Of a stretch of DNA of 64,000 nt, positions 1 to 64,000 are shown in pieces. Under the pieces are notes generated by a model. It was given only the letters and a program-made list of their open reading frames with translations, did not search any database and had not been told where the DNA came from. Source of the DNA: Jatrophihabitantaceae bacterium (GTDB lineage Bacteria > Actinomycetota > Actinomycetes > Mycobacteriales > Jatrophihabitantaceae); assembly GCA_051000395.1 (NCBI GenBank), contig JBPCOI010000078.1, forward strand, positions 15,780-79,779, given 5' to 3'. Position 1 is the first letter of the stretch, and every line of letters begins with the position of its first letter. The position numbers and the translations under genes are program-made.

Positions 1-151
1 TCGGCCAGAGCGGCCTCTGAATCTGATCGTGCAACATCCACCCCCTCTGCGGGTGCGGATGTTGCACGATCGGCGGCGGGACGGTCCACGGTGCGCTTGT
101 CGCGGATCACGACGCGGTCCGGATCGTCTGGACGGCGCTCGGCACGCTCGG

Positions 152-155
<4 letters not shown>
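1..155 (-). CDS. grpE: GrpE nucleotide-exchange factor, 5' part only (runs off window start)
   Basis: GTG at 155 overlaps the dnaK stop (GTGA). Open frame to the window edge translates [25 protein letters not shown]..., resembling the VTVTDKRRID N-terminus of actinobacterial GrpE. Canonical dnaK-grpE order. Confidence 0.55.
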
Positions 156-2041
<1,886 letters not shown>

Positions 2042-2131
2042 GGTTGCTCCTTGATTGACGTTGGTGGGTTGAGGCCGGGGTGCCTGTGATCGTCGCCGAC
2101 CACCGGTGACATCGCGGCGTCTATCAAGACA

Positions 2132-2152
2132 ACTGAGTCGGAGCCGCTCAAG
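2132..2152 (-). promoter_or_regulatory. HAIR-like HspR operator upstream of dnaK
   Basis: On the dnaK strand reads CTTGAGC-N7-ACTCAGT, 11/14 match to the HspR-associated inverted repeat CTTGAGT-N7-ACTCAAG. Lies 91-111 nt upstream of the dnaK ATG. Confidence 0.5.
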
Positions 2153-2195
2153 TTCCGTCGGTGGTTGTGATCTGTGTCACAGCCGTTCTGGGACT

Positions 2196-2221
2196 GCCCG
2201 TCCGCTCTGGTGGGGACGGGC
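2196..2221 (-). terminator. Hairpin abutting the stop of the upstream minus-strand gene
   Basis: 8-bp perfect stem gcccgtcc (2196-2203) / ggacgggc (2214-2221) with a 10-nt loop, directly after stop codon 2222-2224. No clear U-tract. Confidence 0.3.
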
Positions 2222-3811
2222 TCAGGAGCCGAGCAGGCCGCCGAGGCTGCCGCCCAGTACGTACACGCCGGGAGCGGTGGTGCGCAGGGACGTCCACCCG
2301 GCGCCGTCGTCGCTCACGCTCGCCGCCAGGTTCGTGCTGCGTTCCGCGGCGTGCAGGAACTTCGACCACCGCACTCGGACCGTCACCGCGCAGGTGCACG
2401 GAACCGCCACCGTCACCTGCGCCTGACTGGCGGAGACCATCGACGCCGGCGGGGCCACGATCGGGGTCGGGCGCACGACGCGGAACAGCTGCCAGTCCGT
2501 GGTCTGCCAGATCGGCACCAGGTAAGGCAGTGACGCGGTCTCGACGAGGTGGTACTCGGCGTCGTTGCTGACGCTCAACGCGGGCATCGCGACGTAGCCG
2601 ACCGCGTTGTTCTCCAGCCACACCTTGTACGTGGTGGCGTCCAGGTGCTTGCCCTGGATCGCGCCGTTGAGCTCGTTGTCCTCCTGAGTCTCCCAGCCGC
2701 GCGCCAGGGCGGCGTGGTTCAGCAATGCGTCATAGGCCGCGTGCGCCCCGTGGTTGACCACCTCGACGCGGTACTTCTGCAGCCCGCTGATGCTGTCCAG
2801 CTCGGTGGCCAGCGGCTGGTAGTAGCCGACGGAGGAGACCGGGTTGCCGGCATTGCGCAGGTCGACGATCGTCCCGCTCGTGCCGGTGAGCAGCAGCGGG
2901 AAGGCCACCAGGACCAGGATCCAGGTACGGAACGCGCTCAGCGCGACCACGGCGACCGGCAGACAGAACCAGACGATGCGCGCGACGTTGGAGCCCATGC
3001 CGTTCGGGAAAGTGGCGAGTACGAGGGTCGCGATCAGCGACACCCAGATCGTGGTGCGCAGCCAGACGGGCGGGCGCGCCAGCAGGAGCAGCAGCAGTCC
3101 GGCAACGGCCTCCAGCTTCAGCGTGCCGGAGAACGGTTCGGGGCCGGGCGTGCCGAAGACCAGGCCGACGGCGCCGAGCCCGACACCGATCGCGACGATC
3201 GTGATCCACGCGATGCGGCGGTAGTCGCGATAGGAGATGAACACGCCCGACAGGCCCATGGCCAGGAACACGCCCGTCACCGGGGAGGCGAGGATGCTGA
3301 GCAGGCCGAGCAGCACGGCTGCCGTCAGCCTGCGGTTGCGCACGCAGATCAGCGCGCCGATCGCGATGGCCGCGCCGAACAGGAACGGCACGCGTCCGCT
3401 CCACAGGTTGACGGCCGCGGCGTAGGCGGCGATGGCGGTGCCGGCCAGCGGGTGCGCAGTGCCGCGCAGCAGCGGCATACACAGCAGCGGGATCGCCACC
3501 GCGGACAGGGCCGCCAGCAGCTCGGTGGTGATCAGCGCGGACAGGTAGGGGGTCAGCACCGAGTAGTTGCCCGGCGTGGATCCGCCACCGAACCACGAGA
3601 ACCAGTACGTCAGGCCGACACCGTTCTGCACCGCAGAGGCACGTGCCCGCGCGGCCCACAGATCGTTGACGTCAGGCCGCACCACCAAGAACGCGATCGC
3701 GTTCAGCGCCGCCAATACCAACGGCGCGAACCGCCCGAGAGCGTTCAGCCCACCGGCTGGTTGCCGGGCTAGCCGCAGCCCGCCCAGCCTGCCCTCGGCG
3801 ACTGCGGTCAC
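2222..3811 (-). CDS. Polytopic membrane protein with C-terminal extracytoplasmic domain (GT-C-like glycosyltransferase candidate)
   Basis: Only the last ~530 codons of the 744-aa track ORF are credible. The upstream part overlaps the DUF4012 gene and is Arg/Pro-rich. GTG at 3811. Roughly 10-12 hydrophobic segments, then a ~200-aa soluble domain. Confidence 0.6.
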   Translation of the reverse strand: MTAVAEGRLGGLRLARQPAGGLNALGRFAPLVLAALNAIAFLVVRPDVNDLWAARARASAVQNGVGLTYWFSWFGGGSTPGNYSVLTPYLSALITTELLAALSAVAIPLLCMPLLRGTAHPLAGTAIAAYAAAVNLWSGRVPFLFGAAIAIGALICVRNRRLTAAVLLGLLSILASPVTGVFLAMGLSGVFISYRDYRRIAWITIVAIGVGLGAVGLVFGTPGPEPFSGTLKLEAVAGLLLLLLARPPVWLRTTIWVSLIATLVLATFPNGMGSNVARIVWFCLPVAVVALSAFRTWILVLVAFPLLLTGTSGTIVDLRNAGNPVSSVGYYQPLATELDSISGLQKYRVEVVNHGAHAAYDALLNHAALARGWETQEDNELNGAIQGKHLDATTYKVWLENNAVGYVAMPALSVSNDAEYHLVETASLPYLVPIWQTTDWQLFRVVRPTPIVAPPASMVSASQAQVTVAVPCTCAVTVRVRWSKFLHAAERSTNLAASVSDDGAGWTSLRTTAPGVYVLGGSLGGLLGS

Positions 3812-3912
3812 CGGCCCATGGTCGCACAGGACGGCGCTGCGACGGCCGCGCGCGCTGCGCGGGCGCCCGGTTGCGTGCCGATCTCTTCCACTTCCAACCT
3901 CGGCGGGACGGC

Positions 3913-5652
3913 TCAGCCGCAGCGGGCGTCGTGGATGCTCACCTTCAGCGGGCGCACGAGCGGTTGGCGCAGCACGATCGGCGAGCCGGAGCCGGCCGGC
4001 TCGATCAGGTTCAGCACCACCGTCTGCGTCTGGCCGCGGGGGAGTTGGAGGTCGACGGTGAACACCGGATGCCCGAGCTCCGAGCCGCTCTGGGCGCCGG
4101 CCTGCTTGCCGTTCACAGAGATGCCGGTCAGCTGCGCACCGTGCGTCGCGAAGTAGCCGATGAGCAGCCGGTTGTCGCCGGGCCGCGCGGGGTAGCCGCG
4201 GATGCCGGTACGGCCGAGGACGTACTTCGGCAGCCCGCTCGGCGCGTCGTTGCGCACGGTGAGCGTGACGGCGACCCGACGAGTCGCGCCGCAGCCGTAC
4301 CGGTTCCAGTCCACCGAGGCGTCGACGTAGTAGTCCAGCTTGTTTCCCGCCGCGTTGTTGATCGACAACCCCAGGTAGGGAGCGCTGGTCTCGGCGACGA
4401 TCCCGCCGAGCGCGGTCTTCGCCAGCTCGGCCTCCGCGGCCGGATCGGTGCTCCACAGCATGATCCGCCGCTCGCTGGCGGCCCGACCGGCCGCGCGCAG
4501 GAGCCCGGTGGTGCCGGACCCGTTGTCGAGCAGGTGCTTGCTGATCGAGCGGGCGACCGCAATCAGGTACTGCTTACGCGCGATCTGGTTGTCGAACTGT
4601 GCGTAGACGGTGCGCTGGGTCAGCGCGACGACATTGCTCGCGCTGACCTGCGATCCGTCCGGCAGCCTCGCCGGCCCGGTGACCTTGAGCACGTAACTCA
4701 GCGCGGTGGGATCGATCGCCATCGCGCCGGCGAGCTGCTGGCCGCTGTACTTCTTCCACATCGCGATCCAGATCTGTGCCGCGTAGGGGAAGTTCGGGCT
4801 CACGTTGCTGTCGGAGTACTCCTGGGTCGCCTTCGCGCCTGCGTAGAGCTGGTCGTAGGCGGGCCCGAAGTCCAGACCCGAGGTGACGCCGCTGAGCGCG
4901 GAGTCGCTTTCGAAGCGGGTGAAGCTGAGCTTTCCGTGATCGGCCTTCGCGATGACGAATGCGCCGGGAAGCCCGCCGGTTCCCCGCAGCTCGGCCTCGG
5001 TCTCGAACGAGATCAGGTAACTGCGCGGGCCGTCCTGGCCGAGCAGACCCGGGGCGATCCGGGCGGCCAGCTCAGCCGAGCGCACGGTGCGAGTGAAGGA
5101 GGCGAGCTGGGTTATCGCGTCGCTGCGCGCGCTGTCGATGGACGACAGCCAGGTGTGCCCGGGGAGCCCGCGTACCGAGTTCGAGACGGTGGCCATGACC
5201 GTGGACGCCCGATCGAGCACCGGCACGACCGCTGCGATCGGCGCGAGGTCGATGCTGCCGTCGCTCTGGCGCAGCTTGTGCGGGTCGAGCTGCTCGCTCG
5301 CGTCGACGAGCTGGGGCAGTACGTCCTCGCCTAGCACGTCGAGCCCGGCCGTGATCCCCCGGATCGTGCGGACCGGCTCGCCGCCGCCGGGAAGCTCGGC
5401 TGCCAGCACCCACACCGGACCCGTGGTCAGGCTGTGCGCGCGGTGGGCATGCCCGCGCACCTGCGCAGCCGTGACGCGGGCCGCCGACAGGTCCCCGGCC
5501 GAGATCTGCGCGCGCAGGCGATGCACCTCGGCGCGGACCTGGTCGAGCTGACTGCGGGCCATCAGGCCGGTGACGATCAGCCAGGCTCCGGCGAGCACGA
5601 TCAGAGCACCGAGGACGAGCATCGCCAGCCCGATCCGCCGGCGGCGGCGCAA
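3913..5652 (-). CDS. DUF4012 domain membrane-anchored protein
   Basis: R-rich N-terminus plus TM helix (IGLAMLVLGALIVLAGAWLIV), a helical region, then the FETEAELRGTGGLPGAF core as I recall for DUF4012 proteins that accompany actinobacterial cell-wall glycan loci. Confidence 0.8.
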   Translation of the reverse strand: MRRRRRIGLAMLVLGALIVLAGAWLIVTGLMARSQLDQVRAEVHRLRAQISAGDLSAARVTAAQVRGHAHRAHSLTTGPVWVLAAELPGGGEPVRTIRGITAGLDVLGEDVLPQLVDASEQLDPHKLRQSDGSIDLAPIAAVVPVLDRASTVMATVSNSVRGLPGHTWLSSIDSARSDAITQLASFTRTVRSAELAARIAPGLLGQDGPRSYLISFETEAELRGTGGLPGAFVIAKADHGKLSFTRFESDSALSGVTSGLDFGPAYDQLYAGAKATQEYSDSNVSPNFPYAAQIWIAMWKKYSGQQLAGAMAIDPTALSYVLKVTGPARLPDGSQVSASNVVALTQRTVYAQFDNQIARKQYLIAVARSISKHLLDNGSGTTGLLRAAGRAASERRIMLWSTDPAAEAELAKTALGGIVAETSAPYLGLSINNAAGNKLDYYVDASVDWNRYGCGATRRVAVTLTVRNDAPSGLPKYVLGRTGIRGYPARPGDNRLLIGYFATHGAQLTGISVNGKQAGAQSGSELGHPVFTVDLQLPRGQTQTVVLNLIEPAGSGSPIVLRQPLVRPLKVSIHDARCG

Positions 5653-5833
5653 GGTCCGCTTCTTGCGCCGCGAGACCTTGACCCGGCGCCCGGCCGCGGC
5701 TCCGCGTTCACCGGTGAGCGGCGGCTGTTCCCAGTCCGGCCCGGCGAACGGGTCAGCCGCTGCGTCGGGCGCCTAGGGGTCCGGGTCGGGTGCGGCGTAG
5801 TCGATGCGCTGCTCCTCGGTCATGGCACAAGAC

Positions 5834-5875
5834 AGCGATCAGGGCGGCCGCGCGATGCGGGCCGCCCTGATCGCT
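5834..5875 (-). terminator. Intrinsic terminator after the LAXTG-protein gene
   Basis: 16-bp perfect stem agcgatcagggcggcc (5834-5849) / ggccgccctgatcgct (5860-5875) with a 10-nt loop, 28 nt past the stop at 5903. The transcript continues GUCUUGUG. Confidence 0.6.
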
Positions 5876-5902
5876 GGAAGGGTCGAGTCAGGCGCTCGAG
5901 GC

Positions 5903-6424
5903 TCAGGCGGTTGCCTTGCGGCGCTTGCCGGCCAGCAGCATCACGCCACCGCCGACGAGCAGCAGCACGCCGAGCACGCCGATGCCGATGACCGCCGCAC
6001 CAGTGCCGGCCAGGTTGCCGCCACCGCCGCCGGTACCTCCACCGCCACCGCCGCCGCCGCCGCTCGAGGTGGTGATGGTGATGTCAGCAGATGCCGTGCC
6101 GGCGGAGTTGGTACCGCAGATCTTCTGCGCGCCGGTGACTCCGGCTGGCAGCGTGACGCCCTGGGTGAACGCCCCGGTCGAATCGGCCTGCGCGGTGCCG
6201 AGGCTCGACGTGGTCGAGCACAGCGTCAGGTTCACGGTGCCCGGCGTGAAGCCGTTGCCGAACACGGTAACCGAGCCGCCCTCCGGCGCGGTGCTGGAAC
6301 TCAGGCTCAGGCTCGGCCCGGTTCCTGGCGGGTATGCCGATGCCGAAGCGCTGAACGCGAGCGTGGCCGCGATCATCCCGAGCACCGCGATCAGGGCCGC
6401 GATCGGCCGCTTACTTACTGACAT
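5903..6424 (-). CDS. Secreted Ig/IPT-like surface protein with LAXTG cell-wall sorting signal
   Basis: Signal peptide (...AFSASASA), ~95-aa beta-rich domain, poly-Gly linker. Then LAGTG + hydrophobic helix + KRRK tail, which is the class E sortase type of sorting signal. GGGGGGA RBS before ATG 6424. Confidence 0.75.
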   Translation of the reverse strand: MSVSKRPIAALIAVLGMIAATLAFSASASAYPPGTGPSLSLSSSTAPEGGSVTVFGNGFTPGTVNLTLCSTTSSLGTAQADSTGAFTQGVTLPAGVTGAQKICGTNSAGTASADITITTSSGGGGGGGGGTGGGGGNLAGTGAAVIGIGVLGVLLLVGGGVMLLAGKRRKATA

Positions 6425-6794
6425 TGGATCCCCCCAAGTTTCGTAGATCCTTCACCGCGCATCAAACGGAGTTCGAATGCACCGTCTGGCTCGGCTGGAC
6501 CGAACCCTAGCGGAGATCGGGTCCGGGGGAAAGCGGCAATATCCTGCCTCGGTTTCCTGGCACTGAATCGCCGGGTCCCGATCCGGATCGTGCGTGCATC
6601 CGGCCCATGTGAGCCACCTGTCACGTCCACGCCGTCAGCGAAATTCAGACGGGCAGGCGATGCCGTGTCACGGTCACCTTTGCATGGGGCAGCTACTTGC
6701 CAGATCAACGATTTGGGCCTAGCTTCTCCCCTGATCGACAACGCGCGGAGCCGGACTCAGCTCACGGTAGGCCGCGGCTCGCAAGGGAGCGGAC

Positions 6795-8636
6795 GTGGTG
6801 GACAAGGCGTTCCCGTCGGGGGACACCGACGGGCAGCAAGCCGTCAGCACCTCCTACGCCAGTTACTCGGCCATCCTCACCGACGTCGTGGTGTGGCTGC
6901 TCGCCACCGAACTGGCGACCCTGGCACGCTACGACTTCGAACTCAATCACGTGCACTGGGAGATCATCTCCGTTCTCGCCCTGATGCTGGCCGGTGGTCA
7001 GCTGATCCTCGGCGCGTTCGTGCTGCTGTACCGGGGCCGTTACCAGGCAGGCAGCTTCGACGAGATGCGCGCTGTCGCCGTGTCGGTGACGGCCGTGTCG
7101 GTCATCGCGTCCGCCATAGTGCTCGCCGTCCAGCCGCCGTCGATCCCGCGCAGCGTGCCGTTCCTGATCTGGCCGCTGGCGCTGATGGGGATGGCCGCGG
7201 TCCGCTTCGTCAAGCGGATCATCTCGCAAGGCGGCCAACGGCCTAGCGGCGACGTGGAGCGCATCCTGATCTTCGGCGCGGGATGGGTCGGCTCGGCGCT
7301 GGCGTTGCGGATGATCCGCGATCCCCGTTCACCGTTCCTCCCGGTGGGTTTCGTCGACGACGACCCGGGCAAGCGCAACCTGCAGATGCACGGCATCCGG
7401 GTGTACGGGAAGTTCAGCGACCTGGCGAAGGTCGCGGCGCGCCTGGACGCGAACCGGGTGGTGATCGCGGTCAACGCCGCCGACGCCGCGCTGATCCGCA
7501 AGGTCTCCGACAAGGCCGACGAGGCCGGCATCGCCTGCATGGTGCTGCCCACGCTGTCGGACACTCTGCGCGCGCCGCAGGTGCAACTGTCGGCGCTGCG
7601 CAACGTGGACGTGCAGGACGTCATCGGCCGCCGTCCGGTCGACACGGACATCCGCTCCATCGCCGACTACGTCACCGGACGCCGCGTGCTGGTGACCGGC
7701 GCGGGCGGCTCCATCGGCTCGGAGCTGTGCCGCCAGCTGCACAAGTTCGGCCCGTCCGAACTGGTGATGCTCGACCGCGACGAGTCCGCACTGCATGCCG
7801 TCGAGCTGTCGATCTACGGGCGGGCCCTGCTCGAGTCGCCGGAGCTCGTCCTGGTCGACATCCGCGACCAGGACTCGCTGCGCGAGGTGTTCGTCGAGCA
7901 CCAGCCGCACGTCGTGTTCCACGCCGCCGCGTTGAAGCACCTGACGCTGCTCGAGCGCTATCCCGGCGAGGCGCTCAAGAGCAACGTGTTCGGCACGCTG
8001 AACGTGCTCGAGGCTGCCGCGTCGGTCGGGGTCGAGCACTTCGTGAACATCTCGACCGACAAGGCAGCGAACCCCACGAGCGCCCTCGGGCACTCCAAGC
8101 GCCTCGCCGAGCACCTGACGGCGTGGTTCGCTCAGCACGACGCGTGCGGCAAGTACCTGTCGGTGCGCTTCGGCAACGTGCTCGGCAGCCGCGGGTCGGT
8201 GCTGCACTCCTTCGCCGCGCAGATCGAGGACGGCGGACCGGTGACCGTCACCGATCCCGAGGTCACCCGCTTCTTCATGACGATCCCGGAGGCCTGCCAG
8301 CTGGTGATCCAGGCCGGGGCGATCGGCCGCGGTGGCGAGGCGCTCGTACTCGACATGGGCGAGCCGGTGAAGATCGTGGACGTCGCCAATCGGATGATCG
8401 CGATGTCGGGCAAGGACGTCGAAGTGGTGTTCACCGGCTTGCGCGAAGGCGAGAAACTGCACGAGGAACTGCTCGGCGACGGCGAAGCGGGTATCCGGCC
8501 GCTGCACCCAATGATCTCCCACGTCGTCGTGCCGCCGATCGATCCGGCACGCATCGAGAGCCAGCCGTGGACCCGGCGCGTCCAGCGCGCCCAGCGGTTG
8601 GCGGCACAGGCGCAACTGCAGGCCTCGCTGCGCTGA
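6795..8636 (+). CDS. Membrane-bound UDP-HexNAc 4,6-dehydratase (PglF/WbpM/CapD family)
   Basis: 613 aa. N-terminal TM helices then SDR domains. VLVTGAGGSIGSEL nucleotide motif and VRFGNVLGSRGSV. Confidence 0.9.
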   Translation: MVDKAFPSGDTDGQQAVSTSYASYSAILTDVVVWLLATELATLARYDFELNHVHWEIISVLALMLAGGQLILGAFVLLYRGRYQAGSFDEMRAVAVSVTAVSVIASAIVLAVQPPSIPRSVPFLIWPLALMGMAAVRFVKRIISQGGQRPSGDVERILIFGAGWVGSALALRMIRDPRSPFLPVGFVDDDPGKRNLQMHGIRVYGKFSDLAKVAARLDANRVVIAVNAADAALIRKVSDKADEAGIACMVLPTLSDTLRAPQVQLSALRNVDVQDVIGRRPVDTDIRSIADYVTGRRVLVTGAGGSIGSELCRQLHKFGPSELVMLDRDESALHAVELSIYGRALLESPELVLVDIRDQDSLREVFVEHQPHVVFHAAALKHLTLLERYPGEALKSNVFGTLNVLEAAASVGVEHFVNISTDKAANPTSALGHSKRLAEHLTAWFAQHDACGKYLSVRFGNVLGSRGSVLHSFAAQIEDGGPVTVTDPEVTRFFMTIPEACQLVIQAGAIGRGGEALVLDMGEPVKIVDVANRMIAMSGKDVEVVFTGLREGEKLHEELLGDGEAGIRPLHPMISHVVVPPIDPARIESQPWTRRVQRAQRLAAQAQLQASLR

Positions 8637-8736
8637 GCGGAATCCGCTTGAGGCGCGCACGGCAGCACGTCCCTGCCAGGAGTCGATTGCGCGGGCGCGG
8701 GTACCGTGTCGAAGTGGCTTCGACACGACCGTCCGG

Positions 8737-9522
8737 GTGGCTCGGATGAGGCGACCGTTGCGCCGACGCACTGACTTGGTCGTCCTCCTGGTCGCCGTCC
8801 TCGTCCTCGTCGGTGTCCTGCTCTACGCATTGCACCGGACGTCGGCGAAGAAGACGACGGGGACACCGGCGGCGTGGGTCACCGACACCTTCCAGCGCCC
8901 GGACGGCAGTCTGGCCGGCCAGAACGTCGCCGGGCGTACCTATGCCATCCAGTTCGATCACGCGAATACGCAGCTCGTCATCCGCAACGGCCGGCTGGTG
9001 CGCGGCAACCCGGCGCACTACGGGCCGAAGGGCGCGCCGGTCCTGATCGTGCCGAACCCGACCGAGCCCGGCGTGGTGGCCGAGCGGTACGTGTTCACCG
9101 CGGGTCAGACGATGAACGAGAACGTCGTCGTCGGCGCGTGCGCGACGGCGTTCGGTGCCAGCTCCATCCAGCTGGCCGTCTACCCCGATCACTGGCTGCT
9201 CTACTACACGTTGAAAGTGCCGCCACCCGGTACGGGCGCTCTCGTTCACGAGCTTGCGACCGGCACGTTCCCCCACCCGCTCGCGACAGACGGGCGCACC
9301 GTGTACCAGAGCGCGATGCGGGTGGACCTGCCGAACTCCTCGGTCACCGTCGAGTACCCGGGCGGGTCGCGGACGGTCACGAACCCGGTCATCGCGCAGT
9401 ACTGGGGCAAGCTGATGGGCATCCAGATCCGGCATCCCCAGCCGACGGACGGTGACGTGCAGATCCTGGCCATCCAGGACGGCCCGACCTCGCTGCAGCC
9501 GTTCGCCGCAGGGCCGAAGTAA
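8737..9522 (+). CDS. Membrane-anchored protein, paralogue 1 of an unrecognised ~200-aa beta-rich domain family
   Basis: N-terminal TM (LVVLLVAVLVLVGVLLYAL). The domain aligns along its full length with ORFs 25558-26571 and 26692-27621. High third-position GC. Confidence 0.7.
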   Translation: MARMRRPLRRRTDLVVLLVAVLVLVGVLLYALHRTSAKKTTGTPAAWVTDTFQRPDGSLAGQNVAGRTYAIQFDHANTQLVIRNGRLVRGNPAHYGPKGAPVLIVPNPTEPGVVAERYVFTAGQTMNENVVVGACATAFGASSIQLAVYPDHWLLYYTLKVPPPGTGALVHELATGTFPHPLATDGRTVYQSAMRVDLPNSSVTVEYPGGSRTVTNPVIAQYWGKLMGIQIRHPQPTDGDVQILAIQDGPTSLQPFAAGPK

Positions 9523-9634
9523 GCGCCTCCCAACCCTTGCGCCGCAACGATTGCGAGTGTGGTTCGATACTGGCGGCTACGGGAGGACTGGAAGACGTGA
9601 TCCTGCGGGCACAACCGGCGGCTTCGTGCCGTCG

Positions 9635-10777
9635 ATGAAGGTACTGACCGTCGTCGGGACGCGGCCGGAGATCATCAGGCTGTCCCGGGTGATCACCCGG
9701 CTGGAGCGCGAGACCGAGCACCGCCTCGTCCACACCGGGCAGAACTGGGATCCGCAGCTGAGCGCCGTGTTCTTCGCCGAACTCGGCCTGCGCCAGCCCG
9801 ACCACTGGCTCGAGGTACCCGTCACCTCCGTGGGCGCCGTCCTCGGTGGCGTGCTTGCCGGTATCGAACCCGTGCTGCACGCCGAACGTCCCGACGCGGT
9901 GCTCGTGCTCGGCGACACGAACAGCGCCATCGCGGCGGTGATGGCCAAGCGGCTGGGCATCCCGGTGTTCCACATGGAAGCCGGCAACAGGTGCTTCGAC
10001 GAGAACGTGCCGGAGGAGACGAACCGGCGCATCATCGACCACACCGCGGACTTCAACCTCTGCTACACCGAGCACGCCCGGCGCAACCTGCTCGCCGAGG
10101 GACTGCCGACCCGGCGCGTCTTCGTGACCGGTTCGCCGATGGCCGAGGTGCTCGCCGCCTACGACGAGCAGATCGAGGCGTCGACCGTGTTGGACCGGCT
10201 CGGGCTCGACGCCGGCGGGTACTACCTCGTGTCGATGCACCGCGAGGAGAACGTCGACGACCCCGAGCACCTCGACATCCTCGTGCGAGCGGTCAGCGAG
10301 CTCGCCGACGGCTCCGGCCTGCGCGTCGTGGTCAGCACGCATCCGCGGCTGCGCAAGCGATTGGCCGCGCGCGGCACGGTCGAGCACGACGCGGTGCAGT
10401 TCCTGGAGCCGTTCGGATTCCTCGACTACAACAAGCTGCAACGCAACGCGCGCTGCGTGCTCTCCGACAGCGGCACGATCAGCGAGGAGTCGGCGATCAC
10501 CGGCTTCCCGGCAGTGACCATCCGCAACGCACTGGAACGCCCGGAGGCGCTCGACGCCGGCTCGATCGTGCTGAGCGGGGTGGACGCCGGCAGTATCCGC
10601 CGCTGTGTCGAGCTGGCGACCAGCCAGTGGGACGAGGGGTGGCGCCCGAGCGTGCCGCGCGACTACCTGGTGCCGGACTGCTCGGTCCGCGTCAGCCGGC
10701 TGATCTGCGGGCTGGGCGCGGTGCACGCCAACTGGTTGGGGTTGCGGCCCAAGCCCTGGCGGGAGCTGGGCGGCTGA
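9635..10777 (+). CDS. fnlC: UDP-2-acetamido-2,6-dideoxy-L-talose / UDP-GlcNAc 2-epimerase, CapG/FnlC/WbjD type
   Basis: ATG 9635; the upstream part of the track ORF is an extension. MKVLTVVGTRPEIIRLSRVI...HTGQNWD matches the CapG/FnlC subgroup (HTGQNYD) rather than WecB. Confidence 0.88.
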   Translation: MKVLTVVGTRPEIIRLSRVITRLERETEHRLVHTGQNWDPQLSAVFFAELGLRQPDHWLEVPVTSVGAVLGGVLAGIEPVLHAERPDAVLVLGDTNSAIAAVMAKRLGIPVFHMEAGNRCFDENVPEETNRRIIDHTADFNLCYTEHARRNLLAEGLPTRRVFVTGSPMAEVLAAYDEQIEASTVLDRLGLDAGGYYLVSMHREENVDDPEHLDILVRAVSELADGSGLRVVVSTHPRLRKRLAARGTVEHDAVQFLEPFGFLDYNKLQRNARCVLSDSGTISEESAITGFPAVTIRNALERPEALDAGSIVLSGVDAGSIRRCVELATSQWDEGWRPSVPRDYLVPDCSVRVSRLICGLGAVHANWLGLRPKPWRELGG

Positions 10778-11994
10778 TGCGGATCGTGCTCGTGCACCGC
10801 TACTTCTGGCCGGACACCCCGCCCTACGCGCACATCCTGCGCGAGCTCGCGCAGCACCTCGGGGCAGCCGGCCATCAGGTCACCGTGCTGAGCTGCCAGC
10901 CGTCCTACAACCGTGCCGTGGTCGCGAAGGCTCCTGCGCGCGAATGTCTGGCGCCCGGCGTCGAGGTGCGTCGCTGGCCGATTCTCCCGGATCGCCGCTT
11001 CGCCGCAGCCAAGGCCCTGAACCTGCTCTGGTTCTGCCTGCGGCTGCTGCTCGCCCGCCGAGGGCTGGGGCGGGTGGACGTGCTGATGGCCGCGTCGACG
11101 CCACCGATCGCGGTGGCGAAGTTGGGCGGCTGGCTCGCTCGCCGCAGCGGGGCGCGCTTCGTCTATCACAAGCAGGACATCTATCCAGAGGTGGTGACCG
11201 CGCCCGGAATCCTGCGCGACGGGCGGTGGGCCGCGCTGCTGCGCGCGCTGGACGCCCGCACCGAACGCGGTGCCGACCGCGTCGTCGTCCTGTCCGAGGA
11301 CATGGCCGCCACCGTCGCCGCCCGCGGCGTCGCGCCGGACCGGATCACGGTGATCAACAACTTCGACCCGTGGCTGCTCGATGAGCGCGCCGAACCGCCC
11401 CGCAGCACCGATCGGCCGAGCGGGCCGCTCCACGTGGTATTCGCCGGCAACCTCGGCCGGTTCCAGAACCTGGAGAACGTCTTCGAGGCCGCCACCCTGC
11501 TCCGCGGCGAGGACGGCGTCGCGTGGCACTTCTTCGGCACCGGCGCGCTGGCCGCCCAACTCGAAGAACAGGTGTGCTCCCGCGGTTTGCGCAACGTCCA
11601 ACTGCACGGCTACCGCCCGCCGGCGGAGGTCGCCGAGTTCCTGCGCACGAGGGCGGACGTCGGCATCGTGTCGCTGATGCCGGGCGTCATCCGGGCCGCG
11701 TACCCGAGCAAGACGATGTCCTACCTGCGGCAGGGTTGTCCGGTGCTCGCGCTCGTCGAGGCCGACAGCGAGCTGGCCCGTGACATCGAGGCGGCCGGCT
11801 CCGGGCTGCAGGTCGATCCCACCGACCCGGGCGCCCTCGCGTCCACCCTGCGCCGGCTTGCGGCCAATCCGGCGGAGCTGTCCGGCGCCGGGCGGCGCGC
11901 CGCTCAGCTCTACGAGCGCCGGTTCGGCCCCGCCGGACAGCTGGCTCGGTGGACACAGCTGTTCGATGAACTCGGCGAACGTAGGCCGACATGA
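10777..11994 (+). CDS. GT4 glycosyltransferase, WbuB-like (candidate L-FucNAc transferase)
   Basis: ATG 10777 overlaps the fnlC stop (TGATG). MRIVLVHRYFWPDTPPYAHILRELAQHLGAAGHQVTVL N-terminus and PSKTMSYLRQGCPVLA donor-binding region. Its position after fnlC mirrors fnlC-wbuB in O-antigen clusters. Confidence 0.82.
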   Translation: MRIVLVHRYFWPDTPPYAHILRELAQHLGAAGHQVTVLSCQPSYNRAVVAKAPARECLAPGVEVRRWPILPDRRFAAAKALNLLWFCLRLLLARRGLGRVDVLMAASTPPIAVAKLGGWLARRSGARFVYHKQDIYPEVVTAPGILRDGRWAALLRALDARTERGADRVVVLSEDMAATVAARGVAPDRITVINNFDPWLLDERAEPPRSTDRPSGPLHVVFAGNLGRFQNLENVFEAATLLRGEDGVAWHFFGTGALAAQLEEQVCSRGLRNVQLHGYRPPAEVAEFLRTRADVGIVSLMPGVIRAAYPSKTMSYLRQGCPVLALVEADSELARDIEAAGSGLQVDPTDPGALASTLRRLAANPAELSGAGRRAAQLYERRFGPAGQLARWTQLFDELGERRPT

Positions 11995-12767
11995 ACGCCC
12001 GCCGCTCCGCCCGTCCGGCCTCTGCGACGGCTCAGGCGTTCGACCGGGTGCTCGCCGCAATCGGTCTGCTCGCGTCGAGCCCGCTGTCGGCACTGGCGGC
12101 CGTCGCGATCAAGCTCTCGAGTGAGGGACCGATTCTGTACCGCGCGTCGCGCGTGGGTCAGGGTGGACGGTTGTTCACCATGTTCAAGTTCCGCACCATG
12201 CACGTAGAGCGCGCCGGCCAGGCTGCCGTGATCACCGGAGCGGACGACCCGCGCGTGTTCCCGGCCGGCCGGGTGCTGCGCCGGTTCAAGATCGACGAAC
12301 TGCCCCAGCTGGTCAACGTGGTCCGCGGCGACATGGCGCTCGTCGGGCCGCGGCCGGAGGAGCCGTCGATCGTGCGCGAGCACTACGAACCCTGGATGCA
12401 CGAGACGCTCTGCGTCGCGCCGGGTATCGCCAGTCCCGGCAGCCTCGCGTACTACGCCGACGAGGCGGCACTGCCGCAGGATGCCGGCGAGGCGCAACGC
12501 AGGTATCTCTCCGAGGTGCTAGCCGGCAAACTCGCACTGGAACTCGTGTACGTACGCAACCGGTCATGGCGTTACGACGTCGAACTCGTGCTGCGCGCGC
12601 TGGCGGCGATCCTCGGCAGGCGCGACGTGTTCCCGGCACGCCAGGCCTGGGAACGGGCCGAGGCGAAGCGCCTGGCCGACACGTGGCACTGTTACCCGAA
12701 GCCGGGCGCGGAAGGCGACGTCGAATCGAACGCCGCCGCGCGCCCCCGCGGCGAGGCGGGCGGATGA
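11991..12767 (+). CDS. Initiating phosphoglycosyl transferase (bacterial sugar transferase, PglC/WbaP-C type)
   Basis: ATGA overlap with the previous gene. One N-terminal hydrophobic helix. PILYRASRVGQGGRLFTMFKFRTM and DELPQLVNVVRGDMALVGPRPE signatures. Confidence 0.9.
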   Translation: MNARRSARPASATAQAFDRVLAAIGLLASSPLSALAAVAIKLSSEGPILYRASRVGQGGRLFTMFKFRTMHVERAGQAAVITGADDPRVFPAGRVLRRFKIDELPQLVNVVRGDMALVGPRPEEPSIVREHYEPWMHETLCVAPGIASPGSLAYYADEAALPQDAGEAQRRYLSEVLAGKLALELVYVRNRSWRYDVELVLRALAAILGRRDVFPARQAWERAEAKRLADTWHCYPKPGAEGDVESNAAARPRGEAGG

Positions 12768-13648
12768 CACCGCGGCACGTCGTCCTCGTCGGCGCGGCAC
12801 GGTCCGGGACGAAGATCCTGCGCGAGGCACTCGCCGCCTCCTCGGGTTCGGGGCGGGTGCCCTACGACATCGGCTACGTGTGGCGCTACGGCAACGAGGG
12901 ACACCCGGACGACGCGTTGCGCCCGGAGTGCTCGAGCGAGAAGTCCGCCCGCTTCATCCGTCACTTCGTCGACCGTTACGCCGACGGGCAGCCGAGCGCA
13001 GTCATCGAGAAGACGGTGGGCAACACGCTGCGGATCCCGTTCGTCGCCGAGGTGTTGCCCGACGCCAGCTACGTCCACCTGATCCGCAACGGGGTGGACG
13101 TCATCGAGTCCACCCGCCGCCAGTGGACCGAACCCACCGACGTCCGGTACCTGCTCGCGAAGGCCCGGCACTTCCCGCTGCGCCTGGTGCCCGGTTACGG
13201 CGTGAAGTACCTCCAGTCACTAGCTCGGCGCCGCACCAGCGCCGAGCGGCGGGTCGGTTCGTGGGGACCCCGCTACCCCGGGATCGATGACGACCTGCGC
13301 CACGAGGACCTACTCACCGTCTGCGCCCGCCAGTGGCGCACCGCCGTGACGCAGGCGCGCGCCGACCTCGGCCGCCTCACGGCGCCGGTGACCGAGATCC
13401 GCTACGAGCGGCTGGTGCAGGATCCACGCGCCGAGCTGACGCGGCTGGTCGACTTCCTCGATCTCGACGTGTCCGCGGCCGGGCTCGCTGCTGCAGCCGC
13501 GTCCATCACGCCGGAGCGCCAGGACATCGGACGTTGCTCGCTGGACGCCGGGGAACTCGCCGTCGTGCAACGCGAAGCCGGGTCGCTGCTGGCCCATCTC
13601 GACTACCCCGCAGCGCTGGTCGAGAACGGCCCCCGTCACGAGCGCTGA
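12764..13648 (+). CDS. Sulfotransferase family protein (1 of 3)
   Basis: ATG 12764 in ATGA overlap with the previous stop. 5'-PSB loop VGAARSGTK. 3'-PB-like HLIRNGVDVIES. Confidence 0.75.
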   Translation: MTPRHVVLVGAARSGTKILREALAASSGSGRVPYDIGYVWRYGNEGHPDDALRPECSSEKSARFIRHFVDRYADGQPSAVIEKTVGNTLRIPFVAEVLPDASYVHLIRNGVDVIESTRRQWTEPTDVRYLLAKARHFPLRLVPGYGVKYLQSLARRRTSAERRVGSWGPRYPGIDDDLRHEDLLTVCARQWRTAVTQARADLGRLTAPVTEIRYERLVQDPRAELTRLVDFLDLDVSAAGLAAAAASITPERQDIGRCSLDAGELAVVQREAGSLLAHLDYPAALVENGPRHER

Positions 13649-13676
13649 GCGTCATCGCAGCCGTACCCCTCAACCC

Positions 13677-13682
13677 TAGGAT
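13677..13682 (+). promoter_or_regulatory. -10 hexamer TAGGAT, 6 nt before GTG 13689 (leaderless-type promoter)
   Basis: TAGGAT-gcacac-GTG. There is no RBS in the 40-nt gap after the previous gene. The same TAGGAT-N6-GTG arrangement recurs at 26680 and 36123. Confidence 0.4.
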
Positions 13683-13688
13683 GCACAC

Positions 13689-14780
13689 GTGCCACGACCC
13701 TCCACTCCGCCCGGGCGGGTGATCCTGTGCGGCGCGGTGCACGAGGCTGCGCCCACCCTGGACGCGTTGCTCGCCAGCGAGCTGGCCGACGTGGTCGCCG
13801 TCGTCACCGCATCGGAACAGGGCCTGCGGGGGTTGGCCGGCCCCGTGGACCTGGCCACCCCGGCCCGCGCCGCGGGCGCGGCGGTGATCCGCACCGACGA
13901 CGTCAACGATCCCGACATCGTTGCCCAGTTGAGCGCGCTACAGCCCGACCTGCTCGTCGTCGTGGGCTGGACGCGTCTGATCGGCGCCGAGCTGCTCGCG
14001 GTGCCGCGGCGCGGATGCGTCGGATTCCATGCCTCCCTGCTGCCCCGGCACCGCGGTCGCGCTCCGGTCAATTGGTCGATCCTGCGCGGGGAGACGGTCA
14101 CCGGCAACACGATGATGCTTCTCGACCCCGGCGCCGACACCGGCGACATTGTCGATCAACGCAGCACGGCCGTCACCGCCGAGGACACCTGCGCGACGGT
14201 GTACGTGCGAGTCGCCGAACTCGGCGTCCAGATGCTGCGCGATCACCTGCCCGCCCTGCTCGCGGGCACGGCGCCGCGCCGGCGACAGGATCCGGCGCAG
14301 GGCGACATCCTGCCCAAGCGGACTCCGGCCATGGGCGTCATCGACTGGGCCCGTCCGCCGCGAGATGTACACAACTGGGTGCGTGCCCTCACCGCGCCCT
14401 ATCCTGGCGCCTTCGGGGACTGGAACGGGCGGCAGGTGATGATCTGGCGCACCCGAGTGCCCGAGCCACACGCGCACTGCGGCAACGATCCCGGCCTGGT
14501 CCTGGACGTCGACGACGCCGGGATGCAGGTCGCAACCGCGGGAGGATTGGTGACGGTAACCAGCATGTCGTGGGCGGAGCAGACGCCGACAGCGGCGCCC
14601 GCGTGGTGCGCGGCGAACGGCCTGGGTCCCGGGGCGCGCTTCGGCCTGCCGGCGCCGGAACTGGCGCGGTGGGCGCGCGGCGAAGGACCGCGTCCACAAC
14701 CACAGGGCGTGCACGATGCGTCCGGCCCACGCGAATCGGCCGGCCGCCTTCGCGCGGACACTCAGCGGTCCGGCACATGA
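13689..14780 (+). CDS. Formyltransferase (Fmt/ArnA-N/sugar N-formyltransferase family)
   Basis: GFHASLLPRHRGRAPVNWSIL (HxSLLPxxRG) and DTGDIV catalytic Asp region. C-terminal Fmt-like domain. Confidence 0.85.
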   Translation: MPRPSTPPGRVILCGAVHEAAPTLDALLASELADVVAVVTASEQGLRGLAGPVDLATPARAAGAAVIRTDDVNDPDIVAQLSALQPDLLVVVGWTRLIGAELLAVPRRGCVGFHASLLPRHRGRAPVNWSILRGETVTGNTMMLLDPGADTGDIVDQRSTAVTAEDTCATVYVRVAELGVQMLRDHLPALLAGTAPRRRQDPAQGDILPKRTPAMGVIDWARPPRDVHNWVRALTAPYPGAFGDWNGRQVMIWRTRVPEPHAHCGNDPGLVLDVDDAGMQVATAGGLVTVTSMSWAEQTPTAAPAWCAANGLGPGARFGLPAPELARWARGEGPRPQPQGVHDASGPRESAGRLRADTQRSGT

Positions 14781-15445
14781 GCACGGTGGTGGTGGTGGCC
14801 GCCCACCCCGACGACGAGGTACTGGGCTCCGGCGGCACGCTCGCCCGGCACGTCGCTCAGGGCGACGAGGTCCATGCCGTCGTACTGTCCGACGGCGCGA
14901 CCAGCCGCTATCCGAGCGAGATGACGGGTGTGCTTGCCGAGTCGGCGCACAAGGCGGCTGCGGTGCTCGGTCTCGCCTCGGTGCGCGTGGGCGAGCTGCC
15001 CGACCAGCGGCTGGACACGGTGCCGCTCATCGAGGTGACGAACCAGGTCGAAGCCGTGCTGGACGAGCTGCGACCCGAGTTCGTGTACACGCACTTCCCC
15101 GGCGACGCGAACGTCGACCACGGCCTGACCGCCCGGGCTACCTGGACCGCGTGCCGCCCGTACGTCGTGCCGCGGCTACGGCGCTTCGCTGTGTTCGAAA
15201 CCCCGTCGTCCACCGAGTGGGCGTGGCCGCTCGCTGACGGAACGTTTCGTCCGGCGCTGTTCGTGGACGTCTCCGACACGCTGAACGACAAGCTCGCCGC
15301 GATGGAGTGCTACCAGAGCGAGCTGCGTGACTACCCGCATCCTCGGTCACTGCGCGCGTTAACCGAACGAGCCGCCTTCTGGGGAAGCAAGGTGGGCTGT
15401 GCCGCGGCCGAACCCTTTCAGGTGTTGCGTGAGGTCGAGCGGTGA
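14777..15445 (+). CDS. PIG-L/LmbE family N-acetyl-sugar deacetylase
   Basis: ATG 14777 in ATGA overlap. VVVVAAHPDDEVLGSGGTL motif. HFPGDANVDH metal-binding region. Confidence 0.85.
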   Translation: MSTVVVVAAHPDDEVLGSGGTLARHVAQGDEVHAVVLSDGATSRYPSEMTGVLAESAHKAAAVLGLASVRVGELPDQRLDTVPLIEVTNQVEAVLDELRPEFVYTHFPGDANVDHGLTARATWTACRPYVVPRLRRFAVFETPSSTEWAWPLADGTFRPALFVDVSDTLNDKLAAMECYQSELRDYPHPRSLRALTERAAFWGSKVGCAAAEPFQVLREVER

Positions 15446-15526
15446 GCAGCCCACCTCGCCGGCCAACTAGGCTACCCGCGAAAACGTCAGGCGATCTTGC
15501 CGAGAACCGATGCGAGGACTGAGTAC

Positions 15527-16267
15527 ATGGCTTCACCATCCACGGGGCGAACGAAGCTGCGCTACCGATGGTCGCACCGCAGTAGAGTTCACCGCGCTGT
15601 CGTCCGGAGCGCCAACCGCGTCCTGCCGCTCGTGCCATTCAAGCTGAAGTACGCCGCAACCGACGCCGTACGTAACCACAACCTTCCTTATCGCCTGCTC
15701 GAATCGACATCGGTGGCGATCCAGGTCGGGGCACCGAGGGACACCCTGCGGTCGGGGCGCTCACGGGCGATGGCGTTCGCGCGGCGCACGCGTCCGAACG
15801 GCAGATTGCTCGTCGTCGAGCCCGATGCGACGAGTTCGGCTGAGTTCCGCCGCACCGCCGAACGGCAGGGCATGGACCATGTCGTCGTGATCACCGCCGC
15901 GGCGTGGAATGAACGCAGCACCCTCGCGATCGAAATCGACCCCCAGCACCCGGCGACGAATTTCACCTCCGGCGCGGCGACTTACAGCGCCGAGGAGATG
16001 ACGCGCTTTCGCGAGGTCACCGTCGATGCTGTACCCGTGGACGAACTGATCGAGGAAGCCGGACTCGGTCACGTCGACCTCGTCAGCATCACGACCAACG
16101 GTGCCGAGCGGGAGATCCTGGCGGGACTCAAGCGCACCCTCGAACGCGACCGGCCCTACGTCTGCCTCGCGCGCACCGAGGATTCCTACTCCGAGCTGAT
16201 GGCCAATCTGGGTTACCAGCTGCTCGGTCAAGACGATCGCGGCTTCACGTTTCGGCACGGGGGCTGA
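15527..16267 (+). CDS. FkbM-family methyltransferase
   Basis: ATG 15527 with GAGGA upstream. LLVVEPDATS... and HVDLVSITTNGAEREILAGL correspond to the FkbM IDLLKIDVEGAE block. Confidence 0.7.
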   Translation: MASPSTGRTKLRYRWSHRSRVHRAVVRSANRVLPLVPFKLKYAATDAVRNHNLPYRLLESTSVAIQVGAPRDTLRSGRSRAMAFARRTRPNGRLLVVEPDATSSAEFRRTAERQGMDHVVVITAAAWNERSTLAIEIDPQHPATNFTSGAATYSAEEMTRFREVTVDAVPVDELIEEAGLGHVDLVSITTNGAEREILAGLKRTLERDRPYVCLARTEDSYSELMANLGYQLLGQDDRGFTFRHGG

Positions 16268-16272
16268 GCTCG

Positions 16273-17181
16273 GTGCTACCACAATTCCTGGTGATCGGCG
16301 CGATGAAGGCCGGTTCGACGACCATCTACGAGGACTTGCGCGCCCATCCGCAGATCTTCCTGATCGAGAAGGAACTGGACAGCTTCAATTCGCCGAGCAT
16401 CTCGACACCGACGGGACGGGCTCGATACGAGCAGCTGTTCGCGAAAGCCGCTCCGGGCCAGCTCCGGGGCGACGTGTCAGCCACCTACGCGAAACTGCCC
16501 GAGACCGACGGGCTCGCAGAGCGGGCCGCCACGGTGCTCGGCAGCGATTTCCAGGTGGTCTACAGCGTGCGAAATCCGGTGGACCGGGTGGTCAGCCAGC
16601 ACCACCACGAATACATGCGGGGAAAGATCACCCAGGCCTCGATCGACGACGCGGTACGAGAGGTGCCTCGGCTCATCTCGTACTCGAAATACGCCTACCA
16701 GCTCCGGCCGTTCGTGGACGCCGTCGGGCCTGAGAACGTGCACCTGATCAGGTTCGAGGACTACACGGCAGACCGGGCAACCGGCCTCGGCCGCCTGCTG
16801 GACTTTCTCGGCGTCGATCGAATCGTCGACGGTGCCGACCTCGACCGGGCCCACAACGTGAGCGAGGGCCTGCACATCGGTACCGGCCGGATCTGGCAGC
16901 TGACGCGCTCGGCAGCATACCGTCGAGCCCTTCGCCCGTTGATGCCCGAAAGGGTGCGCAAGCTGGGTCGCCGGGCCCTGCTGCCGACGGCACCTCCCCG
17001 GCCGGCGCCGCCGTCGCCCGCCACGGTCGATCGGATCATCGACGCCGTGGCCTCGGACCTGGACGCGTTGCGTTCGTCGTCCGTCGCGGTTCCGGAGCTG
17101 TGGGACCTGGAAGCCACCAGGCAGCGGTACCTGACCATCGCCGCGCGCTCAGACGAGCAGGTGCTGCCCCGCTCGGATTAG
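16273..17181 (+). CDS. Sulfotransferase domain protein (2 of 3)
   Basis: 5'-PSB loop FLVIGAMKAGSTT. 3'-PB motif VYSVRNPVDRVVSQ. Confidence 0.8.
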   Translation: MLPQFLVIGAMKAGSTTIYEDLRAHPQIFLIEKELDSFNSPSISTPTGRARYEQLFAKAAPGQLRGDVSATYAKLPETDGLAERAATVLGSDFQVVYSVRNPVDRVVSQHHHEYMRGKITQASIDDAVREVPRLISYSKYAYQLRPFVDAVGPENVHLIRFEDYTADRATGLGRLLDFLGVDRIVDGADLDRAHNVSEGLHIGTGRIWQLTRSAAYRRALRPLMPERVRKLGRRALLPTAPPRPAPPSPATVDRIIDAVASDLDALRSSSVAVPELWDLEATRQRYLTIAARSDEQVLPRSD

Positions 17182-17189
17182 CGCCCGGG

Positions 17190-18260
17190 TCAGTGGCGGG
17201 TCCGACCTGGTGTCAGTGCCTGGAAAATGTCGAGAAATGCACGCGCGTTGTCCTCCCAGGTGACCGGCCAGGTCCAGGGTTTGCTTCCCGGTGACCAGCG
17301 GCCGAGACCTTCGCGGATCACGTCTGCCAGCGCTGCCGTATCGCCGACCGGTACGAAGCTCGCGTTGCCTTGCGTTACCTCGCGGTGCGCCGGCAGATCG
17401 CTCAGCACCAGCGGGCAACCAACCGAACCTGCTTCTGCGGGCGTCATCGAGAACGACTCGAGGCCGGACATCAGCACCATTGCCGTCGCCCGTTCGTAGA
17501 TCCACTTGAGCTGTCGGCGATTCCCCACCCAACCGAGGTGGACGAGCTTGTCGGCGTGGATTCCGGCGAGCTGCCGGTGCTCCTCGACTTGTGTAGCGGT
17601 ATAGCCGCCGACAAGCACGAGATGCACGCCGTCCGAGGACCCCTCCTGTGACCGGGCCCAGCCGCTGACCACGTCGCTGACGCGCTTGTGCGGAGCCGCG
17701 CTCGCCACCGAGAGCAGGTACCTCTCGGGCAGGTGCTCGAACGGCACAGCGGCCTGCGGCCAATCCGGCGCCCCGCTGTGGATCACGCGCAGCTTGTGCT
17801 CGACACTCGGAACCGTGTCGACGACCTCCGCAGCCATGGACTCGGAAATGGCCACGACCACGTCGGCGCGGCGCATCGCCCAATGGTTGGCCTTCACCTT
17901 CCAGAACGGCCGTGACGCTACCGTCTCCGGCAGCTGCAAACCCACTCCGTAATAGTTGGGGTTGTGCAGGGTCAGCACGATCGGGGCACGGCTCGCCATC
18001 GGCGCGAAGTTCGCCGGGCAGTAGAGCACGTCGGCTCGTCGAAATGGCAACTGGACCTGCTCGTAGGCAAAGCGACGGGGCACGGAACCGACAGCAATCC
18101 GCTCGACCGCCCCCGGGAACGCGGTGTCCTTGATCCAGGGCGACACCAGCGTGTGCAGATCCAGGCTGGTGTCGACGCGGGCCAGCGCTGTCAGCTGCTG
18201 CTGCAGATACGTCACGCCGCCCCCGTGGCGCAGCGGCAGCGCGTTGACGAGAATCCGCAT
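17190..18260 (-). CDS. GT4 glycosyltransferase
   Basis: MRILVNALPLRHGGGVTY N-terminus. C-terminal Glycos_transf_1-like region (MSGLESFSMTPAEAGSVGCPLVLSD). Converges on the previous gene with only 8 nt between stops. Confidence 0.85.
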   Translation of the reverse strand: MRILVNALPLRHGGGVTYLQQQLTALARVDTSLDLHTLVSPWIKDTAFPGAVERIAVGSVPRRFAYEQVQLPFRRADVLYCPANFAPMASRAPIVLTLHNPNYYGVGLQLPETVASRPFWKVKANHWAMRRADVVVAISESMAAEVVDTVPSVEHKLRVIHSGAPDWPQAAVPFEHLPERYLLSVASAAPHKRVSDVVSGWARSQEGSSDGVHLVLVGGYTATQVEEHRQLAGIHADKLVHLGWVGNRRQLKWIYERATAMVLMSGLESFSMTPAEAGSVGCPLVLSDLPAHREVTQGNASFVPVGDTAALADVIREGLGRWSPGSKPWTWPVTWEDNARAFLDIFQALTPGRTRH

Positions 18261-18276
18261 GATCGAGCCCGGTTAG

Positions 18277-19467
18277 TTATCGCGCGTTCGTGGCGGCGGC
18301 AATCGTCGCGTCGATGACGCGAGCCACGTCGCCGTCTGACATCGCGCTGTAGATCGGCAGCGAGACCACGCGCCGGAACTGCGCCGTGGCCACCGGGAAG
18401 TCCTCCGGCGCATAGCCGTACTCGGACACGTAGTAACTGTGCAGGTGCAAGGGGATGAAGTGCACCGACGTCCCGATCCCGGCGGCATTGAGCTCCTCGA
18501 TGAAGCGGTCGCGTCCGATCGGCGCCCAGTCGTTGAGCCGCAGCAGATACAGGTGCCACGAGGTCTGCACGCCGTCGGGGACCGTCGGGCATTCGAGCGC
18601 ATCCAGCCTTGCGAACGCCCTCGTGTACGCCGCTGCGATCTCGGCGCGTCGGGCACTCATCTGCTCGGCACGCGACAGCTGGACGATGCCCAGCGCGGCC
18701 GCCAGGTCGGTGAGGTTGTACTTGTAACCGGCCGCGACGATGTCGTAGGCCCAGCTGCCGCCCTCGGCGTAGCGCGTCCACGCCTGCCGGCTCAGGCCGT
18801 GCAGGCTCATCGAGCGCGCGCGGTCCGCGACGTCCTGGTCCTCGGTGACGAGCATGCCACCCTCGCCAGTGGTGATCGTCTTCGTTGCGTAGAAGGAGAA
18901 GCAGGCGGTGCCCGGGATATCCCCGGGAAGGCTGCCGACCGGGCGGCCTCGGTAGGCGGACGGGAACGCGTGAGCGGCGTCCTCGACGACCGCCAGGCCG
19001 CTGTCGCGGGCCAGCGCCCAGATAGCGTCCATGTCGCACGGGACACCGGCGATGTGCACCGGGACGATCGCCCGCGGCCGCCCCTGGCGAGCGTCCAACC
19101 GAGCCTCGACGGCCTCGCGCAGCCGGCCCGGATCGAGATTGAGCGTGACCGGGTCGATGTCGACGAAGACCGGGGTGGCGCCGAGATAGCGCACCACCTC
19201 CGCCGTGGCCGCGAAGGTGTACGGCGACATGAACACTAGGTCGCCGGGGCGGACGTCGAGAGCCTCCAGGCTCAGGTGCAGGGCAGCGGTGCACGAGTTG
19301 AGCGCGACGGCGTGGGTGGCGCCCACCGATGCGGCGAACTCCTCCTCGAAGCGCCGGGCCTGCTGGCCGGTCGTCAGCCAGCGCGACTTCAGCACGTCGA
19401 CGACGGCATCGATCTCGCGCTGCCCGATATCGGGGACAGCGAACGGCAGCGGCTTGTCGGACGTCAT
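18277..19467 (-). CDS. DegT/DnrJ/EryC1 PLP-dependent sugar aminotransferase
   Basis: FAVPDIGQREIDAVVDVLKSRWLTTG, and SFYATKTITTGEGGML containing the PLP lysine. Confidence 0.92.
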   Translation of the reverse strand: MTSDKPLPFAVPDIGQREIDAVVDVLKSRWLTTGQQARRFEEEFAASVGATHAVALNSCTAALHLSLEALDVRPGDLVFMSPYTFAATAEVVRYLGATPVFVDIDPVTLNLDPGRLREAVEARLDARQGRPRAIVPVHIAGVPCDMDAIWALARDSGLAVVEDAAHAFPSAYRGRPVGSLPGDIPGTACFSFYATKTITTGEGGMLVTEDQDVADRARSMSLHGLSRQAWTRYAEGGSWAYDIVAAGYKYNLTDLAAALGIVQLSRAEQMSARRAEIAAAYTRAFARLDALECPTVPDGVQTSWHLYLLRLNDWAPIGRDRFIEELNAAGIGTSVHFIPLHLHSYYVSEYGYAPEDFPVATAQFRRVVSLPIYSAMSDGDVARVIDATIAAATNAR

Positions 19468-19478
19468 CGCGCCCTAAC

Positions 19479-22364
19479 CTAGCTGACCGGCTCGGGCACC
19501 GGTTGCGCCACGGGGGCGAGCACGAGATCGCCAGTGTCGCCGGTGTCGCTCGTGTCCTCGCCGAGCAGGTCCAGGCGCCGGTAGGCCACCCAGAACGGGA
19601 TCGTGGCGGCGACCTGGGCGATGGCAAGCCCCCAGGCCGCTCCTGACGCCCCGGCCGCGTAGGAGCCGGCGACCGCGCCCACGAGAACGAGCGCGCCGGT
19701 GACCAGAGACAGGCGCAGGATCGAGCCGGACCGGCGGCGTACCAGTAGGGCCACCATGGGTCCCTGCTGGACGCAGTTCGCGACGTTCCAGATGATGACG
19801 GGAAGCAGCAGCGACTTGGCGACGAACCAGTTCTGTCCGACCACCAGGCGACCGGCGTGGTCGGGTACGAGGTAGATCAGCAGGCCGAGCAACGTGACGG
19901 CCAGGCCGAGCACGATCGACAGGCCGGGGATGAATCGCCGCAGGCGCGGATCGCCGTTGCGGTAGAGCCTGCTGGCCTCCGGCACCCCGAAGCTGACGGC
20001 CGAGGACTGCACCGTCGTGCCGGGTGTCATCAGCGTCCGCGAGGCTGCCAAGCGGCCCAGCGCGACCGTGCCCGCGATAGCTCCGATCAACGCGAGCGAG
20101 ATGCGCCCGGCGACCTGCTGCGCGCTGTTTCCGGCGGCGATGCGGCTACCCAGGCTCCAGTGCTCGCGGGTCCAGGCCCAGGCCTGGTGCACTGCCGGCA
20201 GCAAGCGCGCCTGCGCCACGCCGACGACCACTCCGACCCCGGTCCCGGCCGCCCACAGCAGCAAGAGCAACGCGGTCGAGGCCGCGTGCGGCCTGAGTAC
20301 GAGGACGTACGCGAGCAGCAGCGTCGCGACCAGGCAGGCGCCGTCGTTGAACACTGCCCGCCACGGTCGGGCCACCGCGAAGAAGTAGACCCGCCAGCCT
20401 TCCTGCACGATGAGCGCCGGCAGCACGACCGCGCTCGCGAGGACCACCGAGCGGCTCTGCCCGTGCACTGCCAGCGAGCTGGCGGCGGTGATCGCGAAAG
20501 CGATCGTGCCGATCACGAGGCAGGCACCCAGCGCCTGCGCTCCGGCCCGCCGCTGCGCGGCGCGGGCGGCTGCGGAGAAGTTGATGCTCAGCGGGGCGAG
20601 GATCAGCGACTTGAGGATGACCTTGACCAGGAACGCGCCGGTGTAGGCGAGCGTGAACTCGCCCACGTGGCTCACCGACAAGTAGTGCAGCGCCAGGAAC
20701 AGGACCACGAAGTTCTGCAGGCTGGACAGGGCCTCGTCGGTGAAGGCCGCGATCGCGCGTCCCCGCGCCCCGCGCAGTGCGTGCGCGGCCAGTCCGCCGC
20801 CGGGGACGGGATGGAAGGCGTCCCAGCCATTGGGGCCAGGATCGAACAGACTGTCCGGCCACGCTGGGCTGTCCACGCCGAGCGCGTGCATTGTGGCCGG
20901 TGCGGCCGGCGCCTTCGGCGCGGGCGCTTCGACCGGCTGCGCCGGCGAGGTCCGTGTCGGGGCGGTGAGACCGGGTGTGGCAGCAATCGGCGCGTGCGCT
21001 GCCCGCCGCTTCGAGAGGAAGTACGTCACCAGCACGAATGGCAGCAGCAGCAGCAGGCGCTGGATGTTGCGGTCGGTCCAGGTCGCGGTACCACCCCACG
21101 CGAGGTCACTGATGCTTCCGACCAGAATGGCCAGGCCCACGAAGCTATACACGTCCCGTTGGCTGATCAACGGCTTGCCGATACGCCGCTCGAGTCGGTT
21201 GTCGAGCCAGCGGACGGCCCAGCCGAGCACCGGGATCATGAGGATCAGGCCGAACCAACCGAAGTTGTAATACCACTCGCCTTGTGGCATGCACGGCATC
21301 GACAGCTTCGTCGTTATCGTCTCGGGGTGCAGATCGAGGGCGAGGACCCGGCCGAACTGCAGCGGCTTGTGCGGCCACAACTGCCGCGGCACGATCACGA
21401 TCACCTCGGCGAGCAACGTCGACCCGCCACCCCCGGTCAGGTGCTCGTGGAGCAACTGTCCGACGGTCGCAAGCGGGTTCACCAAGGAACCCAGACCTGA
21501 TGCCGACGCCTGCACGGTGTTGTTCGTCGCGCTGGCCAACCTCTGCTGTCCGATCGTCGCGAACAGCGCCAGCGTGGGTAACACGGTGAGCACGGCGATC
21601 GGTTTCACCCGGGTCCGCAACCGATACTGCGCGAGCACCACGGTGGCGATCACCAGCGTCGCGAGCCGCAACCTGCCGTATCCGGAGAAGACGACCAGGT
21701 AGTAGACGATGAACACGCCGCCCGCCAGACAGGTGCGCACCGGTGTCTGAAGTGCCTTGATACCGCCGCTGAGCAGCAGCGACGAGGCGAACATGATGAC
21801 ACCCACCTCGGCCGCACAGATGGTGAGACCGCCGAGAGCCGGCCCGGTTCGGTTGAGCGTGGCACCTACAAGGAACAGGATGGTGCCCACGAACCGCAGA
21901 CTGGTTGCCTCACCTAGCGAGATCGGCGGACGCACCACGTGCGCAACGGCGCCCGAGCGCATCGACCGTCGCCAGAAGAGCAGGTACATGGCGGCGGTGG
22001 AGGCATAGATCACCAAGCCCGCTTCGAGGATGCTGCCACGCGTTGTGGCGGGCGGAACCTGTCCGGCCCAGTACCAGGCTCCGCAGCCGACCATGATTCC
22101 GGCGGTGATGCAGTACACCCCCGCGGCCGAGACGCGGCTACCCCCGTGCGTCACGAAAGCCGCGATGCCCGCGGCGATTGCGGCGATGGCCAGGATGCGC
22201 AGTGCGAGGATGTCGTTGCCGCTGTTGGCGATCGCCAGGACTACCGGTGGCACGGCGAGGGAACTCAACTCGACCGGCAACCGCCCGATCCCGTGCCTCG
22301 GCTGGCCTGGCTCGGGGTCGGGTCGCGCGGCAGGTCGTTCGCGCGGCAGTGACGGCGCAACCAC
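19479..22364 (-). CDS. Single ORF fusing a Wzy-like repeat-unit polymerase (N-half) to a MOP/Wzx-like flippase (C-half)
   Basis: 961 aa and uninterrupted. N-half has ~10 TM plus a loop with PRQLWPHKPLQFG (oligosaccharide repeat-unit polymerase-like). A Pro/Ala linker follows (aa ~455-495). C-half has ~12 TM starting ...SSLQNFVVLFLALHYLSVSHVGEFTLAY. Internal in-frame ATG at 20891. Confidence 0.7.
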   Translation of the reverse strand: MVAPSLPRERPAARPDPEPGQPRHGIGRLPVELSSLAVPPVVLAIANSGNDILALRILAIAAIAAGIAAFVTHGGSRVSAAGVYCITAGIMVGCGAWYWAGQVPPATTRGSILEAGLVIYASTAAMYLLFWRRSMRSGAVAHVVRPPISLGEATSLRFVGTILFLVGATLNRTGPALGGLTICAAEVGVIMFASSLLLSGGIKALQTPVRTCLAGGVFIVYYLVVFSGYGRLRLATLVIATVVLAQYRLRTRVKPIAVLTVLPTLALFATIGQQRLASATNNTVQASASGLGSLVNPLATVGQLLHEHLTGGGGSTLLAEVIVIVPRQLWPHKPLQFGRVLALDLHPETITTKLSMPCMPQGEWYYNFGWFGLILMIPVLGWAVRWLDNRLERRIGKPLISQRDVYSFVGLAILVGSISDLAWGGTATWTDRNIQRLLLLLPFVLVTYFLSKRRAAHAPIAATPGLTAPTRTSPAQPVEAPAPKAPAAPATMHALGVDSPAWPDSLFDPGPNGWDAFHPVPGGGLAAHALRGARGRAIAAFTDEALSSLQNFVVLFLALHYLSVSHVGEFTLAYTGAFLVKVILKSLILAPLSINFSAAARAAQRRAGAQALGACLVIGTIAFAITAASSLAVHGQSRSVVLASAVVLPALIVQEGWRVYFFAVARPWRAVFNDGACLVATLLLAYVLVLRPHAASTALLLLLWAAGTGVGVVVGVAQARLLPAVHQAWAWTREHWSLGSRIAAGNSAQQVAGRISLALIGAIAGTVALGRLAASRTLMTPGTTVQSSAVSFGVPEASRLYRNGDPRLRRFIPGLSIVLGLAVTLLGLLIYLVPDHAGRLVVGQNWFVAKSLLLPVIIWNVANCVQQGPMVALLVRRRSGSILRLSLVTGALVLVGAVAGSYAAGASGAAWGLAIAQVAATIPFWVAYRRLDLLGEDTSDTGDTGDLVLAPVAQPVPEPVS

Positions 22365-22521
22365 GACTGATCACCAACCTCCGCTGAGGGCGTGGTTTAG
22401 GCGCCTTGCCGGGTCGAGCGCAGCGCCGCACCTTCGCGGCCGAGCGACCAGACGGGTCGCGCCGAAGCAGATCCTAGCGCGGGAAATCCAGCGCTGCCGC
22501 CCGAGATCGGGAAGCGGAGGC

Positions 22522-24066
22522 CTAGCCGTCCGGGTCGCCTGATCTCTGTGCGGGTGTGAGCGCGTCCGGGTGCGGGGTTCCGGTCAGCGTCGTGCGCGGA
22601 TCGACGGGCAGGAAGGTCGGTGCGGTAGGCGACTGCCGGAAATCGAAATCGGCGCTGAGATCACCGAGGATCTTGGCGTTCTCGCGAACGTCCGGGCGCG
22701 GATCCGGCCGACCGTCGGTCGCGGGATCGATGCGCTGGCCGCCGAGGAAGTCGTCCTCGATGAACTTGTCGTATGCGTCGAAGGACAGGATCTGATGATC
22801 GACGTAGCCCTTCTTCGCATACGGACTGATCACGATCCCGGGGACTCGCAGTCCGTAGCCGTTCTGGTCCACCGTCGGCGGCACGACGTGGTCGTAGAAG
22901 CCGCCCCAGTCGTCCCAGGCGAGGAAGATCGCCGTCGATTTCCAGTCCGGACCGCGCATGACGGCATTGATCAGGCTCGTCACGTACGACTGGCCGTAGC
23001 TGACCGGCGAGGGCGGGTGCTCGCTGTTCTGACCGGAGGGGATCACCCAGCTGACTGCGGGCAGGGTGCCGCTCTTGGCCGCGGCGTAGAACCTGGCGGT
23101 CGACTGGATGTTGCCTTCCTGCTTGTCTGCCCGGACCGTGTCGAAGTACGGCAGCGGATTCCAGTAACCGGGAGTCCTGGCGTTCTGCTTGACCGGCGCG
23201 CAGGTGATCGCCGAGTCGTTCTGGCAGTCGGGCTCGATGCCGTTGGCGACGTAGTACGCCCACGACACGTGATGCCGGTGCAGGAGGTAGGTGAGATCCG
23301 TCCAGGCATAGATCGGACGTGAGCCGGCGCCACCCTTGACGGCTGCGGCGTTCGGGAGGCCGGGGTCCGGCGGTACGCCCGGATTGACGTCCTGGTTCAC
23401 GCAGGTCATCGGCGCGTTGTGCCGCCCGCATTGTGCCGACCATTCGGACACCATGAACAGGTGGACGGGCAGGCTGTAGGAGGCGTCCGGCTCGAACATG
23501 TGGTCTTGCAGCACGTAGTTCCTGGCGTAATACCAGTAGTTGGGGATGTCGCTGCCGGTGTGGTAGCCCATCACGTCGGGCTGATTGGAGTTGGTGCAGG
23601 CGGGGTCCTGCGGATCTCCGCACCCATGCTTGGCCAACGCGAGTTCGGTGTTGAAACCGTCCATCTTCCCGCCGTGGATGTCGGCTGCTGCGTCGTTCGC
23701 GCCGTGCGGTCCACCGCCGTTGACGTCGGCGTGATCGGGATAGGGCCGCACGCACGGCTTGTTGTCCGCGGCGATGACGCAGACGGTGGGCTTGCCGTTG
23801 GCCATTCGGATGCCGTCGGCGCCGGGGTAGGTGCCGAAGTAGCTGTCGAACGAGCGGTTCTCCTGCATGATCATGATGACGTGCTTGATCACGTGGATCC
23901 CGCCAGTGGCGCCCGTCCGCGCCGACCCGAGGACGCGGGGCCCCGGTTCTGCCGCACCGGACGCGGACCCACCGGCGGGCTGCCCCGAGGAGGCCGTGCA
24001 TGCCGCGGCAAGCAGCATCAGCGCACCCGCGACGGCGAGGCCGGCCCTGCTGCGAATGCGAATCAC
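22522..24066 (-). CDS. Phosphoesterase-family lipoprotein (phospholipase C / AcpA acid phosphatase family)
   Basis: GTG 24066. Lipobox [30 protein letters not shown] signature. The upstream part of the 669-aa track ORF is discarded. Confidence 0.85.
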
Positions 24067-24165
24067 CCACCAATCCCGTCGAGCACGCGAGTGATCACCG
24101 TAGCCGCTGGCAAACGCGAGGCGGGACGGGGTCTGCTCACATCGCGGAGCACAGCGTCGGTTCCG

Positions 24166-24534
24166 GTGTGGGAGGGCGACGGGGTGACCGCGGCGGAGAT
24201 CGACGCGTATCTGGCGCAACTGCCAGAGCCCAAGCGTGGCACGTTGCAGGCAGTGCGCGAGTCGATCCGTCGGGTGCTGCCGGAGGCCGAGGAAGGCATC
24301 TCGTATCGGATGCCGGCATTCCGGTTGGACGGCAAGGTCGTTGCGGGGTTCGCCGCGTTCACCAACTACGTGAGCTACTTGCCGCACAGCGGGTCGGTGC
24401 TCGCCGAGCTCGCGTCGATCTTGGGCGGCTTCGAACAGACCAAGAGTTGGCTGCATTTCCCGGTCGAGACCCCGCTGCCCGACGCGCTCGTCGCGCAACT
24501 CGTCGAGGCCAAGCTGCGCCAGCTCGGACACTGA
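24166..24534 (+). CDS. DUF1801 (YdhG-like) small protein
   Basis: Last ~120 codons of track ORF 23419-24534. [43 protein letters not shown]. Start at GTG 24166 or 24184 is uncertain. Confidence 0.55.
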
Positions 24535-24621
24535 TCGGTGGGTCGGCCCGAATCGAATAGGCCCGCACGGCGAGCGCCCCGACTACGACCGCCACCGACG
24601 TCGATCTCGTAGCCACTGCGG

Positions 24622-25491
24622 TCAGTACCCGTACCGCGCCCGCAGGGGCAGCGTTATCGCCTCGACGAGGCGACGTTCGCGCGCCGGCATCTGCCCCTTC
24701 CACCGGTCGTCGATCTGAATGGCACGGCTGGGATCGAAGCGCCACGGGTTGCCGGCGATGGCGTGCCCGCCTGAGACAGCCTCGACCGCCGGTGGCGGCT
24801 TCAGGCCGAGCCGTTCGCAGCTCGCGTACGGATCGGCGACCAGGTCCTCGTAGCGGATGCGGGCCGCCTGGCGGGGCGATTGCCTGGCCATTCGCTCGAA
24901 CGCCAGGTTGTAGCTCAGCCAGTTGACCGCCGAGCGAGCGGGCGCGTGCTGCGGCATCAGCTGCCCGCTCATCGACGGATCGGGCTTGGGGCGGCTCAGC
25001 GAGAAGGCGACCGCCCGCGGATCGCGTACCAGCTGGAGCACCCGCAGGCTCCTCGGCAGCCGATCGGCGACGACGACCGTGGACGCGACCTTCGAGCTGT
25101 CGACCAGCGCGCTCGCTCCGCTGACTGCCGTGATCGCCTCCTCGGTCCTGCGCCGCAGCTCCACGGCGTCCGCCGGCACGAGCGCACTGAGGCCGCGGAC
25201 GATGGTCGCGCGCTGCGACGGCTCGCCGGACTCCACCCGGGCCGCCTCGGCAGCGGACGTCAGGCCGGTCCGGCCGAGCACGAGGTCCTGCACCGGTCCC
25301 CAGACCGGACACTCACGCAACACCACGCCGCAGGTGCACAGCCGGCCGTTGACGAACGATCTCCAGAGCAGGTGCAGTTCCCCGGCGTTGAAGCCGCCGG
25401 TGGCCAGTGAGACCAGGCCAGCCAGCAGCGTCGAGCCCGAGCGGACCGATCCGCCGATGTACCACAGGGGCGGCGTGGCGACGCTGGGCAT
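24622..25491 (-). CDS. Sulfotransferase family protein (3 of 3)
   Basis: ATG 25491 with AAGGGA RBS. 5'-PSB loop GGSVRSGSTLL. 3'-PB motif LQLVRDPRAVAFS. Confidence 0.7.
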   Translation of the reverse strand: MPSVATPPLWYIGGSVRSGSTLLAGLVSLATGGFNAGELHLLWRSFVNGRLCTCGVVLRECPVWGPVQDLVLGRTGLTSAAEAARVESGEPSQRATIVRGLSALVPADAVELRRRTEEAITAVSGASALVDSSKVASTVVVADRLPRSLRVLQLVRDPRAVAFSLSRPKPDPSMSGQLMPQHAPARSAVNWLSYNLAFERMARQSPRQAARIRYEDLVADPYASCERLGLKPPPAVEAVSGGHAIAGNPWRFDPSRAIQIDDRWKGQMPARERRLVEAITLPLRARYGY

Positions 25492-25557
25492 CGAGTCCCT
25501 TTCGTGCGCGAGGATCGGGGGCGGACGGTGCGCTCCCGGCGGCACGTGAGGATAGCG

Positions 25558-26571
25558 CTACGAGAACGGCGCGAAGCCGGTCGCACCCGCGGTGACCGAG
25601 AGCACCTGGACGTCGCCGTCCGTCGCCGCCGGATGGCGCACCTGGAATCCGGCGAGCGTCCCCCAGTGCTGCGCGATCGCCGGGTCGGTGAAGGTCTGAG
25701 TCGCGCCCGGGTAGTCGACCGTGACCGACGAGTTCGCCAGGTCGACGCTCATGACCGTATGGTACACGGTCTGCGCGTCGGTCGTCAGCGGCGTTGCGAA
25801 CTGGCCGCTGGCCAGGTCCACCAAGGCGCTCCCGGCCTGGGCATAGAAGAGCACCCATCCGCCTGGATACACCGCGAACTGCACGGAGCTGTAACCGAAA
25901 CTCCGCGTACACACGCCGACTACGGCATTCTCGCGGCGCGTCGCACCCGGCGTGAAGACGTAGCTCATCCCGACGACCGTCGGCGCGACCGGGCCTGGCG
26001 CGGTGAGCACCGGCGCTCCGTCCGGGCCGAAGTTGGCGGGGTTGCCACGAACCATGCGCTCGTTCCGGATCACGAGTCGGGTGTTACCCGGGTCGAACTG
26101 CACGGCGTAGGGCTGGCCCCATGGTGAAGAGTCACCGTTCAGGTTCCGATCCGAACGACGGAAGGCGTCCGACATCCCCGGACCGGGAGGGCCCGGGGGC
26201 TGGGAGGGGGGCGGCGGGACGTAGGTGCTCGGGTCGGGCGCGGCCGGCGTGCTGCCGCCTTGCCCTGCCCCCGTAGCGGGACGGTTGCCGGGCCCGCCTG
26301 CTGTCGTGCGGGCACTCCTCGACGGCGCGAGCGTGCGACGAGCAGCCGGCGGTCGCGATAGCGACGCGCGGCGGTGAACCGACGACGACCGCGGACGAAG
26401 CAACGCGGTGCCGGCCGCGCGTGGCGATGCGGGCGAGCTGGCTTGCGGCGATGGCTGCTGGGCGCCGCGGCCCACCGTGACGCCGAGCGCGATAGCAGCC
26501 GTCAATCCGACGGCAGCGACCGCCGCCGCGGCTGAGCGCCAGTTGCCGGCGCTGACCCCCACCCGGTCCAC
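25558..26571 (-). CDS. Membrane-anchored protein, paralogue 2 of the unrecognised beta-rich domain family
   Basis: GTG 26571. TM helix, ~100-aa Pro/Ser/Ala linker, then a domain co-linear with 8737-9522 (LVIRNERMVRGNP, ENAVVGVC, SSVQFAVYP, SSVTVDYPG, TDGDVQVL). Confidence 0.7.
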   Translation of the reverse strand: MDRVGVSAGNWRSAAAAVAAVGLTAAIALGVTVGRGAQQPSPQASSPASPRAAGTALLRPRSSSVHRRASLSRPPAARRTLAPSRSARTTAGGPGNRPATGAGQGGSTPAAPDPSTYVPPPPSQPPGPPGPGMSDAFRRSDRNLNGDSSPWGQPYAVQFDPGNTRLVIRNERMVRGNPANFGPDGAPVLTAPGPVAPTVVGMSYVFTPGATRRENAVVGVCTRSFGYSSVQFAVYPGGWVLFYAQAGSALVDLASGQFATPLTTDAQTVYHTVMSVDLANSSVTVDYPGATQTFTDPAIAQHWGTLAGFQVRHPAATDGDVQVLSVTAGATGFAPFS

Positions 26572-26679
26572 GAGCGGAACCTACCCGCGCGTCGCCGGAC
26601 CCGCCTGTGGATCTCCAGCACGTCCTCGGCCGGGACGCCGGGGCGCCTCCAGCTGCTCCGGTGGCAGTGCCGCGACGGG

Positions 26680-26685
26680 TAGGAT
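26680..26685 (+). promoter_or_regulatory. -10 hexamer TAGGAT, 6 nt before GTG 26692 (leaderless-type promoter)
   Basis: TAGGAT-gcgcgc-GTG in the 120-bp divergent gap between paralogues 2 and 3. Confidence 0.4.
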
Positions 26686-26691
26686 GCGCGC

Positions 26692-27621
26692 GTGCCGCTC
26701 GCTGACTTCCGTGAACGATGGGACCAGCGGCGCGAGCTGCGGCAGATGGAAGGCAGTCAGCGCACCTGGCTTGTCGCCGTGGGGGTGCTCGCCGCGTGCG
26801 TGTTGGTCGCGTTCGCCGCGCATGCGCTGTCCTCCAAGTCCCCGCGCAGACCCGGCGCAGGCTCGCCTGGGACGCCGGCACCGACACAGACACCGGCTGG
26901 CACCGCGGCACTGGCAGGCGTGGCGTGGGGGTACTTCCACCGCTCCGACCGCAACATCGCCGGTCAGACGGCACCGAGCGGCCAGCTCTACGGTGTGCAC
27001 GTGCAAGGCCCGTCCGGCACCGGCCTGGAGATCCACGATGGCCGTCTGGTCCGGGAACATCCGCAGCAGTACGGCGTATCCGGCGCTCCGATCCTCATCG
27101 TGCCCGTGGCGACGCAACCGGGCGTGGTGGCCGAGCAGTACGTTTTCACCCGGGGCCGGACGATGAATCAGAACGTCGTCATCGGGTTGTGCGCCACGTC
27201 GTTCGCGGCCAGCTCCATCCAGTTCGCGGTGTCACCCACGGATTGGAAACTGTTCTATACGGTCAAGCTTCCGGCACCCGCCAGACGTACCGCGATCGTC
27301 ACCCTGTCGTCGGGACGATTCGCCATGCCGCTTGCGGTCGACGGCGTGACCCGCTATCAGTCGATCATGCAGGTCGACCCCGTGCGTTCCTCGGTCACCG
27401 TCTCCTATCCGGGTGGCACGAAGACGCTCGTCAATCCGACGATCGGCGCCTACATCGGGCCGCTGTTCGGGGTGCAGATCCGCCGCCCCCTCCCCACCGA
27501 CGGCGACGCCGCGATCACGGCGATTGCCGCGGGACCGGATAGGCGAGCGATCGCCCGGCTTGCCTGCCGAGCGGTCGCGAATGCAGGCAGCGCCGTTCGG
27601 GGCTTCTTCGGCTGCACGTAA
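26692..27621 (+). CDS. Membrane-anchored protein, paralogue 3 of the unrecognised beta-rich domain family
   Basis: TM helix (WLVAVGVLAACVLVAFAAHAL), short linker, homologous domain (QNVVIGLC, SSIQFAVSP, SSVTVSYPG, TDGDAAITA), plus a ~35-aa extra C-terminal tail. Confidence 0.7.
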   Translation: MPLADFRERWDQRRELRQMEGSQRTWLVAVGVLAACVLVAFAAHALSSKSPRRPGAGSPGTPAPTQTPAGTAALAGVAWGYFHRSDRNIAGQTAPSGQLYGVHVQGPSGTGLEIHDGRLVREHPQQYGVSGAPILIVPVATQPGVVAEQYVFTRGRTMNQNVVIGLCATSFAASSIQFAVSPTDWKLFYTVKLPAPARRTAIVTLSSGRFAMPLAVDGVTRYQSIMQVDPVRSSVTVSYPGGTKTLVNPTIGAYIGPLFGVQIRRPLPTDGDAAITAIAAGPDRRAIARLACRAVANAGSAVRGFFGCT

Positions 27622-27729
27622 GAACACCTGCGCTGCGGACACGCTTCACCACCCAGCTTCCTCACGGGTTTGCCTGTTATCTTCCGTGAGTTGATCTCTG
27701 TACGCAGACGACCGGAGGTGCGAGCACGC

Positions 27730-30009
27730 ATGCCGACCGCGCCCACGTCGCCGTCGAATCGGCCCGACCCGGATGCGGACGAGACCAGGCTGCTGCACCG
27801 CAGGGCATTCCTCGCCGCTGCCGGACTGGCCGCCGGCGGGGTCGCGGCGGCGTTCGCCATCAACGCCGAGTCGCAGGGGTCGGACCCGGAAGACTCCGGG
27901 GACCGCGCGGAGGGGCAGCCGGACCCGGGGCCGCTCGGGTCGCCCGCGTCGCAGGGCAGGCCGGCCGAGCTGACGCCGGGCGCCGATGCCGGACTGCGGC
28001 CGATCAACGCGCAGCAGGAGTTCCTGCGGTTGTTCAGCGGCGGTGACGGGATCGTCTACGGGGTTCGCGCCGATGGTGCCCTGCTGTGGTTTCGGCACGT
28101 CGACTGGCGCACCGGCGGCCCGTCGTGGGCCAACGGCGGAAACGGACGGGTGATCGGGAGCGGCTTCCAGCATCACCGCTGGGTCGGCGCGAGCGCCACC
28201 GGGGAGATCTACACTCTCGACGGGCACGGCACGCTCTCGTCGATGCGCTACGTGCTCGCCGATTTCGCCACCGGAGCGGGCAGCTGGGCCGACAAGGCAC
28301 GGCCAGCGGTGCTCGCGACCGGATGGCAACGATTTCCCCGCGTTTTCGGGGGCGTGGACTCGGTGCTGTGGGCCGTCGACACCGGCGGGGACCTGTACCG
28401 AGCGCCGGTGGTCTCGGGCCGGGCCGACGCGGCGTCGGTCGGCACGGGCTACGACGCGATGGCCTATCTCATGGCCGACGCGGGCGGGCAGCTCTACGGC
28501 GTCCGGGAGAACGCCCTGACCTGGCAGCGCTATCAGGGCACCGTGCTGAAGGCGTCCGACGCGCGGGTGCTGACCAAGTCGATCTGGTCCCAGCTGCTGA
28601 ACATCGAGCTGTTCACCGGCGGCGACGGCGTCCTCTATCTGATCATCCCGGACAGCCGGCACCTCCCGCCGAAGGACAACGAACTGACGTGGGTCAAGCT
28701 GACGCAACCGGCATCGCAGCCCAACACCCGTCCGGTGAAGCTCAAGCAGTCCCGCACCGCCGTCGGGCTGACGGTCGAGCGGCAGGCCGCGTTACAGGGT
28801 TACGCCAGCACCCCCAGCGTTGCGCCCGGCCAGCTCGCCCGCTTCGCGATCTCCTCGACGGTGGGACGGGTGCAGGTCTCGGTCGTGCGCTGCGACGCCC
28901 CACAGGGGCTGGCCACCGTCGGGCCGCCGGCGAGCGTGTCAACCCAGTTCCAGCCGCTGCCGGCGGACTTCCGCAACACCGGCTGCGGCTGGTCGGACGA
29001 CGTCCACGTCCCGATACCGGCGTCCTGGCCCAGCGGCGTATACGCGCTGCAGGCCGAGTCATCGGCCGGGCTGCGCTGCCACCTGCCCTTCCTCGTCCGT
29101 AATCCGAAAGCCGACGCGCCCCTCGCCGTGATCTTGCCGACGAACACCTACGACGCGTACAACGCGTGGGGCGGGCACAACGCCTACACCTACACTCCCG
29201 GCGGCGTGCGGCACCTGTCCCGGATGCGCCCAGCAGACAACCTCGCCGTGGAACCCGAGGGCCGCTACCGCGCCGAGTTGTACAGCGACCTGCTGCTGCT
29301 TCGGTGGATGGCGCGGCGGCTGCTGAGCTACGACGTGTATGCCGACGCGGACCTCGACGCGCAACCCGGGGTGCTGCACTCGTACCGCGGAGTGGTGCTG
29401 GGCAGCCACCACGAGTACTGGACCGACACGGCTCGCGAGGCGCTGGCGAGCTACCAGAAGAATGGCGGACGGATCGTCAACACCGGCGGGAACGCCCTCT
29501 ACGAACGCGTCTACTACGAGGACTCGCGACGGACGATCCGCTTCCGCAGCCGCCACGGCAAGCGTGACTACTTCGTCAGGCTCGGGCGCCCGCAGTCCGA
29601 TCTGATCGGCGTCAACTACGACGGTTGCGACATCTACACCACCGCCCCGTACCAGGTCGTCTCCGATCATCCGCTACTTGCCGGCACCGGCCTCAAGCCC
29701 ACGGATCAGTTCGGGACGCGCGGCTCCAACGGCGCCGCGAGCGGCTGGGAGACCGACCGGATCACTGGCAGGAGGCACAGCGAGGCCGCCGGCTCGCAGG
29801 TCATTGCGGTCGGCACGAACACCGGCCACCGGGGCAGGAAGAACCGCGGTGCGGCAATGATCATGGCGCCGCGCCCGAACGGTGGGTTCGTGTTCTCCGC
29901 GTCATCGATCACCTTCAACGGCTCGCTGCACACCGACAGCGCGACATCGCGGATCCTGGAGAACGTCTTTCACGCAGTGCTGGGCACGCAGGTCGGCGCT
30001 CAGGCCTAA
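27730..30009 (+). CDS. Tat-secreted protein: tachylectin-like propeller + N,N-dimethylformamidase large-subunit-like C-terminal domain
   Basis: ATG 27730 after GGAGGTG. Twin-arginine signal HRRAFLAAAGLAAGGVAAAFA. Repeated blade-like strings (GALLWFRH, GEIYTLD, LWAVDTGGDLYRA, GQLYGVREN, GVLYLI). C-terminal AVILPTNTYDAYNAWGGHNAY and VVLGSHHEYWT motifs. Confidence 0.72.
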   Translation: MPTAPTSPSNRPDPDADETRLLHRRAFLAAAGLAAGGVAAAFAINAESQGSDPEDSGDRAEGQPDPGPLGSPASQGRPAELTPGADAGLRPINAQQEFLRLFSGGDGIVYGVRADGALLWFRHVDWRTGGPSWANGGNGRVIGSGFQHHRWVGASATGEIYTLDGHGTLSSMRYVLADFATGAGSWADKARPAVLATGWQRFPRVFGGVDSVLWAVDTGGDLYRAPVVSGRADAASVGTGYDAMAYLMADAGGQLYGVRENALTWQRYQGTVLKASDARVLTKSIWSQLLNIELFTGGDGVLYLIIPDSRHLPPKDNELTWVKLTQPASQPNTRPVKLKQSRTAVGLTVERQAALQGYASTPSVAPGQLARFAISSTVGRVQVSVVRCDAPQGLATVGPPASVSTQFQPLPADFRNTGCGWSDDVHVPIPASWPSGVYALQAESSAGLRCHLPFLVRNPKADAPLAVILPTNTYDAYNAWGGHNAYTYTPGGVRHLSRMRPADNLAVEPEGRYRAELYSDLLLLRWMARRLLSYDVYADADLDAQPGVLHSYRGVVLGSHHEYWTDTAREALASYQKNGGRIVNTGGNALYERVYYEDSRRTIRFRSRHGKRDYFVRLGRPQSDLIGVNYDGCDIYTTAPYQVVSDHPLLAGTGLKPTDQFGTRGSNGAASGWETDRITGRRHSEAAGSQVIAVGTNTGHRGRKNRGAAMIMAPRPNGGFVFSASSITFNGSLHTDSATSRILENVFHAVLGTQVGAQA

Positions 30010-30055
30010 GCCAGTCTTAAGTCTGGCCTGAGCGCGGCAAGAGCCCGGCGCCCTG

Positions 30056-31159
30056 TCAGGCGCCGACGAGTTCGGGATAGGTGTCCGGACGCTGCGGATC
30101 GAGGAGCTCGTGGGCCCAGAACAGCGTCAGCAACTCGTCCGCGCCGGTGTTGGTGATGCGGTGGGCCCACATGGTCGGCATGTCCACGATCGCCGGGCGC
30201 TCGCCGGAGACCTGGAACCGGACGATCTCGTCGTCGAACAGGCGCCGCAGCGCGATCTCGGCCGTCCCGCTCAGGACGAGGAATCGCTCCACCTTGCGCA
30301 GGTGGAAGTGCTCGCCGCGGGTGATGCCGGGATGGCTGGTCGAGCAGAACACCTGGGCCTGGCCGCCGTGCGCGCGCACGCACTCGAACAGGTGCCCGCG
30401 GTTGTCCGCGCGCAGCGGCGGGTGGATCGGGTACAGCTGCGGGAAGCAGAAGGAGCGGTAGGTGTTGAACAGCGCGAGGTGCAGCGGATCGGTGAGGTCT
30501 GGGATGTCGCCGGTGGCGTAGCGGTCGCGGAACCCGCCGAGCAGCTCCAGCACCGCGGAGACCGCCATCGGGCGGGCGGCCGGACGCACCTCGCCGACGA
30601 CCGGGTCCCGCGCCACCGCCAGCAGCCCGTCGACCGCGTCCTGCACGTGCAGCAGCGGCAGCTCGCGGTCCTGTTGGATCTCCGGGCGCCCTCCGGCGGC
30701 CAGCTCGTGGCAGAAGGTGGCGACGACGGAGTTGTAGTGCGCCCGGCCGTGTTCGCCGAACAGGTTCGGCAACCGCACGTCGGCGACAGCGGCACCCGAG
30801 CGCTCGCCCCAGGCGGCAAGGTGATCGGCCGCGGCCTGCTTGCCGTCGCCGAACGGCGTCGCGTTTCCGGACTGGACGGAGTTCGCGTAGACGATCGTCG
30901 GGCACGCGCCGGCCCGGTCGAGCGCGGCGGTGAGGTCGGTGGCCAGTTCCAGGTTCTGCTGCCGCAGGACGCCAGGCTCGGCGCGGTTGACCCCGGCGAG
31001 GTGTAGCACGGCGTCGACGTCGCGCACCGCGGCGGTGAGCGCGTCCGGGTCGCCCGCGGTGGCGCGGTCGATCGGCACGAACTGCTCGCCTCGAGCCGCG
31101 AGCGCGCACCGCGTGTGCCAGCCCAGGAAGCCGGCCGTGCCGGTGAGCGCGACCTTCAT
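30056..31159 (-). CDS. fnlB: UDP-2-acetamido-2,6-dideoxy-L-hexul-4-ose reductase (CapF/FnlB/WbjC; SDR + cupin)
   Basis: Co-linear with S. aureus CapF as recalled: HLAGVNR, LPNLFGEHGRAHYNSVVATFCHELA, cupin PGITRGEHFHLRKVERFLVLSG, ELLDPQRPDTYPE. ATGA overlap with fnlA. Confidence 0.88.
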   Translation of the reverse strand: MKVALTGTAGFLGWHTRCALAARGEQFVPIDRATAGDPDALTAAVRDVDAVLHLAGVNRAEPGVLRQQNLELATDLTAALDRAGACPTIVYANSVQSGNATPFGDGKQAAADHLAAWGERSGAAVADVRLPNLFGEHGRAHYNSVVATFCHELAAGGRPEIQQDRELPLLHVQDAVDGLLAVARDPVVGEVRPAARPMAVSAVLELLGGFRDRYATGDIPDLTDPLHLALFNTYRSFCFPQLYPIHPPLRADNRGHLFECVRAHGGQAQVFCSTSHPGITRGEHFHLRKVERFLVLSGTAEIALRRLFDDEIVRFQVSGERPAIVDMPTMWAHRITNTGADELLTLFWAHELLDPQRPDTYPELVGA

Positions 31160-32175
31160 CCGGACCCCGCCCGCGCCAGCTCGGGCAGTCGCCGCAGCAG
31201 TTCCGCGACGCCGTCCACGTCCAGGCGCTGCGTGTTGTGTGAGTTGTAGTCGTCGAACTCGACACGTTCGCGGTCGCCTTCCTCGACGTAGAGCCCGTAG
31301 TCGAGGGACCGGTCGTCCAGCGGCACGCGGTAGTAGTCACCGCGGTCCTGCGCCTTGGCCATCTCCTCGCGGCTGAGCAGCGTCTCGTACAGCTTCTCGC
31401 CGTGGCGCGCGCCGATGACCCGCAGGTCCGGCTCGGCGCCGAACAGGGTTGCCACGGCGACCGCCAGGTCATGCACGGTCGAGGCCGGCGCCTTTCGTAC
31501 GTAGAGGTCACCCGGCGCGGCGTTCAGGAACGCGTACTCCACCAGGTCGACGGATTCGGCCAGCGACATGAGGAAGCGCGTCATGCTGGGTTCGGTCAGC
31601 GTCAGCGGGCGCCTCTCGCGCAGCTGCTCGACGAACAGCGGGATCACCGAGCCGCGCGAGTACATGACGTTGCCGTAGCGCACCACCGACACGACCGTTG
31701 CCGAGGCCGGGTTGTTGCGTGCGAAGGCGTGCGCCGTCTTCTCCATCAGCGCCTTCGTCATGCCCATCGCGTTGATCGGGTAGACCGCCTTGTCGGTGCT
31801 CAGGCACACCACCGAACGGGCCCCCGCCGCAGCCGCCGACGCGATGGTGTTCGCGCTGCCGTGGACGTTGGTGAGAATGGCCTGGTTGGGGAAGAACTCG
31901 CAGGAAGGCACCTGCTTGAGCGCCGCGGCGTGAAAGACATGGTCGACGCCGCGCATCGCGTCGTCGATGCTGCCCCGGTCGCGGACATCGCCCAGGTAGA
32001 AGCGTGCCCGAGCGTCGCCGAGGGCCCGGCGCAGATCGTCCTGCTTCGCCTCGTCGCGGCTCAGGATGCGTACCTCTCCGACGTCCCCGGAGAGCAGCTT
32101 GCGGACCATCGTCGAGCCGAAGGAGCCCGTCCCGCCGGTGATGAGTACAGTTCGCCCCGAGACGCTCTCCGACAT
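31156..32175 (-). CDS. fnlA: UDP-GlcNAc 4,6-dehydratase/5-epimerase (CapE/FnlA/WbjB)
   Basis: ATG 32175 with GGAGGAG RBS. VLITGGTGSFGSTMVRKLL, HAAALKQVPSCEFFP, LSTDKAVYPINAMGMTKALMEK. Confidence 0.92.
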   Translation of the reverse strand: MSESVSGRTVLITGGTGSFGSTMVRKLLSGDVGEVRILSRDEAKQDDLRRALGDARARFYLGDVRDRGSIDDAMRGVDHVFHAAALKQVPSCEFFPNQAILTNVHGSANTIASAAAAGARSVVCLSTDKAVYPINAMGMTKALMEKTAHAFARNNPASATVVSVVRYGNVMYSRGSVIPLFVEQLRERRPLTLTEPSMTRFLMSLAESVDLVEYAFLNAAPGDLYVRKAPASTVHDLAVAVATLFGAEPDLRVIGARHGEKLYETLLSREEMAKAQDRGDYYRVPLDDRSLDYGLYVEEGDRERVEFDDYNSHNTQRLDVDGVAELLRRLPELARAGSG

Positions 32176-32370
32176 GGTGCGCGGTACTCCTCCGGGACGG
32201 TCTGCGCTGAGCAGGGGCAGCGGCAGGGATTGCGAATCCACGAACCGTAGCCGATCCTTACCGCGAGGTGTGCCGCACAGGCGTTCGGCGCTTGACGTCA
32301 TTTGGCCGACCCCGCTCTGGACGGGCGCGATATCCTTCCGGCAGTTTTGTCATCCGACGAGAGGCAAGTC

Positions 32371-35184
32371 GTGGACCTGCGTGACTACTTGCGTGTCCTG
32401 CGCAAGGGCTGGCCGCTGATCCTGGCGTTCGTGGTGCTCGGGTCGGCAGCGGGTATCGGGCTCACCGTCACCACGTCGAAGGTCTACCAGGGGACGGCGC
32501 AGGTCTTCGTCTCGGCCACCCCAAACGACAGCGTCGCCGCGCTGGCACAGGGCAACAGCTTCACCCAGGACCGGGTGCAGTCCTACGTCGACCTCGCGAA
32601 CAGCCCCGCCGTCACCGCGGCGGTCGTCAAGGAGCTCGGGCTGAGCATGAGCCAGCAGACGCTGGCCAGCAAGATCACAGCGGACGCACCGCAGAACAAG
32701 GTGCTCATCAACCTGCACGTCACCGACCACGACCCTAATCAGGCGGCCCGGCTGACCAACGCGGTCGCGGCGCAGTTTGACACGTTCGTCGAGAACACCG
32801 AGCAGACCGACGCGACGGGCAAGCCGGTCATCAAGTTGACCCTCGTGCATCCGGCCACGGTGCCGAGTTCGCCGATCAAGCCCAGCAAGATCATCAATAT
32901 CGGGCTCGGTTTCGTGCTGGGCCTGCTGCTCGGGATCGGTTTCGTCTTCCTGCGCGACGTGCTCGACAACACCGTCAAGGGACCGCAGGACTTCGACGAA
33001 CTCGGCATCCCAGTGCTCGGCCTCGTGCCGTTCGACAAGCGCACCCCGAAGATCCCGATCGCCTTCCGCGGCGACCCGCACAGCGCGCGGTCGGAGGCAT
33101 ACCGGCAGATGCGCACCAACATGCAGTTCATCAACGTAGACCACGCGCCGCGCGTCATCGCCGTTACCAGCGCCGTGCCCGGCGAGGGCAAGACGACGAC
33201 CGCGCTCAACCTCGCCGCCGCGCTGGCCGAGGGCGGATTCCGTGTCTGCCTGGTCGAGGCGGACCTGCGCCGGCCGACGCTGGCCAAGACGCTCGGCCTC
33301 GTCGGCGACGTCGGCTTCACCACGGTGCTCATCGGCAAGGCCCGCGTCGAGGACGTGCTGCAGAACGCCGGGCGCAACCTGGCCGTGCTCACCTGCGGAC
33401 CGGTGCCGCCCAACCCCAGCGAGCTGCTCATCACCGAGCAGGCCAGCACGATCATCCGGCGCATCGCCGAGAAGGTCGACTTCACGATCATCGACACCGC
33501 GCCGCTGCTGCCCGTCGCCGACGGCGCGGAGGTGGCCGCGATGGCCGACGCCACCCTGGTTGTGCATCACGCCGGCAAGTCGACCAAGGACCAGGCTGCC
33601 CGCTCGATCGAACGGCTGGCCCAGGTAGGAGAGCGCCCGGTAGGCGTCATCCTGAACATGATCACTCGCGCGCGGGGCAACTACGACTACAGCTACGGCT
33701 ACTACTACGCCTACCGCCCCGACCGCAGTGGCGCGAAGCGCCGCAAGGACGCCGGGGAGGCGCAGCAGCTGCCGTCCTACGACAACGACCTGCCCGCCAC
33801 CGAGCCCGGCGCACCCGAGACCGGCGCACCCGAGACCGTGCCGGCAGTCGTGGCCGCGGCAGCGTTGCCGGCCGGTCAACCCGATGCGCTACCACCCACC
33901 GCGTCGTCGTCCACCGATTCGCTTTCCGGCGATTCGTTGTCCACCGGGCGCATCGACTCGCGCTCGGACGACGCGGTGTCGCGTTCGGGGGGATCGCGGC
34001 GCCGGCACCTGCGCAAGTCAGACAGCGAGCGGCGAGCGCCGAAACAGCGCCGAGGCGCCCGCGAGGCGGCGCCGAACGAGGGCCCCGTTGCCGAGCCCGC
34101 TGGTGCCGAGCCAGCCGTTCTCGATGCCGCCATCGCCGAACCTCCCGTTGCCGAACCTCCCGTTGCCGAGCCCGCCGTTGCCGAGGCCGGCATCGCCGAA
34201 CCTCCCGTCGCCGAGCGGGCCGTTGCCGAACCTCCCGTCGCCGAGCCGGCCGTTGCCGAACCTGCTGGTGCCGAACCTGCTGGTGCCGAACCTCCCGTTG
34301 CCGAGCCGGCCGTTGCCGAACCTCCCGTCGCTGAGCCGGCTGGTGCCGAACCCGCCGTTGCCGACTCGCTCGCTTCCGAACCGGCAGCCGAGACACCTGC
34401 GCCCGAGGCTCAGCCGCAGGACGCGCAGATTCCGCTCGCCCCCTACCAGCCGGCGCACCCGGAGCATTCGGGCCTGTCCAACGGACAGCTCGCGCACGCG
34501 CCAGTCGACCGGCACAGCGCCTCCGCGTCGACCAGGGCGATCTGGCTAGGCGTCCCGGACGCCGAGCCGCCGGAGCACGTCTCGCCGGAGGCGCAGACCC
34601 TCGAGGTGCCCGCCGTGGGCACCGGGTCTCCTGAGACGACCGCGCAGCCGTCCCAGGAGGACGCGGTCACCGAGCCTGCGCCAGCAGAGAGCGCAGTGCC
34701 GGAGCCGACCTCGGCGGAGCAGGCCGACGAGCTCGCGCCGCACGGTCTGGATGCGCTCTGGACGACGTCGAGCACGCTGCCGGCCGTGGACTCCGCCTCG
34801 GCGCACTCGGCTCGTTCCCACCGCCGGCGGGGCCTGTTCGCTGCCAAGCGCAAGGAGCAATCCCGTGGTGAGCAGGCACCGGCCCTGCCGGACCTGCGGA
34901 CCGAGGAATTCCTTCGGGGCACCGCCGGGCCGCATCACGGGCTGCCCTCGACCGCGTCCGATACGACAGACGCCAACGCGGGCGAACCGGACGCCGCGCA
35001 CGCCGCCGTCGAGCCTGTCGACGCGGAGCCGGTGGCGCAGCCCATATACGCGCCGGCCCACTTCGTCCCGCCGGGCGCGGCCCTCTCCGCCGAGCGGCCG
35101 AGCGAGGATGACGAGCATCCCGAGTTCGGTACGCCGGTGCCGGAGCAGCGCCTTCCGATCTGGACGGGCGAGCCGCAGGGCTGA
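32371..35184 (+). CDS. Wzc-type polysaccharide co-polymerase / BY-tyrosine kinase with long repeat-bearing C-terminal tail
   Basis: GTG 32371 after GAGAGG (TTG 32302 is the alternative). Wzz-like TM-loop-TM. Walker A VTSAVPGEGKTTTALNLA. Tyr cluster NYDYSYGYYYAY (33682-33714), then a ~490-aa Pro/Ala/Glu-rich tail. Confidence 0.88.
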   Translation: MDLRDYLRVLRKGWPLILAFVVLGSAAGIGLTVTTSKVYQGTAQVFVSATPNDSVAALAQGNSFTQDRVQSYVDLANSPAVTAAVVKELGLSMSQQTLASKITADAPQNKVLINLHVTDHDPNQAARLTNAVAAQFDTFVENTEQTDATGKPVIKLTLVHPATVPSSPIKPSKIINIGLGFVLGLLLGIGFVFLRDVLDNTVKGPQDFDELGIPVLGLVPFDKRTPKIPIAFRGDPHSARSEAYRQMRTNMQFINVDHAPRVIAVTSAVPGEGKTTTALNLAAALAEGGFRVCLVEADLRRPTLAKTLGLVGDVGFTTVLIGKARVEDVLQNAGRNLAVLTCGPVPPNPSELLITEQASTIIRRIAEKVDFTIIDTAPLLPVADGAEVAAMADATLVVHHAGKSTKDQAARSIERLAQVGERPVGVILNMITRARGNYDYSYGYYYAYRPDRSGAKRRKDAGEAQQLPSYDNDLPATEPGAPETGAPETVPAVVAAAALPAGQPDALPPTASSSTDSLSGDSLSTGRIDSRSDDAVSRSGGSRRRHLRKSDSERRAPKQRRGAREAAPNEGPVAEPAGAEPAVLDAAIAEPPVAEPPVAEPAVAEAGIAEPPVAERAVAEPPVAEPAVAEPAGAEPAGAEPPVAEPAVAEPPVAEPAGAEPAVADSLASEPAAETPAPEAQPQDAQIPLAPYQPAHPEHSGLSNGQLAHAPVDRHSASASTRAIWLGVPDAEPPEHVSPEAQTLEVPAVGTGSPETTAQPSQEDAVTEPAPAESAVPEPTSAEQADELAPHGLDALWTTSSTLPAVDSASAHSARSHRRRGLFAAKRKEQSRGEQAPALPDLRTEEFLRGTAGPHHGLPSTASDTTDANAGEPDAAHAAVEPVDAEPVAQPIYAPAHFVPPGAALSAERPSEDDEHPEFGTPVPEQRLPIWTGEPQG
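34084..34383 (+). repeat. ~20 tandem 15-nt units (cct ccc gtt gcc gaa and variants) encoding [PA]-[VG]-A-E-P pentapeptides
   Basis: Read directly: PVAEP AGAEP ... PVAEP PVAEP AVAEA GIAEP PVAER AVAEP PVAEP AVAEP AGAEP AGAEP PVAEP AVAEP PVAEP AGAEP. In frame within the kinase tail. Confidence 0.9.
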
Positions 35185-35205
35185 GCGTGCTGGTGCTGGC
35201 GATCG

Positions 35206-35361
35206 TCAGAAGACGATGATCGCGAGCACGACAGCGATGAAGATCAGTGCGACCCCGGCAGAGATCATGTTCAGGGCCATCGTCCCGTTGGGGGTATGGC
35301 GCGACCAGCGCTTGAGCCGACGGTAGGGGCGGCCAAGACGGGACCGACGCGGATTGCTCAC
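35206..35361 (-). CDS. Possible 51-aa tail-anchored small membrane protein
   Basis: GTG 35361. Basic N-half (SNPRRSRLGRPYRRLKRWSRH) then one TM (MISAGVALIFIAVVLAIIVF) ending at the stop. It fills the gap between the kinase and the PTP genes. No homology recognised. Confidence 0.3.
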   Translation of the reverse strand: MSNPRRSRLGRPYRRLKRWSRHTPNGTMALNMISAGVALIFIAVVLAIIVF

Positions 35362-35428
35362 AGCGTGGATCCTGTCATGGACCCGGCACCGAAGCAGCCC
35401 ATCAGCCCTGCGGCGCGCGCGGAACTGC

Positions 35429-36064
35429 TCACCGCTCGGCCGGCAGGCCGACACCCAGCGTCGCGATGACGGCGTCGAGCGCCTGCGCGATCTCGGCGGC
35501 GCAATCGCGCGCAACCTGCAGGGGAGCGCCGAACGGGTCCCCGATCTCGTCCGCGCCGGGCTCGGGCGCGTCGGCCCGGCCGCGCTGGTCGGCCACCGCC
35601 GCGACCCGCTGCCGCAGGCTCGTCGTGGTCGGCGGCGGGGGCGGCGGGGGCGGCCAGGCGAAGTGCTGCGCAGCCGGTGTCGGGGGTGCCAACGTGGCGC
35701 CCAGGCGGCCGAACTCGCGGATCGTGAACGCCCGCCGGAACACGGCCGGTTGGTCCTGCACGATCGCCGAGCGGTGCGCGGTCTCGGCGCTCAGGATCAG
35801 ATCCGCGTCCGCAACCATCGCCGAGCTCAGCATCCGTCCCACGTGCTCGGCACCGTCGCCGCCCAGTTCCCGCAGGGCTTGCTCGCACGCGGCATCCATC
35901 GGGTAGCCGATGAGCGCCATCGTCCCGGCACTCGAGATGATCATCGGCGCCTCAGCCGGGACCCGCGCCCGGAACAGGCGCTCGGCGATCGGCGAGCGGC
36001 AGATGTTGCCGGTGCAGACGAACAGCACCGAGAAGCTCACGCGGCGACTATGCCAGACGCGCAT
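35429..36064 (-). CDS. Low-molecular-weight protein-tyrosine phosphatase
   Basis: P-loop VLFVCTGNICRSP and DP acid loop IGDPFG. Contains an insertion with eight consecutive Pro. Confidence 0.88.
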   Translation of the reverse strand: MRVWHSRRVSFSVLFVCTGNICRSPIAERLFRARVPAEAPMIISSAGTMALIGYPMDAACEQALRELGGDGAEHVGRMLSSAMVADADLILSAETAHRSAIVQDQPAVFRRAFTIREFGRLGATLAPPTPAAQHFAWPPPPPPPPTTTSLRQRVAAVADQRGRADAPEPGADEIGDPFGAPLQVARDCAAEIAQALDAVIATLGVGLPAER

Positions 36065-36122
36065 CCCGAGCTCCTCGCAGCAGACGCTGCGTGCGGGGCA
36101 GACGCTGGGCGCACGCGCCCCA

Positions 36123-36128
36123 TAGGAT
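36123..36128 (+). promoter_or_regulatory. -10 hexamer TAGGAT, 6 nt before GTG 36135 (leaderless-type promoter)
   Basis: TAGGAT-gtggca-GTG. The track start GTG 36129 abuts the hexamer, so GTG 36135 is favoured. Confidence 0.35.
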
Positions 36129-36134
36129 GTGGCA

Positions 36135-36923
36135 GTGCTGAGGAGACGGATCGCGGCGCTGGCGACGGTGATCGCTGCCGTCGTCGTGTTCGCCGCAGCG
36201 ATCTACGTCATCTCTCACCACGAGCCGGTCGCCCAGGCCGGCCAGACGCCGGGGTTCACCGCCAGCCCGCCGGGCATCCCCACCGTGCGGGTCACCTCAT
36301 CGGCCGCCGCGAACTCGTCTGCACCGGCATCGTCCGGTAACCCCTCGGCCAAGGCATTGCATCGATCCGAACCGCTCGTGGTGTTCCTCGGTGATGACTA
36401 CACGCTCGGCGTCGGCGCGACATCCAAGGCGAAGCGGTTCAGCACGCTGATCGGCATCTCGCTGCACGTGCGGGCCAAGACCGTGGCCTCTAGCGGCGCG
36501 GGCTACGCGAAGTCGGGCACCGACGGCAAGAGCTACGGCGACCTGGTCACCGAGGTGGTCGCGGGCACACCGTCGATGGTCGTCGTCAGCGGCGGCCGCA
36601 ACGACACCTCCGACGATCCGGCCACGCTCGCGGCGCAGGCCACGACACTGTTCGCGACGCTGCATGCCAAGCTGCCCAAGGCCAAGCTGGTCGCCGTCGC
36701 GCCGTTCTGGGGCAACAGCCCGCCGCCCGCCGCGCTGAGCTCGGTCGCGACCTCGGTGCAGAGTGCCGTGCAGGCCGTCGGGGGCACCTACCTTGCCATC
36801 CCCGACCCGTTGCTGGGGCACGCGGGCTTCATGTCCGACTCGGCCGACCCGAACGACGACGGGTACGCGGCGATCGCGAACGCGGTAGGACCCGCGCTGG
36901 CGCCCCTGCTCCCCAAGACCTGA
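36135..36923 (+). CDS. Membrane-anchored SGNH/GDSL-fold protein with substituted catalytic residues
   Basis: TM anchor and Ser/Ala linker. Block I reads FLGDDYTLG (Asp in place of the nucleophile Ser). Block III is GGRND. Block V reads DSADPNDDGY (Asp in place of His). Confidence 0.7.
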   Translation: MLRRRIAALATVIAAVVVFAAAIYVISHHEPVAQAGQTPGFTASPPGIPTVRVTSSAAANSSAPASSGNPSAKALHRSEPLVVFLGDDYTLGVGATSKAKRFSTLIGISLHVRAKTVASSGAGYAKSGTDGKSYGDLVTEVVAGTPSMVVVSGGRNDTSDDPATLAAQATTLFATLHAKLPKAKLVAVAPFWGNSPPPAALSSVATSVQSAVQAVGGTYLAIPDPLLGHAGFMSDSADPNDDGYAAIANAVGPALAPLLPKT

Positions 36924-36967
36924 ACCCACCGCCTCGTCAGGCGGGTCGGGGCGCGGCACAGAGGGGC

Positions 36968-38053
36968 CTACGGAGTCCAGAACCGGGCCCGGCAGACCCG
37001 CACACCCGCGGCCAGGCCGCTGCGCAGCACTGGGCTGCTGGACAACTCGGTGACGTTGCCCCGCGCGCCGTCCCTCCACGCGTAGGCGAGGATCGAGCGG
37101 GCGCCGAAGCGACAGAACGCGGCCACCTGGGTCGCCAGCTGCGCGGCGGTCGGCGCGCGGACGAACTGGGGACGCCGGCCATTGGCTACGGCCGGCGCGT
37201 AGCCGAACGCCTGCGGGGTACCGATCAGGGGCTGCGTCGCGCTGTCCCAGCCCTTGGCCCGCAGCAGCGCGAGCGCCTGCGGCAGCGTGCTGCTCATGTC
37301 CCACTCGACGGTGGAGCCGAACAGGCTCGCGGTGAACGGGCCGTAGGCGTAGATCAGGACGGCGTTGCACCAGCGCGGCGAGTAGTTCACGCTCGCCTGC
37401 GCGAACACCGTCCGGTCGATGACGGGCGCGCTGTGGTGGGCGGGTGTGTAGGCGAGCGGGAGCTCGATCCCGCAGACCGTCGGCTTCGTCCGGTCGAGCT
37501 GGCGGATCGTGCGGTAGACGTCGGCGAGCTCGGAGCGGAAGTCGGCGTAGTAGTCGTCACTGAGGTAGTACCCGGACACCGTCGGATCGCTGCGCGCGGC
37601 CTGGACGTGGCGCGAGATGTCGCCGAGCAGCCGCCCGCGTGCCGCCGCGGACAGCGGCGCGCACGAGCCCCGGCCCTCGGGGCACTCGCTGCGGTACAGC
37701 GCGTGCTCGGGGTAGCTGTCCAGCAGTGACATGCCGTGCGCGGCGAGGGCCGCGGTCAACGGCGCGTGCGGTCCGCGGAAAGTGGTGAGCGTGAACCGGA
37801 TTCCCGCCGCCGCAGCGGGCCCGACGCCGTCGGCGTCGCTTAGCGCGTAGGCGCCGCTGCGCTCCAGCAGCGGCCGGAAGTCCAGCGCCACCGGCCGGTG
37901 ACCGGCGCCACGGATCGTGCGGCCGCCGCCGTCCACCGCCGCGACGACGACAAAGACGACGGCGCCGGCGCCGGCGAGCAGGACGACGATCAACGCCAGG
38001 ACGCGCGCGGCACCCCCTCCGCCACGACGAAGCGTGGCGGAAGGGGTGTTCAC
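36968..38053 (-). CDS. Hypothetical membrane-anchored extracytoplasmic protein
   Basis: GTG 38053 avoids overlap with the upstream gene. TM (VLALIVVLLAGAGAVVFVVVAAV), then a ~300-aa Cys-containing domain. High GC3. No family recognised. Confidence 0.5.
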   Translation of the reverse strand: MNTPSATLRRGGGGAARVLALIVVLLAGAGAVVFVVVAAVDGGGRTIRGAGHRPVALDFRPLLERSGAYALSDADGVGPAAAAGIRFTLTTFRGPHAPLTAALAAHGMSLLDSYPEHALYRSECPEGRGSCAPLSAAARGRLLGDISRHVQAARSDPTVSGYYLSDDYYADFRSELADVYRTIRQLDRTKPTVCGIELPLAYTPAHHSAPVIDRTVFAQASVNYSPRWCNAVLIYAYGPFTASLFGSTVEWDMSSTLPQALALLRAKGWDSATQPLIGTPQAFGYAPAVANGRRPQFVRAPTAAQLATQVAAFCRFGARSILAYAWRDGARGNVTELSSSPVLRSGLAAGVRVCRARFWTP

Positions 38054-38072
38054 GTCCGGCGAGCCTGCGCGC

Positions 38073-39035
38073 TCAGCCGAGCCCGACGCTCGACAGCCAC
38101 GCCTTCGCGACGGCATCCGGGTCCGCGCCGCCGGCCACCTTGCTCACCAGGCCGGCGAGCGTCGCGGTGTCCAGCTTCGCCGAGACGGAGTTGCACGCAT
38201 CGGCGATCGGCGCGGTGAGCTTCGAGCTCGTCACCAGCGGCACGATGTTCTGCGCCGCGAACATGTTCTTCGGGTCCTGCAGCGAGACGAACCCGTTCTT
38301 GGCGATGGACGGGTCGGTGGAGAAGATGTCACCGGCGTCGATGCTGCCGTTCTTCAACGCCGTCACGGTGATCGTGCCGCCCGCCGCGAGCGGGGTGAAC
38401 GTCCCGAACTGCACTCCGTACACGCTCTTGAGCGCCGGGATGCCGTCCGGGCGCGTCTTGAACTGAGCCGGCGCACCGAAGGTGAGCTTGCTGGCCACGC
38501 TCGCGAGATCGCCGATCGACTTCAGGTGGTACCTGTCCGCGGTGGCCTTGGTGACGGTGATCGTGTCGCTGTCCTGCGCCGAGGCGTACTGCAGCGCCGT
38601 CAGGCCTTGCGCGGACACCACGGTCTTCAGCGCGGCGTACACCGCGGCCGGGGTCTTGGCCGAGGAACTCTGGTCCAGGTAAGCCAGGATCGAGCCGCTG
38701 TACTCCGGGATGAAGTTGATCGAGCCGTCCTTCAGCGCCGCGAGGTACGCGGCACGCTCGCCGATGTTGAGTTTCTTGGCCACCTTGACGCCCTTGTGGG
38801 CCATGGCGTCACCGTAGATGTCGGCGAGCAGTGCGTTCTCCGGGAAGTCGGCCGAGCCGACGGTGATCGAGCCAGCCCCGCTCGGCAGGCCGTTGGACCC
38901 GCTCGATCCGCTGGAGCCCGCGGTGCTGGTGGCCGGTGTCTTGGAGGTGTTGGCGGAACTTCCGCTGCTGCCGCAGGCGGCCAGGGTCATCACCAGACCC
39001 AGCAATGCGGCGAGCAGCAGGTAGGTGCGCTTCAT
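38073..39035 (-). CDS. Glycine betaine/choline-type osmoprotectant ABC transporter substrate-binding lipoprotein
   Basis: Lipobox LAACG. GSADFPENALLADIYG and NFIPEYSGS motifs typical of OpuBC/OpuCC-like binders. GAGGAG RBS. Confidence 0.88.
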   Translation of the reverse strand: MKRTYLLLAALLGLVMTLAACGSSGSSANTSKTPATSTAGSSGSSGSNGLPSGAGSITVGSADFPENALLADIYGDAMAHKGVKVAKKLNIGERAAYLAALKDGSINFIPEYSGSILAYLDQSSSAKTPAAVYAALKTVVSAQGLTALQYASAQDSDTITVTKATADRYHLKSIGDLASVASKLTFGAPAQFKTRPDGIPALKSVYGVQFGTFTPLAAGGTITVTALKNGSIDAGDIFSTDPSIAKNGFVSLQDPKNMFAAQNIVPLVTSSKLTAPIADACNSVSAKLDTATLAGLVSKVAGGADPDAVAKAWLSSVGLG

Positions 39036-39074
39036 CGTTCTCCTCAGTGGGGTTCGTCTGGTGCTGGACGAGCG

Positions 39075-39902
39075 TCACGCGTTGGTCAGTCCCACCTCCG
39101 CCACGGCAGCAGACAGGGCACTCGGTCGTGCCTGTCGTCGGGAGAACCGCTCGGAGACGCCACGCGAGACGACGAGGCGCTGCACGCCGTTGAGGACGGC
39201 GTCGACGAGGACGGCGAGCACCGCGACCACGATGCCGGCCGAGACCATGGCGGGGTAGCCGTAGCGCAGGTCGTACAGCTGCTGGTCGCCGTCGATGATG
39301 AACCGGCCGAGGCCGCCGAGGAACGGGACGTAGGCGGCGACCGTCGCGGTGGCGATCACCTGCAACGTCGAGCTGCGGATTCCCGACATGATCAGCGGCA
39401 GCGCGCACGGGAACTCCACCTTGGCGATCACCTGGCCCTCGCGCATGCCCATCCCGCGCGCGGCATCGCGGGCGGCCGGGTCGACGGCCTGCACGCCGGC
39501 ATAGGTGTTCGTCAGGATGGGCGGAATCGCCAGCAATATCAGCACGATCTCGATCGGGAGGATGTAGGGCAGGCCCCCGCGCGGGATCAGCCCGGGCACC
39601 GCCACCTGACTGTGGATCTTGGGTGAGATCCACACGACGAGAAGGATCACGAAACCGAGGGTGGGCACCGCGCGCAGGCCGTTGGCGACGCCCGCGACCA
39701 GCACCACGCCGCGACCGGTGTGGCCGATCAGCAGCCCCAGGGGCAGTGCGATCAGGACGGCGACGAGCACCGCGATGCCGGTGTAGACGAGGTGCTCGCG
39801 GATGCGTACGAGCAGACCGTCCGGACCCGTCCAGTTCGACGGGTCGTTGAGCCACACCGGCACCCGGTCCAGCCCGGGCAGGGTGAGGTCGCCGCGCATC
39901 AT
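39075..39902 (-). CDS. ABC transporter permease (OpuCD-like)
   Basis: Multi-TM. ATGATGA junction with the upstream permease. Lies between the permease and the binding-protein genes. Confidence 0.85.
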   Translation of the reverse strand: MMRGDLTLPGLDRVPVWLNDPSNWTGPDGLLVRIREHLVYTGIAVLVAVLIALPLGLLIGHTGRGVVLVAGVANGLRAVPTLGFVILLVVWISPKIHSQVAVPGLIPRGGLPYILPIEIVLILLAIPPILTNTYAGVQAVDPAARDAARGMGMREGQVIAKVEFPCALPLIMSGIRSSTLQVIATATVAAYVPFLGGLGRFIIDGDQQLYDLRYGYPAMVSAGIVVAVLAVLVDAVLNGVQRLVVSRGVSERFSRRQARPSALSAAVAEVGLTNA

Positions 39903-40552
39903 CGCGCAGCCACCGCGCGTTGCCACGGGGTCATCAGCCGCGTGCCGAACAGGATCACCAGGTCGAACACCAGCGCCAGCACGATGATCACGACGAGCCC
40001 GAGCAGGATCGGCGTCAGCGAGTTGTCGTTGTCGCCCGCGATGAACAGCTGTCCGAGCTGCGGGATGCCGATGATCGAGGCCACCGACACCAGGCTTACG
40101 TTGGACACCGCGGCTACCCGCAGCCCGGCGCCGATGACGGGTACCGCGATCGGCAGCTGCACCGCGAACAGCCGCTGGCGCGCGGTGTAGCCCATCGCCG
40201 CCGCCGAGGCCAGCATGTCGGAGGCGACGGAGTTTAGCCCGTCAGCCACCACGCGTACGAGCAGCGCGACGGTGTAGACGGTGAGCGCCACGGCCACGTT
40301 GACGGCGTCGAGGATCCGGGTGCCGATCAGGCCGGGCAGCACGATGAACAGCACCAGGGACGGGATCGTGTAGAGGATGCCGGCCGCCGAGACGAGCGGC
40401 GGGTAGCTCCACTTGTACCGGCTGGCCAGCCAGCCGAGCGGCAGGGCGAGCAGCAGGCCGACGAGCAGGGGCAATCCGGCGAGCCAGACCGTCGTCCACG
40501 TCCAGTGCAGGACATCGCTCTGGTGGGCGCGGAAATACGTCCAGACATTCAT
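39899..40552 (-). CDS. ABC transporter permease (OpuCB-like)
   Basis: 217 aa, ~6 TM. 4-nt overlap with the ATPase gene. Confidence 0.87.
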   Translation of the reverse strand: MNVWTYFRAHQSDVLHWTWTTVWLAGLPLLVGLLLALPLGWLASRYKWSYPPLVSAAGILYTIPSLVLFIVLPGLIGTRILDAVNVAVALTVYTVALLVRVVADGLNSVASDMLASAAAMGYTARQRLFAVQLPIAVPVIGAGLRVAAVSNVSLVSVASIIGIPQLGQLFIAGDNDNSLTPILLGLVVIIVLALVFDLVILFGTRLMTPWQRAVAAR

Positions 40553-41709
40553 TGTTCGCCCGCCCCGACCGCGCCGGCAGCCGCGTCGACCGCGTCCTTG
40601 CGGATGATCGCGGCGCGGGCCTCGATGCGTGCCAGCACCTGCGAAGCGCCGACCGTGCCCGCGAAACGGCCGTCCTCGTGCACGATCACCCCGCGGCCGC
40701 TCGGCGAGGACAGCGCTGTGTCCAGCGCCGCCCGCAGCGTGCCGGACTCGGTGGCCAGCGTGCCACCGAGGTTGAGCAGCGCGGGCGTCACCTCGCCGTG
40801 CAGCTGCGCGTCGACGAGGCCGCCGACCGCCAGCCAGCCCTGCGGCTTCTCCTCGGCGTCAACGACGAGGACCCACCCGTCGCGCGCCTTGTCGCGCGAA
40901 CCGGACAGGTCGTCGCCGAGCTGCATGACCGGCTCCTTGGTGAGCGGCAGCTGACCGGCCTCGGCGAAACCCAGCGCGCGGTAACCGCGGTCGCGGCCGA
41001 CGAATCCGGCGACGAACGCGTCGGCCGGGCGCGAGAGCAGCTCGGCGGGTGTGGCGAGCTGCGCGAGCGTACCGCCCACGCGCATGACCGCGACCTGGTC
41101 GCCCAGCTTGATCGCCTCGTCGATGTCGTGCGTGACGAAGACGATCGTCTTGCCGAGCTCGCCCTGCAGCCGCAGGAACTCGTCCTGCAGCTGCGCGCGC
41201 ACTACGGGGTCGACGGCCGAAAAGGGCTCGTCCATCAGCATCACCGGCGGGTCGGCGGCAAGAGCGCGCGCCACGCCGACGCGCTGCTGCTGGCCGCCGG
41301 ACAGCTGAGCCGGGTAGCGGTCGCCGAGCTGCGCGGGCAACCCGACGCGCTCGAGCAGCTCGAGCGCGTGTGCGCGGGCCTTGCGACGGTCCTGGCCGAG
41401 AAGGAACGGCACGGTCGCGACGTTGTCGACGACGGTGCGGTGCGGGAACAGCCCCGCGTGCTGGATGACGTAGCCGATGCCGCGGCGCAGCTGCGCGGGT
41501 TTCACCTTCGCGGTATCGCGGTCGTCGAGCCAGATCCGGCCCGAGGTAGGGTCGATCATCCGGTTGATCATGCGCAGCGACGTCGTCTTCCCGCACCCGG
41601 ACGGGCCCACGAAGACGGTGATCTGGCGCGACGGCGCCTGCAGGTCGAGGCGATCCACGGCGACGGTGCCGCCGGGGTAGGTCTTGCTCACCGATTCGAA
41701 GCGGATCAC
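40549..41709 (-). CDS. Osmoprotectant ABC transporter ATP-binding protein with C-terminal CBS pair
   Basis: Walker A GPSGCGKTT, signature LSGGQQQRV, Walker B VMLMDEPFS. The ~130-aa C-terminal CBS-like region is as in OpuCA/ProV. Confidence 0.93.
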   Translation of the reverse strand: MIRFESVSKTYPGGTVAVDRLDLQAPSRQITVFVGPSGCGKTTSLRMINRMIDPTSGRIWLDDRDTAKVKPAQLRRGIGYVIQHAGLFPHRTVVDNVATVPFLLGQDRRKARAHALELLERVGLPAQLGDRYPAQLSGGQQQRVGVARALAADPPVMLMDEPFSAVDPVVRAQLQDEFLRLQGELGKTIVFVTHDIDEAIKLGDQVAVMRVGGTLAQLATPAELLSRPADAFVAGFVGRDRGYRALGFAEAGQLPLTKEPVMQLGDDLSGSRDKARDGWVLVVDAEEKPQGWLAVGGLVDAQLHGEVTPALLNLGGTLATESGTLRAALDTALSSPSGRGVIVHEDGRFAGTVGASQVLARIEARAAIIRKDAVDAAAGAVGAGEQ

Positions 41710-41790
41710 GAGTCCACCCCATCATCCTCGTCTGACAACGCGAAGGTAGACACGAGGCGAGCCATCGAGCGACTCACGCGACCGCGGCCG

Positions 41791-41809
41791 GTTCGTAATG
41801 TATACGAAC
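41791..41809. promoter_or_regulatory. AT-rich palindrome GTTCGTA-atgta-TACGAAC upstream of the opu operon
   Basis: 7-bp perfect arms in the 108-bp gap between stop 41818 and the ATPase start 41709. It is the only AT-rich patch there. Confidence 0.3.
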
Positions 41810-41817
41810 GTCCGGAC

Positions 41818-42432
41818 TCAGGTCGTGTCGTCGGTGCCCGTGGGCTCCGCTGCCTCGCTCCGGCGGCCGCCCATGCGGCGCATCACGCCGGCTCCGGGCA
41901 GCTCGGCGAGCAGGCCCACGACGCGATCGACCGTGGCCGTCAGCAGCGCGACCTGCCGCTGCGTGTCGGTCGCGGCGCGCAACGCCGGCAGCGCCTCCTT
42001 GCGCATCGCGTTCAGCACGTCGGGGATGTCGCCGAGTGAGCGCACGTCGATCGTCGCGGCAAGGCGCTCCAGGCGGGCTGCGACGTCCTCCATCGGGCCG
42101 AGGACCTGCGCAGTCGCGGATTCCACGCCGGATACCACGCGGTCCAGGCGGGCCACGGTCTGGTTGAACCGCTCGAGGGCGTCGTTGAAGCTCTTCATGG
42201 TGTCCGGGAACTGGCCGACGAGACGGGCGTTCTGCTCGATGGTGTCCTGCAGCCACTGCGCCTGGCTGTCGGCCTGCTTGACCAACTCGCCGACCACGGG
42301 GATGGCGCCGACGGCGGCGGGCACGCGCGAATTCTTGGCCACGCGGTGATTCTGCGGGTCCGCACCCGCGGTGTCGACTTCGCCGCGCCGTTCGCGCTGC
42401 TCGCTCACCGGTTGGTTACCGGCGAGTACCAC
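41818..42432 (-). CDS. Hypothetical alpha-helical protein
   Basis: 204 aa with high GC3. Predicted helical repeats (QWLQDTIEQNARLVGQFPDTMKSFNDALERFNQTVARLDRV). Divergent from the Fe-S gene. Confidence 0.55.
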   Translation of the reverse strand: MVLAGNQPVSEQRERRGEVDTAGADPQNHRVAKNSRVPAAVGAIPVVGELVKQADSQAQWLQDTIEQNARLVGQFPDTMKSFNDALERFNQTVARLDRVVSGVESATAQVLGPMEDVAARLERLAATIDVRSLGDIPDVLNAMRKEALPALRAATDTQRQVALLTATVDRVVGLLAELPGAGVMRRMGGRRSEAAEPTGTDDTT

Positions 42433-42484
42433 CGAATAGTCTCAGCAGGTTCAGCTGCATGGGTGAGGCAGAGGAGTCAACGAG

Positions 42485-44755
42485 GTGGCGCTTCAGGCGA
42501 TGGCCGATGCGGCGGTGCACGCACCCGTGGCGTCCGGCGTGTTCGTGGACTGGAACTGGCACTTTCCCGGTGTGCTGCGCCTGGTCCTCGCCCTCGCGAT
42601 GCTGGTGGTGACGGTGGCGCTCGCCGGCCGGCGGATCGCCTGGCTGAGCAAGCTGATCCGTTCGGGCAAGCCCGCGCGCGGACGCACCGATCAGTTGCCG
42701 GAGCGGCTGAAGGCCCAGCTCGTCGAGGTCTTCGGGCAACGGCGCCTGCTGAAGTGGAGCGCGCCGGGCATCGCGCACTTCTTCACCTTCTGGGGTTTCC
42801 TCGTCCTCGGCATCACGATCGTGGAGGCCTACGGCGCGCTCGTGCTCAGCCGCGACTTCGCCTTCCCGCTGTTCGGGCACGGGCAGTGGCTGGGTTTCCT
42901 CGAAGACTTCTTCGCCGTCGCGGTGCTGCTCGCGATCATCTGGTTCGCGATCAACCGGCTGCGCTACGCGCCCGAGCGCAAGCAGCGGGCCAGCCGTTTC
43001 TACGGCTCGCACAACGGTCCGGCCTGGGTGATCCTCGGGATGATCTTCCTGGTGATCGCGACGCTGCTGCTCTACCGCGGCGCGCAGTACAACACCGGCC
43101 ACTTCCCGTTCGGCAAGTCCGCCTGGCCGTTCGCGTCCTGGCTCGTCGCACACGCGCTCGGCAGCGGCGCGTACAACCAGGGCGTCGAGACGTTCTTCCT
43201 GCTGGCGCAGATGGCCGTCATCTTCGGATTCACCGTCATCGTCGTCTACTCCAAGCACCTGCACATCGCGACGGCGCCGCTGAACGTGCTGACCAAGCGC
43301 GAACCCGACGCGCTGCGCGAACTGCTACCGGTCACCGACGCCGAGGGCGAGCCGATCGACTGCGCCGACGTCGAGAACTTGTCGGAGGACACCGTCTTCG
43401 GCAGGGGCAAGATCGAGGACTTCAGCTGGAAGGGCTATCTCGACTTCGCGACCTGCACCGAGTGCGGACGCTGCCAGTCGCAGTGCCCGGCGTGGAACAC
43501 CGACAAGCCGCTGTCGCCGAAACTCGTGATCATGGACCTCCGCGATCACCTGTTCGCGAAGGCGCCGTACCTGCTCGGGAGCACGAGCGTTCCCGAAGGC
43601 GCCGACGCGACCTTCGACGTTGCGGCCGAGCACGGCCAGCACGTCCCCGAGGCCGGCTACCCGCGCGTCGAGGGCTCGAGTGTCGAGCAGGCACTGCGCC
43701 CGCTCGTCGGAGACCTGGCCTCCGGCGGCGTCATCGACCCGGACGTGCTGTGGTCGTGCACCACCTGCGGCGCGTGCGTCGAGCAGTGCCCCGTCGACAT
43801 CGAGCACATCGACCACATTGTCGACATGCGCCGCTACCAGGTCCTGATCGAGTCGGCGTTCCCGTCCGAGGCCGGCGTGATGCTGCGCAACCTGGAGAAC
43901 AAGGGCAATCCCTGGGGCTTGCCCGACAAGGGTCGCGAGGAGTGGCTGGACGGCCTGGGCTTCGAGGTCCGTCGCGCCCAGCCCGGGACGAAGCTCGACG
44001 CCGAGGTCGAGTACCTGTTCTGGGTCGGCTGCGCAGGCGCGCTGGGGGACCGGTCCAAGAAGGTGACGCGCGCGTTCGCCGAACTGCTGCACGTGGCCGG
44101 CGTCGAGTTCGCCGTGCTGGGCGCGGGCGAGACCTGCACCGGTGACCCGGCCCGGCGCCTGGGCAACGAGTTCCTGTTCCAGATGCTGGGAATGCAGAAC
44201 GTCGAGACGTTGAACTCGATCACACGCGCCGAACCGTTGAAGATCGTCGCGAGCTGTCCGCACTGCTTCAACACCCTCGCGAACGAATACCCGCAGCTCG
44301 GCGGACACTTCCAGGTCGTGCACCACACCCAGTTGCTGGCGCGCCTCGTCGCCGAGGGACGGCTGACGCCGGTCGAACCGGTGGACAAGAGCGTCACCTA
44401 CCACGATCCGTGCTACCTGGGCCGGCACAACAAGGTCTACACACCGCCGCGCGACGTGCTGGCCGCGATCCCGGAGCTGAAGTCGCAGGAGATGCACCGC
44501 TGCAAGGAACGCGGCTTCTGCTGCGGGGCCGGCGGGGCCCGCTTCTGGATGGAGGAGAAGATCGGCAAGCGGATCAACCGCGAGCGCACCGACGAGGCAA
44601 TCGGACTCGATCCGGACCTGATCTCCACGGCTTGCCCGTTCTGCATGGTGATGCTGTCCGACGCCGTCGCCGAGAAGAAGGGGGACGGCTCGGCTAAGGA
44701 ACACGTGCAGGTGCTCGACGTCGCCCAGATCCTGCAGCAGTCCCTGCCCAGCTGA
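42485..44755 (+). CDS. Membrane-bound (Fe-S)-binding reductase (HdrD/GlpC-like; Rv0338c-like architecture)
   Basis: N-terminal ~6 TM. Two 4Fe-4S motifs CTECGRCQSQCP and CTTCGACVEQCP. CCG-type Cys-rich domains (CPHCFNTL, DPCYLGRHN, CCGAGGA). Confidence 0.88.
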   Translation: MALQAMADAAVHAPVASGVFVDWNWHFPGVLRLVLALAMLVVTVALAGRRIAWLSKLIRSGKPARGRTDQLPERLKAQLVEVFGQRRLLKWSAPGIAHFFTFWGFLVLGITIVEAYGALVLSRDFAFPLFGHGQWLGFLEDFFAVAVLLAIIWFAINRLRYAPERKQRASRFYGSHNGPAWVILGMIFLVIATLLLYRGAQYNTGHFPFGKSAWPFASWLVAHALGSGAYNQGVETFFLLAQMAVIFGFTVIVVYSKHLHIATAPLNVLTKREPDALRELLPVTDAEGEPIDCADVENLSEDTVFGRGKIEDFSWKGYLDFATCTECGRCQSQCPAWNTDKPLSPKLVIMDLRDHLFAKAPYLLGSTSVPEGADATFDVAAEHGQHVPEAGYPRVEGSSVEQALRPLVGDLASGGVIDPDVLWSCTTCGACVEQCPVDIEHIDHIVDMRRYQVLIESAFPSEAGVMLRNLENKGNPWGLPDKGREEWLDGLGFEVRRAQPGTKLDAEVEYLFWVGCAGALGDRSKKVTRAFAELLHVAGVEFAVLGAGETCTGDPARRLGNEFLFQMLGMQNVETLNSITRAEPLKIVASCPHCFNTLANEYPQLGGHFQVVHHTQLLARLVAEGRLTPVEPVDKSVTYHDPCYLGRHNKVYTPPRDVLAAIPELKSQEMHRCKERGFCCGAGGARFWMEEKIGKRINRERTDEAIGLDPDLISTACPFCMVMLSDAVAEKKGDGSAKEHVQVLDVAQILQQSLPS

Positions 44756-44859
44756 CGCTGCCCGTGATCGATGGACCTAGCCGCACCGCGCCTCAGCGGG
44801 GCTGAGAGCGGTCTGCGCCAACAGGTCGGCTGCTGCTACCGGCCAGTACCCTTACGCGG

Positions 44860-47190
44860 GTGAGCACAGCGAGGCCGTCGCCCAGCAGCGGCAACCGCAG
44901 CGGCAGCAACGGCGGCAGCGGAGCGAACGGCACGGACGGCGCGGACGGCGCCGGCCTGCGGGCGCGGCTCCGGCGCCGCCGGGCGGCCAAGAAGCGCCGT
45001 ATCGCCACGATGTCGCGCGGGCGCCGGCTGCTGCGGCGCTTCGCGGTGGCCGGGACGTGGCTGCTGGCGATGTTCACCGCGCTGCTCGTCGCGCTCGTGG
45101 TGCTGTTCTACACGCTCAGCAATGTGCCGCGCCCGGAGAGCCTGCCGCTGCCGCAGGTCGCCACGATCGAGTACGCGGACGGCTCGACGATGGCCAAGAT
45201 CGGCACCGTGAACCGCACCACGGTCACGCTGGACCAGGTGCCCGAGCAGGTGCGCTGGGACGTGCTCGCTGCCGAGGACCGCAACTTCTACAGCGAGCCC
45301 GGCGTGTCGATCAGGGGCACGCTGCGCGCGGCGCTCGCCGACGTCACCGGCGGCGACACCCAGGGCGGCTCGGGCATCACCCAGCAGTACGCGAAGAACG
45401 CCTACCTCAGCGACTCGCGCACCCTGTCGCGCAAGCTCAAGGAGCTCATGATCGCGGTGAAGCTCTCGCGCGAGTACTCCAAGAACGAGATCCTCGGCTT
45501 CTACCTGAACACCGTCTACTTCGGCCGCGGCGCGTACGGCATCCAGGCCGCCGCGCAGACCTACTTCGGCAAGGATGTCGGGAAGCTGGACGTCGCGCAG
45601 GGCGCCGTGCTGGCCGCCCTGCTGCGGGCACCGAGTTACTACGACCCGGCGAACAACCCCGCCGAGGCCAGGGCCCGGTGGAAGTACGTCCTGGACGGCA
45701 TGGTGGCCACCCACCACCTCCCCGCGGCGCAGGAAGCGGCGCTGAGCTACCCGAAGGTCGCGCCCCCGAACGATGCGCAGCTCGGCGCGAGCGGCCCGAC
45801 GGCGTTGATCGTGCACCAGGTGATCGACGAGCTCGAGGCGCACGGCATCAGCGCCGCGGAGATCAACACGCGTGGCCTGACGGTCCGCACGACCATCGAC
45901 CGCACCGCGCAGGCTGACGCGCAGAAGGCGATCACGCAGACGTTCTCGAACCTGACTAGCCAGCAACGCAACTTCAAGAACGCGCTGGTCGCGATCAGCC
46001 CGGGCTCGGGCGCGGTGCTGGCCTACTACGGCGGCCCGAACGCCAAGGGATACAACGGCAAGATCGACAACTTCGACTACGCCGGTATCGGCACCCGTCC
46101 ACCCGGCTCGTCGTTCAAGCCGTACACGCTGGCCACCGTGCTCACCCAGACGGTGGACAAGACCAGGGGCAAGCAGCGGTTGACGATCAGCAGCTACGTG
46201 GACGGAAGTTTCTGCGTGACGATCGAGGGGCGCCGGATCTGCAACGATCCGGGAGACAGCGGTGTGAGCAGCTCGTCGGTCTCGATCCGCGCCGCGATGA
46301 AGTACTCGCTGAACACGACCTTCGACCAACTCGCCGTGCAGGCCGGACCGGACAACGTGGCCGCCACGGCGCACGCGGCCGGAATCCCGAAGACCGACCC
46401 GAACGGCAACCCGCTGCTCGTGGACCGCAACGGGCACACCGGCTTCGACATCGGCATCGGCGGCTACCCGGTGACACCACTCGACCAGGCCGTCGGCTTC
46501 GCCACCTTCGCCAACAACGGGATCCGCAACGGCGCCTACTTCGTCACGACGGTGACCGACGCCTCTGGTGCGACGGTGTACCAGCACAAGTCGGCCGGCA
46601 CTCGCACAATCGATCTGAAGGTGGCCAACGACGTCACGCTCTCGCTGGAGCCGATCGCCGCGTACTCCAACGACCCCCTCTCGGGCGGCCGCGTGTCCGC
46701 GGCCAAGACGGGAACCGAGGGAATCACCCACGGCCCGGACACCGGACAGAACAGCGACGCCTGGATGGTGGGGTACACGCCGCGGGTCAGCGTGGCGGTC
46801 TGGGCCGGCAGCGGCGACTCGACCCATGCGATCTACAACGGCTCCGGCGGTCAGGAATACGGCGCCGACCTGCCCGGCAAGACCTGGGCGATGTTCATGG
46901 ACACCTACCTGTCCGGCACGCCGGAGTTGCCGATGGCCACGACGCAGCTGGTGACGGGCGGGATCAACACCGCCCGCGTCCCGACGTACACGCCCTCGCC
47001 GTCGCCCACGCCGTCGACGTCCCAGAAGCCGTCGCCGACGTTCACCATCAAGACCACGTTCTCCTCGGCGCCGCCACCGCCGCCGAGCACGAGTTCCAGC
47101 GCGCCCGTGCCGCCCCCGCCGCCGCCGACCACCCCGTCGCCGCCGCCCACGACGTGCACGCCGTCGCTGCTCGGACCGCCCTGCCCGTAG
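44860..47190 (+). CDS. ponA: Class A penicillin-binding protein (transglycosylase/transpeptidase)
   Basis: GT51 motifs AAEDRNFYSEPGVS and GGSGITQQYAKN. Transpeptidase SxxK in PGSSFKPY. Pro-rich C-terminus. TACCCT sits 7 nt before GTG 44860. Confidence 0.92.
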   Translation: MSTARPSPSSGNRSGSNGGSGANGTDGADGAGLRARLRRRRAAKKRRIATMSRGRRLLRRFAVAGTWLLAMFTALLVALVVLFYTLSNVPRPESLPLPQVATIEYADGSTMAKIGTVNRTTVTLDQVPEQVRWDVLAAEDRNFYSEPGVSIRGTLRAALADVTGGDTQGGSGITQQYAKNAYLSDSRTLSRKLKELMIAVKLSREYSKNEILGFYLNTVYFGRGAYGIQAAAQTYFGKDVGKLDVAQGAVLAALLRAPSYYDPANNPAEARARWKYVLDGMVATHHLPAAQEAALSYPKVAPPNDAQLGASGPTALIVHQVIDELEAHGISAAEINTRGLTVRTTIDRTAQADAQKAITQTFSNLTSQQRNFKNALVAISPGSGAVLAYYGGPNAKGYNGKIDNFDYAGIGTRPPGSSFKPYTLATVLTQTVDKTRGKQRLTISSYVDGSFCVTIEGRRICNDPGDSGVSSSSVSIRAAMKYSLNTTFDQLAVQAGPDNVAATAHAAGIPKTDPNGNPLLVDRNGHTGFDIGIGGYPVTPLDQAVGFATFANNGIRNGAYFVTTVTDASGATVYQHKSAGTRTIDLKVANDVTLSLEPIAAYSNDPLSGGRVSAAKTGTEGITHGPDTGQNSDAWMVGYTPRVSVAVWAGSGDSTHAIYNGSGGQEYGADLPGKTWAMFMDTYLSGTPELPMATTQLVTGGINTARVPTYTPSPSPTPSTSQKPSPTFTIKTTFSSAPPPPPSTSSSAPVPPPPPPTTPSPPPTTCTPSLLGPPCP

Positions 47191-47227
47191 CGCCGTCCGC
47201 CGGGCGCCGGCGTGCCAGGATGTCCGG

Positions 47228-48694
47228 GTGACGTCCCCGGCCGGGCCCAGCGGCGACCTCGACGTCCCCGCGCCGCCGAGCCACGTCGACCCCACGGTGG
47301 GCCGGGCGAGCCGGGCGATCGGCGGGAGCTGGGGACGCTACGCCGGCGTGTGGCCCGGCACGTGGTGGACGCCGGTGCGCATCCTGCTCGCGCTGACCAG
47401 CATCACTCTGCTGCTCGGGTTCGCGCAGAAGTCCCCGTGCGCGTCGGGCGACTGGACCGGCAACAAGCAATACACCCACATGTGCTATTCGGACATCGTC
47501 CCGCTCTGGAGCGACGAGCGCATCGACGTCGGAGCCGTCCCGTACCGCGACACCGCGGTGGAGTACCCGGTGCTGACCGGGGGCTTCATGTGGCTGGCCG
47601 GCGATCTCACCCGCGCGGCCCACGGCCTGGACTCCGGCTGGTCGGAGCTCGTCGTCTACGTCGCGATCACCTCGCTACTGCTCGCCGCGTGCGGACTGGT
47701 GGTGAGCGCGGGCACGGCCGGCGCGGCCGGCCGGCGTCCCTACGACGCGGCGATCTTCGCGCTGTCGCCGCTGCTCGTGTTCCACGCGTTCTCCAACTGG
47801 GACCTGTTCGCGATGGCGCTGACCAGCGGTGCGCTGTGGGCGTGGGCCCGACGAAAACCGGTGCTGGCCGGGGCCCTGATCGGTCTCGGCACCGCCGCCA
47901 AGCTGTACCCGGTCTTCCTGCTCGTCGCGCTCGCCGTGCTCGCCTACCGCACCCGCCGCTACGCCCCCACGGTGTGGGCGGGCGCGTCGGCCGCGGCGGT
48001 GTGGGCGGCGGTCAACGTGCCGGTCGCGCTCGCCTACCCGCACGCCTGGTGGCAGTTCTACCGCTTCAGCGCCGACCGTTATACCGAGCGCAGCACGCTG
48101 TGGGCGATGGGCAAGACGATCGCGACGAGCGGCTTCAATTCCTCCGACAACACCTACTGGGTACCGCCCGGCGCGCTCGTCGCCCTCGCGCTCGTCGTCG
48201 CTCTGGCCGGCGTGGTCTGGCTGGCGCTGCGGGCGCCGCACCGGCCGCGACTGGGGCAACTGGCGTTCCTGGTCGTGCTCGCGTTCCTGCTGACGACGAA
48301 GGTGTGGAGCCCGCAGTACTCGCTGTGGCTCGTGCCGCTGCTGGCGCTGGCCCGCCCCCGCTGGCGGTTGTCGCTGATCTGGCAGTTCACCGAGATCCTG
48401 GTGTGGATCATGACGTTGACGCTGCTGCTGGGCGACACACCGGGGCAGCAGGGTCACGGCATCGGCTACGGCTGGCTGATGCTGGTGCTGCTCGTGCGCG
48501 ACGGGTTGCTGCTGGCGATCGCGGCCCTCGTGGTGCGCGAGATGTGGCGTCCGGAACTGGACATCGTGCGCTCCGGCGGGATGGACGACCCCGCGGGCGG
48601 CTGCTTCGACGGCGCCGCGGACCGTCCGCGGCGTCCGGCGGCCGAGGAGTTGCCGCAGGGTCCCCTCGTAACCGACACTGGAAGCAGTCGTTAG
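47228..48694 (+). CDS. DUF2029/GT87-like polytopic membrane glycosyltransferase (Rv0051 position)
   Basis: ~10 TM. VEYPVLTGGFMWLAG motif region. Its position after ponA matches M. tuberculosis Rv0050-Rv0051. Confidence 0.72.
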   Translation: MTSPAGPSGDLDVPAPPSHVDPTVGRASRAIGGSWGRYAGVWPGTWWTPVRILLALTSITLLLGFAQKSPCASGDWTGNKQYTHMCYSDIVPLWSDERIDVGAVPYRDTAVEYPVLTGGFMWLAGDLTRAAHGLDSGWSELVVYVAITSLLLAACGLVVSAGTAGAAGRRPYDAAIFALSPLLVFHAFSNWDLFAMALTSGALWAWARRKPVLAGALIGLGTAAKLYPVFLLVALAVLAYRTRRYAPTVWAGASAAAVWAAVNVPVALAYPHAWWQFYRFSADRYTERSTLWAMGKTIATSGFNSSDNTYWVPPGALVALALVVALAGVVWLALRAPHRPRLGQLAFLVVLAFLLTTKVWSPQYSLWLVPLLALARPRWRLSLIWQFTEILVWIMTLTLLLGDTPGQQGHGIGYGWLMLVLLVRDGLLLAIAALVVREMWRPELDIVRSGGMDDPAGGCFDGAADRPRRPAAEELPQGPLVTDTGSSR

Positions 48695-48755
48695 TCCGGA
48701 CGTCCGCCCGCGGGTTACGCTGGCGTAGGTACCGTAGGCCCAGGGAGAGGCAAGC

Positions 48756-49928
48756 ATGGCAGGTGAGCACCGCGCCGCAGACCGGCATGGGCGGCGCTCG
48801 CACTGGCTGCGGCAGCGCGGCCTGCGCTGGTTCGCCGGCGCCGCAGCTCTCGGCGTGGCCGCTGCCTCGGTCATCGCCACCGCTCCACTGGGTGACGCGC
48901 CGGTTTCCGCGGCGACGCCGCGGCCGCACTACCACTCCGGAAGCGACACCGCGACGTTCACCGTCACGGGAGTGCTCGACAGCAACTGCTTGATCTCGAC
49001 CGGCGGGACCGAGGTCTGGATCCGGCCCGGCGATGCGATCAACTTCAAGTCGTCGCTGGTCGGGATCGACATCGCGTCGATCAATCCGCTGGGCCTGCTG
49101 CACATCGCCGGGCTCAACGTCGACGCCGTAATCGACCAGGGCACCAGTCACCAGCAGAAGATCCACGTAACCGGCGGCAAGACCACCGCGTTCCCGAACG
49201 CGGCGCGGCTGTCCAGCGGCGACCACACCCTCATGTGGACGTCCAAGTCGGTCAACGTGCTCGGGGTGGCTGACATCCCGCTGAGCCCCAACAACCTCAG
49301 CGCCGTCGGCGCGTCGTTCAGCTGGTCGGGGATCATCCACGTGACCACCACCGCGCCGCAGTGCAAGCTCGCGGTGAGCACTCCGACGATCCACGCCCAC
49401 GTCGGCCCGATCAACATCACGGTGCCCGGGGTCAGCGTGGGTGTCCCCGCCCCGAACCTCGGCACGGTCTTGCCGTCGCTCACCCAGCCGGGCACGCCGC
49501 ACAAGTCGCACACCACCACCGTGCCGAAGAAGAAGACGACATCCCGCACGGGCTTCGTGTACACGCCGATGGGGCCGAGCATCCCGGACCTGGTCGTGCC
49601 CCAGGGCGGCGGTACGGGCGCCTTCGGTGACACCGGCGGCTTCGGCGGGGTACTACCAGGCGGCAGCGGTGGCAGCGTGCTCGCCGGCGGGGCACTGCCC
49701 GGCGCCAACACCTCAGGCGGCAAGAGCTCGTCGGGTAACTTCTCGTCCAACGGCTTCACCTCGCCCCAGCTGGCCAACAACGCGGTGAACGCCACGAACG
49801 CGTCCCCGAGCGGCCAGCTGCCGGTCGTCCTGGCGATCATCGCGATCATCGCGCTGTCCCTGGTCACCGCCACCTACGCGCGGCTGTTCCTGCTGCGGCG
49901 CAGCACGCCGCCGCCGTCCAAGCGCTGA
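48756..49928 (+). CDS. Hypothetical secreted protein with C-terminal membrane anchor
   Basis: R-rich N-terminus plus signal-like FAGAAALGVAAASVIA. ~230-aa beta-rich region, Gly/Ser-rich linker. C-terminal TM (LPVVLAIIAIIALSLVTATYARLFLL) followed by RR. Confidence 0.55.
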   Translation: MAGEHRAADRHGRRSHWLRQRGLRWFAGAAALGVAAASVIATAPLGDAPVSAATPRPHYHSGSDTATFTVTGVLDSNCLISTGGTEVWIRPGDAINFKSSLVGIDIASINPLGLLHIAGLNVDAVIDQGTSHQQKIHVTGGKTTAFPNAARLSSGDHTLMWTSKSVNVLGVADIPLSPNNLSAVGASFSWSGIIHVTTTAPQCKLAVSTPTIHAHVGPINITVPGVSVGVPAPNLGTVLPSLTQPGTPHKSHTTTVPKKKTTSRTGFVYTPMGPSIPDLVVPQGGGTGAFGDTGGFGGVLPGGSGGSVLAGGALPGANTSGGKSSSGNFSSNGFTSPQLANNAVNATNASPSGQLPVVLAIIAIIALSLVTATYARLFLLRRSTPPPSKR

Positions 49929-50069
49929 ACTCCCCCCGGCGCAGTGCGTCGGGTGTCGGCCCACGCGGCAGTCCGACGATTTCGGGTTCCCGGGGTGCGC
50001 CCGGTAACCTGGCATGGTTCGCCCGCCGTGATCGGGGACCTACCCGGAAGTGTCGTACGGCGCGAGCAT

Positions 50070-50112
50070 CCTCCTGCTGCGGAGAGTCCGCGGCCGACCA
50101 GTCCACAGGAGG
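50070..50112 (+). promoter_or_regulatory. Anti-SD/SD hairpin in the rpsF leader
   Basis: CCTCCTG (50070-50076) is the exact complement of CAGGAGG (50106-50112), which contains the only strong SD before rpsF. An inner GCGGA-gag-TCCGC mini-hairpin is also present. Confidence 0.4.
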
Positions 50113-50132
50113 CAGTTGCCTTGACCAGCGCC

Positions 50133-50423
50133 ATGCGCCATTACGAAGTGATGGTCATTCTCGATCCCAGTCTCGAAGAGCGCACCATCGCGCCCTCGCT
50201 CGACACGTTTCTGTCCGTCGTGAAGTCCGACGGTGGCGCGGTCGAAAAGGTCGACATCTGGGGCAAGCGCCGGATGGCCTACGAGATCGACAAGCACGTC
50301 GAGGGCATCTACGCCGTCATCGATCTGCAGGCCAACCCCGCGGCCGTCCAGGAGCTCGACCGTCAGCTCAACCTCAACGAATCGGTGCTGCGGACCAAGG
50401 TCCTGCGCCCGGACGCGCGGTAA
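50133..50423 (+). CDS. rpsF: 30S ribosomal protein S6
   Basis: [18 protein letters not shown]... matches the canonical S6 N-terminus. The upstream 63 codons of the track ORF are discarded. Confidence 0.95.
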
Positions 50424-50429
50424 CCGGCA

Positions 50430-50933
50430 ATGGCAGGCGACACCGTCATCACCGTGGTCGGCAACCTCACCGCCGACCCCGAGCTGCGCTTCACCGCGTC
50501 GGGCGCGGCCGTCGCGTCGTTCACCATCGCGTCGACGCCGCGCAGCTTCGACAAGAACACCAACGCGTGGAAGGACGGCGAGGCGCTGTTCCTGCGCTGC
50601 TCGCTGTGGCGCCAGGCCGCGGAGAACGCGGCCGAGTCGCTGACCCGCGGCATACGGGTGATCGCGCAGGGGCGGCTACAGCAGCGCTCCTACGAGACGC
50701 GCGAGGGCGAGAAGCGCACCGTCATCGAGCTGCAGGTCGACGAGGTCGGCCCCTCGCTGAAGTACGCCTCGGCCAAGGTGAACCGCACCCAGCGCGGCTC
50801 CTCCAGCGGCGGCGGGTTCGGCTCGTCCGGCTCGGATGCCGGCGGCGGCGGCGGCGCTCCTGCCGAGGACCCGTGGGGCTCGGCACCGGCCGCCGGTAGC
50901 GGCGGCGGTTTCTCCGAAGAGCCCCCATTCTGA
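50430..50933 (+). CDS. ssb: Single-stranded DNA-binding protein
   Basis: OB-fold N-terminus [14 protein letters not shown], Gly-rich linker, acidic tip EEPPF. Confidence 0.96.
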
Positions 50934-51023
50934 ACAACCCCTTCCGCGGATCTTAATACGCCGGACGCGTCCTGACGTGTCCTGAGTATCAAGATCGCCC
51001 AGCTACGACACGGAGTACCTGAC

Positions 51024-51260
51024 ATGGCCAAGCCCCCCATCCGCAAGCCGAAGAAGAAGGCGAACCCCCTGCTCGCCGCCAAGATCGGCTACATCGACTA
51101 CAAGGACACCAACCTGCTGTGCAAGTTCGTGTCCGACCGCGGCAAGATCCGTGCCCGCCGGGTCACCGGCGTGAGCTCGCAGCAGCAGCGCCAGCTCGCC
51201 AAGGCGATCAAGAACGCCCGCGAGATGGCGCTGCTCCCCTACACCTCGACCGCGCGCTAG
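51024..51260 (+). CDS. rpsR: 30S ribosomal protein S18
   Basis: 78 aa. [26 protein letters not shown]. Confidence 0.96.
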
Positions 51261-51269
51261 GAGGCAGCC

Positions 51270-51716
51270 GTGAAGCTCATCCTCACCCGTGAGGTAGCCG
51301 GGCTCGGTCTGGCCGGAGACGTCGTCGAAGTCGCCGACGGCTACGGACGCAACTTCCTGGTGCCGCGCGGCGCGGCAATCACGTGGAGCAAGGGCGCCGA
51401 GAAGCAGATCGTGCAGATCAGGCGCGCGCGCGACGCCCGCGAGATCCGTGATCTCGGACACGCCCGCGAGATCAAGGCCGAGCTCGAGAAGCTGTCCGTC
51501 ACGCTCGGCGCGCGTGCCGGCGATGGCGGACGGCTGTTCGGTTCGATCACCGCGGCCGACGTGGCCGGCGCCGTCAAGGACGCCGGCGGCCCGCTGCTGG
51601 ACCGCAAGCGCATCCAGTTGCCGGGGCACATCAAGACGACCGGATCGCACACCGTGACCGTCGACCTGCATCCCGACGTCGTAGCGTCCGTACCGCTGAC
51701 CGTGAACGCGGTCTGA
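51270..51716 (+). CDS. rplI: 50S ribosomal protein L9
   Basis: MKLILTREVAGLGLAGDVVEVADGYGRNFLVPRG. AGGAGG RBS overlaps the rpsR stop. Confidence 0.96.
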   Translation: MKLILTREVAGLGLAGDVVEVADGYGRNFLVPRGAAITWSKGAEKQIVQIRRARDAREIRDLGHAREIKAELEKLSVTLGARAGDGGRLFGSITAADVAGAVKDAGGPLLDRKRIQLPGHIKTTGSHTVTVDLHPDVVASVPLTVNAV

Positions 51717-51799
51717 CCACTCCGCTCTCCTCCGGCTCGTCCGGCACACGGCGTCGTGCCGGACGGGCGCGGCGCGGAGCAAGCAGTTACGGTGCGAGC

Positions 51800-52819
51800 G
51801 TGCAGGAAGACGAGCTTCGCCAGCGCGACCGCGATGGGGCCCGGGCCCGTCATCGCGGATCGGACGCGCGCGGCGAAGATCCGGGGCACGGGACGGATGC
51901 TGTGCGCACGAGCGGCGACGTCGCACGCCACTCGAAGGCACCGCGCCCGTGGCGCGAGGCGGATCCGGTGCCTGTGCCGGCCTATGCTCCGGACGCGCGG
52001 ACCGTCGCGCCCCGGGCGAGCCTCGCTGCGCCGGCGGCGTCCTCCCGCCCGGGGGTCCAGGACGAAACAGAGCCCGCCGCCGCGCGAGCCGAGCTGCACG
52101 CGGCTCGCGCCGAACTCGCCGCCGTCCGAGCCGAACTGCAGGCCGTCCGGCTCGAGCACCACGCCGAGCGGGGACGTCGCGAAGACGCCGAGCAACGCGC
52201 CGCGGACGCCCGTCAGGAGGCCGAGGCGGCACGCGAGGGCGGCGCGATCGCGCTCGGCAAGATGCGTGACCGCTGCATCGAGCAGATCGAGTTGCGCAAG
52301 GACACCGAACGCCAGGCGCTCGCTGCGGCGCAGCGCGCTGCCGACACGTACCGCATGCTCAGCGAGCAGTGCGCGGAGCTGCAGGCGCACCTGGCTCGCT
52401 CGCGCCAGGAGACCGGCGCGGTTCGCGAGGAGCTCGCCGAACAGCTCCGGCGCACGCAGGCCGGTGATCGGCGCATTGCGGGCACGCGGCAGCAGCTGAT
52501 CGAGGCCGAGCAGCAGGGTGCCGCCGCCGATCATCGCCTGGCCGGCACCCGGCAGCAGCTGATCGAGGCCGAGCAACTGCTGCACGAAGCGCAGGTGGCG
52601 GCAGCGGCAGCCCGCACGGCCGACGAACGGCGCCGTAGCGAACTGCAGCGGCGCCTGGAGCAGGCGGCGCAGCGCGCGGTAGACGCCGACGCAAAGCGAG
52701 TGGCCGCCGAGCAACGCGTCCTCAGCGCCGAACAGCATGTCGCCGAAGCCGACCAGCAATTGCTCGCCGTCGCGCAGTTGGTGTCCGGATTGCAGCAGCG
52801 TTCCCGCACTGCGAAGTGA
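51800..52819 (+). CDS. Coiled-coil protein (Arg-rich disordered N-terminus + ~230-aa helical rod)
   Basis: High GC3 in this frame. A/E/R/Q-rich heptad-like sequence. Exact 26-nt duplication (52487-52512 and 52550-52575) gives a 21-aa tandem repeat AGTRQQLIEAEQ. Confidence 0.6.
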   Translation: MQEDELRQRDRDGARARHRGSDARGEDPGHGTDAVRTSGDVARHSKAPRPWREADPVPVPAYAPDARTVAPRASLAAPAASSRPGVQDETEPAAARAELHAARAELAAVRAELQAVRLEHHAERGRREDAEQRAADARQEAEAAREGGAIALGKMRDRCIEQIELRKDTERQALAAAQRAADTYRMLSEQCAELQAHLARSRQETGAVREELAEQLRRTQAGDRRIAGTRQQLIEAEQQGAAADHRLAGTRQQLIEAEQLLHEAQVAAAAARTADERRRSELQRRLEQAAQRAVDADAKRVAAEQRVLSAEQHVAEADQQLLAVAQLVSGLQQRSRTAK

Positions 52820-52978
52820 GCAACGACGCTCGACGCGGCCACCTGACGATGGTCAACTTCGCTGTCCGTCCTTCTGTGGCTATCGTCGTGGGGCGAGCGT
52901 CTGGCCAGCGTGGACCGGGATGCCGCGGCCGGCTGCGGCCGACGCCGAGAACGACCTGGAAAGTGAAACGGGAGGCCA

Positions 52979-54946
52979 GTGATGGGGGCCGTGCAGCAGC
53001 GCGAGAGCGCGCGCAAGGACGACGCCGAGGCCCGCATCGCGGAGGCCCGCATCGCCGAGGCGGAGCAGCGCCTGGCCGACGAGCGCGCCGCGGCATCGCG
53101 ACGCCTCTCGGCGATCATGGCCGAGGTCGCTGAGGAACTCGAAGCCGAACGCAGCGAGAAGAAGGCCCTGCAGCAGGCCCACGACGAGCAGGCCGCTGCG
53201 CGCGCCGAGGCCGAGCAACGCCTGATCGACAACGAGCAGTCTCAGCAGAGCGCGCAGCAGTCCGAGCATGAGCGGCGCGCGGAGGCTGAGGCCCGGGTCG
53301 CCGAGCTCACCGTCGCGCTCGACGAGCACCGGGCCACGCTGGACGCCCTGCAGCAGGCGCACGACGCTCACGCCACCGCCCGCGCCGAGGCCGAGAAGCG
53401 CCAGGCGGAGAGCGAGCAGCTGCTGCAGGATGCCCGGCACAGCCACGAGGCCGACCACGCCAGGGAACTCGATGTCGAGCGCAGCGCGAAGCAGGTGCTC
53501 TCGGCCGAACGCGACGAGCACGCGGCCGCCCGCGACGCGGCGCGCGAGCAGCTCCTCGAGAGCGAGCAGGAGCTGCGGGCCGCCCGCGAGAGCCAGGAAA
53601 TCGAGGGCACACGGCGCGCTGAGGCCGAGGCCCGCGTCGCGGAGCTGACTGCGACGCTCGACGAGCAGCGTGCGAAAATCGACACGCTGCAGGAGGCACG
53701 CGACGAGCAGGCCAGCAGCCGCGAGACTGCCGAGGCCCGGCTTGCCGAGGCCGAGCAGAGCGTGCACGAGCACACCGAGCGCGCGGCGGCAGCCGAGCGT
53801 CGCCTCGCCGGCAACACGGCCGCATTGACGGAGGAACTCGAGATGGAACGCACCGCGAAGCTGGCCCTTCAGGTCTCCCACGACGAACAGGCAGCCGGCA
53901 GGGAGAACGCCGAGCAGAAGCTCGCGGCGACCGAGCGGTCCTTGACGGAGGCGCAAACGGCGTTGCAGGAGGCAGAGGAACGCCAACAGGCCGAGCAGGA
54001 ACGTCTCGCCCAGGCCGAGGCGCGGGTCAGCGAGCTGAGCGCCCAGCTGGCCGAGCAGCAGGCCAAGCTCGATTCGGCGCAGCAGATCCACGACGAGCAG
54101 GTCGCGGCCCGCGAGGCGGCAGAGCTGCGTCGCGACGAGGCCGAGGAGACGATGCGGGCGGCACTGGCGGCCAACCAGCCCGAGATCGAGCGCGCCAATG
54201 CCGCCGAGCGCCAGCTCGCCGTCATCACCGCCGAGGTCGCCGAGGAACTGGAGATGCAGCGCAACGCACGGCAGTCGCTGCGGATCGTGCGCGACGAGCA
54301 CGCCGCCGCCCGCGAGGCCGCTGAGCAGCGCCGGGCCGAGGCCGAGCAGGCGATGGAGGCCGCGCAGGCCGCGCACCGTGCCGAGTCGCGGCGCCGGGCG
54401 CAGGCCGATGCCCGCTCCGCCGAGCTGGCCGCCCAGGCCGAGGAGCACCGGGCTCGCGCCGACGCCCTGCAGAGCGCGCACGACGAGCACGCCGCGGCGC
54501 GCGACGCGGCCGAGCAGCGCCTCACCGAGCTCGAGCAGGCGCTGAAGGAGGCCGAAGCGGCCCGCGACGCCGAGACTGAGCGCGCCGCAGCCGAGGAGCA
54601 TAAGCTGTCCGCCCTCACGGCCAAGCTCACCGAGGAACTGGAGATGCAGCGCAGCGAGACCCGCGCGCAGCAGTACAAGCACCAGCAGGGACACGCCAAC
54701 GAAGTCCGGCGCCGGGAACTCGCCGAGCAGGCGCGAGCTGAGGCCGAGCAGGCACGCGCGGAGGCCGAGCGACGCTACGAGGAGGCCGAGGCTCGCCGGG
54801 CGGAGGCCGAGACGGCTCGCGAGGAGGCCGAGGACCGCCGGGCGGAGGCCGAGAAGGACCTGGCGAACGCCGACGAGCAGCTCGCCGGTGCCGCCCAGGC
54901 GCTGGCCACCTTCCAGCTGCGTTCCCGTCCGCAGGCCGACGCCTGA
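52979..54946 (+). CDS. Long modular coiled-coil protein (~655 aa)
   Basis: GGGAGG RBS before GTG 52979/ATG 52982. Almost entirely A/E/R/Q/L. Alternating A modules (EELE[AM][EQ]R...HDE[QH]AAAR.AAEQ) and B modules (RRAEAEARVAELT..LDE.RA..D.LQ), about 4.5 times. Confidence 0.75.
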   Translation: MMGAVQQRESARKDDAEARIAEARIAEAEQRLADERAAASRRLSAIMAEVAEELEAERSEKKALQQAHDEQAAARAEAEQRLIDNEQSQQSAQQSEHERRAEAEARVAELTVALDEHRATLDALQQAHDAHATARAEAEKRQAESEQLLQDARHSHEADHARELDVERSAKQVLSAERDEHAAARDAAREQLLESEQELRAARESQEIEGTRRAEAEARVAELTATLDEQRAKIDTLQEARDEQASSRETAEARLAEAEQSVHEHTERAAAAERRLAGNTAALTEELEMERTAKLALQVSHDEQAAGRENAEQKLAATERSLTEAQTALQEAEERQQAEQERLAQAEARVSELSAQLAEQQAKLDSAQQIHDEQVAAREAAELRRDEAEETMRAALAANQPEIERANAAERQLAVITAEVAEELEMQRNARQSLRIVRDEHAAAREAAEQRRAEAEQAMEAAQAAHRAESRRRAQADARSAELAAQAEEHRARADALQSAHDEHAAARDAAEQRLTELEQALKEAEAARDAETERAAAEEHKLSALTAKLTEELEMQRSETRAQQYKHQQGHANEVRRRELAEQARAEAEQARAEAERRYEEAEARRAEAETAREEAEDRRAEAEKDLANADEQLAGAAQALATFQLRSRPQADA

Positions 54947-54978
54947 TCGCCGCCGGCGGTTCACCCAGCAGGTATTTT

Positions 54979-55107
54979 TCCTCCACAGGGCACGGACGTC
55001 GCGAGGGCCGTCCCGCCTGAGCCGGTACCCAGCCGCCCGTCGATATCCACAGCGCCGTCCACCGGTCGTCTACAGGAGCTCCGGCGAGTCGCACAGCGTC
55101 GTCCACA
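54979..55107 (+). promoter_or_regulatory. Three co-oriented DnaA-box-like 9-mers upstream of dnaB
   Basis: TCCTCCACA (54979-54987), ATATCCACA (55043-55051) and TCGTCCACA (55099-55107), compared with the consensus TT[AG]TCCACA. Weaker GTCCACC (55057-55063) in between. Confidence 0.35.
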
Positions 55108-55225
55108 GCTGGGCGCACAAGCCGAATTGCCCGCGGCTCGTCAGGCCTCTAACGTCTGCTCCACCGCAACGCAGTCAGCCAGGACGTGCCGACAACGCCA
55201 GAACTGTCGGTAGCGCCCGGTAGTT

Positions 55226-55243
55226 CTGTGTGCGTGCACACAG
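55226..55243. promoter_or_regulatory. 18-bp palindrome CTGTGTGC-gt-GCACACAG 23 nt before the dnaB ATG
   Basis: 8-bp perfect arms, partly overlapped by a second inverted repeat CAGAACT-N16-AGTTCTG ending at 55228. Confidence 0.35.
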
Positions 55244-55265
55244 GCAATCGGGAGGGCGACCGGGC

Positions 55266-56645
55266 ATGACGCTGGCCGACGACTCGCGGGTGGCCGCGGC
55301 GCCCCGGGAGTACGACCGCACGCCACCGCAGGCTGTCGAGGCGGAGCAGTCGGTGCTCGGCGCGATGATGCTGTCCAAGGACGCGATCGCCGACGTGGTG
55401 GAGATCGTGCGTCCGGGCGACTTCTACCGGCCGGCCCACCAGCTGGTCTACGACGCCGTCCTCGACCTGTATGCCCGCGGCGAACCGGCCGACGCCGTCA
55501 CGGTGTCCGCGGAGCTGACGCGGGCCGGGCAGCTGGTGCGTGCCGGCGGCGCGCCGTACCTGCACACGCTGATCTCTATGGTGCCGACGGCGGCCAATGC
55601 CGGTTACTACGCGCAGATCGTGGCCGAGCGGGCGACGCTGCGCCGCCTGGTCACCGCCGGCACGCGGATCGTGCAGATGGGTTACGACACTGCCTCGGGC
55701 TCGCAGGACGTCACCGGCAGCGTCGACGACGTCGTCGACCGCGCGCAGGCCGAGATCTACGAGGTCACCGAGCGGCGCACCAGCGAGGACTACGTCCACA
55801 TAGAGTCGCTGCTGCAGAGCACCCTGGACGAGATCGACAAGATCGCCTCGACCGGCGGTATCGGCACCGGTATCCCGACCGGATTCCACCAGCTCGACGA
55901 GTACACCAACGGGCTGCACCCCGGCCAGATGATCACGATCGCCGGCCGTCCCGGCTCCGGCAAGAGCACCCTCGCGCTCGACATCGCCCGCTCGGCGGCG
56001 GTGAAGCATCAGAAGCCGACGGTCATCTTCTCGCTGGAGATGGGCAAGCTCGAGATCATGATGCGGCTGTTCTCCGCGGAGGCGGGGGTGGCGCTGCAGA
56101 ACATGCGTTCCGGGCACATGAGCGACCAGGACTGGACTCGCCTGGCGCTGCGCTCGAGCGAACTGGCCGACGCCCCGCTATTCATCGACGACTCGCCGAA
56201 CCTGACGATGATGGAGATCCGCGCCAAGGCCCGCCGGCTACGCCAGCGCGCCGACCTGCAGCTGATCGTGATCGACTACCTGCAGCTGATGACCAGCGGC
56301 AAACGCGTCGAGTCGCGCCAGCAGGAGGTCAGCGAGTTCTCCCGCGCGATGAAGCTGCTAGCCAAGGAGCTCGACGTACCGGTGGTCGCGCTCTCGCAGC
56401 TCAACCGCGGACCCGAGCAGCGCACCGACAAGAAGCCGCTGCTGTCCGACCTGCGCGAGTCGGGTAGTATCGAACAGGATTCGGACATGGTGCTGCTCGT
56501 GCACCGCCCCGACCTGTACGAGCCGGAGACCGAACGCGCCGGCGAGGCCGACCTGATCATCGCCAAGCACCGCAACGGCCCCACCGCCACCGTCGCAGTC
56601 GCCTTCCAAGGCCGCTACAGCCGCTTCACCGACATGCCCCGCTGA
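55266..56645 (+). CDS. dnaB: Replicative DNA helicase DnaB (no intein)
   Basis: PPQAVEAEQSVLGAMML N-terminus. Walker A GRPGSGKST. LIVIDYLQLM and SQLNRGPEQR motifs. ATG 55266 after GGGAGGG. Confidence 0.96.
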   Translation: MTLADDSRVAAAPREYDRTPPQAVEAEQSVLGAMMLSKDAIADVVEIVRPGDFYRPAHQLVYDAVLDLYARGEPADAVTVSAELTRAGQLVRAGGAPYLHTLISMVPTAANAGYYAQIVAERATLRRLVTAGTRIVQMGYDTASGSQDVTGSVDDVVDRAQAEIYEVTERRTSEDYVHIESLLQSTLDEIDKIASTGGIGTGIPTGFHQLDEYTNGLHPGQMITIAGRPGSGKSTLALDIARSAAVKHQKPTVIFSLEMGKLEIMMRLFSAEAGVALQNMRSGHMSDQDWTRLALRSSELADAPLFIDDSPNLTMMEIRAKARRLRQRADLQLIVIDYLQLMTSGKRVESRQQEVSEFSRAMKLLAKELDVPVVALSQLNRGPEQRTDKKPLLSDLRESGSIEQDSDMVLLVHRPDLYEPETERAGEADLIIAKHRNGPTATVAVAFQGRYSRFTDMPR

Positions 56646-57236
56646 GGTTGCTCCGCCGCCCGCTTGATATGACGATCCGGCCTGCAGCGCAAACCTGGCT
56701 CACGCGACACCGAAGAGGACAGGGGCAGTGACCAGACGTGTTCGCCGTGCCCAGCAGAGTGCTTCTGCTGCAGCGTGCGGCGCCGGCATCGGCACTGTGC
56801 AATGCGGGCTTGCCTTGGCCGGCATGCATGCAGTTGCGCGGTCAAATGTGGCAGCGCCTGACAGTTTTGAAGGCTTGGGCGTGGCCGCCCGCTACGGGCT
56901 GCTCGCTCTGTTGATCTCTGTGGTGCTGTTTCTGATTGCGAGTCGACTGCTCGCCCTGAAACGTTGGGTGCTCGCCGCCGCCGTCACGCGTCATGGTTCG
57001 GACTGCACAGCGACAGCCAGGCCTATTTGCTCATCCCCGTCGCGTGCCTGGCGACGTTGGTGGTCGGGCGGGTGTGGCCGGGGCGTTCAGCGCACCTAAG
57101 TTCATAGGCGGCGCAGACGCGGTATCCGCAAACGCGCGAAGTCGTCATCAACGGCTTGGCGCGAAGTGCCTGGGCTGGGTCACCTGCGGCGTTCCCAAGT
57201 TCAGCCGGAGTTGTTGGGAATTCGGCTCGACTCAAA

Positions 57237-57950
57237 CTAGCTCGCCTGGCCCGGTTCCCGTGTAGCAATCTTGAGTAGGTCAGCCAGACCGCACCGGCAG
57301 CCTTGAGCGGGATCGCAATCGTCATCATGCCGGCCGTATCGCGCAAGACCTCGCGCGAATTCATCACGCTCGGCCGCCAAGCTGTGCGCGAGTCGGCCGA
57401 TGTGTGCGGCCAGATCCTCGGCCGACCACCGTCCGGGTTGCGGCATGAGACCGCTTGTTGCCGTCGCGGACCCGACGCGCACCGCGCCCACACCACCGCC
57501 GCCCTCATCCGCCGCAGCCCTCGATCCGAGGCCTTCCGCGACTGCGGCCAGAGCCTCGGTGTCGACGCCGAGATTTACCAGCAGCGCGAACGCGGCACCG
57601 TCGCGCACCTCCAGAAGCGCGCTGAGCAGGTGCGGCTGCCCGATGCTCGCCTGACCCTGTCGTTGTGATGCCAGCAAAGCTCGTTCGAGCACCTTCTTGG
57701 CCCGCTTGGTGAACGGGATGTGTCCGCTCGGCTCCTTCTTACCTCGGCCGGCTGATTGCTCGACTCGACGTCGCGTGCCTTCCAATGTGGCACCGGCATT
57801 ATGCAGCGCGAGGCCGGTCTCGCCTTCCTCGACGTGCAATAGGGCCAGCAGCAGATGCTCCGTGCCAATCCGGTCGTGGTTGAGCAGCCGAGACTCCTCC
57901 TGGGCCAACACCACTACCCGGCGCGCGCTCGCAGTGAATCGTTCGAACAC
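57237..57950 (-). CDS. Orphan Clp_N (ClpA/B/C N-terminal repeat) domain protein with Cys-containing C-terminal extension
   Basis: GTG 57950 after GGGAGG. FERFTASARRVVVLAQEESRLLNHDRIGTEHLLLALL plus a second repeat FTKRAKKVLERALLASQRQGQASIGQPHLLSALL. C-terminal ~90 aa ends ...HDDDCDPAQGCRCGLADLL. Confidence 0.75.
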   Translation of the reverse strand: MFERFTASARRVVVLAQEESRLLNHDRIGTEHLLLALLHVEEGETGLALHNAGATLEGTRRRVEQSAGRGKKEPSGHIPFTKRAKKVLERALLASQRQGQASIGQPHLLSALLEVRDGAAFALLVNLGVDTEALAAVAEGLGSRAAADEGGGGVGAVRVGSATATSGLMPQPGRWSAEDLAAHIGRLAHSLAAERDEFARGLARYGRHDDDCDPAQGCRCGLADLLKIATREPGQAS

Positions 57951-58024
57951 AGAACCTCCCGGTGCGTATGTCACCCACGGTAGGCCCCGCGCCTGGTCAG
58001 GGAATCGCCTGACGAGGGTCGGCG

Positions 58025-58231
58025 CTAGCCGAAGTGTCCCCAGCGCGTAGCGATGATCAGAAGCACTCCGCCGACGGCTAGCAGGATTCCGGCGATGATC
58101 ATCCGGAGTGGGCCGAGGCGCAGTCTTGGAATGTGAGCGGCCGCGATCCACACCCCGGCGATGACGAAGAGCAAGAACCCGACCTCGGCCAGGCGTTGGC
58201 CGGTGTGGTGCGCCACAGCGACGGTGTACAT
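58025..58231 (-). CDS. Possible small two-TM membrane protein (68 aa; may extend to GTG 58318)
   Basis: MYTVAVAHHTGQRLAEVGFLLFVIAGVWIAAAHIPRLRLGPLRMIIAGILLAVGGVLLIIATRWGHFG. The remainder of the 324-aa track ORF overlaps the GNAT gene and is rejected. Confidence 0.35.
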   Translation of the reverse strand: MYTVAVAHHTGQRLAEVGFLLFVIAGVWIAAAHIPRLRLGPLRMIIAGILLAVGGVLLIIATRWGHFG

Positions 58232-58348
58232 GGTGAGCAGTGTCGCCAGGACCCTCGCGGTTGTCGAGCCGGATCGCGCCAGGCGAGCGAGGACGTCGAC
58301 ACCAGTCGAGATTTCCACGATGGCTGCCGCGCGGGAGAGACTCCCGCA

Positions 58349-58816
58349 GTGACGTTCGTCCGACGAAGCGCCGCCGCTGACGCGGAGGAATGCGTGGCCA
58401 TCGTCCGGGCCTCGCCTGACTACTTCGCACCGGAGACCCATTCGGAGATCGCGCAGGGCATGGCCAGCGGGAAGGGCTGGGTCGCCTGCGAGGCAACCGG
58501 CGAGATCGTCGGGTTCCTTCTCGTCGAGCGCGGCTTCACGCGAGCAGCGGAGATCCTTCACGCTGCAGTAGCCCCCGGCCGACGCTCGCGCGGCATCGGA
58601 ACGAAATTGGTGACCGAGGTGCTGCGTCAGCTGAGCGTCGACGACACAGACCTCGTGCTCGTGAAGACGCTCGACGGGTCGGCCGAATATCCGCCCTTCG
58701 CCCCGACCCGTGCGTTCTGGAAGCGCCTCGGCTTCATTCAAATCGCAGTGATCGACCCATTCCCCGGCTGGCAGGTCGGCAACCCTGCCGCGCTGCTCGT
58801 ACGCAGTCTGGCCTGA
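58349..58816 (+). CDS. GNAT family N-acetyltransferase
   Basis: GTG 58349. Acetyl-CoA loop HAAVAPGRRSRGIGTKLV (R/Q-x-x-G-x-G/A). ~155 aa. Confidence 0.75.
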   Translation: MTFVRRSAAADAEECVAIVRASPDYFAPETHSEIAQGMASGKGWVACEATGEIVGFLLVERGFTRAAEILHAAVAPGRRSRGIGTKLVTEVLRQLSVDDTDLVLVKTLDGSAEYPPFAPTRAFWKRLGFIQIAVIDPFPGWQVGNPAALLVRSLA

Positions 58817-58932
58817 CTCGAGGTCTGCTCGGACGAACGGGAGACTGCCTACGACCTGCTGCGCGGGAACCCGTCGGAAAATTGTCGCCGTCGCAGCGTC
58901 GGAATCCGGACCCGTCCGACGACGATAGGGAC

Positions 58933-59463
58933 ATGGGTGGCGCGGTGACGGCGGGCGCGGGAGCCGAGCTGCTCGCCCTCTACGACGCGGCGCTCCCACA
59001 GGTGTACGGCTACCTACTCCGACGTTGCGGCGACCGGGACGTGGCCGAGGAACTCACCTCGGAGACATTCCTCGCCGCGACCGACGCGGCGCGTCGCACC
59101 GACCCACCACCCCTGGGCGTGGGTTGGCTGATCGGAGTCGCCCGGCACAAGCTCGCCGATCACTGGCGCGGCCGGGCCCGGGAACAGCGAAACCTGCGGG
59201 CGGTCGCGACGGATCCGACGGTCGAGCCGGCCACGGTCGATCCGTGGGACGGGCGGCTCGACGCCCTGCAGGCGTGGGCAACCCTCGCGCGCCTAGCCCC
59301 GCAGCACCGGGCGGCCCTCACCCTGCGCTACGTCGACGACCTGCCCGTGCCGCAGGTGGCCGACCTACTCGGCCGCACCGCCCCTGCCACCGAGGCCCTG
59401 CTCGTCCGGGCCCGGCGCGAGTTTCGCGCCGTCTACGACCGGGAGGAGGGCTCCGATGACTGA
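58933..59463 (+). CDS. ECF-type sigma-70 family RNA polymerase sigma factor
   Basis: Region 2 (VYGYLLRRCGDRDVAEELTSETFLAA ... WLIGVARHKLADHWR) and region 4 (ALTLRYVDDLPVPQVADLLGRTAPATEALLVRARREF). Confidence 0.85.
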   Translation: MGGAVTAGAGAELLALYDAALPQVYGYLLRRCGDRDVAEELTSETFLAATDAARRTDPPPLGVGWLIGVARHKLADHWRGRAREQRNLRAVATDPTVEPATVDPWDGRLDALQAWATLARLAPQHRAALTLRYVDDLPVPQVADLLGRTAPATEALLVRARREFRAVYDREEGSDD

Positions 59464-60718
59464 TCCGTTCCACGAGCTGTACGAGCCGAACCGGCCGGTG
59501 GCCCCCGACCCGGTGTTCGCCCGCCGGCTGCGCGCCAGGATCGAGCGTGCACTGGCCCTACCTAAAGGAGTGCTCCCTGTGAGCACCACTGGCACCGCCG
59601 ACTCGCGCCCGGGCGCCCGGCCCGGTGAGCCGGCCTCGCCGCGACCGGCCGCCGTCCCCTACCTCGCCGTGGCCGACGCCCGCGCCGCAATCGACTGGTA
59701 CGTCGACATCTTCGACGCCCGGCTCGCCGACGAGCCCATCCAGATGCCCGACGGGCGCATCGGCCACTGCGATGTCGAGATCGCCGGCGGCCACCTCTAC
59801 CTCGCCGACGAGCACCCCGAGATCGGGGTCACCGCGCCGCGCCCGGGCGAATCGACGGTGAGCCTGATGCTGCCGGTCGTGGACGCCGATGCCGTGCGGG
59901 AGCGCGCGATGGCTGCGGGTGCCACCGGAGACCGCGCGCCGTATAACGCGTACGGCCAGCGCAATGCGTGGATCGTCGACCCGTTCGGTCACCGCTGGGG
60001 CCTGACCTCAGCGCTGCCCGCCACCGCACCCGTCGCCTCTCGGCACGGCGAGATCGTGCACGTGGCCCTGCGGACACCGGACGTCGAACGCACCCGCTCG
60101 TTCTACGCAGCCGTGCTCGGGTGGAGCTACCTGCCCGACGGACGGGTCGACGGGTTGGTGCCGTCGATCGGGTTCCGCGAGGGCGCGTCGCAGGTGACAT
60201 GCGACTTCGCCGTCATCGACCTCGCCGCGGCCCTCGACCGGCTGCGGGCCGCGGGCGGCGAGGCCGGCGAAATCGAGCGGCATCCCTGGGGCACGGTCGC
60301 CGAGTGCCTCGACGACCAGGGCACGGCCCTCCGCCTGCACGAGGCGCCCGCCGACGCCGACGACACCCCGCCGCCGGCCACCGGACGCCGGGCCGGCGGC
60401 GCGTCCTACCTCACCCTCGAGGTCGTCGACTCGGCACGGGCGCGTGCCTTCTACGGCGCCGTCCTCGACTGGCGGTTCGCTCCCGGGCGCGTCGAGGACG
60501 GCTGGCAGGTGCAAGACACCGCCCCGATGACCGGCCTCTCCGGCGGCAACGAGCGGGCCACCGCGGTACCGGTCTGGACGGTGCCCGATGTCGCGGCCGC
60601 CGTCGCGGCCGTGCGCAGGCACGGGGGGTCGGCGAGCGAGCCGCACCACGAGCCCTACGGCACCGTGAGCGAGTGCGTCGACGACCAAGGCCTGCGCTTT
60701 GGTCTCGTCGAGGTCTGA
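59456..60718 (+). CDS. Three-domain VOC (glyoxalase/bleomycin-resistance/PhnB-like) protein, translationally coupled to the ECF sigma
   Basis: ATG 59456 after GGGAGGAGGG, with an 8-nt overlap with the sigma stop. ~60-aa N-terminal leader. Three VOC-like units (VPYLAVADARAAIDWY..., IVHVALRTPDVERTRSFYAAVLGW..., ASYLTLEVVDSARARAFYGAVLDW...). No TM helix. Confidence 0.72.
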   Translation: MTDPFHELYEPNRPVAPDPVFARRLRARIERALALPKGVLPVSTTGTADSRPGARPGEPASPRPAAVPYLAVADARAAIDWYVDIFDARLADEPIQMPDGRIGHCDVEIAGGHLYLADEHPEIGVTAPRPGESTVSLMLPVVDADAVRERAMAAGATGDRAPYNAYGQRNAWIVDPFGHRWGLTSALPATAPVASRHGEIVHVALRTPDVERTRSFYAAVLGWSYLPDGRVDGLVPSIGFREGASQVTCDFAVIDLAAALDRLRAAGGEAGEIERHPWGTVAECLDDQGTALRLHEAPADADDTPPPATGRRAGGASYLTLEVVDSARARAFYGAVLDWRFAPGRVEDGWQVQDTAPMTGLSGGNERATAVPVWTVPDVAAAVAAVRRHGGSASEPHHEPYGTVSECVDDQGLRFGLVEV

Positions 60719-60745
60719 TCGGTCAATGCCCCAAGAGAGGACGAC

Positions 60746-61099
60746 ATGCGAGCCAACCGGATCACGCCCAATCTTCGCGTGGCCGATATCGATGCCGCAA
60801 AGGGCTTCTACACCGACTTTCTCGGACTGAGCACCGAGGAGTTCAACCTGGGCTGGGTGGCGCGCTATACCTGTCCCGACACCGGGGTGAACGTGCAACT
60901 CGTGACACGCGACGCGAGCGCACCGGAGGATTCTGTCATTTCCGTCCACACCGACGACGTCGACGCTGCATATGACCAAGCGCAGCGGCTCGGCTACGAG
61001 ATCGTGCATCCGCTGGCGACAGAGTCGTGGGGCGTGCGCCGGTTCTTCGTCCGGGCACCAGACGGCAACGTGATCAACATCGTGGGTCATCACGACTGA
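60746..61099 (+). CDS. VOC family (glyoxalase-like) protein
   Basis: 117 aa. ITPNLRVADIDAAKGFYTDFLGL ... RRFFVRAPDGNVINIV. Confidence 0.8.
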   Translation: MRANRITPNLRVADIDAAKGFYTDFLGLSTEEFNLGWVARYTCPDTGVNVQLVTRDASAPEDSVISVHTDDVDAAYDQAQRLGYEIVHPLATESWGVRRFFVRAPDGNVINIVGHHD

Positions 61100-61107
61100 C
61101 AACGCGA

Positions 61108-61599
61108 TCAGTGCTTGCGGACCACGCGTTCGGGCTCACCAGGCTTCCAGATCGTGACGTCCAGATGACCGCCGCCGACCTCGACCGAGGACGCGCCGGC
61201 CAGGTCGGCCGCATAGAAGTCGCTGAACTCCTGGCCGCGCAGATCGAACCCGGTCTCCTCGAACAGCCATGCCGCATACCGCCGATGCAGCATCACGTCC
61301 TGCACGTTGTGCGCGACGCCCCACACCTTGGCATCACCATCGCTCACGTGGCTGTCGACGGTGGCGGTGTGCAGGCTGAAGCGTGGATCACGACGTAGGT
61401 CCCTGAACTTCATCGTGTGCGGCATTCCCCCGATCCAGAGCTCACCCTCGAACATCCTCGGTTCGAGCGGGCTGATCCGTGGATACCCGTCCGATCGCAG
61501 GGTGGCGAGCAGGCACAGGCCGCCGGTCGCGGCATGCCGACGAGTGAAGATCTCGCAGATCCGCGGAGCTCGGGCGGCGAATTCAGCCCACGTTGCCAT
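61108..61599 (-). CDS. Pyridoxamine 5'-phosphate oxidase-like (split-barrel flavin/F420-binding) protein
   Basis: ATG 61599. LATLRSDGYPRISPLEP...KFRDLRRDPRFSLH pattern typical of the PNPOx-like family. The upstream track extension is discarded. Confidence 0.7.
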   Translation of the reverse strand: MATWAEFAARAPRICEIFTRRHAATGGLCLLATLRSDGYPRISPLEPRMFEGELWIGGMPHTMKFRDLRRDPRFSLHTATVDSHVSDGDAKVWGVAHNVQDVMLHRRYAAWLFEETGFDLRGQEFSDFYAADLAGASSVEVGGGHLDVTIWKPGEPERVVRKH

Positions 61600-61694
61600 G
61601 AGCGTGAGGTTACGAGACGACGACGGCCGGTGCCGATAGCAGGGCAAGCGGGGTGGGCTGCTTGCCTGTCCGCGATTCCGTCCTCGATTGCTGG

Positions 61695-61725
61695 TTGACT
61701 CTGACGTTGCGTCAGGCTTTAGCGT
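61695..61725 (+). promoter_or_regulatory. MerR-type promoter: TTGACT - 19-bp spacer containing palindrome CTGACG-ttg-CGTCAG - TAGCGT
   Basis: -35 at 61695-61700, -10 at 61720-61725, inverted repeat at 61701-61715. The 19-bp spacer is the hallmark of MerR/TipA-regulated promoters. Lies 48 nt upstream of the MerR gene ATG. Confidence 0.6.
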
Positions 61726-61772
61726 CGTCCGAGCTGGCACATCCGTGGCGGTAGAAGCGAAGGTGATCGGTC

Positions 61773-62525
61773 ATGGCAGCACGGGAAGTCCACGCGTGGA
61801 AGGTGGGTCAGCTGGCTTCCTCGACCGGGTTGACGGTGCGCACGTTGCACCACTACCACCATCTCGGCCTGGTGCAACCCTCGGGACGCACGCCCGCCGG
61901 GTACCGGCTGTACGTGGCGGCCGACGTCCAGCGGCTCTACCAGGTGCTGGCGCTGCGCCAGCTAGGTCTGGCGTTGAACGCGATCGGTGCGGTCTTGGAC
62001 GGCGCGGCGTCGCTCGAGGTGCTGCTCGACCAGCATCGGGCCTACCTCGACCGGCAGCTGGTCGCCATCCGCACCCTGCGCGCGCAGCTGGGCATCATGG
62101 CTACGGCCGTGAAGGGCGCCGAGGCGACGTCGGTCACCGACTTCTTGGAACTGATCCGAAAGGTGATCACAGTGGACGACACCGTGAAGCAGTACTTCAG
62201 CGACGAGCAGTTGGCTGATCTTGCCGAGCGTCGGCAACAGCTCGGCGAGCAGGCCATCGCCGATGTGGAGGCGACGTGGCCGAGGCTGATCGAGAAGGTG
62301 CAGGCAGCGGTGAGCAGCGGCCTCGACCCAGCCACACCCGAGGCGCAGAACCTGGCGGCGGAGTGGATGGGGCTGCTGGAGCAGTTCCACGGCGGCGATG
62401 CGGGGCTGCGTGACTCGCTGTATCGGATGTACGCCGAGAACACTCAGCACATCGAGCAGCAGCCTGGTGGCCCGTCGCCCGCACTGCTGGAGTTCGTCAA
62501 AGCCGCCAACGCCTCCCGGGCCTGA
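61773..62525 (+). CDS. MerR family regulator with TipAS-like C-terminal drug-binding domain
   Basis: HTH WKVGQLASSTGLTVRTLHHYHHLGLVQPSGRTPAGYRLY, coiled-coil dimerisation helix, and a ~140-aa TipAS-like C-terminus (AAEWMGLLEQFHGGDAGLRDSLYRMY). Confidence 0.87.
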   Translation: MAAREVHAWKVGQLASSTGLTVRTLHHYHHLGLVQPSGRTPAGYRLYVAADVQRLYQVLALRQLGLALNAIGAVLDGAASLEVLLDQHRAYLDRQLVAIRTLRAQLGIMATAVKGAEATSVTDFLELIRKVITVDDTVKQYFSDEQLADLAERRQQLGEQAIADVEATWPRLIEKVQAAVSSGLDPATPEAQNLAAEWMGLLEQFHGGDAGLRDSLYRMYAENTQHIEQQPGGPSPALLEFVKAANASRA

Positions 62526-62585
62526 CCGCCGCCGGCTGGGCGGTACACCTGCCGCCGCTCTCGCCGCCTCTCGACGGCGCCCTGG

Positions 62586-63659
62586 TTATCCGTCGAGTTG
62601 TACCCGGCCATCGGAATTGGGCAGGTTGAGAACGGCATGCAGTCGTCCCTCACCGACCCGTGATATCTGGACGTCGCTACGCGTCGCGCAGGTGCCGTCG
62701 CCGTAGCCGATGTTGCTCTGGACGAGCACCCGCTTGCGCGCCGGATCGGTTCTTGTCGTGACGCCATCGATGCACCTCGGCAGTGCCCACTGCGCCGATA
62801 CGACGCCTCGCGTATTGATCTGCACGATCCTTGACGGCGACAACTCCGGTTCCGAACCGCAGCCCTGGGCGGCCACCAGCCCGGCAACCGTCCAGGCGGG
62901 CGCGAAGTAACTGCACCCCGCCGGGTTCGGAACGCGAAGCGCGGTCCGGAAACTCAGATTCGCAGCGTCAAAGATCACCAACTGCTGAAGATCACCCTCG
63001 TAACCGGCGACGATCTGCCGACCGTCAGGACTCCAACTGAGCGCGACGAACGGATGCCCTTGGTCGTCCGTGGCCGTTCGCGAGCTGTTCCCGGTGACCA
63101 GGTTCAACACCACAAGAACGTTCGGCAAGAACGCTACCGGACCGTCGCACATTCCCGTGCAGTGATCCACAAAACAGCTCGGATGCGTCAGATATGCAAT
63201 CTGTGTGCCGTTCGGGCTGAGCGCGATCCCGGAGGACGTCTCCCCAACCTTGCGCAGCGCAGTCGCGCGGCTGGTGCCTGAGTCGATGCGTTCCAGAACG
63301 GTCGCGCATCCGGTGGTGAGCGCAACCACAACACTGCCGTCAGCGGCCTGCGCGGCCGACACCGTGGTACCCGGGTTGGTTTGGACCAGAGTGCGAATCA
63401 CCGCGCCATGTGGCCCGCTGCGCAGCTGCAACGTGTCGCCGGCGTTCGGCAGTCCGTTCGCGACGGTGAGGAACGTACCCCCGGACCGATTCTGGCCTGC
63501 GCGCAGCGCCGCAGCTGGAGACGCCGGCGCTCGGTCGCGCACCTGCGTCCCGTTCGAGCCGCACCCCACCAAGACCGAGACGAGAACGACCGAGATCAGC
63601 GGCAATGCACGAGAGCCCACACCCCTCTGACGTAGCGATGGCGCCGGCTCGTTCCGCAT
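62586..63659 (-). CDS. Lipoprotein with beta-propeller-like (TolB/WD40-like) repeats; compositionally atypical
   Basis: ATG 63659. Lipobox LVGCG. Repeated strings such as IALSPNGTQIAY and LSWSPDGRQIVAG. Visibly lower GC than the rest of the window. Confidence 0.6.
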   Translation of the reverse strand: MRNEPAPSLRQRGVGSRALPLISVVLVSVLVGCGSNGTQVRDRAPASPAAALRAGQNRSGGTFLTVANGLPNAGDTLQLRSGPHGAVIRTLVQTNPGTTVSAAQAADGSVVVALTTGCATVLERIDSGTSRATALRKVGETSSGIALSPNGTQIAYLTHPSCFVDHCTGMCDGPVAFLPNVLVVLNLVTGNSSRTATDDQGHPFVALSWSPDGRQIVAGYEGDLQQLVIFDAANLSFRTALRVPNPAGCSYFAPAWTVAGLVAAQGCGSEPELSPSRIVQINTRGVVSAQWALPRCIDGVTTRTDPARKRVLVQSNIGYGDGTCATRSDVQISRVGEGRLHAVLNLPNSDGRVQLDG

Positions 63660-63783
63660 GCCCCGACTGTGAGCGGCCGGATGGCGGGTCGCAAGCGGAC
63701 CGACGACTGGGGGCGGTAGCAACGTCGTCAGACCCGGCGCTTATCGTGCGCCCGTCAGAGCACTCCGACCGGAGGAGGTTGGC

Positions 63784-64000
63784 ATGACCAATGCTGTGAA
63801 CTACTACGAGATCGCGTCACCGGACCCGGAGGCAACCAAGGCGTTCTACGGCGGTCTGTTCGGCTGGGACGTGGCCGAGCCGTCGATGCCCGCGCGGTAC
63901 AGCATGATCGAGGAGGATCGCGGCGGCTTGTGGGACACCTCGCAGCTGGGCGGGGCGAGCTGGGCGATCTTCTACGTCCAGGTCGACGACGTACCGCTGG
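63784..64000 (+). CDS. VOC family (glyoxalase-like) protein, 5' part (runs off window end)
   Basis: ATG 63784 after GGAGGAGG. MTNAVNYYEIASPDPEATKAFYGGLFGW... Open to the window edge. Confidence 0.7.
   Translation, partial: MTNAVNYYEIASPDPEATKAFYGGLFGWDVAEPSMPARYSMIEEDRGGLWDTSQLGGASWAIFYVQVDDVPL

What the first reader, a model, noticed from the sequence alone, without database searches (positions are those of the whole stretch)
51800..54946. Two consecutive long coiled-coil genes with a modular A/B super-repeat between rplI and dnaB
ORF 51800-52819 has a disordered Arg-rich head and a ~230-aa rod with an exact 21-aa tandem duplication. ORF 52979-54946 (~655 aa) is almost pure A/E/R/Q/L helix. 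The second is built from alternating modules. A modules read ..L...TEELEM[EQ]R.A...L....DE[QH]AA.R.AAEQ, starting near aa 41, 160, 273, 409 and 538. B modules read RRAEAEARVAELT..LDE.RA..D.LQ.A.DE, starting near aa 98, 211, 340 and 470. That gives a period of about 113-136 aa. There is no TM helix, signal peptide or enzymatic motif. Long repeat-structured coiled coils in Actinobacteria (FilP and Scy in Streptomyces, DivIVA/Wag31) form cytoskeletal or polarity scaffolds. A pair wedged between the ribosomal/ssb operon and dnaB might be a lineage-specific filament system or a chromosome/replisome tether.
Basis: partly seen in the sequence, partly recalled or inferred. Interest (0 to 1): 0.6.

Follow-up and report, generated by a model that had tools for sequence, protein, structure and literature searches.

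The report
Lineage-specific pair of coiled-coil genes
Two real, neighbouring genes for long rod-shaped (coiled-coil) proteins sit as a 3.3-kb insertion between rplI and dnaB; they form a new, very narrowly distributed family seen only in a few Jatrophihabitantaceae genomes, probably a structural scaffold, with no tested function.

Summary
ORF1 (51800-52819, 339 aa) and ORF2 (52982-54946, 654 aa) are genuine + strand genes. Against orthologues, third-codon-position changes are about twice those at positions 1 and 2, and synonymous codon changes outnumber the antisense reading four-fold. ORF2 is an almost unbroken helix built from alternating A/B modules (N-terminal versus C-terminal part: 44% identity, E 4e-33). 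The "exact 21-aa duplication" in ORF1 is really 14 of 21 residues.

The hydrophobic period is 3.52-3.53, a heptad coiled coil. It is not the hendecad type of FilP/Scy, and the DivIVA-like GYDxxEVD motif is absent. Pfam, NCBIfam and PDB give no family.

The pair always travels together, in three genera of the family and four metagenome contigs. Both proteins end in one shared ~55-aa tail (...AExQLxxAAxxLxxxQLRxR).

- A profile search of 1.84 billion proteins found only two fragments.
- 400 genomes of the order had none.
- In 20 of 20 other family genomes examined, rplI is followed directly by dnaB.
- In one genus the pair sits next to dnaK instead, so the replisome-tether idea loses its basis.

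Best guess: a co-assembling cytoplasmic coiled-coil scaffold, inferred and not shown. Expression could not be tested. Interest is modest.

The parts
51270..51716 (+). rplI (ribosomal protein L9), last gene of rpsF-ssb-rpsR-rplI; left flank of the insertion
   Evidence: Pfam Ribosomal_L9_N/C. Found in 61 of 61 family genomes.
51732..51775 (+). G+C-rich hairpin (13-bp perfect stem) just after rplI; possible rplI terminator (inference)
   Evidence: RNA fold: MFE -48.1 kcal/mol for 51710-51805, z -1.85. The consensus terminator scan found no U-tract terminator.
51750..55043 (.). About 3.3-kb insertion relative to the family's usual rplI-dnaB arrangement
   Evidence: DNA similarity to relatives ends at 51694-51750 and resumes at about 55044. 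In 20 of 20 other family genomes examined the rplI-dnaB gap is 274-1243 bp, and 19 of them have no ORF in it.
51788..51793 (+). TACGGT, a TANNNT-type -10-like hexamer ending 7 nt before GTG 51800. It is compatible with a leaderless ORF1 mRNA (inference only).
   Evidence: Sequence read directly. No sigma-70 consensus promoter was found by the scan.
51800..52819 (+). ORF1, the 'first' gene of the pair: 339 aa, 37 kDa, pI 6.8. Start codon uncertain.
   Evidence: ORF list. Gapless 211-aa alignment to the first gene of metagenome contig L056 (36% id, E 1e-16). Conserved EAARxGGAxALGxMRDR block shared with the g3 first genes. AF2 model: helix 2-18, disordered 19-92, single helix 93-337, pLDDT 80.
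52169..52801 (+). Conserved rod core of ORF1 (aa 124-334)
   Evidence: Gapless BLASTP alignment. Hydrophobic period 3.53, power 1.58 against 0.62 +/- 0.18 in shuffles.
52469..52594 (+). Imperfect tandem duplication of 21 aa in ORF1 (aa 224-244 and 245-265; 14 of 21 identical)
   Evidence: DNA repeat D12, 52460-52512 and 52523-52575, 85%.
52610..52816 (+). ORF1 C-terminal tail domain, shared with ORF2 (...AEADQQLLAVAQLVSGLQQRSR)
   Evidence: Alignment A4. A leave-one-out profile built without ORF1 hits it at E 4.4e-8, while none of 200 shuffles appeared among the hits listed.
52970..52975 (+). Shine-Dalgarno GGGAGG of ORF2
   Evidence: Sequence. It lies 6 nt before ATG 52982.
52982..54946 (+). 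ORF2, the 'second' gene of the pair: 654 aa from ATG 52982 (655 from GTG 52979), 72.8 kDa, pI 4.9, net charge -58
   Evidence: ORF list. Orthologues: 52-53% and 49% identity over the full-length alignment, 61-68% over the C-terminal ~270 aa, 55% over 462 aa to L056 (E 3e-86). Codon-position test. AF2 model: helices 2-152, 162-397 and 399-646, pLDDT 77.
53093..54703 (+). A/B super-repeat region (aa 39-575 in 655-aa numbering). A modules at aa 39, 151, 272, 409, 539. B modules at aa 99, 212, 341, 472.
   Evidence: DNA repeat families D1-D8 at 60-80% identity.
54191..54358 (+). Best-conserved block of ORF2 (A4 module, aa 405-460: AERQLAVITAEVAEELEMQRNARQSLRIVRDEHAAAREAAEQRR...); candidate partner-binding site (inference)
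   Evidence: Alignments A1 and A2. Pairwise alignment with L056.
54701..54943 (+). ORF2 C-terminal domain. It holds about 7 charged Ala/Glu/Arg heptads (only 1 large hydrophobic residue in 40 aa) and the shared tail ...ANADEQLAGAAQALATFQLRSR.
   Evidence: The tail profile A4 finds exactly two adjacent genes per genome that carries the pair (E 1e-18 to 1e-24; next best 1e-4).
55044..55229 (+). Ancestral dnaB upstream region; right flank of the insertion
   Evidence: blastn similarity to the rplI-dnaB spacers of relatives resumes here.
55230..56645 (+). dnaB replicative helicase (context)
   Evidence: Pfam DnaB and DnaB_C, E 1e-34 and 3e-104.

Best explanation
ORF1 and ORF2 are a two-gene cassette coding for soluble, cytoplasmic, heptad-type coiled-coil rod proteins of a new family. 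The family is restricted to a few Jatrophihabitantaceae lineages.

**Shown**
- Both genes are under purifying selection and always occur as an adjacent, co-oriented pair.
- They share a homologous C-terminal tail of about 55 aa.
- They have no enzymatic, membrane or secretion feature.
- ORF1 is predicted as a disordered head plus one 245-residue helix. That is about 36 nm at ~0.15 nm per residue (my estimate, not a tool result).
- ORF2 is predicted as about 645 helical residues in three segments (about 95 nm on the same estimate), built by repeated duplication of a ~60-aa unit in two alternating flavours.

**Inferred**
- Each protein forms parallel left-handed coiled-coil dimers.
- The shared rod-end tail mediates association between the two proteins or end-to-end assembly, much as conserved rod ends do in intermediate filaments.
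- The product is a hetero-oligomeric structural scaffold.
- The strongly conserved A4 module of ORF2 is a docking site for an unknown partner.

The position between rplI and dnaB is an insertion into a variable slot, not a functional link to replication.
For: - **Coding.** Codon-position and synonymous/non-synonymous asymmetry favour the + frame. ORF2 has a strong SD.
- **Coiled coil.** Hydrophobic period is 3.52-3.53, with power 5-10 SD above the mean of shuffles. AF2 models are all-helical. ORF2 has only 6 Gly and 2 Pro.
- **Pairing.** A first and a second gene lie adjacent in G000, G046, G047, G076 and in contigs L056, L057, L058 and L059.
- **Shared tail.** The tail profile finds exactly two genes per genome that carries the pair, and the leave-one-out test is positive.
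- **The cassette moves as a unit.** It sits between rplI and dnaB in three lineages, and upstream of a membrane-protein gene (dnaK further downstream in G046 and G002) in genus g3.
- **No other function signal.** Pfam, NCBIfam, PDB sequence search and Foldseek are all empty or far below threshold.
- **Precedent.** The neighbouring coiled-coil-rich proteins ZicK and ZacK polymerise only together (bioRxiv 10.1101/553073).
Against: - There is no expression, localisation or assembly data.
- All carriers are MAGs or metagenome contigs.
- Monomer AF2 says nothing about oligomeric state.
- ORF2 carries a net charge of -58, and its last ~50 rod residues lack a hydrophobic core. Parts of it may therefore be single helices rather than paired coils.
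- ORF1 and ORF2 differ two-fold in length, so a simple in-register heterodimer along the whole rod is impossible.
- The first gene varies from 200 to about 780 aa between lineages, which argues against a tightly constrained lattice.
- The patchy distribution shows the pair is dispensable for the family.
Confidence: 0.45

Rival explanations
1. Origin-proximal chromosome or replisome tether: the rods link DNA or DnaB to a cellular landmark.
For: The pair is adjacent to dnaB and ssb in three lineages (window; G076; L056). Both known sites lie in the same dnaK-to-dnaB region, about 50 kb apart in the window.
Against: - In genus g3, rplI is followed directly by dnaB and the pair lies elsewhere.
- All 20 other family genomes examined manage with an rplI-dnaB gap that lacks the cassette (19 have no ORF in it).
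- The ORF1 head has net charge -1 and ORF2 is strongly acidic, so no DNA-binding feature is visible.
- No HTH, ParB or SMC-head domain was found.
Confidence: 0.08
2. Independent homopolymeric intermediate-filament-like proteins (crescentin/FilP style), each forming its own filaments. Pairing would only reflect tandem duplication.
For: - Head-rod architecture of ORF1.
- Heptad rods with stutter-type register shifts, as in IF proteins.
- A conserved rod-end motif.
- The tails are paralogous.
Against: The two genes have stayed adjacent through at least one relocation, and across lineages whose ORF2 orthologues have diverged to about 50% identity over their full length. That is more than a recent duplication would explain. 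Outside the tail the two proteins are not detectably similar, so the duplication is old and yet the linkage persists.
Confidence: 0.2
3. Non-scaffold hydrophilic helical protein, for example a stress or desiccation protectant (LEA-like hydrophilin) or an adaptor or regulator that only uses coiled coils for dimerisation.
For: - The composition is extremely hydrophilic and charged.
- Distribution among environmental MAGs is patchy and the pair is dispensable.
- Rod length changes quickly through repeat gain and loss.
Against: - The heptad hydrophobic signal is strong and regular, whereas LEA group-3 proteins are usually described as 11-mer repeats (my own knowledge).
- No LEA Pfam hit at E <= 1.
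- Several blocks are >80% conserved and the ORF1 core aligns without gaps, which implies a specific structure or partner.
Confidence: 0.12
4. Remnant of a mobile element or phage, for example a fibre-like protein.
For: - The cassette is inserted or relocated in different lineages.
- The ER-rich heptads of the ORF2 tail region hit phage tail-fibre-like proteins in the 1.84-billion-protein search.
Against: - Those hits cover only the low-complexity RxxAExx heptads (profile positions ~195-250), not the specific blocks.
- No direct repeats bracketing the 51750-55043 insert were reported by the repeat scan of the insert itself.
- No phage, integrase or transposase genes were seen among the ORFs flanking the insert.
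- GC and GC3 match the host genes.
Confidence: 0.03

Closest known systems
ZicK/ZacK of Anabaena sp. PCC 7120 (neighbouring coiled-coil-rich proteins that polymerise only as a heteropolymer; bioRxiv 10.1101/553073)
   Same: Two neighbouring, co-oriented genes for coiled-coil-rich proteins with no other domains. The neighbourhood is conserved across related genomes (53 of 72 there; every carrier here). The number of coiled-coil segments varies between homologues.
   Different: I have no evidence of sequence relationship, and none was tested. The phylum differs. Heteropolymerisation is shown for ZicK/ZacK and only inferred here. The shared C-terminal tail and the A/B super-repeat are specific to this pair.
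FilP and Scy of Streptomyces (DivIVA-like domain family; PMC9858780, PMC6599971)
   Same: Actinobacterial Ala/Glu/Arg-rich long rods. The genes are adjacent paralogues (my own knowledge for scy-filP). Head-rod organisation. One family member from a metagenome (first gene of L056) even has 29-residue repeats with a 3.63 period, close to the hendecad-type periodicity described for Scy/FilP.
   Different: The N-terminal GYDxxEVD DivIVA-like motif is absent. The window's two proteins are heptad-type (3.52-3.53). No Pfam DivIVA hit. The conserved module is at the C-terminus, not the N-terminus.
Intermediate-filament-like proteins in general (crescentin, lamin-like rods)
   Same: Disordered head plus long heptad rod with stutter-like register shifts. 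The best-conserved short motif sits at the end of the rod, as with the IF helix-termination motif (my own knowledge).
   Different: No homology. No globular tail. ORF2 has no head. Assembly is untested.
SMC/Rad50 coiled-coil arms
   Same: The only database models that align at all (TIGR02168, 17-20 bits).
   Different: Scores lie far below the 567-bit cut-off. There are no ATPase head or hinge domains. The match reflects generic coiled-coil composition.

Membership tests
FilP/Scy/DivIVA (DivIVA-like domain family) | [quoted passage not shown] | tested here: not met
   Strict and relaxed regex found nothing in ORF1, ORF2 or six homologues. No Pfam DivIVA hit at E <= 1.
FilP/Scy/DivIVA (DivIVA-like domain family) | Rod dominated by hendecad-type periodicity (about 3.64-3.67 residues) with an Ala-rich core | tested here: not met
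   Fourier peak at 3.53 (ORF1 rod) and 3.52 (ORF2). Power at 3.64-3.67 is at background.
Bacterial IF-like / coiled-coil-rich proteins (architectural class) | Long alpha-helical coiled-coil rod covering most of the protein, with no enzymatic domain | tested here: met
   AF2 models have helices of 245 residues (ORF1) and 151, 236 and 248 residues (ORF2). The heptad signal is significant. No domains found.
Bacterial IF-like / coiled-coil-rich proteins (architectural class) | Cofactor-independent self-assembly into filaments in vitro | not testable with these tools
   This needs purified protein and EM.
SMC / Rad50 | Walker A/B ABC-type ATPase head halves at both termini, plus a hinge | tested here: not met
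   TIGR02168 gives 17-20 bits against a cut-off of 567, aligned only to the arm region. No AAA or ABC Pfam hit.
Gram-positive surface coiled-coil proteins (M-protein-like) | N-terminal signal peptide and C-terminal LPXTG or membrane anchor | tested here: not met
   No hydrophobic stretch: maximum KD 19-aa mean 0.69 and 0.27. The sequences end in QLRSR plus a few polar residues.
ZicK/ZacK-type heteropolymeric CCRP pair | Two neighbouring CCRP genes whose products polymerise only together | tested here: inconclusive
   Conserved adjacency is met. Interdependent polymerisation cannot be tested here. Sequence similarity to ZicK/ZacK was not examined.
LEA / hydrophilin | 11-mer amphipathic repeats, match to LEA Pfam models | tested here: not met
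   Period is 3.52, not 3.67. No LEA family at E <= 1.

The most novel reading that the evidence does not exclude
The pair is an obligate two-component intermediate-filament-like cytoskeleton in which the shared C-terminal 'QLRxR' rod-end domain is the longitudinal assembly interface. That would make it an independently evolved, minimal analogue of IF rod-end overlap. Rod length would be tuned lineage by lineage through repeat expansion: A/B modules in ORF2, and 29-residue non-heptad repeats in one ORF1 orthologue.
Probability: 0.2. Interest if true: 0.5.

Novelty: new member of a known kind. Interest (0 to 1): 0.3.

Why it matters
If the inferred mechanism holds, this would be a second example of a bacterial cytoskeletal element built from two different coiled-coil subunits, after the cyanobacterial ZicK/ZacK. 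It would offer a clean natural series for studying how repeat gain and loss sets rod length: first gene 200-780 aa, second gene about 470-740 aa, all with one conserved tail.

In practice it defines a new two-gene family with a diagnostic tail motif for annotation. It also shows that the rplI-dnaB spacer of Actinobacteria is a slot that accepts foreign cassettes, so adjacency to dnaB should not be read as function.

The family is tiny, known only from uncultured genomes and without phenotype, so the immediate impact is small.

Tried and rejected
- **Word-indexed protein search.** Searching 5.8 billion clusters with ORF2, whole and over aa 395-580, was swamped by low-complexity candidates and returned nothing.
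- **The search for related loci.** On genome contigs with alignment A1 it chose poor patterns and confirmed nothing. A hand-made degenerate DNA pattern for QY[RK][HN]QQ...NE.RRRELAEQ worked instead.
- **Database searches.** PDB profile search and Foldseek of the ORF2 model gave no informative hits. Pfam and NCBIfam gave only sub-threshold SMC, OVT1, myosin-tail and similar matches.
- **ORF1 versus ORF2 over full length.** Not significant (E 0.8). Only the tail is demonstrably shared.
- **ORF1-ORF2 intergenic region.** No conservation across genera.
- **Single-alpha-helix (ER/K) reading of ORF2 aa 575-625.** The count of i to i+4 Glu-Arg pairs is low (3 in 40 aa), so this stays undecided.
- **Promoter/terminator scan.** Nothing on the + strand.
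- **Two-gene (L9 + DnaB) tree.** It places g1, g3 and g48 in one 98%-supported clade. Genera that lack the pair are interspersed, and internal support is weak. Loss and transfer therefore cannot be told apart.
- **Antisense ORFs.** 52880-54964 and 51341-52759 are rejected as genes on the codon-position evidence.
Full report
**Where the window comes from and what surrounds the finding**

The window is contig C11 of a 2.7-Mb, 99-contig MAG. Record titles of its relatives place it in Jatrophihabitantaceae. The local gene order is:
- a class-A PBP, then a GT87 membrane protein, then an unknown exported protein;
- rpsF (50136-50423), ssb (50430-50933), rpsR (51024-51260), rplI (51270-51716);
- ORF1, ORF2, then dnaB (55230-56645).

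**Are the ORFs genes?**

At 72% G+C every frame is open, including antisense ORFs of 472 and 694 aa, so an open frame means nothing here.
- ORF2 has GC3 0.90.
- Over the 259-261 unambiguously aligned C-terminal codons, differences to three orthologues fall at positions 1, 2 and 3 as 48-70, 51-66 and 86-110.
- Synonymous codon changes are 47-55 in the + frame against 11-13 in the antisense register.
- ORF2 has GGGAGG 6 nt before ATG 52982.
- ORF1 aligns without a single gap over 211 aa (36% identity, composition-adjusted E 1e-16) with the first gene of metagenome contig L056.
- ORF1 also shares an EAARxGGAxALGxMRDR block with the g3 first genes.

Both are real genes. The ORF1 start is uncertain. 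GTG 51800 has no SD. It lies 7 nt after a TANNNT-like TACGGT and 25 nt after a strong hairpin that follows rplI. This would fit a leaderless transcript, but that is inference only.

**Anatomy**

ORF2 is 25.6% Ala, 18.8% Glu, 12.4% Arg and 9.6% Gln, with 6 Gly and 2 Pro in 655 aa. Its pI is 4.9 and its net charge is -58.
- A modules (..ERxLAxxTAEVAEELEMxR....L....DEHAAAR.AAEQ) at aa 39, 151, 272, 409 and 539;
- B modules (RRAEAEARVAELTAxLDExRAxxDxLQxAHDEHAxAR.AAExRL) at aa 99, 212, 341 and 472.

The two module types share their second half. The unit is therefore about 60 aa in two alternating flavours, giving a 112-137-aa super-repeat. The repetition is significant: aa 1-270 versus 271-655 gives 44% identity, E 4e-33. 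It is also old, since the DNA copies are only 60-80% identical.

ORF1 has a 91-aa Arg/Ala/Asp/Pro-rich head (net charge -1), predicted disordered, and one helix from aa 93 to 337. Its 21-aa duplication is 14 of 21 identical, not exact.

AF2 models ORF2 as three helices (2-152, 162-397, 399-646), with low-confidence hinges at 151-162, 275-291 and about 398. There is no TM segment or signal peptide.

**Register**

The hydrophobic Fourier peak is at 3.52 for ORF2 and 3.53 for the ORF1 rod, 5-10 SD above the mean of shuffles. Nothing appears at 3.64-3.67. A sliding heptad assignment shows segments of 30-90 residues separated by 3- or 4-residue register shifts. These are classical left-handed heptad coiled coils with stutters. 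All orthologues behave the same way, with one exception: the first 490 aa of the L056 first gene are about 17 tandem 29-residue repeats with period 3.63.

**Relatives and distribution**

ORF2 orthologues were found in only 4 of the 141 other genomes of the family: G002, G046 and G047 (genus g3) and G076 (g48). Further searches gave the following.
- A profile of the conserved C-terminal 270 aa against 1.84 billion representative proteins returned two true hits. Both are short fragments, and one is probably a chimeric contig. The remaining hits matched only the Ala/Glu/Arg heptads.
- 400 other genomes of the order (97 genera) had none.
- A degenerate DNA pattern found the same four genomes among the 185,579 species of genome contigs, plus four JGI metagenome contigs.

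In every carrier there are two adjacent, co-oriented genes. The variable 'first' gene is 200 aa in G076, 339 aa here, 718 aa in L056 and up to ~780 aa (open frame) in g3. The 'second' gene is about 470-740 aa.

**The shared tail**

All first and second proteins end in the same ~55-aa module: AE.AR.EAE.RRA.AE..LA.A[DE].QL..AA..L...Q[LV]R.R.
- A profile of it finds exactly two hits per genome that carries the pair (E 1e-18 to 1e-24), with the next-best hit in the family at 1e-4.
- A profile built without ORF1 still finds ORF1 at 4e-8, while none of 200 shuffled rods appeared among the hits listed.
- Outside the tail, ORF1 and ORF2 are not detectably similar.

The genes are therefore old paralogues, or share a module, and they have stayed linked.

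**Genomic position**

In 20 of 20 other family genomes examined (about 18 genera), rplI is followed by dnaB after 274-1243 bp, with no ORF in 19 of them. DNA similarity of the window to those genomes stops at 51694-51750 and resumes at about 55044. So about 3.3 kb here is an insertion.

The same site is occupied in G076 and in L056. In genus g3 the rplI-dnaB gap is empty. There the pair sits upstream of a Pfam-less polytopic membrane-protein gene, with dnaK further downstream in G046 and G002. The window has that membrane-protein/dnaK locus too, about 48 kb upstream and without the pair.

An L9 + DnaB tree puts the three carrier genera in one clade (98% support) together with non-carrier genera. 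Multiple losses or transfer within the family cannot be separated.

Notes from other readers describe the rplI-dnaB slot as variable in Actinobacteria. My data agree for this family.

**Comparison with known families**

- FilP/Scy/DivIVA are defined by the N-terminal GYDxxEVD motif, plus hendecad-rich rods for FilP/Scy (PMC9858780). Both features were tested and not met.
- SMC models align only to arm regions at 17-20 bits against a 567-bit cut-off.
- Nothing turned up in PDB by sequence or fold.
- The closest functional analogy is ZicK/ZacK, neighbouring coiled-coil-rich proteins that assemble only as a heteropolymer.
- General IF logic also fits: head, heptad rod with stutters, conserved rod-end motif.

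**Mechanism proposed**

Shown: two conserved, linked, domain-less, soluble heptad rods sharing a C-terminal module.

Inferred: parallel dimers that interact through the tail to build a hetero-oligomeric scaffold, with the >80%-conserved A4 module (aa 405-460) as a docking site. I put about 0.45 on this.

The replisome-tether reading drops to about 0.08, because adjacency to dnaB is not conserved and no DNA-binding feature exists.

**What could not be done**

Multimer modelling is not available.

**Verdict**

This is a genuine, well-delimited and very narrowly distributed new coiled-coil gene pair. The FilP/Scy and replisome interpretations are not supported. Interest is modest.

Noticed in passing
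L056:5005-7161 (-), metagenome contig Ga0068856_100011189: The orthologue of ORF1 in this contig carries about 17 tandem 29-residue repeats (self-identity peaks at lags 29, 58, 87, 116). Their hydrophobic period is 3.63 (= 29/8), a non-heptad, nearly unsupercoiled repeat. Its last 228 aa and all other family members are heptad-type.
   Followed up: partly
protein P0002 (181 aa, from the representative library): A signal-peptide plus YbgF/CpoB-like N-terminus is joined at 'LQYRNQQ' to a near-perfect g3-type tail of the second gene. This is most likely a chimeric metagenome assembly rather than a real fusion.
   Followed up: no
window 51732-51775 (+): A 13-bp perfect G+C-rich stem-loop lies directly after the rplI stop, with no U tract. 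It may be a factor-independent terminator of the ribosomal operon.
   Followed up: partly
window 55044-55134: A block upstream of dnaB is conserved at 72-79% with the rplI-dnaB spacers of several other genera. It overlaps the DnaA-box-like cluster flagged by another first-reader note (54979-55107). So at least part of that cluster belongs to the ancestral dnaB leader or promoter region and did not arrive with the insertion.
   Followed up: partly
loci L019, L020, L022, L023, L034-L038 (relatives' dnaB): tblastn matches to the window's 471-aa DnaB span 1.9-4.2 kb in 9 of 20 relatives, which suggests intein-containing dnaB genes. The window's dnaB has no insert.
   Followed up: no
window 2231-3826 (-), next to dnaK (155-2176, -): A ~530-aa polytopic membrane protein without a Pfam family is 63% identical to the gene that directly follows the coiled-coil pair in genus g3.
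   Followed up: partly
proteins P0003, P0004, P0017, P0111: Large phage tail-fibre-like proteins with very long arrays of AExxRxx heptads are the main spurious hits of the ORF2 tail-region profile. The similarity is compositional and periodic only.
   Followed up: no
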